Source of the DNA: Octopus sinensis
Lineage: Eukaryota
Direction of reading: 5' to 3'
Length of the DNA: 64,000 nt
Assembly: GCF_006345805.1 (NCBI RefSeq)
Contig: NC_043008.1
Location: forward strand, 48,236,001 to 48,300,000
Both the position numbers and the translations under genes were made by a program. Positions within the stretch are counted from its first letter, which is position 1. Every line of letters starts with the position of its first letter. The notes beneath the pieces were generated by a model. The model worked only from the letters and a program-made list of their open reading frames with translations, did not search any database and was not told the DNA's origin. Positions 1-64,000 of this stretch are shown here, piece by piece.

Positions 1-21
1 TCTGGTTTACTTGTTTATATG

Positions 22-113
22 TTAAAAGTCTCCGGATGATGGTGGATTTTTGCTATAAGCCATCTAAGATTGCGTTCATAAAATGCTACCGAAACAGCTG
101 TTGTGACTTTTAA
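22..113 (+). ncRNA. Degenerate type I hammerhead ribozyme motif
   Basis: Stem I TTAAAAGTCTC/GTGACTTTTAA, core CGGATGA (U4 changed to G), stem II GGTGG-ATTTT/AAAAT-G-CTACC, GAAA, palindromic stem III ACAGCTGT, triplet GUU. Confidence 0.6.
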
Positions 114-271
114 ACTCCACTTGCGTTCTTATTTAAACATAGGCTACACTTGGAAGCATCCCTGTTGGACCTACAGTTTATATTGGATTTGGTACTAATC
201 TCTACATATCTGTGTGTGTTTGTGAGTATTTATATATATATAGCTCTATGCGTGTATCTATAAATCTGGAT

Positions 272-548
272 CTCCGTCACTTGAGTGTGCCAGTTGATCC
301 GATCAACGGAACAGCTTGCTCGTGGGTGAGTACTCCACAGACACGCGTACCCCTTCACATACTTCTCAGGGAGATTCAGTGTGACACAGAGTGTGTGACA
401 CGGCTGGCCCCCTTTGAATTACTGGTACTACTCATTTTTGCCAGCTGAGTGGACTGAAGCAACGTGAAATAAAGTGTCTTGCTCAAGGACACAATGCGTG
501 ACCGTGAATCGCAAGCCGAATACCTTAAACACTAAGCCACGCGCCTTC
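272..548 (-). mobile_element. tRNA-derived SINE, family B
   Basis: Minus strand starts GGCGCGTGGCTTAGTG (A-box-like) followed by GTGTCCTTGAGCAAGACACTTTA. Homologous to 48222-48510 and partly to 7786-7880. Confidence 0.75.
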
Positions 549-560
549 TATAAATATAAA

Positions 561-564
561 TGTG

Positions 565-648
<84 letters not shown>

Positions 649-769
649 TATAGTGAACTAACAACAAATGACAATTGTAAGTTACCTCCAATTGGAGGTT
701 CAACACTACGGACCCAATCAATCCTGGCGCCTTACATCTTGATATTCCTAGATTCTAACGAACCCTGCA

Positions 770-819
<50 letters not shown>

Positions 820-852
820 ATATGTTATATATATATATATATATATATATAT
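561..852. repeat. (TG)n, (CT)n and (TA)n microsatellites
   Basis: Dinucleotide runs read directly. Confidence 0.95.
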
Positions 853-1196
853 ACTCTTTTACTTGTTTCAGTCATGTGACTGCGGCCATGCTGGAGCACC
901 GCCTTTAGTCGAGCAAATCGACCCTGGGACTTATTCTTTTGTAAGCCCAGTACTTATTCTATCGGTCTCTTTTGCCGAACCGCTAAGTGACGGGGACAAA
1001 CATATACACACATACATATATATACATATATACGACAGGCTTCTTTCAGTTTCCGTCTACCAAATCCACTCACAAGGCTTTGGTCGGCCCGAGGCTATAG
1101 CAGAAGACACTTGCCCAAGATGCCACGCAGTGGGACTGAACCCGGAACCATGTGGTTGGTTAGCAAGCTACTTACCACACAGCCACTCCTGCGCCT
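853..1196 (-). mobile_element. tRNA-derived SINE, family A (octopus-type, internal microsatellite)
   Basis: Minus-strand head GGCGCAGGAGTGGCTGTGTGGT...GGTTCAGTCCC (A/B boxes). Similar copies at 15262-15570, 43757-43975, 48000-48660 and 29500-29765. Confidence 0.85.
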
Positions 1197-1261
1197 ATAT
1201 ATATATATCAGAAATACTAAATGTCTAAATCTCTCGTAGAGACATGTACGATGGTGGGGCG

Positions 1262-1383
1262 ATAGAATAGTTGTATACTGTCAATCTAACACGAACGTGA
1301 CAGTAGGGGGTACACCACCTAGGGCTAAACCGCGGTGGTGTACCCCCTACTGTCACGTTCGTGTTAGATTGACAGTATACAAC

Positions 1384-1391
<8 letters not shown>
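1262..1391. repeat. 58-bp near-perfect inverted repeat with 14-nt spacer
   Basis: 1262-1319 is the reverse complement of 1334-1391 with one mismatch. Confidence 0.95.
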
Positions 1392-1414
<23 letters not shown>

Positions 1415-1600
1415 GTTGAAATTTACAGCAAAGCAAAAGACGAGGAGAGATGTGTGAACAACAAACTAGTGTTTTAGTTTGACGCTCAGGAAAGTGAGAA
1501 AGTCTTTTACGTTTCGAGCCTACACTTTTTCAACAGAAAGGAATAAGAGGAAGTAAACATTGAGAGAGAATAAAAAACTTGGGGATTTAGCGATCAATCA
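1415..1600 (-). mobile_element. Short (TA)n-embedded Penelope-like pLTR fragment with degenerate HHR (1504-1540)
   Basis: Homologous to 12315-12517 and 38735-38912. Minus strand reads CTTT-CTGTTGA...GCTC-GAAA-CG-TA-AAAG. Confidence 0.6.
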
Positions 1601-1603
1601 TAC

Positions 1604-1634
<31 letters not shown>

Positions 1635-1729
1635 TATATATATATTTTATATATATATATAATATTTTATAGTATTATATGATAAAACAAGTCAAGATAG
1701 AAAATGCTAAAATAATTTTATAAAGAACA

Positions 1730-1772
1730 TTTCAGTACCGGTTTCGGTCATTTGAGACCTTTTCAACTGTAA
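1730..1772 (-). ncRNA. Minimal type I hammerhead ribozyme, U3-A8 core variant
   Basis: CAG-TTGAAAA-GGTC-TCAAAT-GACC-GAAA-CCGG-TA^CTG. Palindromic stem III ACCGGT. Confidence 0.75.
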
Positions 1773-2076
1773 CAATTAAATAATTAAATTTAGAAAAATT
1801 AACAGAAAAGTTTTTTAAAAAGAATATTTGTATAGTATTCAAATACAAGGGGCATTTTTTTGTTTCTGTCTGTCTCTGTCTCTCTTGTTTACTCTTGTGG
1901 GTTCAAGGTCGTTGAAATATATATATTTCGTTTTCGGATTTGGTTTGCAAGATTCTTTATGTGAGTTCGTGTGTTGAAGCATTTTCTGTTGTGTCTGGGG
2001 AGAGTCATTCTCTTTTAGTGCCTTATAATGTAACACACTCACCGGTAAAATTTCCACTTATTTCTTTTTTATTTTT

Positions 2077-2113
2077 CTAAAATTTTCGTTGCGTCTTGCA
2101 ACCTTTTCAATAG
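2077..2113 (-). ncRNA. Minimal type I hammerhead ribozyme, U3-A8 core variant
   Basis: CTA-TTGAAAA-G-GTTGC-AAGAC-GCAAC-GAAA-AT-TT^TAG. Palindromic AATT in stem III. Confidence 0.65.
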
Positions 2114-2687
2114 TTTTGTGTATTTATATATACACACGATCGGTGAATGGTGTCAGACGAATAAGGAAAGAGAAAGAGTGCTGTACATTGTTTGTGTGCT
2201 ATTTCTAGCGATTAAGGAAGCTTTATTTGGCCTGCAAATAATGGTGGTTGTTAGCGGAATACTGCAGAAACGCATCAGTTTGTGTTACTTTTGCGTGGTC
2301 CCTTGATTTGCAGGAAATATGGATATTTGAGACAAGGTAGACGTAGACATTTGTAAGACGGGAGTATCACGGTTGGGTCGTCTTTGGTTGTTGATCTTCT
2401 CGTTCACAACTAATTTGATCAATAGCAACAGTTCACAAGCAAGAATCGAAACCGGGACCTCACTGACGCAGACAGGCTTCCCCCCCCCCCTCCGTTTCTC
2501 TTTTTACTATAGGAAACAAATAACACAAACGCAGTAAATGATATTGATGATGATGATGATGGCGGTTGTGGTGGCAGATGTAGAGAAAGAGGAGGATGCC
2601 GATGATGAGGAGGATGATGGAGAGGAGGCGGAGGCTTGAGCTGATGGTAGTGGCATCGATGATGGTGCTGATGGTGATGACGATATA

Positions 2688-2921
2688 TGGTGGTGGTGGT
2701 GGTGGTGGTGTGGTGGTGGTGTGGTGGTTGTGGTGGTGGTGGTGGTGGTGGTGGTGGTGGTGGTTGTGGTGGTGGTGGTGGTGGTGGTGGTGGTGGTGAT
2801 GTGTGGTGGTTGTGGTGTGGTGTGGTGGTGGTGGTGGTGTGGTGGTGTGGTGGTGGTGGTGGTGGTGGTGGTGGTGGTGGTGGTGTGGTGGTGGTGGTGG
2901 TGGTGGTTGGTGATGGTGGTG
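2688..2921. repeat. (TGG)n trinucleotide microsatellite
   Basis: About 230 bp of interrupted TGG. Explains the poly-His/Thr/Val/Trp ORFs. Confidence 0.95.
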
Positions 2922-3119
2922 ATAAACCATTGAGATAAAACCAATCTCAATGTTACAGATGTTGCTTTTCTTTTTACTTTCTTTCCAGTTTTGTTGTTGT
3001 TGTTGTTGTTCTCAACTCACACCCCGCCACCACCACCACCACTTCTTCGTATTCGTTTTCTATTGTTTTACATCTTTTTTCATTAGCTTGTGGTGAGACG
3101 ATCATGATGATGATGATAG

Positions 3120-3824
3120 TGGGGGATATATATATATATACACACACACACACGTAATTTGTATAAATATGAATATACATCTAAGAACGTATGTATGTGT
3201 AAATATATACGTGTGAGTGTGTATACATATATATATATATATATACATGTATATATGCATATTTATGTCATGCATACATAAATGTGTGTATATATATATA
3301 TATAGATACATACATTCATAGATAGATAGAGAGATGTATGTATATATGTAAGAATATATATATATGCGTGTGTGTGTGTATATATGCATATATATATGTG
3401 TGTGTGTATGTATATATATATATACATGAACATGTTTACCTTGTAGTAATTAAGCACATTAGCAAAACAACGTCATCGCCATCATCATCATCATCATCAT
3501 CATCAACATCACAGACATCATCAATGGCTACCAGATTGCTAATTAACCAATCTGCTTCCCAAAAAATAAGACAAACAAAAGAAACATGACATCATTTTTC
3601 ATCTCGCAGAGAACTGCAGACAAACTTCTTTGTTTTTTGTTGATGTTTGTGTGCATTGTGTGCATGTTTGTGCATGTTTGGGTGTGTGTGTGTGTGTGTG
3701 TGTACGCATGTATGTATACAAATATGTGCATCTGCCTGTACGTATGCGTATATGTAGATATATATATGTATACGTTGGTAGGTGGATAAATAGATGCAGA
3801 CGTGCACACCTGCATATATATGTG

Positions 3825-3856
<32 letters not shown>

Positions 3857-4089
3857 TAATATATATATATATGTGTGGTGTGTGTGTGTATGTATATATA
3901 TATATATGTATGTATGTATGTATGTATTATATATATATATATATGTATGTATGTATGATATATATATATATATGTATGTATGTATGTATGATGTATGTTA
4001 TATATATGTGTGTATATATATTATATATATAATATATATATTATATGTATGTATATATATATATATGTATGTATGTATGTATGTATATA

Positions 4090-4122
<33 letters not shown>

Positions 4123-4359
4123 GTTATATAATATGTATATGTATATATATATATTATATATATATATTATATATATATAATATATACATATTTATACATA
4201 TATATGTATGTGCGTGTATACACACTTACACACGCGTACAGGCACACACATATATATTAACATCTATGTATATAATTTTGGGTATATATACACAAATATA
4301 TAATTATGCATAGATCTGTGCTTATATACACATATGTCTGCATACAGTTGTCTGAATAT

Positions 4360-4417
<58 letters not shown>

Positions 4418-4660
4418 GAATATCTACGTTTATATTTATCAAAACGTGTGTTTTTGCATATATATTTACGTAGGTATGCATACGCGTGCGTATGTGTATT
4501 TGTGTGTGTGGTGTGTGTGGTGTGTGTGTGTGGTGTGTGTGTGTTGTGTGTGTGGTGTGTGTGTGTGTGTGTGTGTAGAGGAATATCTACGTTTATATTA
4601 TCAAAACGTGTGTTTTTGCATATATATTTACGTAGGTATGCATACGCGTGCGTATGTGTA

Positions 4661-4719
<59 letters not shown>

Positions 4720-4923
4720 ATTTGTATGTATGTGTAGTCACTATAGTTTATAGGAATTCATATAGAAAACGTATTTGAAAATATCTCCACCATCCCCACC
4801 AACACATGAACTCGCAACGTGGGAGAGAGAGAGAGGGAGAGAGGGAGAGCATAAAATATATAATTACACACACACACACATGTATATATATATATGTATA
4901 TATATATATATAATATATATATA

Positions 4924-4982
<59 letters not shown>

Positions 4983-4983
4983 G

Positions 4984-5018
<35 letters not shown>

Positions 5019-5140
5019 TATATGTATATATGTAGATTATATATATATATATATATATGTATACATACATACATACATACATACATACATAATACATACA
5101 TACATACATACATACTACATACATACATACATACATACAT
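3120..5140. repeat. Compound (TA)n/(TG)n/(TATG)n/(CATA)n field with an approximately 87-bp segment duplicated at 4414-4500 and 4578-4662
   Basis: Both copies begin AGAGGAATATCTACGTTTATATT and are flanked by TG runs. Confidence 0.9.
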
Positions 5141-8100
5141 GAAATCCTTTATTTTATTTTATTTTTTTCTGCTGCCAGTGAGAATCTTTCAACAATTCTT
5201 TTAAAATATTTGTCGGTCTCTAATTAGGAAATCAACTCAGTGTAAATAAAAGATAGTTTGGTTTTTTTTATCTGTTTTTTTAACTTTATTTTTGATTCCT
5301 GGCTGAAAGTTGTTTTCCAATATTTTATTATCCAGAACTGTTCCCTTTCTTGTATATATTTATTCCTCAATCTAATTACTAGTGTTAGGCAAAGCATTAA
5401 TTCTTTCATATTTTTCCATCAGATTTGTTGTTGATGCTCGTGTTGTTGATGTGGTTCTCTTTTTTTTTTCCCTCTCTTTTTTGTTTTTTGTTTTTTTCTC
5501 ATCCATATTGGTTAACTCTTGAAATAGAAAGCAGGAATCAAACATAAATTGCAGAAAGACGATTTCAAGAAGAAGGAGGAGATGAAAAGACGAGAGGAAG
5601 AAAGAAAAGATGATGATGTATTGAGAAATGCAATTTGCATTTCGTTTCATGAAACTAGATTTTCGTATAATTACTTTCTTGCCGATGTTGAGTGCCAATA
5701 GAAGGCAGGACTTCCCTACTGGGTCATGTTTTTATGATATTTCTGCTGGAGAGCAATTAGACTTTTATACGCCTTTAGATGTCAGCACTTGCCAACTGAT
5801 ATTACACTCGATCTCCGGAAAATATCACTTACATAGTGTTTCTTTTAATAAATTCACCGAGATCTTTCCCCTGGAAAAATGGGGCGAATTATACGAGGAA
5901 CTGTTTCACCATCAAGCAAAGATATATCGTTTTTGTACTAAATTACTGTTATATATTGATGCTACAATCACCGAATACTGGGTGTTTCGCATTTATTTGT
6001 GACACATTATTAAATAAAATACGTTTGCCTCTTCCTTCCATGTTATCTCCGTCGATCGTCTGTATGGAATAAAAACATCTCATTTCTTCTTCCCTACAAC
6101 AAAGACATTGATATTGAGAAGAGTCAGCTGGTTTAACCAATTTCCAACCAAATTCTAGAGATTGCAGCAAAGGCTGGCCTTATTAAAAATTGAATAAAAT
6201 CCGAAAGAACACCAGACGATAGGATTGGCATCTTGTATGTGTAGCAGTGATTAAATACTTGAATGTTTTCCGGAAGAAATTTACTGAAGAAACGAATCTA
6301 ATGGAGGAAAGAAAAATTGTTTGTTTGTTCATCGTTTTATTCTTTTCTTTCGATCTTTTATTTTTCACGAATTATTTTCTTTCTTTTCTACAAATATTTT
6401 CCTTCTGATTCCCAATTCCAGTTGCACTTTGTACAAAAACACTTCGTTGTATCTGTTACGACTCAAAGTGTATAATATCTTCATTATTCAACACCTCTTT
6501 TACAAAGAAGAACCGATGTAATTTCAGCAGATTCGCAACAAAAACATTTTTGTTTTTCTTTTGTTGCTGTTTTGTGGCCGGCGGTGGGGAGTGGGGGGGT
6601 CTGCTGCCAATTTGCTTCCTTTTCTTCTGAAATTTCGCCAAAACAGAACAGGTTTGAACAAACAAAACGTGAGAGCCTCGACCTGATCGCTCGACTTTCA
6701 AGAAATAACAACCAAATCACCCTCAAATCATGCATGCTTAAAAAAAAAGAAAAGCAACTGGACAATCAGTTGCACAGTTAGACGGGATGGCCACGGTTTC
6801 TACAACTTTAATCACACGTTTATTCCAGAGGGCGGACCTGGGAAAACCAACACCAATATTAACAGCAACAACAACAACCTGACTATTAAAACAAAACTTA
6901 GAGGATGAGGAAGAACCGAAATAAATGTGGTACTGTTTGCCATTCCACTCGTGACCACTTCCAAGAACTCATCCAATGTTCGATGTGAGACAAACCTGCA
7001 AGGAATTTAGCTGCATTCAAAGATGTCTTTGGATAAAACCAATAACGATTCTGAAAACTGAGGACGCTGGAAGGAAAGATCCAATCAATCGCACCAATAT
7101 CGATTTTAGTCGATTATTGTCCAGTTATTGAACAGCTCTCGATAACGGACAGCATAATGTAGAACCAACTCATGATGGCATTCTATGTTTCCTTGGTTTC
7201 ATCGATTAGACTGCGGCCAAGATGGAGCATTGCCTGTAAACGTTTCAGTGAAATATATGACGACGATGATGAGGAGGAGGAGGAGGGGGATGACGCTGGC
7301 GGTGGTGGTGCCGGTGGCGGGGATGATGGAACTGGTTCAACCATGATTGTGAAGACGTAAAACGTAGCAGAAAAGTGGAAACTGACCCTAATTTCCAAGG
7401 AATTTCCTTAATCCTTCAGTTTTTAAAACTATTTTGAACTGAGTGACCTCGACCTCATCAGGATCTGATTTCTCAAGGGAATCGGCCAAATTTTGTCGAA
7501 GAATTGGAACAAAGATTTCCACAAGATGGCAGAAAATAAGAGAGAAATTATAGAAGATGAGGGACACAAATGGTGACAAGGAACGGATGGAATCTTCAGT
7601 GGAACTGTTGGGATCAAGAAAGTCTTTTAAGAGAAACTTCTCGTTAGATGGCGCTTTATTTTATAGATTTTGCTGTTATTTTTTACTTATTCTCAGTTTT
7701 TCTCATGAAATAAACATATTTGGTAAAACATGGTGGTTTCAATCGCGTCTAATATATTCAATATAATGTTGTTGTTATTGTTGAAGGCGCGTAGCCAAGT
7801 GGTTACGATGTTGCACTTACCATTGCAGGGTTCTAGTTTCGGTTCCCGGGCCGGGTAGTGTGTTATATTCTCGAGCAAAACATTTCATTTTACGTTGTTA
7901 CGTGAAAATAACACCTGAGTTATTAAAGTTAATTGATGCAAATTATAGAAACAGCAGCCCCTGGAATAAAAGGGACCACGATGCCTGTCAGCTAGTTAAA
8001 TGATCTTTTAATTATATTTTTAAGGTCTGAAATTTAGTGCCAAGTTGTAAACACTTGAGTGGAATCCTAATATATTACTGGTATTGATTTTACCAACCCC

Positions 8101-8229
8101 ATCGATGCTAAGGCGATTCAAGCCGGGTTTGAACTCAGTATTTCATTACAGTTTGGCGTTTACGTCAATGCTCCACTCATTCTTCTCTGTTCATGCTGAC
8201 AGCAATGAAGATTATCATCATCATCATCA

Positions 8230-8274
<45 letters not shown>

Positions 8275-9773
8275 CGGTATTTAGAATGTGAAGAATGTGG
8301 TCTTTTGAGAATATTGTTTCCTAGGAATATTCTCGAACAGGTATTTTAACGGTGAGGGAGGGAGAGAGAGAGAGAGAGAAATGTTTCTTATGCTTGTCTT
8401 ATTAGAAATAAGCAGCCGACATTTTATCGTTTATGGAAGGGAAAACAACGCAAGGGTCACTGAAAGTCGAACGAAGAAAAAGTAGATCTTGCAGGAGCCA
8501 TTATAGATGTGAAAAAAGAGTGCCAATCCCAGGAGACTCTGTAATTCGCACTTTTATTCTGGGGACAAACATTAACATCACACATTTAGTCGAGTCTCTT
8601 CGTATGATTTACTAAAAAGATATTAAACTTCAACCCAAGTCAAGAGGAAGAAATATCACTCCCTTGGTGATTTTATTTATTACCAAAACTCTCTCTCAGT
8701 TACCAATGAAAATGTCATAAAGTGAATTGTTCAATTGGAATAACTCTAGACTAGTTTATTGTTTATATTGATGAAGCGTTGTTGTTGTTGGTGGCATCCG
8801 TCTGTGGAGAGCGATGATACATCGATTCGAAATCCTATGCCTACAGGCGACCTATCAAAGTGAATAAGGAATTCACAGAAGCAGTTAATCTGTAGAATCG
8901 AATTGTTTGAAACGTGTTCGATAGATTTAGTTGATGGGAATTGCATTTAATATTGATTTGTTGTTTTACAACAACAACAACACTAACAACGAGACAAACT
9001 GAGATTGTACAATTTTCATATTTTACTTCTTGTATTTCTTGCCCGAAACAATCAGACTTCGACTAAAACGAATCCAAATTGATTCTCTGTTTGAATTAAA
9101 TTTAGTTTTACAGTGGAACTTTAATGAATAAATGTCCTCTTACTGCCTCTCCCACATACTCCCCCACCCCATCCCCCATCATGTCTACTGAGTCCACTCC
9201 TCACCCACCCACATCCTTTACCAACTTTCATCCTTATCAACTTCTCTCATCAAAGACTCTTCATATTTTCTTTTTCTCCGCCATCTCGTTAATGTTTCCA
9301 TGGTATTAATTGACCATCGCCTCATTAACACAACACATCTTACATCTTTCTAATTTACAAAACATTCCACCACCACCACCACCACCCTCTCGGATTAATA
9401 TGAACGAAATGCTCAAAGATCTACCTTCTATGCTGAGAACCCTTGACAAATGTACTTTTCCTTTGACCATCTGAGACATCTAAACGGGAAACCGACGCCA
9501 TCTTCCCAAGGTATAACCCTCCCCACATCCCACTCATAACCCAAAGCCTCGGCCCCAAAATAAACCCTAGGGACTCGCATACAACAGTTTACAACATCGG
9601 AGAGAAGACATCAACCATCAATAATTCACAATCGCATCGCCAGCAAGACAATCAAGTACACGAAGTTATTTTTCATTTAATTTACGACCTCCAAAACTCT
9701 CGACTCTGAAATTGGGGAAGTTACAAGAGACCCTCACTCTGTTTAACTACTACCAACGAACAGTCGTACGTCG

Positions 9774-9852
9774 GACGGAGAGTCATAGGCTTGTATAGAC
9801 GGAGAGTCACAGGCCGGTATAGACGGGCAGTCATAGGCCGGTATGGACTGAG
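9774..9852. repeat. 24-bp minisatellite, about 3.3 copies
   Basis: GACGGAGAGTCATAGGCTTGTATA / GACGGAGAGTCACAGGCCGGTATA / GACGGGCAGTCATAGGCCGGTATG. Confidence 0.85.
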
Positions 9853-11333
9853 AACCGATCATGTCTGGAAGCTTCCTTTCTATTTCTATCAATTGTAACA
9901 CTCCAGAATTAATTATATTCACCAAACCTTTCAGTGTTGTTCTGTTAAGGTTGATCTTTATTAAAAGAAAAGGCAACATTTCACTCTACAAAATCTGTTA
10001 AGCACAACCCAAAACAACATAATGCAACATAGAAAAACGGAAGTACCGCCATTATCACTCCCAGGGCTGATAAAAATATTACTTAATATGATGTTAACAC
10101 TACTGCAAAACTGATCGATGTCATAATGATTGAACGAGGGAATCCTGTAAGGGGTCGCTCAACACTTCTAAAAACAGCTACCAAATCCCCTTCAAATCAC
10201 ACATCTGAAACGGTGCCGCTGCTACACAAACATCGTCAACTATGTTCTGAAAAATTCCTATTAATATGATTGACATAAAAAAAAAACTGCCGACTCTTCT
10301 TTTTCACCTCAACAGCAACCAGGACAGAACCCGCTCCTCTGCAATATCAAACTCCACACCCTCCAACTTCCTCCAACTTCCTCCAACAGATACATCCTCT
10401 CCGTTTCTCATCATCTCTACTGCATCTTATCTCACAAACATAAAGGCAGATCTCAGTCATTCCTGGCCAATGTCAAAATCTTCGGCAAGTTCCTTTCTCT
10501 CCATTTCCAATAACAGTTGTCCAACACGAGAAATTGCAACTCAATATCGATCTCATTGATCAATAATTGGGGAGACCCTATAAATGTTATGACCAATAAC
10601 ATCGCATTCACTGGGGTGGAAGTACCCTGAAGTGTCACAGTGGAGTGTCGCACTGAAATACCAAAGCGGGGTTCTACAGAAAAGACCAAATGACAAATAA
10701 GGAACACATTTTGCATCAAGTTTTAAAATAAGTTTTTAAAAACTCTAAAATATATAAATTTTGTTTATTTAAAATAAAACTTTAGATGGCAATTGTTTAT
10801 CTTTACATGTAACAATTTTTTTCTGAGACTGTTAGCCATTAATATTGATTAAGTAAAGCCATAAATTGTATTTTTAAAAACCCGCGGTAGACGTAAGCAG
10901 GTCTTGTGGCGGACGGTTTCACTGCGTCTGAAGTTAGGGTCTGCAATGAGGGGGAGCTTTGCTGCTATGTCTAGTATGCTGGGCGACTACGAAGAGGCTC
11001 CGTCATTTAGTGTGTTTTAACTAGTAAAATTAATTAATCTATGAAAATAATTGCCTAATCTAATTTTTATTTTTCAAGGCACATACGATATTCTTTTAGA
11101 AGAATTTTGTTGGTGTTTCTAACAGGGTCAGAGACCACATACAGACATCTGTTTGTGAAGGTTTTTTTTAAATGAACAAAAGTGTCAAAGGGGAAGAAAA
11201 AACCCACAGAAGTTAACAGAAGAAATCAGAGCAATTATAATGAGGCTGGGAAACCATTCGGAATCAATGGGAGATGAGCCAACTCGCGAAACTGAGGCGA
11301 TATGTGTTGCATAGTGTATATAGGTGTATATAT

Positions 11334-11363
<30 letters not shown>

Positions 11364-11368
<5 letters not shown>

Positions 11369-12128
11369 ATAGTGTATGAAAACATACGGGAAGAGAAAAC
11401 CACCATGTGGATTTCTTACATGCTAAAAATGGCAGTCGAAGCCTAAAACCACGAAAGCATATTCTTACATTAAAGCACGTGACTCGTACGCGAGCAAGAC
11501 ATTTGAGTGAATAAAATATAGCGAACCTTATACTAATAAGTTTCGATATTACTGACCAAATAATTCAACTAATAAGATAATTAATTGATTATTTAATCAT
11601 CCGTAGCTCATCAGTAAGGTCGCTAATTAAATGCATAAACATAAAACTGCAATACGTAGCGAAAGCACAATGTAAAGCACAAACTCACTCAGTTCCATCT
11701 TGATTCATCCTGGATTCTTCTCTCAGAATGACCTCAAAACAACGTGCGACACCAGAGTAATACAGCAGTGAATAAATTCAAACGTAAACCTCTGGCCGAA
11801 GAATTTAAATATCTAACTTTATAAATATAAGGTTAAAAATTATTAAATAATTATTTACCAGTGGCCAGCATGAGTAAGAAGAGTCAGGAGACGTAAATAT
11901 GAGCTACGGATGATTAAATAATCAATTAATTATCTTATTAGTTGAATTATTTGGTCAGTAATATCGAAACTTATTAGTATAAGGTTCACTATATTTTATT
12001 CACTCAAGTCAACGTGATTTAATCTAAGAATATGGTTTCGTGGTTTTAGGTTTCGACTGCCATTTTTAGCATGTAAGGAATCCACATGTTGGTCGTCTCT
12101 TCCTGTATGTTTTCATACACTATTATAT
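11364..12128. mobile_element. Long inverted repeat (arms 11364-11611 and 11899-12128), likely a Penelope-like inverted pLTR insertion
   Basis: Arms are reverse complements, with the inner ~110 bp almost perfect. The left arm plus 13 bp of spacer carries a complete HHR. The left end abuts (TA)n. Confidence 0.7.
11521..11624 (-). ncRNA. Type I hammerhead ribozyme with long stem II
   Basis: ACCTTA-CTGATGA-G...(long imperfect hairpin)...C-GAAA-CT-TATT-AG-TA^TAAGGT. 6-bp stem I extendable by GCG/CGC, canonical core, GUA triplet. Confidence 0.8.
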
Positions 12129-12314
12129 TTTAAAATGTTCATGTCTTCTGACTCGTATTACCATTTTGGTAGACAACTGATGAAGAATTAGGGACCCTCT
12201 GAGTCTTATACGAATACGTTTTTTAGCTGCCGTTGTTTATTTACAATGCATTTTTTCATTTATTAAGTACCAACACACAACACACAGACGTTAACAGGCC
12301 GAGAACATCTAACG

Positions 12315-12517
12315 GGAAGGTTTACGAAAATAAACAAAAGACGAAGGCAGGTGGAATACAAACAAACAAATGTATTAGTATGGCGCTCAGGAATAGAAAT
12401 AAAACAAGTCTTTTACGTTTCGAGCCTACGCTCTTCGACAGAACGATACACAGAAAAGAAACAAGGGGAGAAAGAAGGAGAGAAAAAAATGCGTGTAGGA
12501 GCTAACGGTCTATCAAT
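12315..12517 (-). mobile_element. Short Penelope-like fragment with HHR motif (12410-12445, CUGUCGA core)
   Basis: TT-CTGTCGA-A-GAGC-GTAG-GCTC-GAAA-CG-TA^AA. Same family as 1415-1600 and 38735-38912. Confidence 0.65.
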
Positions 12518-12672
12518 ATATATATTGACAGATGATACACCTATTTGATTATGAAGATTTACAAACATACTTTCTCAGTGAAACTCAATATACCTACCAT
12601 TATAAATAATACTAAATGTTCTTTTTCGGACTTTTCATAATGTGATACAAGTCTTTGGTGTAGCAATTGCAT

Positions 12673-12764
12673 GCGGCTGAAGAGGGCTTTAAACCATCTG
12701 TTATGTCGATTATACATTGATGTAAGAATAAGCTGTTTTATAAAGCTTGAAACACGTGTACCGC
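12673..12764 (+). ncRNA. Type I hammerhead ribozyme with extended stem II
   Basis: GCGG-CTGAAGA-GGGCTTTA...TAAAGCTT-GAAA-CACGTG-TA^CCGC. Palindromic stem III ACACGTGT. Lies in a TA-flanked segment of about 280 bp. Confidence 0.75.
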
Positions 12765-12798
12765 GATATCCTTTGTGTTCTGCTTTTTATTTCATTTG

Positions 12799-12853
<55 letters not shown>

Positions 12854-12857
<4 letters not shown>

Positions 12858-13066
12858 ATCCAAACATGAAAACACAAAGAGAAAACACAACAACGCGAGG
12901 ACGTGGAACAAATATAGTATTATTGGACGTTCAGGAAGGAAGGGAAGAAGGAGGGTTTAACGTTTCGAGCGGAGCTCTTCGTCAGAAATATAGGAGAAGG
13001 AAAGATCCAGAGAAGGGAAGACGGGGGAAAAAAATCGCCAACGGTACACACGCGGTCACATTCTGA
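12854..13066 (-). mobile_element. Short (TA)n-embedded Penelope-like fragment with minimal HHR (12956-12988)
   Basis: TTT-CTGACGA-A-GAGC-TCC-GCTC-GAAA-CG-TT^AAA. Long (TA)n on both sides. Confidence 0.7.
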
Positions 13067-13071
13067 ATATA

Positions 13072-13137
<66 letters not shown>

Positions 13138-13399
13138 TCGGTTCACGGACCCCCAGTACTACCTTTTTGGACACCAGGAGTCCCAGAGCCCGGGTTAGAA
13201 AGCACATGTCTACACCATAGAAATCTCTGGATGATTTAGAGAATCGCTAATGCGTATACGAATAATTGAATGCAGCATCAGAGCGCTTTAGCTGTTATTT
13301 CTAGCATTGTAGGTGTTCCAACAGCCTCCATCGTGTTTGATGAGAATTATTGTTATCCTTTTTGGTGATGCATTGCTAAACAGTTGACTGATTTAATTA

Positions 13400-13685
13400 T
13401 TTGGATGTGTGTGTACATATATATATATATATAAGAATAAAAGAATACATGTGTGTGTATATATGTGTATGTATGTATGCATACGTATATGTATATACAC
13501 ACATACACACACACATATATATATATACATGCACACATACATATATATACATGTACACATACATATATATATATATGCATACATATACATATATATACGC
13601 ATACATATACATATATATATATATGCATACATATACATATATATATATATGCATACATATATATATATATATGCATACATATACA

Positions 13686-13717
<32 letters not shown>

Positions 13718-14300
13718 CATGCATACATATATACATATACATGCATACATATATACATATACATGCATACATATATACATATATATATATACATGCATAC
13801 ATATATACATATATATATACATGCATACATATATACATATATATATATACATGCATACATATATACATATATATATACATGCATACATATATACATATAT
13901 ATATACATGCATACATATATACATATATATATATATATACATGCATACATATATGTATATATATACATGCATACATATATGTATATATATACATGCATAC
14001 ATATATACATACATATATATTAAAATTATATATATACAGCATACATATATATATATACATGCTTACATATATATATATATATATATATATGAATATAAGT
14101 ATGCATACATGTGTATATTTGTGAGGGTCTTTGCAAAAAAATCTACATACATATACTGTGTGCATATATATATGTGTGTGTGCGCGCATGCAAACACACA
14201 CATATATATATACATATATACATGTATGTACACACACATACTTTATAACATATATCGTATCTGTCAATATGTGTGTGCGTGTGTGTGTGTGTGTGTGTGT
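13400..14300. repeat. AT-rich minisatellite/microsatellite field (CATATATA...CATGCATA units)
   Basis: Recurrent ACATGCATACATATATAC units. Source of the spurious 200-300 aa Y/I/H/C ORFs. Confidence 0.95.
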
Positions 14301-15261
14301 GAATCGGCGTAATGTGATATGTACAGTTCAGATAATGTTATGTAATATAATATAGTGCGCAATATAACCGAGTCAATATTTCTTTATTTGATGGAGTAAA
14401 TACATAAAACCAAAGATTATTTAATATAAAAGAGAAACTCCTGACAAAAGATTGGAAGGAAAAAAAAACAGGTCCCGGTTTATTGATGTTCAACGGTTGA
14501 CGCCTCCATTCAGTTGGACTCTTTCAACAACTCAACTTTTATCTGTTCTTTAGACACGTTAAAAATAGCAGCCAAACCTCCCTCAAAACACAAGTGATCT
14601 CGCAAACAAAGAATACATGAGATCAGGTTGTCTGGTTGAAAACGGGCGGGAGGGTCATGGCTAGAGTGCTTTTGATCATAGGTCTTCTGGTTTGTGAGTG
14701 ACCAAGAATAAATATAGTTTATAATGATTTAAAGTCAGTCTAAAATAATCACACTTTACTATTACACTTTTATACAGCAGGCGTCCCAAGGCAACTTTTC
14801 GCCAGACCTCAACAAAACTCTCTCTCTCTCCCTCCCTCCCCCCTTAGTCCTGCTCTCTCTCTTTCTCCCTCTCTCTTTTCCCTTTCTCAATCCTCTCTCC
14901 CTTTCTCAATCATCTCTTCTTTATCTCTCTCCCTCTCTCTCCCTCTCTCTCATTTCTCTCTGTCTCCTCTTTCTCGTCGTAGCTTCGCTAAGGAGGCATG
15001 ATAAGCCACAAACATGTTCAATGTTGTTTCCCTTTACTAAACACAGACTAAACACACGAACACTAACATAATCGACATTTAATAAATTTTAATTATTTTA
15101 ATTAACTAAATATAAGAGTTGTCTCCTCCTGTCTTTATCAATAATAATTTAGCTAATTAGTGACCAGTAAGGATGTCATTAATTGAATTTTCATAACTTC
15201 CTGCATCAAGTGTGTGTGTGTGTATGTGTGTGTGTGTGTTTGAAATATCTTCTCTCTTTTA

Positions 15262-15570
15262 TCATTCACTTGCTTCAGTCATTAGAAGAATGCGGCCATG
15301 CTGGGGCAGTGCGTCCGAGAGTTTTAGTCGAATGAAGTGATCCTTAAGGCTTCTACTTATTCCAGCGGTCTCATTTGCTGAGCCTCTAAGTCGCGAGGAC
15401 GTAACACACCAACACCGGTTACCAAGCGGTGAGGGCGGAACAACCACTGACCTGGACGGGCTTCTTTGGTCAGCCAAGGGCTGTAGAAGAATACACTTGC
15501 TCAAGGTTCCACGCAGCGGGACTGAACCCGGAACCATGTGGTTGGAAACGTCTTACCACGCAACCGTCGC
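15262..15570 (-). mobile_element. SINE family A, diverged copy
   Basis: Shares GCGGCCATGCTGG...GGACTGAACCCGGAACCATGTGGTTGG with 853-1196. Confidence 0.8.
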
Positions 15571-17157
15571 TGAGTGACAACATGCGCGCATGCTCACTGG
15601 CGCCCACATCCACACTCACACGCACATGTAGAGACATACGCACACGCATATCCACACGAACAGACACATACAAGCATACACACACACACACACATAGACA
15701 CATGCATACAGATCTACATATACATACAAACACATGTACACACGCAAATATACACACAGACACATTCGAAAACGGATTTATTTCTAAAATTTCTTTTACT
15801 GATTGTTTTAAATATCATCAAAAAGCGTTCCAATCATGACTACACCGTCCTTTCGTGAAGATGGAGTTGCATATTGGAGGAAATTTAGTTGCTATTTCTA
15901 GCAGTTCGTGTAACTCGATAGAGACTGGCGGGTCAGATGAACGAAATGGCCAAGAAAACACTGGTTATCTCCCTTACATCAGTCGTTTCATTTTCCCTGG
16001 TTTTTCACGAATCAAGAATCCCCGGCTCTACCAGTCATTCCTTCGGTCTCGTATTAATGTGTTCCCATCAACAGAAATGCATTAATGCCGCAACTTCCAT
16101 TCACTTCTTCCCACTTTATCTCCTCTCCGCATAAGATTTAAAAAAACATTTTAGAAGAACTGTGCACATTCGGTTCTGATTTGGAGAACATAGAGGCACA
16201 TGTGCCTCAGCCTGTTTTTAGCTAGTGTGCCGCAGTACATATGTGTATTATATATGTTTCATGAGTGTGCCGCGAATTTGTACAGGTATGCTTAGAGATT
16301 TTAGTTCGAGTGTATTTCGTTCCGGGAAAACTCAAATGCGTCCAACGCTGACATGGAACAGTTTTTAATGCAGGGATTTGAGTGGTTTTTAAACAAGGAG
16401 AAAGTCACAAAGCGATTTCGGGACGATTATCAAATTGATTGAAACTAACAGAATACACACGTGTGTGTGTGTGTGTGTGTGTGTTTGCGCGCGCGAGCTC
16501 ATCTTTCTATGTATATGTCTGTCCATATGCGAGCGAATGTATATAGCTATTTATATACGTATATACTTATTTTTATTTATATATATATATGCGTGTATAT
16601 ATGTGTGTGTATGTGTGCGAGTATACACACACATACATACATACATACATACATACATACATACATACATACATTAAACGGCATAGTGGTGGCCCCGATC
16701 CAGGAGTTCCAGGGTCTTGGGGAAAGTGGACCCACGTCTGAGCTATTATTATTCCTGGGTCTTCTCTGGTCAAAAGTAGTGAAACCTGTCAGGGTCCCAG
16801 TCATGGCAAAAACTAATAAATTGACAACTTGGCGTGGAGGGACCCCTAATTCTCATTAGAACTTCCTTCCTGTTAGGTAAACTCTAATAAAAAAAAAGAA
16901 CAAAAGAACTTGAACGGTAGTTGGTCCCTTGTCATCTCAACTCCTGTTGTGCCACTGGTTTTATCCTGAAAACTGGGTTCAGTGCTGTGCGGCACTTTAT
17001 TCACTCAGAACAAATTCTTGCACAGGGAATCCTTGGATTCTTGGAACTTGCAGAGTGTAGGAAGTGGTCTTACTCGGTCACCATTTGGCTGCTGCCATAT
17101 TAATATATGTGTGTATGTATATATGAATGTATGCATGAGTGTATATGTATATGTATT

Positions 17158-17218
<61 letters not shown>

Positions 17219-17219
17219 C

Positions 17220-19665
17220 TTTTTTAAATAGATTTTTGGTCAGTTTTTATACGAAAACAAATTCATTTTATTAGTAACAATAAAGTACAAAGAAACAAAG
17301 AAACAAAAGAAGTTGGGTGGAGGGGGTTAAACAGCAGAAGAGGGGGGCAATGGGGTCGCACCCTCTAGAACAAAGTGTGTTCGCTGGCAGCCCGCAGTAA
17401 TGACCGTGATGGTGCTACGTCAGAGAATGGTCAGTGACACTCGCTACCGCTGCCGCTCCACTCCGAGGGGCTCGTTTCTCAAACGGGCCGCTGTGATCCC
17501 GGTTTTGCCGAGGAAATCGGTTGCGCGGTGAACAAGAGCACCTGAGAACCCGACGAGGACTGACACACACTGATAGCGGTCAGTCAGGCTCCTGTATTTT
17601 TATATTTTTCTCTCCTTTGTGTTTTGGGTGGCAATACCCAGACTTGAGGCCGATGCAACAAGGTCGGGGCCAGAGAACGTGTCGCTGCACGTTGCGTCCG
17701 AGACTAGGGACCTGCCCTCGTCGTATGGGAAGAGAAGGACTCTTCTGCCGTGACGCTTACCGTCCCCGACCTACTGACTCCCGCTGAGACGGGAACCCAG
17801 CCGCGTTGAGGCCACTTCTAATTATGTCATTCAGTGCGGTGTGTCGGGGGAACCGGCTTATGCTATGGCTGCAGAATAAGGGATGCAGGCCGAATTCATC
17901 GGCTACCACTCCGTAAGAGCATTTATGCGACTCACACACGCGGAGACCGAGACGTCGGGCCACTCCGATACTCGTGCACTTATCATCTAGAAGAATACCG
18001 GTAAATGGGGAGGGAATTGAGCCGGGTTCGGCTGTTTGATTGCGAAGTGGAATGGAGGCAGGCGAGGCGCCCGAAGGCTGGCGTCTGATGTCATCCCAGT
18101 TACGTTGGACATTTGTATTCTGGGGGACCGGTCCAATCGATTAGAGCTGACTCCAGTTTCTGGGCCACAGCTGGATCGGCCATTCTATGAAGTATCTCAC
18201 CGATGAGGACACGGTTGGAAGAGACCAAAGATAGGTCGTTAGAGTCAGGTCTAATGCGGAACGGAGACCAAGGCCACCGAATCTAAAAAGCAGTTCAGCC
18301 TGTTGCCAGCCGACGCTCTTGAAACTGACATTACAGATCAGTTCAGCATTGAACGGGGTTACCGATATCACTGCGGTGGTCTCTGAGAGGGAGACATGGC
18401 GCACTGCGCAGCGAGAAAAGGAGTTTAGGAAGGGCTGAGCAATTCCTGAAGAAGAAGAAGAGCACTGAGTGCCCGTCTATCCCGAATAAGGCCGCAAGCT
18501 TGGTCCTCAGGCACTCCGTTGTCGCTTTCGGGAGGACTGCGGAACCAAGAATGCAGATGGCGTCTCTAGGCGTTAAACACGCCCCAACCAAGATGGACAA
18601 GAGACTGAGTACTAAGTCCTAGAATTCAGCGTCACCATAGCTCATGTTTATCACCTCTGATTTGGACGGGTTGATCTCAAGCCCGAGAAGCTTTGAGGAT
18701 GGAATAATCTGCTGACGGTCCCCAACACCAGACTCAGCCGAGCTACCCAGGGTCGCATCATCAAGGAAGCAGACAACATCATCGAAGCCAACGCAAAAAG
18801 GAACGGACCAAGAAAGTTACTTTGCTGGACACCTCTAGAAGAAGCGATCCTGTTGTCAGCAGCCATGAGTGATCGGCGTGTACCATAGGAAAGGTATGAA
18901 AGTGGGTGGAAGGAGGGGAACGCGTCTTAGACACGTCTTCAAGATGCGGCCACGCTCTGTTGAGGGCCTTTTTTTAAATCCAGTTCCTGTTGGAAAGTGA
19001 TGAGGGAGGTGTTTGCTGTATGAAACGTCTGGCACCCTTGACTCCTCTTGACGGGGCTGAGTGCCTCGCTCAGGTCATCCTTTGACTCATTTACAATCTA
19101 ACCTGTCCGTAAGGCGTCAAAAGACGTCGCCCACCGGTCTCGGACGGGTGCCTCCGTCCTTCTTCAATGCAATCAGGTTGACCTCGAAGAGAAGATCTCG
19201 GGTATGGCGGGGGAGGTGTGCGTGAAGAAGCCTATCAGAGCAATGATGGATCGATACCAGCATGCTTCCGCGTCGGCGGTGTGTGGCGAGATTAATTTCT
19301 GAGCTGTCGCGGGCCATCAACTCCACCACCGCTGGTCGCAGGGAACGATATCAAGGCAGCAGCCACGCCATCACTGGACACGGTGAAGGACGAATCTCTG
19401 TCAGGGATTCCGAAATCTGCCGGAAAGTCTGGATGCTTAAGCCAGAACATGAGCTGTAGGTTCGAATACTGTGTTGCTTGAGGCCAGCATACGCAGAAAC
19501 GTTGCCCTTGGTTAGTTTGCAATTGGCCTGTAAGCGAAGCCTTTTTACACAATCGGAAGGGGCCTGCATGCACGGCGTCGGCGGGCAGCCCGAGAGAAGC
19601 AAGAGGCTAGTTGGTGAGGGGTGGCTGAAGGTAAAGACGTTGTATCTAAGCCTCAAAGTCAAGGA
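17220..19665 (-). mobile_element. Degenerate CRE-clade (restriction-like endonuclease) non-LTR retrotransposon
   Basis: Frameshifted fragments in the correct order: GGVDG, LIALKKDGGTRP.PVG, SSRGVQQ..LGPFLFALA, WQQA.L..RFGGLGLRSA, RRLGL..C..HKC...H...C and RH..LNDII. AATAAA near the 3' end at about 17270. Bounded by (GA)n and (TA)n. Confidence 0.75.
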
Positions 19666-19668
19666 CAA

Positions 19669-19704
<36 letters not shown>

Positions 19705-19780
19705 GACAGGATTCTTCCAGTTTCCGTAATCATGCAGTGGAACTGAACCCAGATCCATGTGGTTGAGAAGCAAGCTTCTT

Positions 19781-22633
19781 ATCATCATCATCATCATCAT
19801 CATCGTTTAGCGTCCGTTTTCCATGCTAGCATGGGTTGGATGGGTCAACTGGGGTCTGTGAAGCTGGAAGGCTTCGTCAGGCCCAGTCAGATCTGGCAGT
19901 GTTTCTACGGCTGGATGCCCTTCCTAACGCCAACCACTCCGCGAGTGTAGTGGGTGTTTTTTACGTGCCACCTGCACAGGTGCCAGACAGAGCTGGTGAA
20001 CGGCCACGAACGGATGGTGCTTTTACGTGTCACCCGCTCGGGGCCAGGCGATGCTGGCAACGGACACGAACGGATGGTGCTTTTACGTGCCACCGACACG
20101 GGGCCAGACAGAGCTGGCAACCGGCCACGAACGGACGGTGCTTTTACGTGTCACCGGCACGGGGGCCAGCCGAGGCTGGCAACGGATGCGAACGGATGGT
20201 GCTTTTACGTGCCACCGACACGGTTGCCAGACAGAGCTGGCAAACGGCCACGAACGGATGGTGCTTTTACGTGCCACCGACACGGGGCCAGACAGAGCTG
20301 GCCAACGGCCACGAACGGACGGTGCTTTTACGTGTCACCGGCACGGGGCCAGGCGAGGCTGGCAACGAACACGAACGGATGGTGCTTTTACGTGCCACCG
20401 ACACGGGGCCAGCCAGAGCTGGCAAACGGCCACAAGCGAATGGTGCTTTTACGTATCACCGGCACGGGTGCCAGACGAGGCTGACAGCGGACACGAACAG
20501 ATGGGTCACTTAACCCCTGCTTTCTGATATATGATTTGATTTTGATTGTTCTCACTGGTCTTGCCGGGTCTTCTCACGCACAGCATACTTCCATAGGTCT
20601 CGGTCTCTGGTCATTTCCTTGGTGAGACCTAGAGTTCGAAGGTCGTGCTTCACCACCTCGACCCAGGTTTTCCTGGGTCTACCTCTTCCACAGGTCCCCT
20701 CAACTGCCAGGGTGTGGCACTTTTTCACACACCTATCTTCATCCATTCTCACCACATGACCATACCAGCGCAATCGTCTCTCTTGCACACAACATCTGAT
20801 TCCTCTTAGGTCCAACTTTTCTCTCAAGGTACTTACACTCTGTCGACTATGAACACTGACATTACACATCCAACGGAGCATACTAGCTTCATTTCTCGCG
20901 AGCTTACGCATGTCCTCAGCAGTCACGGCCCATGTTCACTGCCATGTAGCATGGCTGTTCGTACACATGCATCATACAGTCTGCCTTTTACTCTGAGCGA
21001 GAGGCCTTTAGTCACCAACAGAGGTAAGAGCTCCCTAAACTTTGCCCAGGCTATTCTTACTCTAGCCGTTACACTTTCAGCACACCCACCCCCACTACTG
21101 ACTTGGTCACCAAGATAACGGAAGCTATCAACCACTTCTAGTTTTTCCCCTGGAAAGTGACGGAAGTTGTTTTCTGCAGATTTTCAGAGGTTAATGCTCC
21201 CGAGCATCTGCCACATACAAAAACCATCTTCCTAGTGAGCCTTCCTATGACATTGCTGCACCTCTTATGTGTCCATAGCTTACACTTGGTGCATCTTATA
21301 GAGTTTCTACCTACACCTTTTCTACAGATCGAGCAGGGCCATCTACCTGAAGGCGTTGTGATTTGTCTACCTTCCTACTTATTACGACTTTGGTTTTAGC
21401 TAGGTTGACTCTAAGGCCCTTCGATTCTAAACCATGCTTCCACACCTGAAACTTCTTCTCCAGTTCTGATAATGACTCAGCAATTAGAGCAAGGTCATCA
21501 GCATAGAGGAGCTCCCAGGGGCATCCTGTCTTGAATTCCTCCGTTATTGCCTGGAGGACTATGATAAATAGGAGGGGGCTGAGGACTGAGCCTTGGTGGA
21601 CCCCTACCTCTACCCGGAATTCTTCACTGTACTCATTTCCAACCCTCACCTTACTAGCAGCGTCCCTGTACATGGCTTGCACAGCTCTCACTAACCATTC
21701 TTCTATTCCTAGTTTCCTCATTGACCACCATATGAGGGATCGGGGGACCCTGTCGAAGGCTTTCTCCATGTCAACAAAAGCCAGGTACATGGCCTTATCT
21801 TTGGCTAGGTATTTCTCCTGCAGCTGCCTTACCAGGAATATAGCATCAGTGGTACTTTTCCCTGGCACGAAACCAAACTGCATCTCATCTAAACTAACTC
21901 TCTCTCTAATTAGTTGGCTTATGACCCTCTCTGTAACCTTCATCACCTGATCCAACAGCTTGATACCTCTGTAATTATTTGTATCTAGGGCATCACCTTT
22001 ACCTTTGTAGCAGTTGACTATTATGCTGCTACACCAGTCATGGGTATGACTCCTTCATGTATCACCTGATTAACTATACAGGTGACTAGGCTATAGCCGA
22101 CACTACCAGATATTTTGAGCATCTCTGCAGTGATACCTGATGGGCCTGGGGCTTTCCCTGTCTTCATGCTTCTAATTGCCTTAGCTACTAAGGAACTATC
22201 AACCCTGGTAGCTGGTCCCTCTGTTGGGTCAACGTTCGGCAGACTCTCTTTATCCCATTCATTTTCTTTATTCAGCAACCTTTCATAGTGGCATCTCCAA
22301 GCCTCTCTCTTTGCATCCTCGTTTAGCGCAAGTGAACCATCTTCCATGCGAACACACTTCTCTCCCACCACATCACAATTCTCTCTCACACACTGTCTTG
22401 CAACGCGAAACACCTCCAGTCTTTGGTCCTCACGGCGCAGAACATTGGCAAATTTTTTCTTATCTGCTTCCCCTCTGGCTAGATAGACCTGTCTCCTAGC
22501 TTCCCTTTTAGCAGTCTGATACAATTCCCTGCTACCACCATTCTTCCAGTGCTTCCAAGTCTGTCTCTTTTCTCTAATAGCCCTGTCTACGACACTGTTC
22601 CACCACTACGTTACCTTGGGACGAGAGGGGACT
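19781..22633 (-). mobile_element. 5'-truncated, frameshifted RTE-clade LINE with RT domain, 3' UTR and (GAT)n tail
   Basis: ORF fragments with KAPGPSGI, QFGF.PGKSTTDAIF, FVDMEKAFDRV, GVHQGSVLSPLLF, LLYADD, FRYLG, RLRWYGHV.RM and GRGRPRKTW. No APE domain seen. (CAT)n on the plus strand at 19781-19803. Confidence 0.95.
19955..20505 (-). repeat. About 9 copies of a ~61-bp tandem repeat in the RTE 3' UTR
   Basis: Recurrent GAACGGATGGTGCTTTTACGTG(C/T)CACCG(A/G)CACGGGGCCAG...GCTGGCAACGG. Confidence 0.95.
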
Positions 22634-22635
22634 TA

Positions 22636-22681
<46 letters not shown>

Positions 22682-25600
22682 ATTTAAAATGGAAATGAAA
22701 TTATGCTACAATACAAGTTCAATCGTTTAGCTTTTCTTCCCACCATTCTTCGTTATCTTTTAACGAACTCTGAAAACGCAGCCATTATTTCCAAACAGTC
22801 CGATTGTTGTGCAGAAGATATGAAAATAATAACTTTGTATTAAGCATTGATGAGAGACTGATTATTCATAAAACTGATATCGTTTTATTCACTGGTTTTT
22901 CGCATCAATCATCTCAGCTTGCAGCTTTGTTGAGACTTTTGTGTTCCAATCGAGAAGAAAGCACTAAAAAAAAACCGCTGTGTCTCAAGTTGCTAAATAA
23001 ATAATTGGGAAAGACAGAGCTATAACAAAAAGAATAGTTTAGATTTGGAGAGTGTCTCTATGTTCTTATGAGGTCCGTGCTTTTCCATTTTCTTGCTTGT
23101 TCCTAACAGAGAAGATTCGGTCAACACTGTTTGTCGCTTTCACCCAGCAAAGCCAACTTTTAATACATAATTTTCGCAACTTCATTGGAGCGTTGAGAAT
23201 TATCATTTGAAACAAACTTCATCCAAGTCGTAATCTTCATTTATTTCCTTCGTTAATTCCAGCAGCTGCCGCTACGCTTGTTAAATTTTATACAACGCTC
23301 GCCAAATACAGTAAAATACGGTGAAATAGAGTTTGAAAACCGAGTCAATGGAGATGAGTTACAAAATAAAATCTGCAAGCGATTTAAATGCATAGAACTC
23401 CCCAAGTATTTGTATCATATTTTTAAGTTTTCGTACTCAACGACTCTACAAACTCGCAGTCGACTGGTAAACATTCCCGATGAATATTTTGTGCCTCTTG
23501 TCCGTGAATTTCGCTTCAGTACTGTTTTCAAGAAAGACCTTAGCTCCATGAAATAATGCTTTGGGAAGTTGATAAATTGTTGCCATTACACAGAAAAAAT
23601 TATGCTGTCACTTTGGTGTGTGATCAACACGAGAGATTTCTGGATGACATACTTAGCATTGTAAATGTATTTTTTCAAAATTATTATTTTAATAAGAATA
23701 ACCAAGTTTCATTTTATGTCTCAGTAAATAATAAGAAGAAACCAAAAATAAGCAATGATTAAATAAAGCACGTCGATCACCCACCAAAATAAATTTGCTC
23801 ACGTAGATCACACGCCAAAGTAGCACCAACACAAAGTAAGCTAGAAAGTAACCTCCAGTTATCTCCCTTTAAATTGTTGTGGCAACAGAATTACTCGGTC
23901 ATTTCAATCAATTGAAACATTATAAATCTTCCCTGTGCCCGAAATAAGAATGTAAACACGGTCTTCCTATATTGTTCATGTGCATGAAAAAGAGGAATCT
24001 GATGTGTCTGCTCAACAACAGTATAGTTTACAATCTTGTTTCAGCCACAGTAAGGCTCTATAATATTCCAGTTTAGATTTGCGCTGCATTGTACATAAAA
24101 AGTATTTTCTAAGTACAAATATAAAGACCTTCTGTAATATTGAGTTTTAACATAGTCACATGGCTGTGTATTTGGAGAGTTAGGTGGTATAAGGGTTCAA
24201 ATCAACCCCAGTCCTTTATTTGTACATATTTTATCGATCCCGGAAGGATAAAATGTAAATACAACTTTCGTAGTCACGGGACGTAAAGAGGCGCAACTAA
24301 ACACTACAAAGTGCTCTGCCGGCGGTTGTCATTTCGCAGTCTTTATAAGATCGTTCAAAACGGAACACTGAAAGAACAAAGGTAGAATCAGGTGCAGCAG
24401 AGGACAGAGCTAAAAGAAAAACCTGTTAAGTTTATAAGAATGAAAGATGTATTGGGACAAATGAAATGAACTTGTGTAGAAATGAGAAAACAGGGATCGT
24501 AATACGACGCTGACATTGAGGTATTTTCTAATGACGGGTTCGACTTGACGATTCTGGTTGCTAGAACAGTTAATCCTTGCAATTTGAAACCAGCCAAAAT
24601 AGAAAAACAAAAGCGATGTTGGCAGTTTGTTAAAATGTGTTAATTATAATTAAATTTGATTAGCTGCTACAACACTTCTGAAAGAATTCTTTTACCAAAA
24701 GAAAACTCGAATGATTTGTTTTGATTGTGTCACAAAGGAGATTAAAGCAGTCGAGTTGTCAGGAATATCTTTGGTTGGAATAATTAAAGAAATTTAGTTC
24801 CTGCACACATGAGATTATTTTCATAATAGTAATTTAGAATGGTACTAAATGTAAATACAATTTTACTCTTAGTAAATACAAAAAGAAATAAAACTAATTT
24901 TAACGTTCCAACAATGTTCCGAGTTAAATTGATTAGTCGCCATCTTAGATGTCAGAAACGTTGATTAAAGTCAGAATCTATAAAAGCTGAAACAAGACAC
25001 CATGTTGCTTCTGTATCTGCTGCGGTGTCGTTATTGCACTTACATAGAGTTTTTCTACATAACAGAGACTGAATTTTCTTAACCAACTACTCAGAGTTTC
25101 ACTTTGCCGAGTATTCAAACAAGCGACAATGGGAAACAGTACGACAATCCAAAAGCAAAAACATTTATAAATAAATCAAAACAAAAATTAGTCACTGGGG
25201 TTTCATTGGTTGCTGAAAAACGTTAAAAAATATGCCCCGCATTCATCTATTCAATTGTTACACGCGAAATACCTGAGACATTTGCAAAAACATATTTTCA
25301 TGCGTTCAGTAAAACACACAAGAGTCTCGAAGGTGTCTATTCTTAATGCTGCTTAAGTGTTGCTGAATAATTTAGTGTTTCTTGCTCCAATGCGTCACCA
25401 ATTTTCAGGGTATGGAGGGTCCATTCTATGAAATAAACCATTTTAATCAGTCGGGATTTAAACATTCCTTAATAATATTGGTGGAAGTGTCTGCAAGTAT
25501 TCATAAATTCTGATCTTTTTTTTTATCAAACTTACAAAAGCATGTAATACAATGCAATTTTTCGGAGAGACAAAAATCACACCTGATGAAACAATTAAGG

Positions 25601-25774
25601 TAGGAATATGCGTACAAGACGCAGACAAGTCAAAAATCATTCGCACTTTCGCCAAAACTTTTTTTGTAAGTTGGCCGCATTGCCCTCAGCGTTTACGTGC
25701 TAAAAAGTGAAATTCATGTGGTTATGTAACCGAGGTTTGACCTTCATCGCTCCAGTTTCCTTTCTTGTCTTACA

Positions 25775-26882
25775 GAGTCGCTGCGTGACGGTGTGCACCA
25801 AGCAAGAACAGATCAGTGACTGATTTCTCTGGTCGGGGAGGTGAGTCAGGGGCTGAAATGCATCGCTGGCTTTCAGTACAATAGGGTGATAGCGCTCTAC
25901 CGCGTAGAAGTGTGTGTGTGTGTGTGTGAGTGAACTGAAAATTTTTTAAATAGCTGGACCAGAGTGAAGCATGAAGAGGGAGCAGGGCCCCCTATCAATT
26001 TCCACCTTTGACGTGAAGATTCAACCGGCACAAGAGATGGCTCAGGTGAACCAACGAGTAACAGTCGATTAGGTGGCAGATTCTCTGCAAATTAGCCATG
26101 GTTCTACACACGAAATCATTCGCGACAAGCTTCGCCTGCATAAAGTCTGTGCAAGATGAGTAGCAAGAGAGCTTATGGAAGCGCATAAGGGGTCCGTCAA
26201 CGCTTACTCGACCGCTACGATGAAGGCGAAGCGATTTTTGGAAAGAAGCCACTGGAGATGAGATCTGGGTCCATCACTTTGAATCAGAATCAAAAGAAGA
26301 AAAAATAGTATGGATTGGAAACAGCCAGAATCGCCAGCATATATGAAACTGAACACTCAACCTTCAACAGAAAAAGTGATACTGTTTTGAGGGACGCAAA
26401 ATGGCCGGCACTGGGACATCACCTAGAAAAGGGGTCTGCAGTCACCGGTGTAGGCTGCGGTGAAATTCTGGCCAACAAAATGAAATCAGTAATTCGCACC
26501 GAACGCCGGGGTCTATTGTCGAAGCAAATGTTGTTGTTGCACGACACGGGTGCCCACACCTATTGAAATTTGGGTTTCGAGTTGCTGGAACAGCCTGCAT
26601 ACAGTCCGCATCTCGTCCTTTCGCCCAGCAACTCTTCGAACCACTCTAACCTCCTCCATGAGGTCATCGATTTATTACGGACAAAGACACGCAGGAAGCG
26701 GTGCAGAAATGGCTGCGTGACAAACTGAAAACCTCCTTTTTCCGATGGAATAAGCAATCTTGGGAACCCCTGAAAGAAGTGCACCGAAAAGCAAGGAGTC
26801 TCTGTCAAAAAATGATGAAACTGTTCAACTCCTGCTTTTGCTTTAATAAATTACAGAAACAAGCGTTGACTTACCCTCTTAG
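25775..26882 (+). mobile_element. Decayed mariner (Tc1/mariner) transposase pseudogene
   Basis: Fragments CTKQEQ.SV..FLW, LQISHGSTHEIIRDKL.LHKVCAR*VAREL (WVPREL-like), GDE.WVHHF, LLLHD and PAYSPHL (YSPDL-like). Multiple stops and frameshifts. Confidence 0.85.
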
Positions 26883-29499
26883 ATCAATCAATTTTATAAT
26901 TGCTAATTAGACTCCAAGACGTATTCGAAGGCTGAGGTGGAGAAAATCATTTCTAAGGCTCTGAATGTGTATAAATGTTGCAGGAGTTATTATTGAAGGG
27001 TTTTGTTTCAGTGCTGTTTACAAGAAAGGACCTCACCTCCATAAAATGATGCTTTGAGAAGTTGAAGGTAAACTGCCGCAATTGCATACAAATCAATCCA
27101 ATACAAATACGCAAAGCTCTCCTATCGACTGCATGTCCCTTCCTCTCACTCTCTCTCTAGAATTAATTAGTTTACTCTTAAGAGCCCCCCCCCCCCGCGG
27201 CCTCTAACAAAGCGCTGCTGCCCAGGTTAAGGGCCACAGGACATAATAGCCACTTCTAACAGCATCTGACCATTTTATCTGTTTAGTTGTCAGTCGGTCG
27301 ATGTTCTGAGAGTAACATAACTTCCACTTGGTGGTAATCCAACAATTTAAACGCATCAACTTGCGTCTCAAATCCAATTCTTTTCTCCCGAATTTGCTGA
27401 ACGTTTATAGGGTCCCCTGAACCCAGACTTAAAATTTTCTACAATAAACAGTTAAACGCCCGGTAATTCCATGCCAGGAATCTCCATGATCGTTCGACTT
27501 GCCAAAACTTCCTCAACCCTCTCTCATAAAAGCTGACGTAATTATGCCCCACAACCTGACCCCGTCACAGGTCAGGTGAAAAGGGGCATGCGCCATTGCA
27601 GTCACCTTTCGTCAGAATATTCCCAAGTCCTCCCTGGCCACCCGTCCAGCAGAATCTCAGCCAGAATCATCAGCAGATGTGACAACTAGTCACAGACCTT
27701 CAGCAATTCTTTGATTTTACAGTTTTACCATTTATGTTCTGTTGTAGAATATCCAAAGTTACTTTCTGAACACTGAAGGACTAATGACAATTTGCTCTAA
27801 TGTGGGGCTTAATTAGTGGCTGCCGGAACCTCCTGGGGACAATTCCAAAAAAGTTAGTGACAATGTTTTAGTTGACATTTTGAAGCGAAAACTCTTGGTT
27901 TTGTAGCACAAAGCGACAAATTTAAGGATAAATGGAATCATTCTAATGGACCCTGTTGTGTAGTCCTACAAGAATACGAAACAGAGAGAAAGAAGATGGA
28001 GTCGACTTGGGTAGGATTTGAACTTTGTTGCTACGAAGCTAGGTCACTAAATGCCACAACACTTTAGCATATTTGCCAGTTCAGTTGAATGTAATCAGCA
28101 AATTAATGGGGAAAAGGGGGTTTTTATCATCTCTTACGATCTGTAGCTAGAATATCAAATATGATGGACGCATCGCTATAAGATATAAACAGAACAAATA
28201 TAGAAAAATCGTTTGTTTTTGTTGTTTGTGAGAGAGTTGGTGGTTGGGGGGGGAGAATGTTTACATCAATGATAATAAAAGTGTCCCTCAAAAGGCCAGC
28301 GTTAAAGACCAGTGAGCGACGCACAGCAGTAAAAAGTTGATTGCTATCAGTCGAACGATCAGACATGCAATAAAATTAAATAAATAAATAATCACATGGG
28401 CAAAAAGAGTGAAAAGAATTTGCAGAACATCAAATATTTATTTGGTGCAGCAAGTCTTTTAATCAATGTCTGCTACTGAGACATGTTTAATGGAACTTAA
28501 AATGGATAAAAAAAAATAATAAAATAGCATCAGGGAAGGAAAATTCTTTGGTTATGAAATATCAAAACAAAAATATTCCAAATTGGAAATTTTGTAAAGA
28601 AATAAATAAATATATAAATTAAATTAAATTAAATTAAAAAAACATGAAATAAATTATTCTTTAAAGATGAAACTGTTGTAAAATATTCGAGTGGGGGGGA
28701 GTGTTAAATATTTGATGGTGGTGGTCGTGGTGGTGGAACATGGCGTGTAAATAATGATTTCTGTCTCTGTTATGATATCACAAGTTTATAATGAATGAGT
28801 AGAAATAATTGACTCATCCCAGTATATAACTGGTATTAACCCAGACAAATGAGAGAAACACTTCTCTGGTGAGATTTGAACTCCAAACATAAATGATCAG
28901 TCCTATCCCAAAATGCAACAGCAGACTCCCCACCCCAATGCAGTCCCAGATCAGTTCTGACCAAGCAGAACTATAAAGACATTCCAGCCACGACTATCAC
29001 CTCAGCTGTTGTTGTTCAGATACAATGTGTCCTAGATCGGGGATATTTAATATGTCCTTATCATTTTAAGATTGTAGGCTGCTATGTCTAACGAATCACA
29101 TAGAGCCCCACCTCCTTTGCCAAGGGCTGTATACCAGGGCAGAGGTTCAACATTCATCCATTGTTGTTTCCCCATGATTCTCAGGACTGATTTGAGGAAG
29201 ATTTGGCTGCTGTTTCTAACAGATCAAGTGATTGCTGTTGTTGCAGAGATGGATTCAGGAGCACAATGCATTATGGGAAGCACCAGAATGGAGACATGGC
29301 ACAGTGGTGGGCAGTGGTCAGATAAATGCCTCCAGAGACTGGTTCCGGGTCTTTTAGCTCTTTGCATCCAAATCGTGCAGAGACGTCAGCTTTACCTTTT
29401 CTCTCTTTGTTGCAGAACAATAAAGAACCCCCCCCCGCCCCCTCTCTCCAAACCAAACAGCTTGGCTGTGGGGGCAAGAAGCTTGATTCCCAGCAACAG

Positions 29500-29765
29500 G
29501 CTTCCACGGGTCAATCCCATTGCATGGCACCTTGGGCAAGGGTCTTCTACTAAATGCCTCAGGCTCACCAAAGCCTTTCGTTGACAAACTGAAAGGAGTC
29601 CCTCATGTATGTCTGCATTTCTCCCTCATCACCAGTGTTGGTGTGTTTATGTCCCCCAGTAAGTTAGCAGTTCAGTGGTACCAGGCTTCAAAAAGAAATA
29701 CTGGGGGGTCAATTCATTTGGCTGATAGTCTTCAAAATGGTGCACCAGCATGACTGAAAGCAAAA
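29500..29765 (+). mobile_element. SINE family A, diverged plus-strand copy
   Basis: GGCACCTTGGGCAAGGGTCTTCTAC...AACTGAAAGGAG...GGTGCACCAGCATGACTGAAAG. Confidence 0.65.
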
Positions 29766-29893
29766 AATGAAAATATAATCCACGAATATAGAACGGCAGA
29801 CTCGTTCAGATTTGTATTTATATGCAAACATGTTGATTGATTGAGTGATTGATTGAGTGATTGATTGAGCGATTGATTGATTGATACATACAC

Positions 29894-30115
29894 ACGAGGG
29901 GGGGGCTGAAAAGTTCCTGGCTTTGGGTAAAAGAAAATGCAGGAGGATCCGTTCGTTATGATTTCATTGAATATACTCCACTCTCAGATTCACACACTTA
30001 TTGCACTGGTCCTTCGGTTTTTCTAGGCCCTGTGAAAGAACTCAGAAAGTTGGGCCTCCGACCAGGCCCCTTTCCTGATACTCCTAAAGCCAAGAACCTC
30101 TCAGCACCCTCTCAT
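29894..30115. mobile_element. Mariner-type MITE of about 220 bp
   Basis: Imperfect ~30-bp TIRs ACGAGGG...GCTGAAAAGTTCCTGGCTTT and AAAGCCAAGAACCTCTCAGCACCCTCTCAT. No ORF. Confidence 0.75.
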
Positions 30116-32310
30116 GCATACAGGTATGAATACATATGTGAATCTATATATGAACATAGCATTGTGCCAACAAATTAAACCAGTTGTTAATCAGAAGTTA
30201 ATGCCTTCTTAATTAACGTAAGGAAAACAAAAATGTGATTAATAATACCTATGTGGAACTCAATGATTAATATTAATTTCAACTGATGTCAGCAAAAACA
30301 GGAGATAACTGAAGGCATGTTTCAGTCTTATAAGGAGTTCTTGCATGATTTCCCTTGGTAAGAAACCAATCAATATATTACAGGTACAAACTGTTGAGAG
30401 AACCGGAAGAATTCGGTCTTATTTCCTTTTGGAGCTGCACTGTGTATATTGATTGCTCTGTTCTTGGACAGTTCCAGAGACAGCAGTTTGTCTTGGAGAT
30501 AAGGTTGGATTTCTGAAGAAAAGAGTCAATGTGGATGAATGAATGGAGAGAGAAAAAGAGAGATCGAGATTGTATGTATGTATGTATATACGTACGGACA
30601 GACAGACAGACAGGGAGGGAGGGAAGAGCAGAGCTAAAAGAACAACAAAGAATAAATATCAATTTTCTCTTTATTTATGGAAAAAAACTGCTTGTCTTTT
30701 AAGTCTTTTGTTGTTGTTTTTGTCATATTTTTAAGCCTTTTCCTTCCCATTTGTAATTTTACTCAACATTTATGGTTTAAACTGTTTTATTCTCTTCTTT
30801 TGAAATGTCTTTTTCCTTGCAGAGGTTTTTTCCTCTTCTCTCGGAAGAAAACAAAAAGCATTTTTATCATAAGAAATTATTATGAAAGGCTAGATTTTTT
30901 TTTCTTTTTTTGTGGAGGGGGGTAGACATGCATCCACTGCTAGGATAATGTAATAGTAGTAATGGTGGTGGTGGTGGTGGTGGTGGTTCTACAGAGAACG
31001 GTAAATCTAGCAGCAATTCTTGTTGTCCTTTCATGTCTTCTTTTAGATTGTTTGTTGTTGTTGTTGTGACTCCAGCAGAACATGCATAGATATCATCTGC
31101 TGGATCGATTATATGAAAGAAGAAAAAAAAAAAAGAATGAGGAGAGGGGGGGGAGGGCAAATATAGATTTGGTATAATTGAAGGTATTTCTGACTTCTCG
31201 AAACACATCAAACTATTTGGTCCAATCAAAAAAGGTTTGGTCACTTATTGTTTAAAAAAAAATATATATATATAATTATATATAAATAAAAGAGAGATGG
31301 GATGGTGGTGGCCACCTCTGGAACATGAGTGTTAAATAGATGACCAACATGGCTGCTAAATAACAGATTTCAAAAACGACAAAGCAAGAAGGATATAATG
31401 TGGATCAAAGAAGAGATGGCATTTGTTGAACAACAAAACACTGTACACAGAATATTATAAAATAAATAAGAGTATTTTCCAGACAGTTCCACCAAAAGAA
31501 AAAAAGGGGGAAAAAAAAAAAGCTGTCCATTTTTGCCTCACTGAATCCAGAATAAAAAATATCAGGCTCTCCTCCAAGATGTCTCAGTTTGGTTTCTAAA
31601 CTTTTTGTTTGTTTTCTTCAACCTTTTGGATCAAGACGTCAAATCCATCATCGGATCAGATATTGTAGAAGTAATTGTACTTTAAAGTTAAATCATCACA
31701 CAGAGGCAGCTATATACATATGTATATATATATATATGCATATATATACATATATGTATGTATATATATATAGCTAACAGGCAAGTGTATGCATGAATGA
31801 ATCCACTAATGCATACATGTTTCAATTTACCTCACTAATTAATTAAAATACCCAATATGAATTATACATTCAATACCATTTGCCATAAACAAACCATGAC
31901 TAAACTGAAAGCAGGAATTCTGCTCCACGACAAAAGGACCCATCGTTAGTTTTGGAAAAACAAAATAATCATATTAATGATTAAGATGTGTTGATATAAA
32001 AACTACTTTTTTTCTGTTTCGGCAGTGAATAAGGACTGCAATCTTTCATTAATTCCACTCAAAGAAGACAAAACATTATTAAGATGGAATTAACAGCCAT
32101 AACGAACAAGAATTTATTAGAAACAACACAAATTAATTGACATCTTGCATTGGCCTTATCCCATAACTAATGTTTGTTTTGTTGATCTCCGAGTGGCGAA
32201 GAGCAACATTAACTTGGGTGGCATTTGAACACAGCAGTTAGAAGGACGAAACTAAATGCTGTGTTGCAAAAGAACACACCCCTCTCGATTTTTTATGCCA
32301 ACTCACCATT

Positions 32311-32347
<37 letters not shown>

Positions 32348-33587
32348 CTTCTAACAGAGGCACAAACTTTCTAATTTGGACGAGAGAAAAAACATCAACC
32401 CAAGTACATGACTGAAACTTATGAAGTCCAGAAACCTCAAAGTCAAACTAGTGAAATTGGAACTCCTAACATTAAAGAGAGACAGATGAAATATTAAGTC
32501 TGATTCCCAACAGACTCTGCAAGTCCACTGCCTGGAAACAGAATAAACAAAAAACAATTGGACTTGAAATGGTTTCATCACCAAAATAAATAATTCAGTT
32601 GTAAAGTGGGAGCACAACTGAGTTTTGATGTCAATGAGTCTCTAAGTAAATATTTATCATTTGGAGATTGATGTTTATAGAGTTGCTTTTCATTTGAAAA
32701 TAACAAAAATTATATATGAAGACATAAATTCAAAGCCTGGCCTGGGAATCAAACTCGAGAAATATCATTAAATAAAATGATCTGAAAACCAGCAGAAGAA
32801 TAACTTTTGGTTTCACATCCAAAACCTTTACTTTTGTTCAATGACTAATTATGTTATTGTCTTTGCCGCAATTGTACAGTTTTTGTCCTCAAAATAAAAT
32901 TTCATTAAGTGGATAATGAAATTTAAAAAATAAGGGAACCCTCACTGTTAATTAACTTGTTATGGAAGAGGTGACTAATGAAAGATTTTAACTTTCACCA
33001 ATGGAAGGGAGAGAACTCAAGAGTAAGATTTGTTAAATTGTTTCAAGGTCTTCAAAAAAAGCTAGAAATGACAGGGAAATTATAAAAATATAATGAAAAC
33101 CTTTTTGTTAATAAATTAAGTTGGGTATTTTTTTAAGACTTAAAAAGAAACCCTTTTTAATGGAGTCCTAAGAATTAATCCTATATTTTCAAATTAGTTG
33201 CAAAAATGGCGCCCATTCTACTTTTCTTCTCTCAGAATCAACTGAGACAACATCATCGATGAAGACGGAGAGAAGAAGCAGCAGCCGAGTTTGTAGAAGG
33301 TTTGGACCCTTCTGTAGAGAGAACGGTCAAGGAGCATCGACAAATAACACAAACATCACTAACAGATCAACAAAAACACTAACATCTAATACCACCACTA
33401 TTATTAAGATTATCATTATCATTATTATTAAGATTATCATTATCATTATTATTAAGATTATCATTATTATTAAGATTATCATTATTACACGCTTCTATTT
33501 GTGTAACCCCACACTGTATTGTCCTGTACAATCCCCAATGGTTTTTTTGGCTTTTTATTTTGCAAACCCATAGTTGTAAATAAAGAA

Positions 33588-33618
<31 letters not shown>

Positions 33619-33995
33619 CTAGACATAAAATAAGGGGAGACGAGAATTGCCAAATTCCAAGTGGCTGCGGATGTTGCAATGTTTGTGCGATTAACCATTT
33701 TAAATAGTTCCAACAAAGACTATAACCGAGTCGTTCATTCAAAACCGACTGCCCCATTACAGCACCAGCTCTGTCATTATCATATATTAGCATTACAGCA
33801 CTGTCATTAATTATTATATATTAGCATATTTAATTACTGCCTTTAATTTAAGCACAAAGAAATGTGGAGGAGTTCATTCAATCATCCTCAGCAGTTACTA
33901 TATTTTATAAAACCTAAAATGCTGGAAAGCAAAAATCACAACACTGCAAGAGTATTGTAGTTTGCTTGAAGCATTGTGGATTGTTTGTAAAGAAT

Positions 33996-34259
33996 AAAAT
34001 GTTTCAAATGCTACAACAATGCATTTATAACACAAACAATGGCCTACAATAAACTGTTGTAATTTAACCATCCATAGTCTGATATGATATTTCGGAATAC
34101 AAATTCCTTCCTCAGATATCCCTAGGAATTGATGGAGTCACTAGCAGTGAATTTGTATTCCGAAATATCATATCAGATTATGGATGGTTAAATTCCAACA
34201 GTTTATTGTAGGCCATTGTTTGTGTTATAAATGCATTGTTGTAGCATTTGAAACATTTT
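33996..34259. repeat. 111-bp inverted repeat (33996-34106 / 34149-34259, two mismatches) with 42-nt spacer
   Basis: Direct reverse-complement comparison. Confidence 0.95.
34081..34120 (-). ncRNA. Minimal type I hammerhead ribozyme
   Basis: GATAT-CTGAGGA-A-GGAAT-TTGT-ATTCC-GAAA-TA-TC^ATATC. 5-bp stem I, 5-bp stem II, palindromic ATAT stem III, AUC triplet. Confidence 0.8.
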
Positions 34260-35512
34260 TTTTTTCTTCACAACACTATGTTCAAACCTTTGCTTTCTTG
34301 GGCAGAATTCAAACTCAGAAGAGCTGAAAGAAGTGGCACAAAGTATTATGTTTGATGCTCCACTGATTCTACCAATTGAACAACTTTTATCCTATTGGTC
34401 TCTAAATTAGGTCCACAGTCAGTTACCTAAGGAGAGGAGACATACTGACACTTAGTACTCAACCAATATATTTATTCTATTGCCCCCTAAAGAATGAAAA
34501 GCAAAGGTGACCTCAACAAGATTGGAACTCTAAATGTGAAATGCCAGGATAAATAGCAGAAAGCATTTCATCTCTAACAACTCTGCCAGTCCAGTGCCAT
34601 AGGCACAGGGCCAGGCAGGTGGTTGTGAGAGTGAGGGGAGAGTCAAGTAATCAAGGCCAGGACTTAATTGATAATTTACACTAATTAACAATGTTGAAGA
34701 GTTATGTAGGGTTAACTCATAATCATTCAACTGATAAAAGATTAACGAACCAAGAACAAATATAACATAACAACAGTTAACCATTAGTCATACTGACACA
34801 TGACAGTGGAGTGTCCAAAGAAACGACAAGAATAGGCAGCAGACAGTTTGGAAGTTCCAAGACAGAAGAATCAAAGATGAAGAAATATTTACAACAATTT
34901 CATAGAGAACTCAAAGAATATTGATGGAAATAAGGAACGGAAAGAGTTGAGAGAACAGAGAACAAGCTCAGGAGCTGAGGTCGACAGAATATATTGACTG
35001 AAGACAATTCTAACCATAATAGTCGACCAAAGGAAAAACCATCACAGGAACCAAACTCACATAATGCTCTGTAATGCACCCACACGCAATATGTAGAAGC
35101 GGGTGGGTGTCAGAATGGTGCCAGAGACATACAGTTTTAGTCACAATTCTTCTACATTTCATGCCTTGAAAATCCAAACAGAAATGTTTGTATCTTTTTT
35201 TTTTAAACAGAAAAAAAGCTGGCGGATATCATTAATGACTCAATTTAAAAGGGAGCAGTCTATATATATATATATATATGAATTTATAAGTGTGTGTGTA
35301 TAATCATGTATGTATATACACACATATATACACACACATTTATATACACACGTGTGTGTGTGTGTATATATATGAACACATGCATATGTAAGCATGTATA
35401 CACACACACAATTATATTACAAAGAATAACCAAAGATATTTTGCTTCTTCTTCACTGTAATTCTTTAAAATTACTAGATTTGTGCAGTGAAAAGTTTTGA
35501 CTCTCACACAGA

Positions 35513-35549
<37 letters not shown>

Positions 35550-35924
35550 GCACGCACACGCACGCACACACACGCACACACACACACGCACAGACGAATC
35601 CTTTCCACCCATTCCTCTACTTCTTTGATATTTGCTTGCATGCAGAGTAACACTTTCTGAAAATGTTGTAAAGAAAGAAAGAAAGAAAATCACAAAGACA
35701 AAGCATTACTTGCGATATTTGAAATTTGGTAGTTTCAGGGTTTTTGCACTATTATACAAGTTGAGTTGAAGGAGTTGGAATTGTTGATGGCAACAGGCTT
35801 AGGGGGACAATCTACAAGGATGTCTTCTGGCTGAGGCAGCCAGAGAATATCGAAGAGGGGGGGGAGAAGCTACAAGGACTGTGGTGGTTTAACTGCAATG
35901 CAAAACATACCTGTTGCAAGTGAA

Positions 35925-35967
<43 letters not shown>

Positions 35968-36197
35968 CTCAAAAGGAAAAATTATTACAGAAGGGTGCAA
36001 AGAATGGAAGCAGAAATTCCAATATAAAATGTCTGCAGAAAAAGAAAATAAAATAAAAGTCAGATGTTTTTTTGTTTTTGTTTTTGTTCATTTGTGTAGC
36101 AAAGTCACAGGATTCGTTAAGTTAGTGTTTATGAGATTTCTCTTGTTGCATTTGTTTTGTTTTTAACATTTTGAGAATATATTGAAGGTGTGAGAGT

Positions 36198-36413
36198 TTA
36201 GACGTCCACACATTCTGGGCTGTCTTTTGGATGAACAAGGAGATGGTCAGCAGCTTGCTCTACATCCCAGTTGCATTTCAACAGAGCCTCTTTGCAGCGA
36301 TTCACATCAGCCAAGCCAGTACTTATCAGCTGCTTTAACTTGATATACTTTATGGCACTCTGTATGTTCCATTTGGTCTCTTCCAGGGCTTGCCGGCAAT
36401 CGACCTCAGAAAC
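36198..36413 (-). CDS. Ack-like: Terminal coding exon with tandem UBA-like domain of an ACK-family kinase (ACK1/TNK2 or Ack-like/PR2; orthology not resolved)
   Basis: Acceptor gttttgtag|GTT. Translates VSEVDCRQALEETKWNIQSAIKYIKLKQLISTGLADVNRCKEALLKCNWDVEQAADHLLVHPKDSPECVDV*, matching the ACK C-terminal pattern C..AL....W....A..Y.K..QL...GL.....C...L....W..EQA..HLL. Confidence 0.88.
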   Translation of the reverse strand, partial: VSEVDCRQALEETKWNIQSAIKYIKLKQLISTGLADVNRCKEALLKCNWDVEQAADHLLVHPKDSPECVDV

Positions 36414-37254
36414 CTACAAAACAACAACAACAACAACGTTTACATGGCAACATATTTCAGGGGCAACCAACATCACTTTACTTCTAATTCACCACATTGG
36501 CATTAGTTGGACAGTTTGTTAACAAACGAAGGACAAATTAAAAATGACCAACTGGGGAAGTTTTGTATTATATTTACTTCATTATAAATGGGTGACTGCT
36601 AATGAGCTGGACTTTAAAGCAAATAAGTCACCCGGCTGCAGTGGAAGCCATACCAAACATTGAAATGCATGACCAAAACAGACCTAAACTAAGGAATGCT
36701 GAGTTATGTCATCCTTTAACATCCATTTTTTTTTTCCTTGCTTTGATGTGAAATCACAGGTCTTGTTTACATCGATTTTCCTTAACAGCATGGAGGGGAT
36801 GAGTTGGAAATTCAAAGAACTCTTGTATCACCCACCAACAGCCTGTTAGGAGTAGACCTGTATTATACACATGGCAATAACTGTCAGTTTCCCAGATAAG
36901 CCTTTACAGAATAAAACAATGATACAAATATGTGAAGAGCACAGTCAAATGCCTTGGGTGAACCCTGGTGAGAATTGAACCAATGGTTTTTAACGCTTTC
37001 TCATCCCAGATTCACTCTTTCAAATTGTTTGGAATTAATTATGTATCATTTTGTAGCTTTGGGATTTCCATGATGTGATTGTTTATCTTTAGGACGACAT
37101 TGCAGGGTTGCTGTGAAAGGCCAGATCTGTCCAATTTGAAAATAGAACAGAAATATTTGGGTTTTATTTTATTGACCCAAACGGATGAAGAGTAAAGTGG
37201 AGTTTGACAGGATTTGAACTCAGCATGTAAAGAATTCCAACAAATATCACAAGG

Positions 37255-37466
37255 CTGGTGCCACATAAAAAAGGCTCTCAATACACTCTGTAAAGAGGTT
37301 GGTATTAGGCAGTATAAAGTGGTTGGTGTATGGCATCCAGTTGTACAAACCAGGCCAGAGCAGAAGAACAAGACCTGGCACAGTCTTCCGTCTCTTGCTA
37401 ACTCTTGTCAAACTGTCCGACCCATACCAGCATGGAAAACAGACGTTAAACAATGATGATGATGAT
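37255..37466 (+). mobile_element. RTE 3'-tail fragment or RTE-tailed SINE
   Basis: GGTGCCACATAAAAAG...GGCATCCAG...CCAGCATGGAAAACAGACGTTAAACAATGATGATGAT matches the RTE 3' ends in this window. Confidence 0.7.
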
Positions 37467-37854
37467 TTTATCAGACATTCTTTTTCCATTCCACCTCCCT
37501 GGCTGCAGTACAAAGCCACAAATCTGCAGAGAATTGGGTCAATTTAATGAAGCCCACTAATTACGTAAGCTTAATCATATCTGCTAACTACAAAAAAATT
37601 GATTTAATTAAACTCAGAATTAAAGCAAAGCTATTTTAATCACTACCCCTAATTATATCAAAAATATTTAATTAAGTTACTAATTCATTGTTGCATATTT
37701 TATTAGCCTTGGAAAATACAAGAAATAAATCCAACCTCAGTCAGGTTGAAACCAACAACTTTAAAAAAACAAAACATTTCTGTCATTTCCATAACAACAA
37801 TATTAAAAGTTAAACTTGCCAACAAAATTATTTCCCAACACCAAAAATACGCAC

Positions 37855-37906
37855 CTCATTACAAAATAATTTACGTAAAGCCTCTATTTCCTCGGAGTTC
37901 TTCTTC
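37855..37906 (-). CDS. 52-bp coding exon of the ACK-family kinase, (R)KKNSEEIEALRKLFCNE, start of the UBA region
   Basis: Acceptor tttttacctttcag|G and donor GAG|GTGCGT. Phase 2 in and phase 0 out, matching both flanking exons. Confidence 0.85.
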
Positions 37907-38699
37907 CTGAAAGGTAAAAAAGGATCCTTGTTAAGATATTTTCTAAACAAAACATCTGTCAGCATTGTTGACTGTTTAACAATACAAGTCTTAATTAACA
38001 ATACAAGTCTTAATTAAAAATACAAGTTTTAATTTTGTTTCAGTTGTGATAACACTTGGAAATGTAAACCACATATTTACAGCTTTCATATCAGATTTTG
38101 TTATAAAAAAAATAATAGCTTTTCTCAAACATGAATTTCATCTTACAGGTTTCTAACTAAATCTGAATGGATCCCTTTCTTCTCATTGATTATTTACAAA
38201 AAATATTTCTACAGTTTTGTACATTAACTTTCTATGTGAAGAGATGGTGAATACAGAATTCGTATGTGTATTTAGAAATAAGAAAGGACCCCCCTGACAG
38301 AGAGGGATTCTTTCTTTATGGTACGTCTGAGAGAATTCTTTGTTCCTACCAAAGTGTTGCAGAGCAGAGAATGCAGTTGAGTGAGAAGCAAGACTCAGAA
38401 CACTCACACTGCTAACAAAATAATCTCAACCCCATTATATACACACGGGAAATGTAGATATGCATATACATGCTGGACTTGCAAATATGTGCACATGCAT
38501 GCAATGTGTGTCTGCACATCTACCTATGCATGTGTGTATTCATATTTATTCACAGGACACAATACATGTGTCCAAGTGTTACTAACAGTTTCATATGTTA
38601 AGGATATGTTTGGAGATATTTCTCAACATATAAAGCTAATATTTAACTCTCACCAGATGGAGTACTTTTTTTGTTGAATTTTCTATCATGGAACAGTGC

Positions 38700-38734
<35 letters not shown>

Positions 38735-38738
<4 letters not shown>

Positions 38739-38912
38739 AGAAAACAAAAGACGAAGACAGGTGGTGTACAAAACAAAAAGATGTATCAGTATAACGCTCA
38801 GGAATTGAAAAAGTATTTTACGTTTCGACCCTACGCTCTTCTACAGAAAGGGACACAGAAAAAAAACAAGGAGAGAAAAAAATGTGTGTAGTGGCTAACA
38901 ATCTACCATGGC
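38735..38912 (-). mobile_element. Short (TA)n-embedded Penelope-like fragment with HHR motif (38815-38850, CUGUAGA core), intronic and sense to the kinase gene
   Basis: TTT-CTGTAGA-A-GAGC-GTAG-GGTC-GAAA-CG-TA^AAA. Same family as 12315-12517. Confidence 0.6.
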
Positions 38913-41427
38913 GATATATATATATATATATATATGATGATATATATATATATATGCAGATATGGGTTGTGTGTGCATGTGTTGTCCTCCACAGTGTTTT
39001 CTCAGCTCCTCAATGCCTTCCCTACACTTTTCTGTTGTTTGTTCATTTCGGTTCCCATGGTGTGGATTGGATGAAGCTTGTTAAAGCAGGGTTCTTCATG
39101 TCTGAATGCCCTTTTCCCCCGTCATCATCCTCAGATTGAAAATGAAGAGAACATTAAATGATGACACGCGGAATAGTATTCACCCACACCCACATATATG
39201 TATGGCTATGCGTGCGTGTGTGTGTGTGTATCACATACAGGTTTGGGGCAGAACATCAGATGCAAAAACCTGACAAAGCAGGATTTCAAATGAGCAGGAA
39301 AAAAAAAAGAAATCAGAATATTGAACTCTTGAAAAGTGAAAACTCGGAATGATGAATGCCAAGACTTTGAACAATAAAAAGAAGTTTGAAATATTGGGGG
39401 GGGGGGGAACAGTTTTACATTTATTTCCAGTTTTAAAAGGGAATTCGTTTGAGAATTTTTTTTTGTGTGTCTGTGTCTGATTTTTTTTCAGTTTTTTATG
39501 AGGCTGCGTCAGAATAGCAGAGACAAGTTTGTACATTGGCCTTACAAAGGAACGGAAGCAAAGGCACACAACTATTCTTGGTCTTTTAAATTCTTCAGTT
39601 TGTTTGTATTTAAAGAAAAAAGCAGAATATTTATTAATGAGAGAATTGAGAAAGAGACATGGGTTAGCAATGGAAAGGGCATCCAAATGGAAAACAACAA
39701 TATGTCTAGCCAGGCTGACATGGAAAAAAAATAGATTTATAATCAACAATCAAAATTCTGCATTAAAAGGAAAATTTCCAAGTTCAAATCTCATCTCAAT
39801 ATATACATTAAAAAACAAATAAAAGAAATGGAAGGTAGTTCAAGTAAAACTCTAGGAAAATATTTAGGCTTCCAGTTTGTTAAAAAGCTACAATCTGTGG
39901 TAGCATAATCGTTTCTATATCTTGTTTGAGAGATAAAACTAGTTGCAGTTGAGTTTAAAACCAGAAAAGAAGACAGCAGAGAGTTTGGTGTCTCTCTTCA
40001 ATAAGATCCCCCTTGCCACACCCAAACCAACACTAAACAACTCTAACCGTTTTATTATATGTTTTTAACATCCATTCAGTTTTACTTAAACTAAAAGACA
40101 TATTTCTCCTGGAATGGTAAAATGTCATCAACAGCTAAAAATGCTGCTAAAAATGTCATTTGATAATGCAACAAAAATGGAACATGGAAACAATATTCTT
40201 TTTTTAAAAAAGACTGTAAATAAATATTTTGATTTGTGTATATTTATATCGATTTCAAAACATGCTCTAAGCAGAATTCAAACCATCTAAAGGACAATAT
40301 TGACAAAAGAATATTGTTATAAATGAAAGAGGTGTTAAGAAAAACAATAAAATAATACATTTAAAATTAAAAAAAAAAACATTACAAAATCAACAAAAAC
40401 TATTTTTACAGATTTTTTCTTTTTTTTTCACCTTCCACATTTCATGGCTCCACTAATTTCTAATATATTGATGGACTTGATCAGTATTTTAGTATTAATA
40501 ATATTGGTAGGTAACTAAACTATAGGTTAGAGACTAGAAATAGTATTTTAATAATAATCGTCCATCTATTTATCATCAAATTAAAACTTCTGTCTCTTGC
40601 TAACATCATTATTACTTTAATTGCATTTTATGTCTTCTCCTTTCAATTGTTTCCATTTCTTGCCTAGTGTCTTCCTGACACACAATACCATCATCAACAT
40701 CATCATCATTATTATTATTATTATTATTATTATCCAACCTACCTATCATCTGTATTTAATCTTCAACACAGAGAAACACAAACATTCCATTTCAATCAAA
40801 ACAACTTCTGACCCTTTCAAAGCCTAAAGTGTCCACACACAACCAAGTCTCTGACAAGTCTACAAACCTCGTTCCTCGTTTCATTCTCTTCCCTCAAACA
40901 ACAGGGTCCCTCCTCCTATCACCCATCCCTCCATCACTCTCCTATCTACTACATTGTTTTGTTGCTGTCAGAAACTAAAGCAGAACCTCTTACTACATGC
41001 CACATTGAGCTTCAGTCCTGCCAGTCAACACCCTGTATTACTACCAACCAGCATCACCACCCCGCTAGCACTTGAGCCACCACACTCTGTAAAGTGGATG
41101 GGATTGTGAAGGGACACCCAGCTGGAGAAACGATGCAAAACATGAAATACTCAAGCAAGACCTGATCCTCTGACACATTGGATCTTGTCAAAACATCCGA
41201 CCCGTGTCAGCATAGCAAGTGATGTAAAGCAATGAGGATATTCACATCACTGACAACATTCTCCCCAAATGAATTACTATGGAAATAACCCACTTTCACC
41301 AACACTAGAAAAAGATTTTACCAACTTGAAAAATCTATAATTTCTAATCACATCAGCTATACTGAAATGATAAGTTCAAAATAATATTGGTTTCAAATTC
41401 TGGCACAAGGACAGCAATTTTGGGTGG

Positions 41428-42195
41428 GTGATGAGGCCTGTGTGCAAACAGCCATGCTACATGGCAGCGATACATGGGTTGAGTGCTGAGGACATGTGTA
41501 GGCTTGCAAGGAATGAAGCTAGTATGCTCCACTGGATGTGTAATGTCAGTGTGCATACACGACAGAGTGTGAGTGCCCTGAGAGAAAAGTTGGGCATAAG
41601 AAGCATCAGATGTGTTGTGCAAGAGAGACGGCTGCACTGGTATGGTCATGTGTTACGTATGGATGATGACAGTTGTGTGAAGAAGTGTTACACCCTAACA
41701 ATGGAAGGAACCTGTAGAAGTAAACCCAGGAAGATGTGGAATGAGGTGGTGAAGCACGATCTTCAAACGATGGGCCTCACAGAGGCAATGACAAGCAACC
41801 GAGACCTCTGGAGATATGCTGTGCTTGAGAAGACCCATCAGGTCAAGTGATATCTTAGCCGTGCCCGATGTCAGTGTCACATAATTAGTCAGGCAATATG
41901 CTGTGCTTGAGAAGACAGGTTGAGTCAAGCGAAATTGTAGTCATAGCCAATGCTAGTGCCACATGATTGGCTCCCGTGCCAGTGCTACCCGATTGGCCCC
42001 CATGCCAGTGGCACATAAAAAGCACCCACTACACTCTCGGAGTGGTTGGCATTAGGAAGAAGGGCATCCAGCTTTAGAAACCTTGCCAGATCAGATTGGA
42101 GTCTGGCGCAGCCTCCTAGCATGCCAATCCTCAGTCAAACCATCCAACCCATGCCAGCATGGAAAGTGGACGTTAAACGATGATGATGATGATGA
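41428..42195 (+). mobile_element. 5'-truncated RTE LINE (C-terminus, 3' UTR, (GAT)n tail) inserted into a family C SINE
   Basis: ORF AEDMCRLARNEASMLHWMCNVSVH...RLHWYGHV is homologous to 20552-20926. SINE halves at 41385-41427 and 42196-42350. Confidence 0.9.
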
Positions 42196-43756
42196 CAGGG
42201 CAAGTCGATTACATCAGCCCCAGTACTGAACTGGTTCTTATTTCATTGACCCCAAAAAGATGAAAGGCAAAGCTGCCCTTGGCAGAATTTGAACTGACAA
42301 CATAAAGACAGATGAAATGCTCTTAAGCATTTTGTCCAGCTTGCACTGCCTTAAACACCCCTAATATTTCGAGAGATCCAGAGACATACCAAACCATTCT
42401 GCTACTAAAACTGAAAATCAATAATTACAACTGACAGAAAATATCAGATTGGATAATTCTCAAAATGAAATGGCTCAACTATGAATTACCAAAGTTATGT
42501 TTATAACTATTACACACACAGTGATTAATATTTATTATATGTTTCTTTAAGTAGAACATTCATTTTTGTCTAAAAGGTAATTGATACAAAACCAGAAATA
42601 GAATATGTTAATAATATGTTAATTAATTAACATCCCACATTCTTAAAATTAATTAATTTATTAATCTCAGAGATGCTGACTCCAGCAGAATATGAATTCT
42701 GATCACTAAACTAAAAATCTAAAGTATTTTAGCAGACTATCCTACTTTCTGGTTCTAGAACCAGTGAGAAAAGCCACAAGTCCACCTCGTCACTTTTGGA
42801 CAGTATACAAGTGTGCAGCCTCTCCCTTCACACTAAAAACTTTGAGTGGAAAACTTAATATGTTTAGTTGTAAACTGTGTATGTTCACATATACAGACAC
42901 ACTACATTAACTGTATATATCCATATACATACACATTAAGCGTAGGAGTTCACATATAGACACACAGTAAACTGCACCTGTTCGCAGAGACCCACTAAAT
43001 TAGTTTGCACCACATGTCCACCTGCAGACACACCACTCACCATCCATTAAAAAGCTTAAACCTAGCCATCACCTGCAAGCAAGTATGACCTGGCAGTAAA
43101 ACCCACACTTTCACCCTTTCGTTATCTTTTATAGATGCTTCTGCACTCAAAAGCAGACAACACAGCCTCTCAGCACTGACCCTGTTGATTAGCAGAACAT
43201 AAAAGCAAGCGCAGAGCGAAAGACAGCGCCATCAGCCCTTGGCTGGGACTTGGTTGCAGAGGAGCAATTAAGTGCCTTGGTCCTGAGATCAAACCTACCA
43301 CCTTACAACCATGAAACCAACATCCTAACCACTAAACCATGTGCCATCCATAGATACACTACATTAAACATGTTGCATTAAATATCCATGCTCAAATGCA
43401 CACAGCAAGGCAGGTGGCATACCATTTATGCCCTCACCCAAATCCTATTAGGCTAAATAGATTGTTATATCTACAAATAACAAAATATATATTAACTTTG
43501 TAAAACTAGGACACAGATCGTATTTCAGCCAAAATTTAACATTACCCAACTCCCACCGAAACAAATGTTTCTCGTGCTATGGAAACTAATTTCTATAATG
43601 TTACATACCATCTGGTGTTACAATAGAGCAACAGAGGAGGAGAGAGCTCAGTGTCACAAAGAGGCATTTTCCTTTCAGATAATTCTGTTTCAGCATTCCA
43701 CTAAGGGAGGTAACTTAAATTGTTGTAAAAGTTACGTCCCTTGCAATACATCATTT

Positions 43757-43975
43757 ACTCTTTTACTTGTTTCAGTCATTTGACTGTGGCCATGCTGGAG
43801 CACCGCCTTTAGTCGAAGACACCGACCCCCAGGACTCATTCTTTGTAAGCCTAGTACTTATTCTATCGGTCTCTTTTGCCGAACCACTAAGTTACGGGGA
43901 TGTAAACACACCAGCATCGGTTATCAAGCGATGTTGGAGGTGGGGGACGATCACAGACACACAAACACATAATTA
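43757..43975 (-). mobile_element. SINE family A, 3' portion
   Basis: Very similar to 853-1000. Confidence 0.85.
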
Positions 43976-44098
43976 ATTAATTAATATCGATAGGAATAGA
44001 CAATGTGTTATCAAGAGAGAAGACTATAATTGTCACTAAATATGACGAGGCTGTTAGAATACATAAGTGTGTGTGTCTCTTACATATATATATATATA

Positions 44099-44288
44099 TG
44101 ACTTTCGGAAACATTTTTTCACGCTCAGAGTTGCTGAAGCATGGAATAAACTGCCTGCGTCAGTTGTTGACTGCCATGACACTGCATCCTTTAAGGCCTC
44201 ATGCTTTCCGAAATCCGCCGAAACTTCACCTGATTATATATACACTTTAGATGAGTTGTAGTGCACCTGAGCACTGTACACAATTATT

Positions 44289-44305
<17 letters not shown>
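44099..44305 (+). mobile_element. CR1-clade LINE 3' fragment with (ATT)n tail
   Basis: FRKHFFTLRVAEAWNKLP.SVV....ASFK resembles the CR1-type C-terminal motif. Sits between TA runs. Confidence 0.75.
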
Positions 44306-44341
<36 letters not shown>

Positions 44342-45369
44342 ATTTGCTATTTAAAGCCAAGATGAGTATAGCTTAATAAATATTCCCAACTGTGTGCACT
44401 GAAGCTGCTCCACCTTGCTTTATAAAAAAAAAACAAGGTTTTATAAAAAGGTAAGAAATTTATACTTTATGTTGGCTGCTATTTTATTGTCAACTAAACT
44501 ATTTTGTAAATTACTGAAAACTATGATATATCAAATAGTTGAAGTATCTGAACAATATATTACAAAAAAAAAGGCCCCATTTTACAGACTGATAAACATT
44601 TTAATACGAAATGAACCCGTCTGAATCATGATAATAACACAGCAAAAAAGACTGCAAAACATTAGTTCCATGAAGATCCCTTTATCACCTGCCACAGCCT
44701 GTAATGAAAATTGCTCAAGACAATTCTCTATCAATACAGAATGTACTTCAGCCAAATTCTCAACCCAATGGAAAACAAGTCTTTCACAAAAAAAAGATGG
44801 AATTTACAAGATTCCACAAGGAAATCTGCAAAAACCTTTGAGATTGCTGCACAACATTCTAACAGATTTTGACATCATTTGCACTTCAACCTCAAACAAT
44901 GTGTTATAAATAAACTAAGTTAATCCTAAAGTACATACAAGGTAGAGTTGTTCCAATAACACTGTATAATGGACTTGGCCAGTGGTTTGAATAGAAATAT
45001 GTCAGTGGCCATTGTTGTGATGTTTGAAATGAATTCTACAAGATTTGGAACAAGATGCTAATAACCATTGTAGGCCGTCCCAGATTTGTGATATTGATAC
45101 ACTTTGAACATTTGTAGGGCTGCAAAATATATTTTGGGTTGTTTGTGGTAGGAAGAATTGGGTAAAGCATTTAGTACTGAGATTAATAGAAGCAGTAACA
45201 AGTGGAGCTGGTACTCAGAGGAGCAGAGACTGTTGTTGTTGTAGGGGGTTGGGGAGATGGGGAAAGGAATGGTATGCCTGTGATCTCGTGAGTTTTTAAC
45301 CAAGTAGCTGAATAACCTTCTTTGAATGGGTGTGTGTCTGTGTGTGTGTGTGTCTGTGTGTGCGTGCAT

Positions 45370-45670
45370 GTGTAGTGGCAGCAGTGTGTAGACATGTGAG
45401 GAGGATGTGAACATAAGTTTTAGACGAGCTATTGAACAGAGCTGCAGTCTTTCTGGAATTGTTTTGACAATGTTCTATGTAAGATTGTGAGGTGAAGCAA
45501 TTGTAACAGTAAGGGCTTTGATCTAACAGAGAAAAGAGAGTAAAAAAACTGCTGAAGAAGGTTTGGTGCTCTGTGTCACTAATTGGCAGAAACAGGACAG
45601 GTTGAGAGGGGTTTTGATTTCATGTAGATGACAGATTTGGGAAGATTGAACAAATGAAGGTTAATATCAT

Positions 45671-45709
<39 letters not shown>

Positions 45710-46540
45710 GAAACATTGATATACACACAAAGAAGTGCTCGGGTAACACAATGGCCATTTTGTGGGAACTGAATGAGTGTAAAGAGGACTTTGAGAATTT
45801 CCCAGTTAAGTTCTTGATTTGACAAAGTAGACACAAGGAAAACGATTTTGTTGGTCTCTAAAGAGACAACATTGCTTTAACTGATGTTCACCACAAAACT
45901 GAGAAATTATTGATGCATGAGAAAGGAGAGCAAATCTGTGATGGATCTAACTCTACAGAAACTATACTTGCTTGTGGCCAAGAAAGGTTGTCCTTCTTGT
46001 AAATAGGCGATACACATTGTATTGTCTCTCTAGATTGACTCGGTGTCCCTGCAGAGAGGGACCGGATAGTTGGATAGTGATGGGAACTAACTTTAAAACA
46101 TACTTTTAGAAGGTAACGGAAGGCAGAGCAGTGGACATCAATTTACAGCATTAAAAGACGAACACAGCAGAATATATTTCCTATAGCAATAACAGACCAA
46201 TTTATAATTGTAGAGAGACTTGCCTGCTGACAACAACACTATAATTTTCAATATTTGATAAGTAATAAGATCATGATTATGACATTTTCTGGACAGAAGC
46301 TTCCTCAACTGATATTATGATGGATGAAACCAATACAAACACTTGCTTGCATCAGTTTCTTCTATTGAGAATTAGGTGAGAATATCCGGAAAAGGTAGGA
46401 AGAATTGACTGAATCAACTCTAAAATATAATGGGAAGTACTAAAAGACAAACGATACCCCAACACTGTAAGAGAAACATAGATTTCACTGAAAGCTGTTA
46501 TTTCTGTCAGCAATAGCAATACTAAATTCTATAGAGCTTT
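45370..46540 (-). mobile_element. Highly degenerate Jockey/CR1/L2-like RT remnant
   Basis: Minus-strand fragments SNYPVPL (NYRPISL-like) and KYSFCRVRSITDLLSFL (QYGFR..RST.DLL-like). Boundaries approximate. Confidence 0.45.
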
Positions 46541-46947
46541 CTTTAACTTGAGAATCCCGTGTCAAGAGAGACAAGAACGCCACAAGCAACCAAGGCCAGA
46601 AACCCTACACTGTGAGCAGAGAGGATGGTTGAATAGAAAGTTGATTATTTTTGGATCTGGTCTTAATGAGATGAATAGAAGGGAACACTTTAAAAGCAAT
46701 CCACCTGCAACTCACTCCTTCAACTATTTAAACCATTCATCTTTTTTACCCCCCCCCCACTATCAACTTAGTGAATACTTAATGGATTATGCTATAAACA
46801 GCAGATGTTTGTGAAATAAATGCAGAGCATTTGGCCGAGAGAAGACAAAACTGGTTAATTGAGCAGAGGGTGAAAGTTGAAATCTTACAGTGACAAAGTA
46901 TTTCAACTGTGCTTGCTCCATTCAGCCAAATTAACTGCTAAAACAAG

Positions 46948-47165
46948 TGAAACGGTTGTGGCAGAAAACAGTTGGACGAAAATGCTTGGCAGTGTTTCAT
47001 CCAGCTTTACTTCAGGAGTTCAAAATTCTGTCACCGTCAACTTTGTCTTTCAGGGTCAATGAAATAAGCACCTGTTGTGCACTGGAGTTGATGCAAGCAA
47101 CTAGCCCCCACCTTCCCTAAAACATGTCACACCTTTTGTACCTAGAGCAGAAAGGATTATTATGA
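46948..47165 (+). mobile_element. tRNA-derived SINE, family C
   Basis: TGGCAGAA...GAGTTCAAAATTCTG...GGGTCAATGAAATAAGCACC. Reverse complement of the copies at 62652-62860, 49240-49510 and 42196-42350. Confidence 0.7.
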
Positions 47166-47999
47166 TTATGGAGCAGCTCCAGGTGGACCTCATAAGAAGT
47201 GGTTAATCAATGTCATCTAAGCCCAATATTTTAGGAATCAATAGAGTAACCAGAGTTCAGCAAAGAGTAATTAGATGCAAATACATTTTTTTTTTAAATT
47301 TCTAACATCAAATTTAGCACCACACACACACACACACACCATTTAACATCCACTTTTCTATATATGGATGCTAACACACACACATGAAACAATAGTAAGG
47401 TGGTTGTTGTTTTCCTCACTAAACCAAGTAAATATGTCAGTAGAACCCAGAAACTCAATAATTGTCAGTATGTAATTAATTAGCAGTTAATATTCTGCTA
47501 AGACACTCATTACATGTTAAACGAGCTAAGAGATGCCAACATATAATAATTGTTATCAAACAATTACTGACAATGTCAAGAGGTCTACAAATATTTATTA
47601 TTTTACAAGTGACACAATGTTGTCACACCCAGAATCTACACTCTTCCACTGCCCCATCACCTCACTCTCATCAGATCAGAGTTTCAAGCTGGGTGTGATG
47701 ACATTGCGAGAGAGTTGAAATAATTATTCTTAGACCTGCTAACATGGTGTCGAATTGAGTAATGACAGTTGTTATCTTTTGGTATGTCCCAGCTGTCAAC
47801 TGAGCTGTTATGAATATCTTAGGAGCATGTTAGTCATTAAAAACAGAAAGAATAAATAAGACTTCCTTTGTTGTGTCCTGCATTGTGTGAGGTAAAACGT
47901 GTGACCTACCTGTTAATTTATAACAGAAAAATCTACAACAATAACCAAGTGAAACCGTACGATTTCATCAAAAAGGGAATTTATTACACACATCTTTTA

Positions 48000-48660
48000 T
48001 CGTTTCCTTGTTTCAGTCATTGGACTGCAGCCTTGCTGGGGAAACACTGAAAAATTTTTAGTTGAATAAACCCCAGGACTTCCTTTTTCTTTTCGTTTTT
48101 AAAGCCTGGTACTTATTCTATCAGTGACTTTTTGCCAAACTACTAAGTTGCAGGGATATAAACCCACCAACACTGGTTGCCAGGGCTGGGGGAGCAAACA
48201 GACACAAAGATACATGTAGATGTGTGTGGCTTAGTGGTTACGATATCTGGCTTACAATCAACTCCCAGTGGTGTGTGGTGTGTCCTTGAGCAAGACACTT
48301 TACTTCACCCTGCTGACAAAAGTGAGTTGTACCTGTATTTCAGAGGAGCAGCCTTGTTACATATTGTGTCACACTGAATCTTCCTGAGAGCTACAGTAAG
48401 AGTACACGTGCCTGTGGAGTACTCAGCCACTTGCACGTGAGTTTCATGAGGGGACTGTTCTGTTGATCATATCAGCTGGGACCCTCATTGTCATCACCAG
48501 TGGAGTGCCAGTTTTATATGTGTCGGGCTTCTTTCAGTTTCCATTTACCAAATCCTTTCACAAGGCTTTGGCTGGACTGAGGTTACAACAGAAAGACACT
48601 TGCTTAACATGCTGTGCAGAGGGACTGAACCCAGAATCATGTAGTTAGGAAGCCAAACTT
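48000..48660 (-). mobile_element. SINE family A with a family B SINE (48222-48510, plus strand) nested in its middle
   Basis: Family A halves at 48000-48215 and 48525-48660 flank a sequence homologous to 272-548. Confidence 0.75.
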
Positions 48661-49239
48661 ATGGCTTACATTTCCCCAATTCAACAATTACTAAATATGC
48701 TCACCAAATGAGCCGTTACCAAAACACACACATACACATACACACTTGTGACCATCAGGATGTTGATATACATTTTATAGGACATTTTTAAACTATTGAA
48801 ATAAGAAACAATAAAAAGAAAATTTTGAATTCATTTTAAATTCAGAGAAAAAAAACATTTTTTAGTGATTCTCGAATCAATGGTGAATGTTTTTCTACAA
48901 TTTCAAGTTTAGAAGGTTTAAAAAAAAAACAAAATGGATAGAAAATACTCCATTCCAAAATATATTTACTGAAGCATGAAATGATGATGGCAAGATGAAA
49001 TAAATAATGAAAGGTAGCAGCAAGAACAACAACAACAACAACGGTACACAGAACAGAGATGAATATTGAAAAGATGGACGTGTGGAAAATGTCACACAAA
49101 GAACAAAGGCAGTGCAAGGAGGAATAAATGAAGTTGGAGGAAATGGTTGAGGTTGTGTTTGAATGGAGGAGGAGGAGGAAGAGGAGGAGGTCACTGAAAG
49201 ACAGCAATAATAATAATAAAATAATAATAATAATAATAT

Positions 49240-49510
49240 TAATAATGGTTTCAAATGTTGGTACAGGGCAAGCAGATGTTGAAAGGAGGGTCTAGTCAAT
49301 TACATTGACTCCAGGACTTCACTGGTACTTGTTTTATTGACCCCACCCCCCAAAAGGATGAAGGGCAAAGCTGACCTTGGTAAAATATTAATGGTTTCAA
49401 ATTATGGCACAAGGCCTGCAATTTTAGGAGAATAAATCCATTCATCAACTTCAGTACTTGACTGGTTCTTATCGACTCCAAAAGGATGAAAGGCAAAGTC
49501 GACCACAGCA
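49240..49510 (-). mobile_element. Two tandem partial family C SINE copies
   Basis: ATATTAATAATGGTTTCAAAT...AAAAGGATGAAGGGCAAAG block occurs twice. Confidence 0.7.
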
Positions 49511-51386
49511 GAAAAAGTCACAAATAGCATGGGGACCAAGTAAAATAGACAGTGATCAAATCAAGCAAATCAATAATCTATATTTTGTTATTTAGTCTAT
49601 CAATGACATTTCATTACTGATAAATTGGTTCATTCAGCCAAACACTAAAGAGTTACTGAATAGAAACAATTTAACAGTTTAATTAAAATTTTGTTTGATT
49701 CACTTGTGAACTAAATAAATTTGTGAATTAATTTACAACTAATTTATTTCAATAAGAAATTTGTAAATTTTGATTTGTATAAATTTCTAAAACAATTTTC
49801 AACAGCATCAGAAGACAAACTATCGTTTTGCAGGTGACATTTATAGCCATCCTAAATATGTTCTACTTTAAAACCCATCAACTTCATCACAGCCTTCAAG
49901 CTCCCAGATGTGATGCTTTTTTCATAGCCTGGCATCAAAGATAAAATCCCATTTTGACCCGAAAGGCATTAAACTGCAATTACAGGAGAGCCTGCTTAAA
50001 TCACTTAACAATACTGGTGTTGCTTCCAGAAATATGGTACCAACAAATGCAAGACCAAGTCTTCAGTAAAGTGACCCAACTAACAAAACAAAAACCATTT
50101 CATGTAATAGATTCCACATTTTCTAGGGAAAGAAATTTTGAATACATCAACATTTGTAATGTATCAAATAGTCAATTTTCAAAGCTAAATCTATTTTTAA
50201 AATCAAAACTCATCTCATAAATTTACTCATAGGATAGGTTTAATAATAATTATCAAACAGCAATTAGCAATATTCATTCTGCTTCTTCTGAAATATTAAT
50301 CTCTAATAAATGTCATAGAATTTGTCAGCACCAATCAACTTGACCCTTTATTTTATTGGAGGAAATACTGTTAAGTTTGTTGCTGTATAGATTTAAAATA
50401 AACTGCAGCAGCAGCAGCAATTACTGCTTATAATTATACACCAAACCATCTGAAACTATCGCTAGCTTTGATACAAACACTATAAATTCAAAAGTGTTTA
50501 TATTTCAAGAGACATTCCAGAATAGTTTCTTTTTAAACCTATTCCTAACTAACACTAAATTCATAATGAAAATTTTTTATTTAGTTCACTGAATCCATTA
50601 AATTCAGAATTATTTTCAAAATTAAATAAAACACATTGGTAGTGTTATTTTCATAAGAAATACTGTTACAAAATGATTAAATGAAATTATATATTTTGAT
50701 TTCTAAAGACATTTCATTAAGAAATGGCTGATGTAAAGAATATCTAAATATCCAATTAACTCTCAAATACCTTACCTCACAGTGTACGATTTGATGCATT
50801 TATGAACCCCTCAACACAACACGTAATATCAACTGAAACTGTTGAAGGAATAAATGGTTTTGATTTTCTGAGATTTTTTTTTCCTTATTTTTTTTATAAA
50901 TATTCTTTATAAAAGTCTGTGACAATATTCCAAAATAAAACAGAGATCTTTTAGCACAAACCAGTTTTAATTTGGGTGGGGTTTTTTCCTGTTTGCTTTT
51001 TTCCTCCATATCAACAAACCAATTACTAAAACAAGACAAACTATATTTGGAAATAAATGAAATTTTCAAAAGAAAGCTGATAATTATCAACCAAAAAAAG
51101 TGAATCGGTTTCTTTCAGGTTTAAATTTTTTTTTTTTTAAATACAAAACATAAAAGCCTTGTAAAATATAATTGTTGGTTCCTACTAGCAGTGTGTGTTG
51201 ACTACAAATAAGCATATTGGGGAGTAATGACATGACTGCAAACAACATGAGAGGTAGGTTTCTAAACAAAATGGAAACAGGAGTCAATAGCACCAAACTA
51301 TAATGTGTGTATGTATATATATATGTATACACATATGTATATATGCATTCACATGTATATATATATATATACATATATATACATAC

Positions 51387-51423
<37 letters not shown>

Positions 51424-54400
51424 CATGTGAATGCATATATAAATATGTTTACATGTGGGCATGCAGAGCAACAGTAGCACAGCAACAGGTTGAAGACAAT
51501 CAACTAAAGTACTGTGACACCCTCTACTTCTTGTGGCCTTTCTATTATTGCCAACACATCCCCAATCTCGTGTCAGAATAACAAGAAGACTGACCATGCA
51601 CCAAATAATAAAAGTGTGGCAAAGAAATAAATAAAAATAGCAAGATAGATTATTGGTGTCTTACCAGGGGCTAATCTTGTTGCGGTGGAAGAGGAGTTTG
51701 CCTGTAATTAACATCTAGATTGGTAGGTGACCCACAACACAACATGCTTTCATCAGTTGTTAGGGAGGAAGATGCGGCAGATACAATTCACACCTTCAGA
51801 TTCCCAAGCACCAGAAACACTCAGAGATTTACTAGTGATGTCTTCAAAAATACATTGGTTCCTTCACTTTTTTTTTAACCAATCACATAAAAACAATAGC
51901 TGTAGTCTCCCTCAATACCACATTATGGTCAGTTTTATTGGTTAAATAATTCAGTCATTGAAAGTGAACTGATTCCATTTTATAATTTTAGAGAAACATT
52001 CTGAGACTGGGGTATGATGCTTGATGCTTAAAAAGTACTTTGGCAAAAAAATAGAATCCCAGACCAAAATTCTTGAGATATAGTGTCAACAGTGCTCATA
52101 TGGAATCAATGGTTTTGTGTTTTTGGTCCTCCCCACCCTCACCCCTCACCCCCATCCTCCCAATAATGCTCCATTGAATTATTTGCCTCAAAACTTCCAC
52201 TGCATCTTCCTCTCCAATCATGGAAACAATTCAAAGAATATCGAGAGAATAAAAAAAAAAAAATACAGATGAAGTCAATAAACAACACAAGAAGTCAATC
52301 TGATAAAACAGTGTCTGCTTACAACTAGCGAGGTCAAGGGGGGACAGTGCTTCTCTACCCCCATGTTGTTTGGAATCACACAATACTAATTAGAAAACAT
52401 ACTTACCGCAGCCAGAAACAAAACTAATTAACTTTAATTAATACAAGAAGGGATTTAGTTGCATCTTTTTTTTTGTTTTTTTTGTTTTGCCTCATTCCAT
52501 TGCCTAGCAGAGGTAAGACAGGTTTCTGTTCTTCCAAAACTACCAAATGGAACAGAATAGTAATAACCAAAATATAGAGGGGGAAGAAGGGCATAGAATT
52601 CCATGAAGGGAATTCATTGGCAAAAAGGATCAAAATATGTTAAATATATCAATAAACATAAAACCTTAAAACGAACATGGCAGTCTTTAGAAATGATCAA
52701 ATTCAAGAAAAACACCTTATTTCACTTATACAAACCTGTTTATATTTCAGTAATATCTTAATCTTTCTCGAATCATTTTCTTATATTCTTAATTAACTCT
52801 TATTAATTAATAACAATGCATTAGTATTACAGCTCGTTAAACCTAGCAACAATTTAATATATGTAATGAAATCTCTTAACTTTCTGTCTGTTCTTATTCT
52901 AATTTACTAATACCATTATTATCCCAACCTCGATTCCCTAATTTTCTTTCTCGGCAACTCTTACATATTCCTTTCATCAAAAACCAATAATCATGAACCT
53001 CAAATATTTTAGAAAAACATTCAAGGACCCAACGAAAGATATTTGGTGTCTTTGTCACAGATAGAGAGAATATTAAAGTTAGGCCAAAATTTACATCTTC
53101 CAACCTAAATGACAAATGGAAACAAACACCATTTCTATAACTGTTATTGACTTTTCTGTTTTGTATTTTCTTTACTTTCACACAAATTTGGAATTTTTAC
53201 AAATTATATTCATACCATAATATTTAATTGCACTCACATAAAACACAAACATACAACTAAATACAGACAGAGAGTTTTTTGTAGACACTAATTTATAAAA
53301 AAGCCTCTTGCATATAATACAATATAGTCATATCCCTACAGAACCTCTATGTAGTCAGAAGACAGCTAGAAATAGTAGCCAAAGTTACTGAAAATTACAC
53401 CTCACCATTTCTTTAAAAACAAAAATTAAGACATAAAATAAAAAGACAGTGTACACCTAAGTGGGACAAGTCTGGTCCCAGATCTGCTTTATCAGGCTTG
53501 GCCTAGGGTTAAATAGTAATTTTACTTGACAAAAGACTAAATAAGATCCAATAGATTCCATCTGAGATGATCCTTGCATTAAAATCTTAAGATACCAAAG
53601 TGAATGGTAAGAGTCAAGTTCTTTTCAGGTTTGTCTGGTTTTGTTTTTCTATGTTTGCATGGGTTAGATGAGTAAGTCACTGAGACCTTGTTTTATAGCC
53701 AGATGCCTTTCCTGTCACTAATGTGTACTTGTTTTTCAAATAAGAGATATCGTATTCCATGCAACTTCAAAGAGGATGATCTGTTGACAAGAGGACAACA
53801 AAATTTCATAAAGGTGATTTTGTGGATGCAAATGCACGTGCATGCACACATGAGCTTGCAATGGCTTGCTTTTGGCTTTTGTTTATCAAATCTATTCAAA
53901 GATTTGGTTGACCAAGGGCTATAATAGTAGTAAGACACTTGCCTAAGGTGGCATACATTGGGACTGAACTCAAAACCACATGGTTGGGAATTGGACTTAA
54001 TAACTATTCAAGCATGTAAATTTTAGATATGGTGAGGTACCCTAACAACAAACTGGTTGTCCCAGAACTAGCCATTAGCATAGAAATGGTAACCAACCGG
54101 ATCCAAACAAATAAAAACAAACCATTTCCCACTGATATTGATCCTGTAGACAAACACTGGATGGAAAATCTTGAATTAGGAAGCAAGAATTACAGGTGAT
54201 TCTTGAAAATGTCAAAGAGACTCAATGACATTCTTTTTTTTTTTTTTTTACATAGGAATAAGTTTGTAACTGAAACTAATTTCATCATTTCAGGTTTCTC
54301 AAATTAAAACTATTCAAAAGCAGGTACCAACAGGTTGTTACAGAGAAAATTATTTCCTAGTCTAACAATTGATGCAGCATCACAACAGTGATAATGTTGA

Positions 54401-57400
54401 TAGAATTTTAAATATTTTTATGCTTACCACTTACTTGGAACTTATTAATTAAAATACTTATATCACAAAATTATTTTAAAATTAGAAAGAATCCCCAAGA
54501 TAGAAGAACATTTGACACTATCCAGATAATGACCACCCTTACTGTATGCGTTTATGTTTTCAAAGAATATAAGATATTCAAATGACAGCAGCCAAAACAA
54601 ACAAATTTCTTTGGAGCCATTTAAAATAGAAAAATGGTTAATGAATCTCTGAAGCTGTAAAATTATGTCTAACATGAATTGTAGAAACAAACCAATCAGG
54701 ATTTCTATTCATTTGTTATTAATATTCTAAGAATCAATTTTGAAAAACAAATCCTACTTTCCACTCAAGTAAACCTCGGAACTTATTTACACAGAGATGG
54801 ACAGAACACTTAATCAGATTTTCAGAACAATGAAACATTTGAGGAAATTCTTTACAACTTCTATTACCTGAGACATTACACCTGTTTGATATTGTGAAAT
54901 GACAGTAATTTAGCATAACCTTTATTAATTGATATTTATTCATTTTAATCATGGAAAAAAAAAAAATACTTTTCAGACCATTACCCATTTAGCTGGTAAC
55001 CACTGAGATGGTTCCATCAAATGGTGATGCTCTGAACAGAAATAGTTCCTGTAAAATGATGGTAGACAAAAATAGTTATTATTAATAACATGTTCCAGAC
55101 ACCACAAATATACTAAAATCATACAAAATGAGAAAGCGAAGGGATGGAAAATAATGGAAAAAAAACTCACCCTTAACTTACAAATGGGAGATTGATATCA
55201 GAAAAGAGAAAAAAACAACTTTAAAAAAAAAAAACTGTTGAAGACAAGACATGCTCCAACTACTTCCACAAGCAACAAAAGATGAAGAAACCATCAAGAC
55301 AGAAGACATATAAGGAAAACATGCTGCAGTCAGCGAGGAACGGAAGAGACAACAGACACACAGTGAATACCATGCTCCAACCAACAGGCAAACCAATATA
55401 TACACAAACACACATATATATATATAGTGGATTTTTTAGTCCATTCTTAAGTCAGCTCATAAAAAGGAGGAATTTATGCAATTTTTCTACCTCTTCCTTT
55501 CCAGTCAGAAAAGGAAAACCTCCATTTTAAGGTTTAGTAATTTTCTAATGAAACCTATAAAAAAAAAGGGGGGAAATTCTGATAACTCCCCCACCCCCCA
55601 CCCAATACTGTGAGTCAATAGTTTCACATAGTCAAATTGTACTTTAATGATATTTCCATGGTTTCATGGAATCAGAGGGAAGTGGAGTAAAAACTATTCT
55701 CATAGATTTTTTGGTTTAAATTCAGTCAACAACAGCAAAGGTTTTGTTTTCATTTGTAGATTTTGTTTTTTATAAAGTATGTATCACAGAAAAGAAAAAA
55801 TCCAGATCTCACAGTGAAAATCAAGGAACTAAATCTAAAGTATTCACAGAAAATCTGCTGGCATCCAAGAAATGTACCAATATCATTGCAAACCAAACAT
55901 ACATTTACGAAAGCCAACTAACCTCAAAGCAAATGAAATGCAGCAGGACATGGCTTTGACAACAACATGCTGAAGGAAATTTTAGATTTGGAGAAGAAGA
56001 AGCAGAACTGACCAAAACAAGAACAACCAAGACAATCAGTACAAGACAGGTCAATACCACAAACAACAACAGCAACAACAACAACAACAACAACAGAGAA
56101 AACAACAAAAAACTCTTATTTTCATCAAATTTTAAAAAAGCTGAAGTTCAAAAAAAAGAAAAACAAAAATTCATGCAAAAACCAAGAATCATGCAAAAAC
56201 ACAGAGAACAACAAGGAGAATGCGTGCAAGGTGTGCGGGTGTTCACTAGAATTCATGCATTTTGGTGTTTTGAATGAGAGGAGGTGAAGAAGAAGAAGAA
56301 GAAGAAGAAAGGCCAAAACAATATACAGTCGGGTGTAATTGCGCTGAAGCTGCCACCAGCCACCATCCTGTATTTCTGCAACTCTGCCGTTACTACCACC
56401 TCCACCACCACCACCAGGACGATGGATCGGTCTAATAAGGGTCATCAAGAGCTATCATGTATATCTATTATGGTGCCATTCCAATCCAAAGAATGTCTTC
56501 AAATGAATGGAGGTACAATATTTCCTCAATACAAAGTTGACAAAGGCTTAGCTTCCTAAAACTTGGTGATACAAAATAACCAGTTAATCAATATTAACAA
56601 TATGGTATGATCAACAATCAATACATACTGCAGGGTTAGATATTCTATATTGAACACAGATCAGACTATGTTATGTGCTTCTAATATATAACGGTGAACA
56701 GTGGAAGTTCCAAACCCTCTGTGCTTACAATAATCCTACAATATCTCTATGAAAAGTATGTCACTGTCTTGTAGAGTGAGTGTTTGTGTGCGCACACACA
56801 CACACACACACACAGATAGATATACACACACATAAATGTGTGTGTGTGTGTTTTGTGTGAAACTCCTTGTCTTAACATCGCATGGTAGTTGTAGATGAGC
56901 ATCACAATGTCAAACAAGCAAGGTCCTTCATTTCTAGTCTCCTATTAAATGCGTCCAGCCAAGGGGAAACAGGAAACTGCCTGGAAACAGGTGACGGTCG
57001 ATGAGAGAGGAAGTGCATCCAGCTGTGGAAATTCTGCTTCCACAAATTTCCTCTGCCCAATCCAAGCATGGGAAACGGAACTCCAAAGCAATCACACACA
57101 CACACACCATTTTGTAATAGTTATTGGATGCTGTGGACACTTTATAACTGTTTCTGGTTGTGGTGTCCATAGCACCACGTACCATCTAAGCTAGTAAACC
57201 TGCATTCCTAACCAGGCAATGTGCACTAACTATGCATATTATTATTATATTGCAGAAGTGTTTAAGCCAGGAAGTGCAACAAGGTGAAATTTCACAATCA
57301 AGTCAAACTACCCACAACTATGATTATAACAGGAAAACTACCTGAGACTATCGTAAATGTAGGGAACACAACAAAAATACGCAGGGTAACTAGATCCCCT

Positions 57401-58218
57401 AAAATCTGCCGCCAAGAAACAATGGGAGTAAATGTTCAAATATTCTTACTTCAAACTGAATTGATAATTCTAATTCGACATTTAAAAGTTTCATCAGGAG
57501 ATTCAAAAGCCAACAACAATATCCAGACGAATCTAAATATTCTATCAACAACCAACACATCAACAAGAGAAAAAAGAATATACAATATCCAATAATTAAT
57601 CTATAAAAACTATTGACACTAACTGCAGAATGCCTAATAATATTTCATCAAAACTTAATAAAAACAGAGAGAAATTAGTTCAGACGTTTTCTTAGTTTAA
57701 AATAAATAAATAAATAAAATAGTTAATAATAAACATAATATTAATGATGACTGAAATCAGTTCAGGAACCAATTTCGGTTTCTATCTGAAGAATTGAAAA
57801 AGGAAGAAAAATGAAATGCAATGTTGAACTAGGAATTAGAAAAAAAATTTGGGAGGATTTTTTCAAATTTTTGTTTTATCAGTTATTCTATTGCAAATTA
57901 AAATTAATTTTTTTGTTAAAAATATTTCATCTTACGTTGAATCATGGAAGTGATTAACAAGAAAGGTTCCATATTGAATGGAAACAAATTAAGGAACTAT
58001 TAATATTCCAAGAATTGTTCCTGAAAATATTGATGAAATCCTACCACACCTGTTGGATATTTTCTGACATAAATGATTTAAATGTGCATGTATGTGTGAG
58101 TTAATTAACCAACAGATAATTGTCAGCATTTACTTAAAATACAGATAACTGTGTGTATGTAATTAATTCCATATCAAGGAAATACAAAGCTGCATAAAGT
58201 TAACTAAGTTTTTCTCAG

Positions 58219-58254
<36 letters not shown>

Positions 58255-59147
58255 GTATATTTACCTATAAATAGTTCATAGACGAGAATCGGATATTCTC
58301 CGTATAGAATACACTCAGTAGTGCTCAAGAGATTTAAACTTGAGTGGGTAGAGAAGTAAATGCAGGGACAGGAAAGTTGATATACAAAAAATATTGAATA
58401 CCGTTAATAGAAAAAAATGTATATTTGGTTACAGATACAAACAGGTCTGACTTACACAGAACAGAAATGATATCAAGAATTAAAGGGGTTGAATTAAATT
58501 GGATTTGTAACACTTTTCTGTAATTCTAACCCCTTTAATTCATCATATCATTTCTATTCTGTGTAACTTGGACTTTTTTGTATCTAACCAAATATACATT
58601 TTTTCTTTTAAATGTATTAAATATTCTTTGTATACTGACTTGCCTAACTTGCTTATCATTACATTTACTCATATATATAGATATATGTAGATATATACAT
58701 ATATCACATACATATATATACATACATACACACACATATCTATACATATATTAGTTAATATGTGTGTGTGTCTGTGCACACACACACACATATATATACA
58801 TACACAAACATAACTAGTGTGTGTGTGCAAACAATTTGAAATTCTACGTTCAGTTTCTCTGTTAAAAATCACTAAACCCAAAAGGTTTAAAGATCTCCAA
58901 AGCAATGGAAACGTTAAATAAACTCGTGTTTTAATATAAACCTTGTTCTTAAATTGAAACATAAAGATGTGAGAACCAAAGAACTTTTTAATACTTTTCC
59001 CTAACAAGCATAACAAAATAATTATAACTTGTGCTTTTTTTTGTTGTCGTTTTTAACAGAATCATTAACAATTAGAAAAGACTGGAAGAAGTGAGAAACT
59101 GATTAAAAGAAAAAAAATCTTCCAAAACCAAAGATTCTCTTGTTTAC

Positions 59148-61759
59148 CTATCTAAAGCAAATTCGAGCAGATCTTCATAGCTGACACTGTCGGAGGTCTT
59201 GTAGTTGGCAGACATTGGGGAGAGATCTTCGGAACTTTCATTATCAGAGTATTTCCACCTCGAAACATTCCCAGTTTTACACCAAAATGGGTCTTGATGG
59301 TTATAGAATCCCAACTGTTCTAAATTATACTGTACCACTTGTAAACGGTACCTCCTACGTGGGAAAGTGGAACACCCAGACTGTCCTGAAATCATGCTAG
59401 ACGCCTCTCTAGAAGAAGAGTCATGAAGGGGTGGGACTAGGGAATGAGTTGAAATGGGAGGAGATAGGGAGGTTGGTGGTGTTGGTGAAGCTGATGACGA
59501 CAATGCTGGTGACGTTGGAAATGGATGTGGCGATGGTGGAGGAGGAGGAGGGGGAGGAGGTGGGGCCGTTGTCGGCATGGGGCAGTAGTCCGTTTGGCAA
59601 GGAACAAACACATTGTCGTCGTCGTCATCATCATCAGCATCGTTCTCATCAAAGTCTATTGGCGGGGGTGGAGCCGGTGGGAGAGAAGGAATATCATGCA
59701 AACAGTTAATAAAGAGGGGCCGGGGTTTGGCTGGAGAGGTAGTGGTGGCGGTGGTGGTAGTGGTAGTAGTGGTCATCACAGTGGTTGCAGCAGAGCAAGA
59801 GGCAGAAGAGTGGACGGATACAGAAGTGGAAACTCTGGAGTAAGAAGAGTCGCTATGGCGCAATAGGGGGTACTTCCTGGCCCGTGGCTTGGCGTTGAGC
59901 AGTTCATCTGGCCTCAACGGCTTACGCGGTGGCAACTGTGGTGGGAAACATTTATCTAGAGCAGGCATGCTTTCACTAGAACTGCTGTAGGTGCGGGGCG
60001 GAACCACAGGCGTGCGTCGTGGCACGAGATGAGGAGGCATTGAATCAATGATGTCACTTTTGTAGCCCCGAGACAAACTGATGGCTGCATGCTGAGAAAT
60101 TGTTGTTGTAGAAGTAGTAGTAGAGGTAGCAGTACAAGTAACAACAACAGTTGGACTAGTAAACTGTAACCTAGGCAACGGAAGAGATGGGGGTTTCATA
60201 CCTTGTCCACGCCCTCCTCGAATAGGAATGGCACCGCCACGCAGCATTCGTAAAGGGTTTGTATCAACTTCTTCATCTTCACCATTTGCAGTTGGAACAA
60301 CTTTAGTTGGAATTCCTTGTGGTTCCCTTAAATTCCGGATATGAGAGTGATCCATACTCTCAGTGGACATAGCTCGTTGGTGATCCATTGAACGCCGAAT
60401 TCGGCTCTCTCGAGCTAACTTACTCATAATTTCTCGTGGTGAAGGTTCTGCGAATTCTTCATCGAAACTCATCTTAGGTGATGAAATGCCAAATCTTTCT
60501 GAGTGGCTATCAGATCTCCTATCATAACCTCCACCTAGCTTATCTCTTGATTCTGTCTCCAAATCCCGATCCTCAACAGATCTCTCAGAACTGGATGCTG
60601 GAGAAGACTCTTTACTAAAGGAAAACGAGTCAAGACTCAAAGAATGATGTCCGTTCTCTCTATCAACACTGTGTGCTCTCTCAACAACAGGTTCTGCTTT
60701 AGGAATAGCAGTAGGGGGTGGTGGTGGAGGGACATCCATTCTGGGTAATGGTTCCGACCGTTGTTGAGATTCGGATCGTTCTAATCTAGGTGGAGACTCT
60801 TTTCTAAAAGAATACTCAATCTTAGTTGGAGGGGGAATTTTGCTGGGGTGGGGGATACGAGAAGGGTGCTCAGATTTCAGAGGATATTCAATTTTGCTTT
60901 CCATTTTCGGGAAGTCTGTTTTGGGCAAAATCTCTGGTTTAACTGCAATCTCTGGTTTACTTTGAGACTCTGACTTGATGGAAGATTCAGTTTTAATAGG
61001 GTAGTCGAATTTCGGTTCACTTCTTGACAAATGATCAGTCCTAGGGGGAGTTTCAGGAAGAGGCGGCGCTTCTTTTGGTTGGTCTATTTGTGGAACAATA
61101 TCTGGTTTGGGAGGCAATTCCGGTTTGGTTACTTCTGGCTTTGTAATTGACTCGATGCGAGGGGTAGGCTCTACTCTGTGTTCTGGACGTGGTTTCGGTA
61201 TAGGTGGTGGCTCAATTTTAGACATAGCTGCCCGGGATTTGCTCAGTGGCTTTATGTCTGAGTCTTTTCTTGTAATTGTAGCAGTGGGAAGGGTAGCAGT
61301 AGAGGAAAATGAGCTGGATTCTGGTTCTGCTTTGTTTGGAGATAATTCAGTATTAATAGTTAGTTCTTGTGAGAGAGATTCTACAGCTGGAGATGAGGGA
61401 GAGCTCTCTTTCCCTGCACCTTTCATTACAAGTATATTGTAAGCTTCTTGAGACTCTGGTGGAAGATCATCATCGAGGTCGGCTTTCATTGCAATCTCTT
61501 CAGTGAATGTCTTTTTGCGCTCCTGTTTAGGACTCCGCTTCATAGATATCTTCAATTTTTGGATGAGCTTTGGAGAGTCTGAACTGGTTTCAGATTTTGG
61601 ACTCAGTTGGTCATCGTCCATGTTCATTTTATTGCACTGCATGGCAAACTCGTTTGCTAAAGCTATGGCATTGTTAATCATTTTCTCATCATGAGCAGAC
61701 ATAGGTTTGACTTTTGCTTGCTTCTTTCCTTCAGATTTAGGCTCCCGGGGGGGAGTTTC
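59148..61759 (-). CDS. Large internal Pro/Ser-rich coding exon of an ACK-family non-receptor tyrosine kinase (kinase/SH3/CRIB exons not seen in this window)
   Basis: 883-aa ORF in the track. Acceptor ttttctatttcag|GAA at 61759 (phase 0) and donor AG|GTAAAC at 59148 (phase 2); 2612 bp. Many PxxP motifs (PPPIPKPR, PELPPKP, PPQLPPRKP). Splices in frame to the downstream UBA exons. Confidence 0.9.
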
Positions 61760-62607
61760 CTGAAATAGAAAACACAAGGATACTAAGGTACACACACATG
61801 CTTACTACACAACACTAGCACTACTTTTGGGGGTTTTATCAGCCCACAATAATCCCACAACAATACCCACACTCTATTGATATTCAAACCATTATTCTCA
61901 TCAATATAAATTTGATAATTGGTTTCTCATTCCAAAATATTGATTTTCCTTTTATTTTTACCCAACTTTTAAATGTGAAAAATATTAGAGAAGCTTTCTT
62001 TAATAAAAGAAATTAAATTTAAATAATTAAAACAAATCAATTTTTCTAGATTTGTTTGTCAATTCACAGCAAAATTGTGTGAAGGAATTGGTAGGAATGA
62101 TTTTGCAAATAGAAGTGAATTTCAATTTGAGTTCACAGAGAATATTTGGTTCTTTAGTTTAACCAGCATGGCAAAGGCAATGGTGAAGCACTGTCCTTAT
62201 TGTAAGACTTCAATTCTCTGGTTTTACTTTTTTACATTTTTTTATGTCATCTTAATTTTTAAGAAATCCAAGACTATTCTATTGTTTTCGACAACTGAAA
62301 TGGAATTGTAAGGTGAGAAGGGATATTGAAGACATGCTGAAGAGGAAAGAAATTTACAAGAAATTATGCCAAAAGAAAGAAAAGGTAAAATTCAGATGTT
62401 TAAGAAGATTAATAGGTAAAAAAACAATTAGGTGAAGAAAAATGAAGATTAAAGAATGTGGATTAGAAAGATTGACCCATTAATGAGGTGTGTTAATCTT
62501 TGTCCAAGCCAAAAAGCTAGCATTTGCCAAAATTTTGAGACATAGAACTTCAAGTCTCATTTCTATGCAAGCAGTGAATGATTATTGGCAATAATATAAA
62601 CCAGTAA

Positions 62608-62651
<44 letters not shown>

Positions 62652-62652
<1 letters not shown>

Positions 62653-62860
62653 TTCTAATTTTGGCACATTGCCAGCAAATTTGAGGGGAGGGGCAAGCCA
62701 GTCATGTCACTCCCTGTGCTCAACTGGTGCTTATTTTATCAACTCCGAAAGGATGAAAGGCAAAGTGAACGTCAGTGACATTTGAACTTAGAACCATGAA
62801 GGGCCAAAAGAAATGTTGCTAAGCATTTTGTCCAACGCGCTAACGCTTCTGCCAGCTTGC
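62652..62860 (-). mobile_element. tRNA-derived SINE, family C, with (TTA)n tail
   Basis: Minus strand GCTGGCAGAAGCGTTAGCGCG...GTTCAAATG...CCTTTCATCCTTTCGGAGTTGATAAAATAAGCACCAG. (AAT)n at 62608-62651. Confidence 0.8.
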
Positions 62861-63636
62861 TGCCTGGATGATGATGATGATGATGATGATGATAATAAAA
62901 CAAACAATAAATGGTTAGATGAAGTTAAGAGCATGAGTATTTTGGAATGGTTAATATATGTGTTCCACACTGCAATCAATTTAGTTCCAACAAACTTTCT
63001 CAGATGAAATCACTTGCCTGGCAAGTTACACCTCTGAAATAATAATGTTCACGGTGAAATTTCTAACACCAAATTCAGGAAACTGATTTTGTAGATTAAA
63101 CATGTAAATGAATGTTACTTCTTCTTTCAAATGTAATGAAAACAGGAGAACCTTCTCCAAGTGGAGATTGCCATTTAGTTCTTTGAGTACATTCTAACAT
63201 TATGTAGTATGAATGGAATGACATCCAAACTAATTAAATAATTAAATAACAAAATATGAACTTTATTAAAAGGGGGAAAAAAAAAAGGAACTTTAATGTA
63301 TTTCAGCAAAAGGATCAAAATGGTACAAAATAGTAAAATCAGAAACGGTTTAACAAATGACTAAAACACACACACACATAGATACACCTGCAAAAGAGAA
63401 GCACAAAATATTTCAATGCTGCATTTTCTATGTCAGTACCAAATCCCTTTGCTTGAATTAATTTCTAACAATAGCCATTAAAAAATTCATTTAACAAAAT
63501 ATTTAAGAATGCAAAACTATTTCTGGTGGAATCAGTGAAGGAAAGAGAGCAAGATTTATCAGTGCATCATAATAGCCAGATGGTTCAATAGCTTCAACAA
63601 CCAAGATAGGATGACACTAATCTGAATATAGTAATG

Positions 63637-63930
63637 ACTTGACTTGACTTGAGACAGCATTCACCCGGGGTGGGTTGAGCTGGCTTCATCCATCCTCAAT
63701 GCTGCATCTCTCACAAATGCCGACCAGACCTGGTGATTTGAGGCTAATGACAGCGTGATCTTCAACCACTCCTTATTCCAGCGACGAATGCCGTAGATAT
63801 GGGAGCCTAGGTTGGGTTCCAGATCAGCCTTGACTGTCATCAGCCAGGTTTTTCGTTGTCCACCACATCGCTTTCGCCAACCCTGAAGGGGACCTGGGGC
63901 AATTGCTTCGTAGATGAATTCATCTACGAA
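63637..63930 (-). mobile_element. 3' fragment of a second RTE-type LINE family with (CAAGT)n tail
   Basis: GWRKRCGGQRKTWLMTVKADL...LASNHQVWSAFVRD followed by CAAGTCAAGTCAAGT. Confidence 0.8.
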
Positions 63931-64000
63931 TATAGTAATGGGTAATAACAATAGTAATAATTTGCCATCTCAGAAATTCCAATTATGAGCTATTCCAATT

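Follow-up and report, generated by a model that had tools for sequence, protein, structure and literature searches.

What decides where the two arms of an inverted insertion are joined? The question is raised by a repeat within a 64,000-nucleotide stretch of the Octopus sinensis genome, C12:48236001-48300000 (the whole analysed stretch is called the window below), in which two copies of one element lie head to head and meet inside the CUGAUGA box of a hammerhead-like motif. An earlier examination of the letters alone, referred to here as the sequence-only reading, had seen in this a second instance of an inverted repeat broken within a ribozyme core, and had proposed that the inversion step of Penelope-like insertion recurs at the folded ribozyme, or else that self-masked insertions are retained by preference. 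We therefore consider in turn the layout of the locus, the family to which it belongs, the motif itself, and the ways in which such a pair could have arisen.

The locus and its family

The inverted repeat that had been claimed at 11364-12128 is real. A repeat search of the window resolves it into two blocks, 11364-11480 with 12012-12128 (117 nt, 92% identity) and 11503-11611 with 11899-12007 (109 nt, 99% identity), with 22 nt between the blocks in the left arm, 4 nt in the right arm and a spacer of 287 nt between the arms. These limits hold for the inverted arms, but the right arm runs 24 nt further, to 12152, in the form of a tail (Table 1). Positions in the repeat unit are given as q, which is the window position minus 11363. 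Read in the sense of the RNA, the left copy extends from q537 to q1 on the minus strand (11900-11364), with its 3' end at 11364 and no tail. The right arm, on the plus strand (11899-12152), extends from q248 to q1, through the linker, and on from q537 to q520. As the sequence-only reading had it, the right arm starts three bases into the core: it begins ATGAGC at A6 of the CUGAUGA box, where 11899 pairs with 11611, and lacks C3-U4-G5. The 5'-to-5' join of the arms overlaps by two bases, AT (11899-11900), and the outer ends of both arms are 3' ends of the element. Compared with the commonest 18-mer of the family, the tail motif has two mismatches outside the right arm and eight outside the left. 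The microsatellite next to the left copy is the likely target site; the flank on the right lacks one, and neither a target-site duplication, looked for at 11363/12153, nor an empty site could be defined. The locus has a G+C content of 33%, and no open frame in 11364-12152 is longer than 67 aa.

Table 1. Features of the head-to-head locus and its hammerhead-like motif, in window coordinates.
Feature	Position	Strand	Basis or remark
(CA)n(TA)n microsatellite	11322..11363	.	abuts the 3' end of the left copy; sequence read
Left copy, q1-q537 (537 nt of the ~543-nt unit)	11364..11900	-	other copies align to q1-537 as one direct unit
Left-arm stretch without right-arm counterpart	11481..11502	.	18-nt deletion q120-137 private to the right arm, plus flanking mismatches
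Type-I hammerhead-like motif	11524..11621	-	descriptor search and 31-copy alignment
Stem I (GACCTTA with TAAGGTT)	11621-11615 with 11530-11524	-	6 Watson-Crick pairs and one G.U
CTGATGA box	11614-11608	-	core letters read
Helix II	11607-11545	-	~60-62 nt long
GAAA	11544-11541	-	core letters read
Short palindromic helix III		-	C-TTATTA-G, then TA, in the window copy
GTA with predicted cut	11533-11531; cut between 11531 and 11530	-	core letters read
Right arm, inverted and 5'-truncated (q248-q1)	11899..12128	+	RNA sense on the plus strand; pairwise alignment
Right-arm tail, conserved linker plus q537-q520 of the next unit (24 nt)	12129..12152	+	tail motif match

An artefact of assembly, in which one copy is folded back on itself, is ruled out because the arms differ at 10 sites and by the 18-nt deletion. 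Contigs from four DNA runs (three organism labels), compared with 11100-12400, supplied letter-perfect pieces at 11629-11782, 11915-12065 and 12041-12260; no piece among them spans the 11899/11900 join with at least 31 letters on each side, the repeat itself breaking the contigs. A search of sequencing runs with the locus stretch listed no RNA run that contains it.

Pairwise alignment bears out the earlier remark that the arms are nearly identical in their inner part and more diverged outside. The inner 109 nt contain a single difference, at a CpG site, and the outer 117 nt contain nine substitutions as well as the 18-nt deletion; eight of the nine and the deletion are private to the right arm, the stretch 11481..11502 being kept in 36 of 36 other aligned copies. 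Shared derived letters make the arms sister copies: both have an additional A near q17, C at q95 and G at q158, none of which occurs in the other aligned copies. Conversion between the arms that was stopped by the deletion, error-prone synthesis and chance are all candidate causes of the unequal divergence.

When the 2.7-Gb genome (13,516 contigs) was searched with 11364-12128, the 40 scored of 310 first-look candidates gave 133 matches, and copies proved to be spread over many contigs. The best genomic matches cover q1-537 as a single direct stretch, and the right arm (q536-765) finds matches elsewhere only when taken as q1-248 in mirror image. When q1-537 was compared by BLAST with the loci that had been fetched, a recurring layout emerged which, in the q+ orientation, consists of a piece of q~440-537, a 6-nt linker and then q1 onward to a variable end. 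The linker is conserved, mostly as TTTAAA or TTTTAA. Since q~440-537 runs through it into q1 in partial tandems, the repeat is a continuous unit of ~543 nt, and q1 and q537 are therefore merely the ends of the copy that happens to lie on the left in the window. The majority of copies are either single units in direct orientation or partial tandems (for example L002, L010 and L011), and the tandems reach up to about 2.5 units in the sampled loci.

For counting, 84 independent loci were gathered with the whole repeat, with q1-117, with a 16-mer at q3-18 and with an 18-mer at q520-537, the survey covering ~130 of the candidate places, which number at least 310. The 16-mer pattern gave 36 hits against 11 for its reversed control; six of the 19 loci fetched with it (L064, L066, L068, L072, L074, L076) had no family match and were set aside as chance hits. 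Also dropped before counting were overlapping refetches (L009, L015, L019, L021, L022, L028), segmental duplicates (L016, L020 and L023 of L013; L052, L053 and L056 of L051), loci of other families (L097 onward) and one of two identical tandem copies in L062. Arms were counted only if their alignment starts at q25 or lower, which excluded fragments such as L008, L018, L027 and L043. The resulting sample comprises 104 arms, 40 of which form 20 head-to-head pairs among the 84 loci, with a different join in each. In every inverted pair the copies converge in the q+ orientation, with q1 on the outside, as expected of 5'-truncated cDNAs whose RNA sense is the minus (hammerhead) strand of the window.

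A hammerhead-like motif with a long helix II

The sequence-only reading described a full hammerhead ribozyme on the minus strand. The CTGATGA, the GAAA, the GTA site and a 6-bp stem I on which it relied are all there, and the window copy retains the conserved core C3-U4-G5-A6-N7-G8-A9, G12-A13-A14 and A15.1-U16.1 together with H17. For this copy the word "full" is nevertheless too strong. Its helix II has a C.U mismatch in the closing stem (TATC in place of the TAGC, TAGT or TGGT of most copies), its helix III palindrome is broken (CTTATTAG, compared with CTTATAAG or CTCATGAG elsewhere), and Rfam hammerhead models find no match in the window at the gathering score and none at E<=10 in 11000-12500. 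The same models give no match at E<=1 in six better-kept loci of the family either, probably because of the long helix II. What Rfam did return was confined to microsatellite-driven, miRNA-like hits, which were rejected; among them the (TG/CA)n(TA)n stretch at 11296-11366 has a mir-297/mir-466-like score below gathering and is a low-complexity artefact. In the minimum free energy fold predicted for the sense RNA (z = -4.7), the box is taken up in pairs with the region of helix III and the active hammerhead does not form, a result that speaks neither for nor against activity. The window copy has no evident present function.

A simple hammerhead descriptor picks up three motifs in the 64 kb examined; 100 Markov shuffles of the window average 0.57, with a maximum of 3. 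Among 31 aligned copies, the core (CUGANGA, GAAA, UH) is intact in 12, including the window copy, and each core letter is carried by most of the 31, as expected if these are decaying copies of a master that bore the motif. The box is CTGATGA or CTGACGA. Beyond its four closing pairs (GCTA with TAGC, TAGT or TGGT), helix II has an internal loop followed by a long hairpin rich in AT, and helix III is an 8-nt palindrome that alternates among copies between CTTATAAG and CTCATGAG.

Compensatory pairing across these relatives appears to back helices I, II and III. In the alignment 86.8% of 983 cells are paired, compared with 23-43% when the partners are slid, a figure favoured by the structure having been drawn from the same sequences. 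At columns 95/98, in helix III, 18 copies have CG and eight have UA; at columns 27/86, in helix II, 16 have UA, seven UG and three CG. Changes on both sides of a pair occupy 13 cells against 7.6+-2.0 in shuffles, four of 500 of which reach 13, again with a structure taken from the sequences under comparison.

Origin of the pair and position of the join

The locus is probably a decayed head-to-head pair left by one Penelope-type insertion at the (CA)n(TA)n microsatellite, with both cut strands of the target priming reverse transcription. In a single such insertion, one cDNA would start at the AU-rich unit boundary (q1), beside the microsatellite, and the start of the other would lie 24 nt downstream of that boundary; the RNA template would have to cross the junction between units and would therefore be multimeric or circular. 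The two cDNAs would then be joined at their 3' ends through microhomology. A purified Penelope-like element protein does cleave and extend both target strands, and it starts reverse transcription internally on the RNA, which explains the tail (PMC11167929). That priming of both strands was published for a lizard element in vitro and not for the octopus 543-nt family (PMC11167929).

Much of the evidence on initiation comes from the tails. An earlier estimate by local alignment was misled by AT-rich microsatellites and was discarded in favour of a motif test, in which q520-537 was sought outside q1 with up to four mismatches. The motif is present in 53 of 106 arms. Within the 20 pairs, exactly one outer end is tailed in 16, both in two and neither in two; if the ends were independent, 16 or more one-sided pairs would be expected with p=0.006, and this excess means that the two ends are not equivalent. 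The presence of a tail on the right arm only, together with the one-sided tails of these 16 pairs, argues for independent initiation of the two arms and not for fold-back. The same excess also counts against the simplest form of priming on both strands, since equal and independent priming predicts random tails per arm. The lack of a definable target-site duplication, the right flank without a microsatellite, the want of an autonomous partner among the loci fetched and the distribution of changes within the right arm count against the proposed insertion as well, eight private substitutions and the deletion lying in the outer half and none in the inner half. The outer ends of the tails cluster at q440-464, the commonest tail being about 75-98 nt long. 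Microsatellites occur in the 40-nt outer flank of 50 of 104 arms, compared with 68 of 455 control 40-mers from the same loci, and within 30 nt outside q1 in 38 of 53 arms that have no tail; of the 46 arms with a tail, 19 are flanked by one.

A refinement that is possible, though we hold it tentatively, gives the two starts different rules. The tailed arm would begin at one constant internal position, ~100 nt beyond the junction of the units, and the tail-less arm would begin where a microsatellite end anneals to the AU-rich junction, the junction-spanning template being a multimeric or circular RNA of the retrozyme kind. If so, every pair would carry exactly one tail and be located in a microsatellite, and the arm of 537 out of 543 nt in the window would represent one lap of the template.

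An alternative that dispenses with a second priming event is that the 3' end of a single cDNA snapped back at the 2-nt match (AT) near q248 and copied itself outward into the right arm. The two-base overlap at the join and the 99% identity of the inner 109 nt would fit such an event, as would the near-symmetric pairs found in the family at hairpin-prone stretches (66|66, 149|151, 158|157 and about 210|210). Copying of this kind predicts a mirrored outer end, yet the right arm has a 24-nt tail that is absent on the left, tails are one-sided in 16 of 20 pairs as described above, and the inverted repeat stops at the flanks, with no continuation beyond the arms. We consider this course unlikely.

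The ribozyme could also have placed the break, either because reverse transcription or the joining of strands stops preferentially at the 5' edge of the folded hammerhead or because the RNA begins there, and the join in the window would then belong to a recurrent class. Six independent copies, in the window and in L006, L031, L043, L061 and L063, do start between -6 and +3 nt of the first base of the box (L043 being outside the 104 counted arms). The ends of the 104 arms that retain the 3' end of the element were compared with an expectation drawn from the +-60-nt flanks, the intervals for the box, the whole ribozyme and the cut site having been fixed before inspection. The CUGAUGA box (q245-251 +-3 nt) holds four ends against 2.5 expected (p=0.24), the whole ribozyme (q161-258) 24 against 35.9, and the predicted cut +-5 nt three against 3.8. 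Breakage or inversion recurring in the hammerhead core, as the sequence-only reading had supposed, thus finds no support in the family: the pre-set intervals show no enrichment. An interval chosen post hoc at the 5' edge of the ribozyme, q248-257, has six ends against 1.75 expected (p=0.009, uncorrected), of which one belongs to an old, 65%-identical arm in L024; in the 38 arms obtained with two length-neutral patterns it has two against 0.9. Seven of the 40 arms that reach the box stop in the next 21 nt, and a letter-by-letter reading of the joins near the box revealed no extra G or other signature of a cap.

The dominant hot spot lies elsewhere, at q103-118 (window 11466-11481), ~50 nt 3' of the ribozyme and outside the motif. 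This interval, also post hoc, takes 22 of the 104 ends against 3.9 expected (p about 2e-10), and eight against 1.6 in the length-neutral subset. Many of its arms begin exactly with AC(G/A)TGCTTTAATG, the same hexamer, next to which comes unrelated sequence or the partner arm. Placement by the ribozyme is accordingly improbable on these counts. Truncation points in the family are broadly distributed, and a join in the CUGAUGA box is best taken as one instance among them, the ribozyme having no demonstrable part in its placing.

The repeat at 33996-34259, to which the same architecture had been ascribed, invites the same comparison. It has a hammerhead-like motif (34115-34081, minus strand) at the centre of a near-perfect palindrome. 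Among the 40 scored of 1472 candidates for its family, single-arm copies end ~25 nt upstream of the box, and many copies have two arms, with central joins that vary (nine aligned). In this short element the ribozyme occupies the very 5' end, so that any nearly full-length arm must end close to it. The likeness of the two loci is thus loose: it is real as far as Penelope-type head-to-head insertion goes, but it is no evidence for a break directed by the ribozyme.

That an inserted copy was later duplicated in part and inverted at the DNA level, through template switching in replication or repair of a break, is very improbable. The unequal divergence and the private 18-nt deletion show remodelling of the locus after it had formed, but 20 of 84 loci have pairs arranged head to head in this way, q1 on the outside, and their joins differ, and the tail of the right arm is continuous with the unit junction and was not copied from the left arm. 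Finally, a MITE, that is, a non-autonomous DNA transposon with terminal inverted repeats of ~250 bp, is suggested by the long inverted repeats, the AT-rich ends and the lack of an open frame, but it is refuted by the structure of the copies, most of which have one arm in direct orientation, form partial tandems or are paired through a different join, the 537|248 join of the window being found in none of the 83 other independent loci and target-site duplication being absent, so that the earlier preference for a Penelope-like inverted insertion, and the warning that the locus might be annotated as a MITE, were both sound.

Relatives, neighbours and meaning

If the locus is a Penelope-type insertion, which element supplied the enzyme? 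A GIY-YIG profile search of the genome scored 150 of 5029 candidates, and 147 of these exceeded the Pfam cut-off. Their open frames are up to 883 aa long, and many share the same frame of 781 aa, the recurrence of which suggests a recently active Penelope-like family in the genome. No single open frame with both reverse transcriptase and GIY-YIG lies in or beside the unit, and of the 12 GIY-YIG loci fetched from the 147 matches none shares the unit in sense orientation, so no partner was identified among these 12. L112/L121 was considered and rejected, being a diverged family copy that lies antisense beside a 186-aa GIY-YIG fragment. The copy in L121 (C4:70185500-70194500), a 59-66% diverged member of the 543-nt family, keeps a hammerhead with a stem I that is wholly different yet pairs, and its helix III reads CTCGAG.

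Penelope-like elements with an endonuclease (EN+; Penelope/Poseidon, Neptune, Naiad) offer the closest comparison for the insertions. Craig et al. describe their insertions as highly 5'-truncated and often in partial tandems, with a tail often at one end only and, in one clade, a preference for (TA)n microsatellite targets (PMC8557442). The octopus family resembles them in its 5' truncation, its partial tandems, the inverted truncated copy at the 5' end, the tail at one end, the bias toward microsatellite or AT-rich targets and the hammerhead in the repeated part (PMC8557442, PMC11167929). It differs in that the unit has no open frame for reverse transcriptase or GIY-YIG, in that its tails are ~75-98 nt long (outer end near q440) where 30-40 bp is published, and in the unusual length of its helix II, ~60 nt.

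A second comparison is with the non-LTR retrozymes of animals, tandem units of 150-450 bp that do not code for protein, are rich in AT and carry type-I hammerheads (PMC7229834), and which a preprint proposes to be non-autonomous derivatives of Penelope-like elements (preprint 10.64898/2026.07.22.740005). The octopus family is likewise non-coding and AT-rich, with a type-I hammerhead whose palindromic helix III would suit a dimer and with presumed mobilisation by Penelope-like elements (PMC7229834). The unit junction is copied through, which implies a multimeric or circular template. In contrast to these retrozymes, the octopus unit of ~543 nt exceeds the 150-450 bp reported for them (PMC7229834), and its copies are mostly dispersed, truncated and head to head instead of forming long tandem arrays.

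For the motif itself, metazoan type-I hammerheads are described as having a helix I of 6 bp and a short palindromic helix III and as likely acting as dimers (PMC4209133). The octopus motif agrees with these and with the minimal hammerheads of Penelope-like elements in CUGANGA, GAAA, the UH site, the 6-bp helix I, the G10.1 pair closing helix II, the palindromic helix III and the compensatory changes between subfamilies (PMC4209133). Compared with canonical type-I hammerheads, it is unscored by Rfam models and has a long AT-rich hairpin in helix II, and its activity is predicted.

An inverted structure produced at a target site also recalls the twin priming of L1, in which reverse transcription starts from each strand of the target and microhomology unites the products. 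There the two segments are consecutive parts of one RNA, whereas both octopus arms hold the same 3' part of the element.

The window contains other elements of note. About 400 nt to the right of the repeat lies a young, high-copy element at 12536-12853 (plus strand, ~270-317 nt), whose copies are 91-96% identical, with 2722 candidates in the genome. They have a sharp common start at 12536/12537 and are found head to head elsewhere too. It bears a hammerhead-like motif of its own at 12677-12765, CTGAAGA ... GAAA, with the helix III palindrome CACGTG. Further away on the minus strand, 21311-22054 encodes a 247-aa open frame with an RVT_1 domain (E=8e-33), and 59144-61801 an 885-aa open frame with no Pfam match.

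The locus is thus an ordinary, decayed, head-to-head Penelope-type insertion of a non-autonomous hammerhead family, of a kind already described, and one easily mislabelled as a MITE or as a gene for a hairpin RNA. To the idea that the ribozyme dictates the site of inversion, the family-wide counts say no for the 543-nt family. What is new is the addition of this 543-nt family, with its long-helix-II hammerhead, to the non-autonomous relatives of Penelope-like elements. Its copies preserve countable traces of integration steps that are poorly understood, namely one tail to a pair, a sharp clustering of 5' ends away from the ribozyme and insertion at microsatellites, and these traces stay within what published work outlines.

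Follow-up and report, generated by a model that had tools for sequence, protein, structure and literature searches.

Does a hammerhead ribozyme that lies downstream of a kinase stop codon, folded against an antisense copy of part of itself, cut the transcript that carries it, and could RNA editing decide whether it does? The question arises from a stretch of Octopus sinensis DNA of 64,000 nt (hereafter the window), in which the original prediction placed an intact minimal hammerhead within a near-perfect 111-bp inverted repeat, and proposed that the inversion silences an otherwise transcript-cutting ribozyme whose activity might be switched by A-to-I editing. The analysis makes it very probable that the locus is the remnant of a head-to-head pLTR insertion of a Penelope-like element (PLE) in the likely 3′ UTR of the kinase gene, with a hairpin that is likely edited by ADAR and a hammerhead that is likely a silent passenger. 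The coordinates of the features are collected in Table 1.

The hammerhead was recovered at 34081–34120 on the minus strand, where it had been predicted, with all core positions present by descriptor. It contains CUGAGGA, a bulged A, a 5-bp stem II closed by G10.1–C11.1, GAAA, AUC and a 5-bp stem I. The descriptor matched nowhere else in the 64-kb window, and gave no match in 40 Markov-simulated windows. An Rfam search returned no hammerhead at the gathering level, and only generic hairpin families at E ≤ 10. In helix III just two bases separate A15.1 from U16.1, so that the 4-nt palindrome has no loop, and the intramolecular helix III required of an active monomeric hammerhead is lacking. A search of 264 kb, made up of the window and 200 kb upstream of it, found no hammerhead partner of the same family on the same strand. 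Two 40-mers cofolded into a non-hammerhead duplex, and a heterodimer with the motif of a second repeat family in an intron of the same gene (see below) was discarded on inspection, the stem I sequences being incompatible. In the available part of PMC4209133 a single PLE minimal hammerhead gave no cleavage in vitro, and dimers and multimers were weakly active. The absence of an intramolecular helix III and of a partner in 264 kb, together with this reported inactivity of monomers, speaks against an otherwise transcript-cutting ribozyme. Minimal motifs are not always dead, since according to the accessible text of PMC11167929 a PLE hammerhead of Anolis cleaved in vitro at 500 nM RNA with the protein of the element; the same text reports no cut ends for it in RNA-seq.

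The arms of the inverted repeat (33990–34106 and 34149–34265) are each 117 nt in length and 97% complementary, and are separated by a spacer of 42 nt. Four of the 117 positions are mismatched, two of them within the 111-bp core, which is thus as near-perfect as had been claimed. The minus-strand RNA of the hairpin has a predicted folding energy of −185 kcal/mol (z −29.8), which none of 200 shuffled sequences equalled. While the inverted repeat itself stood, the extent of the unit had to be revised: the whole unit spans 33946–34267, including an unpaired tail of ∼42 bp that had been left out. It is bounded by a 10-bp target-site duplication; a 10-mer of this kind was shared by 23 of ∼5000 random pairs of 35-nt windows from the same region. 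The right arm had been described as beginning within stem II and lacking CTGAGGA. The 5′ half of the ribozyme is indeed missing from it, but the arm does not simply start in stem II. Because 34142–34150 corresponds to the stretch that in the family immediately precedes the ribozyme on its 5′ side, the inverted copy has instead suffered an internal deletion of 33 bp, located after 34150 between GA microhomologies, with loss of the ribozyme 5′ half. The inverted arms of two other loci (L015 and L018) have junction-proximal losses too. With one direct and one inverted copy only, the locus does not have the head-to-tail tandem of a non-LTR retrozyme. The original prediction had missed that the head-to-head layout is the standard product of PLE insertion.

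Table 1. Features of the PLE insertion and of the kinase gene around it, in window coordinates
Feature	Position	Strand	Remarks
Last coding exon and stop codon of the tyrosine-kinase gene	36198..36413	-	UBA domain (PF00627, E 1.9e-11)
Likely 3′ UTR of the kinase gene, ∼5.5 kb	30680..36197	-	Continuity with the stop codon presumed
Whole PLE insertion, 322 bp	33946..34267	.	Truncated pLTR, tail and adjacent inverted pLTR, head to head
Target-site duplication, left copy	33936..33945	+	10 bp
Target-site duplication, right copy	34268..34277	+	10 bp
PLE tail, optional 3′ extension of ∼42 bp	33948..33989	-	On one copy only; from family alignment
Direct pLTR, 5′-truncated	33990..34142	-	33990–34106 is the downstream hairpin arm
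Inverted pLTR, lacking the tail	34142..34265	+	In the minus-strand RNA, 34149–34265 is the upstream (antisense) arm
Minimal type I hammerhead, core intact	34081..34120	-	Helix III a loopless 4-nt palindrome; predicted cut 34086/34085
A>G sites of the downstream arm, at least 11	34012, 34024, 34025, 34026, 34028, 34045, 34050, 34065, 34075, 34085, 34088	-	
A>G sites of the upstream arm, at least 4	34171, 34179, 34228, 34247	-	

The unit belongs to a repeat family that is dispersed through the genome. A genome search in which 40 of 1281 candidates were scored gave 47 matches, the best of the other copies being 85–90% identical to the window unit. Thirty loci chosen for their likeness to the window were examined, of which 28 are distinct with the window included (L005 and L026 duplicate L001 and L008). 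The core is intact by descriptor in 20 of the 28 direct copies; 16 carry the tail, and the other 12 end at the pLTR boundary. An inverted partner is present at nine of the 28 loci (the window, and eight of the 27 others, which are likewise head-to-head), and in eight of these nine the pairing stops at one shared boundary. An inverted match at L019 was dropped as a different element. The exact ribozyme core occurs 134 times in the genome, 67 times on each strand, compared with no occurrence of the control. Among 100 of these 134 cores there are five opposite-strand pairs within 500 bp; close opposite-strand hammerhead pairs are reported for PLEs in the available part of PMC4209133.

Longer copies encode a reverse transcriptase (RT) thumb and a GIY-YIG endonuclease upstream of the repeat, which identifies the repeat as the pLTR of an endonuclease-bearing PLE. 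At L047 a single frame matches both RVT_1 (36.4 bits, E 5.6e-9) and GIY-YIG (26.5 bits, E 7.8e-6) above the Pfam cut-off. L047 itself has no pLTR match; the same ORF is found just upstream of a window-type pLTR at L043–L046, L048 and L049, and at L043 and L046 an inverted pLTR lies on the far side of the ORF. Below the cut-off, L044 matches RVT_1 and GIY-YIG and L043 matches RVT_1 only. A Cys-rich stretch precedes the endonuclease, compatible with the Zn-finger-like linker described for the Neptune/Nematis group in the text available from PMC8557442. On the sequence evidence of ORF, pLTR layout, tail, target-site duplication and hammerhead, the window unit is classed as an EN+ PLE with a C-terminal endonuclease. 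Its head-to-head arrangement is a published PLE layout (PMC8557442 and PMC3846280, in the parts available).

The hairpin lies 2.08 kb downstream of the stop codon (36198–36200) on the same strand, in agreement with the ∼2.1 kb originally given. Exons with the catalytic motifs of a tyrosine kinase are found on this strand 17–45 kb beyond the window (motif search of 20 stretches), and by its architecture the gene may be Ack/TNK2-like. On the minus strand at 59144–61801 there is a proline-rich open frame of 885 codons with no Pfam match, which probably represents a large internal exon of this gene.

Eight of 24 listed sequencing runs were examined, of which two are genome-sized (DNA-like) and six are RNA-like. 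The latter have 46–92 million letters and come from five studies under three organism labels. None is on record as RNA, and their status is deduced from the small size of the assemblies and from where the cover ends. As was expected of a transcript over the site, the RNA-like assemblies include the hairpin together with its flanks, and extend over ∼30680–35914 in pieces broken at microsatellites; for X4 and X7 no contig is listed across most of 34365–35319. In the three RNA-like runs examined further downstream, which belong to three studies, the contigs end at 30681–30705, close to an AAUAAA on the minus strand (30675–30670), while a DNA-like run continues. Where the contigs stop hints weakly at the 3′ end of the transcript, and suggests that these small runs are RNA. 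Between 35915 and 36656 there is next to no cover in all four runs checked there, the DNA-like run included, and cover is also missing from 30151–30632 and 27500–28463. No contig joining the UTR region to the stop codon was found, and the ∼5.5-kb 3′ UTR, though likely, is for that reason a deduction; the PLE insert likely lies inside it. The insert is present under all three organism labels, which fits neutrality and also mild selection. Two further observations concern this region. At 32994 there is a 24-bp indel within the likely UTR, at which organism labels B and C differ from the assembly. The upstream arm contains an AAUAAA of its own (34202–34207, minus strand), which arose from a single inserted base that most family copies do not have. 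The duplex buries this hexamer, and the RNA-like cover runs on beyond it.

Within the arms the RNA-like contigs differ from the assembly in a consistent manner. At 15 listed sites T is replaced by C on the plus strand, that is A by G in the minus-strand RNA, the changes being seen in five of the six RNA-like runs and in four studies, with ten of the sites recurring in two or more studies. For the sixth run (X12) no arm edits are listed, and the contigs listed for it go no further than the arms. In an X17 contig anchored in unique flanking sequence eight of 35 arm adenosines are changed, compared with none of 112 in the flank (p 5e-6). The 5′ neighbour of the changed adenosine is U at 11 of the 15 sites (22 of 87 in the background) and is never G (p 2e-5); ADAR enzymes prefer a 5′ U or A. 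The DNA-like runs, which do not come from the same individuals, have 0 to 1% change at the 13 sites they cover, 34026 and 34228 being without this control. The sole T>C change listed outside the arms, at 32860, is found under two other organism labels only and has the look of a species difference. Two of the changed sites, 34085 and 34088, correspond to A1.1 and A16.2 inside the ribozyme. Both come from one X2 contig (depth 17.4), which is also one A short in the GAAA core, at 34090; it is possibly a ribozyme-dead allele whose bulge shifts the editing. The A-to-I editing anticipated for the arms gains support from sites with an ADAR-type context, judged against unmatched DNA, and the changes were likely made by ADAR on the hairpin. 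The available part of PMC5625713 describes Penelope as heavily edited in lizard, and octopus as among the highest hyper-editors.

The arms also contain an A:C mismatch (34077 with 34178). Such a mismatch is a typical target of ADAR. Editing there would make the arms identical at this position, and would therefore be invisible in the contigs.

The masking of the ribozyme was quantified as a barrier, defined as the predicted cost of pairing stems I and II while the core stays open. In the unedited hairpin this is 35.4 kcal/mol, falling to 31.5 kcal/mol with all 15 sites as G and to 25.2 kcal/mol if they are made unpairable. In a nascent RNA that ends at the ribozyme it is 26.8 kcal/mol. Without the antisense arm only 3.3–3.5 kcal/mol remains, a residual cost due to competition for stem I by a local hairpin. 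Since removal of the arm lowers the barrier from 35 to ∼3.4 kcal/mol, masking by the antisense arm is real, and the folding computation agrees with the earlier view that the 111-bp duplex and the ribozyme fold exclude each other. A barrier as low as 9.5 kcal/mol is reached if the observed sites and all ten adenosines opposite the ribozyme are unpairable; only one of those ten is listed as changed. In the folding model, editing as observed does not lift the masking, and the 25–32 kcal/mol that it leaves argues against the editing-sensitive cleavage switch that had been proposed. The hammerhead is likely inactive in the mRNA, since it depends on a dimer partner and the duplex ties up its 3′ half.

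The assemblies were also inspected around the cut site. The upstream and downstream flanks have depths of 67.3 and 69 in X1, 46.9 and 64.9 in X2, 59.1 and 66.7 in X12, and 33.5 and 36.6 in X17. In X4 and X7 no upstream-flank contig is listed, and the next contigs upstream have ∼0.4–0.5 of the downstream depth. A step in depth across the cut site was rejected as evidence of cleavage, as contig depth cannot rank the parts of a gene. The only contig with at least 31 letters on either side of the cut site is the X2 contig without one core base, and because of that missing base it is no proof that an intact core stays uncut. An X17 contig whose core is intact spans the cut site, reaching only ∼20 letters upstream of it.

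These data bear on several readings of the locus. If ADAR loosened the duplex, the hammerhead could be freed and the mRNA would lose its poly(A) tail; with helix III supplied by a protein or a second RNA, this would be a natural editing-gated self-cleaving mRNA. It would account for an intact core in the assembly within RNA-like contigs that carry A>G changes, one of which (34171, on the antisense strand opposite stem I) recurs in three studies, and the barrier of 9.5 kcal/mol indicates how far complete loss of pairing by the opposing adenosines could go. We consider it most improbable, given the barrier left by the observed edits, the single opposing adenosine listed as changed, and a monomer that cannot form helix III and has no partner within the 264 kb searched. 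Moreover, changes at A1.1 and A16.2 would weaken the ribozyme, the X2 contig suggests that a dead allele is tolerated, and the intact core is nothing special, because 20 of the 28 direct copies are equally intact. It is also very unlikely that the A>G changes are alleles or letters of other family copies, and that the site lies outside the kinase mRNA. The unmatched DNA runs, the mapping of family copies at 90% likeness and the guessed RNA status of the runs leave some room for this, but the eight same-type changes of the X17 contig with a unique flank are all in the arm, the same sites turn up in different studies and under two organism labels, the neighbour bias is that of ADAR, and the DNA-like runs have next to no change at the sites they cover.

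Two other readings can coexist with the main one. The ribozyme might be able to cut with host or PLE proteins, such that this sense insertion survived within an mRNA only because the antisense arm locks it. The fall in the barrier on removal of the arm is in keeping with such a filter, as are the in vitro cleavage of a PLE hammerhead with its protein (PMC11167929, in the part available) and the exclusion of vertebrate non-LTR retrozymes from exons and introns (bioRxiv 10.64898/2026.07.22.740005, as far as its accessible text goes). The minimal hammerhead pair of a second family in the same gene is also within inverted repeats. Yet no selection need be invoked, because head-to-head pairs are the default PLE product, and the ribozyme would still require a partner; we regard the filter as unlikely. 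Alternatively the hairpin might have been co-opted, kept for mRNA stability, localisation or small-RNA production with the ribozyme irrelevant. Measured against the family yardstick over 99 columns, the arms have nine shared substitutions and only two private ones, a diagnostic 21-mer occurs exactly in the two window arms only, and the insert occurs under all three organism labels. However, many of the shared letters are subfamily traits, because L052, L016 and L022 have several of them, and the head-to-head copy L015 (C16:32973796-32974103) has the same pattern, with seven shared derived letters and none private over 99 columns. Homogenisation of the arms by selection is for these reasons unsupported. 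Descent from an edited RNA template was likewise rejected, only four of the nine shared changes being A>G. Co-option, too, has a low probability.

The preferred reading is accordingly that of a PLE remnant, whose history may be pictured as follows. One PLE insertion would have made both arms as a head-to-head pLTR pair, the inverted copy losing 33 bp during that event or later. The kinase mRNA, presumably continuous from the stop codon, likely reads through the insert, which would fold as a long hairpin and be edited by ADAR. The hammerhead would be silent for two independent reasons, the need for a dimer partner and the pairing of its 3′ half in the duplex, and the insert would be a passenger tolerated in the mRNA, having perhaps the effects that any edited UTR hairpin has.

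Other repeats were noted in and around the gene. An intron between kinase-domain exons (L055:1788-2513, on C12) contains an unrelated second repeat family with nested inverted repeats. Two intact minimal hammerheads are present there (∼1840–1885 on the minus strand and 2070–2115 on the plus strand) together with a partial third copy, and the family is probably another PLE family. The presence of this second pair in the same gene is a further sign that the layout is ordinary. By eye, broken reading frames of LINE-type reverse transcriptase occur at 20552–22605 (minus) and 41374–41850 (plus), and the sequence at 26000–26820 resembles a decayed transposase, presumably mariner-type.

The literature search found neither a natural editing-gated hammerhead nor PLE hammerheads in cephalopods, most subscription papers lying outside its scope. 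The nearest related report, in the part available, is of an engineered trans-acting ribozyme (PMC3923133). What the locus offers is a clear example of how an mRNA acquires an ADAR substrate ready-made from a PLE insertion, and of a sense-strand ribozyme motif that sits harmlessly in a transcript. It raises the question of whether unmasked sense-strand PLE hammerheads are depleted from genes across the genome. Were the switch true, this would be a natural editing-controlled self-cleaving mRNA, and the other head-to-head PLE palindromes in the genome would form a class of such switches.

The locus is a combination of known kinds, namely a palindrome of PLE pLTRs that contains a minimal hammerhead, and an edited inverted repeat in a UTR, for which the inverted Alus of 3′ UTRs are the familiar ADAR-edited example. 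The comparisons that follow are with the available parts of the reports cited. The motif agrees with the minimal PLE hammerheads of PMC4209133 in being type I without helix III, with palindromic 15.2/16.2 positions, a bulge before stem II, G10.1–C11.1 and a short helix I, and those motifs, too, are found mostly in solitary truncated copies and in pairs that lie close together on opposite strands. It differs in its stem II of 5 bp, compared with 7–8 bp in the Schistosoma motifs, in that half of one of the two ribozymes is deleted, and in that the unit is likely exonic and edited. With the head-to-head pLTR insertions of PMC3846280, PMC8557442 and PMC11167929 it shares an adjacent inverted truncated copy at the 5′ end, a palindromic junction, an optional tail on one copy and a duplication of ∼10 bp, although no ORF is left here and the tail is ∼42 bp rather than 30–40 bp. 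The edited palindromic repeats of PMC5625713 (lizard Penelope and frog Harbinger) are similarly long, near-perfect and self-folding, with clustered A>G changes, whereas the window repeat has in addition a ribozyme motif in its sense strand. The non-LTR retrozymes (PMC7229834 and bioRxiv 10.64898/2026.07.22.740005) likewise have a type I hammerhead and a PLE connection, but are arranged as head-to-tail tandems, in contrast to the head-to-head pair and minimal motif of the window. Finally, the discontinuous hammerhead of Clec2 (PMC6155905) is also placed in an mRNA 3′ UTR; it is a type III ribozyme of several mammals, described as self-cleaving, while that of the window is minimal, dimer-dependent, masked and derived from a transposon.
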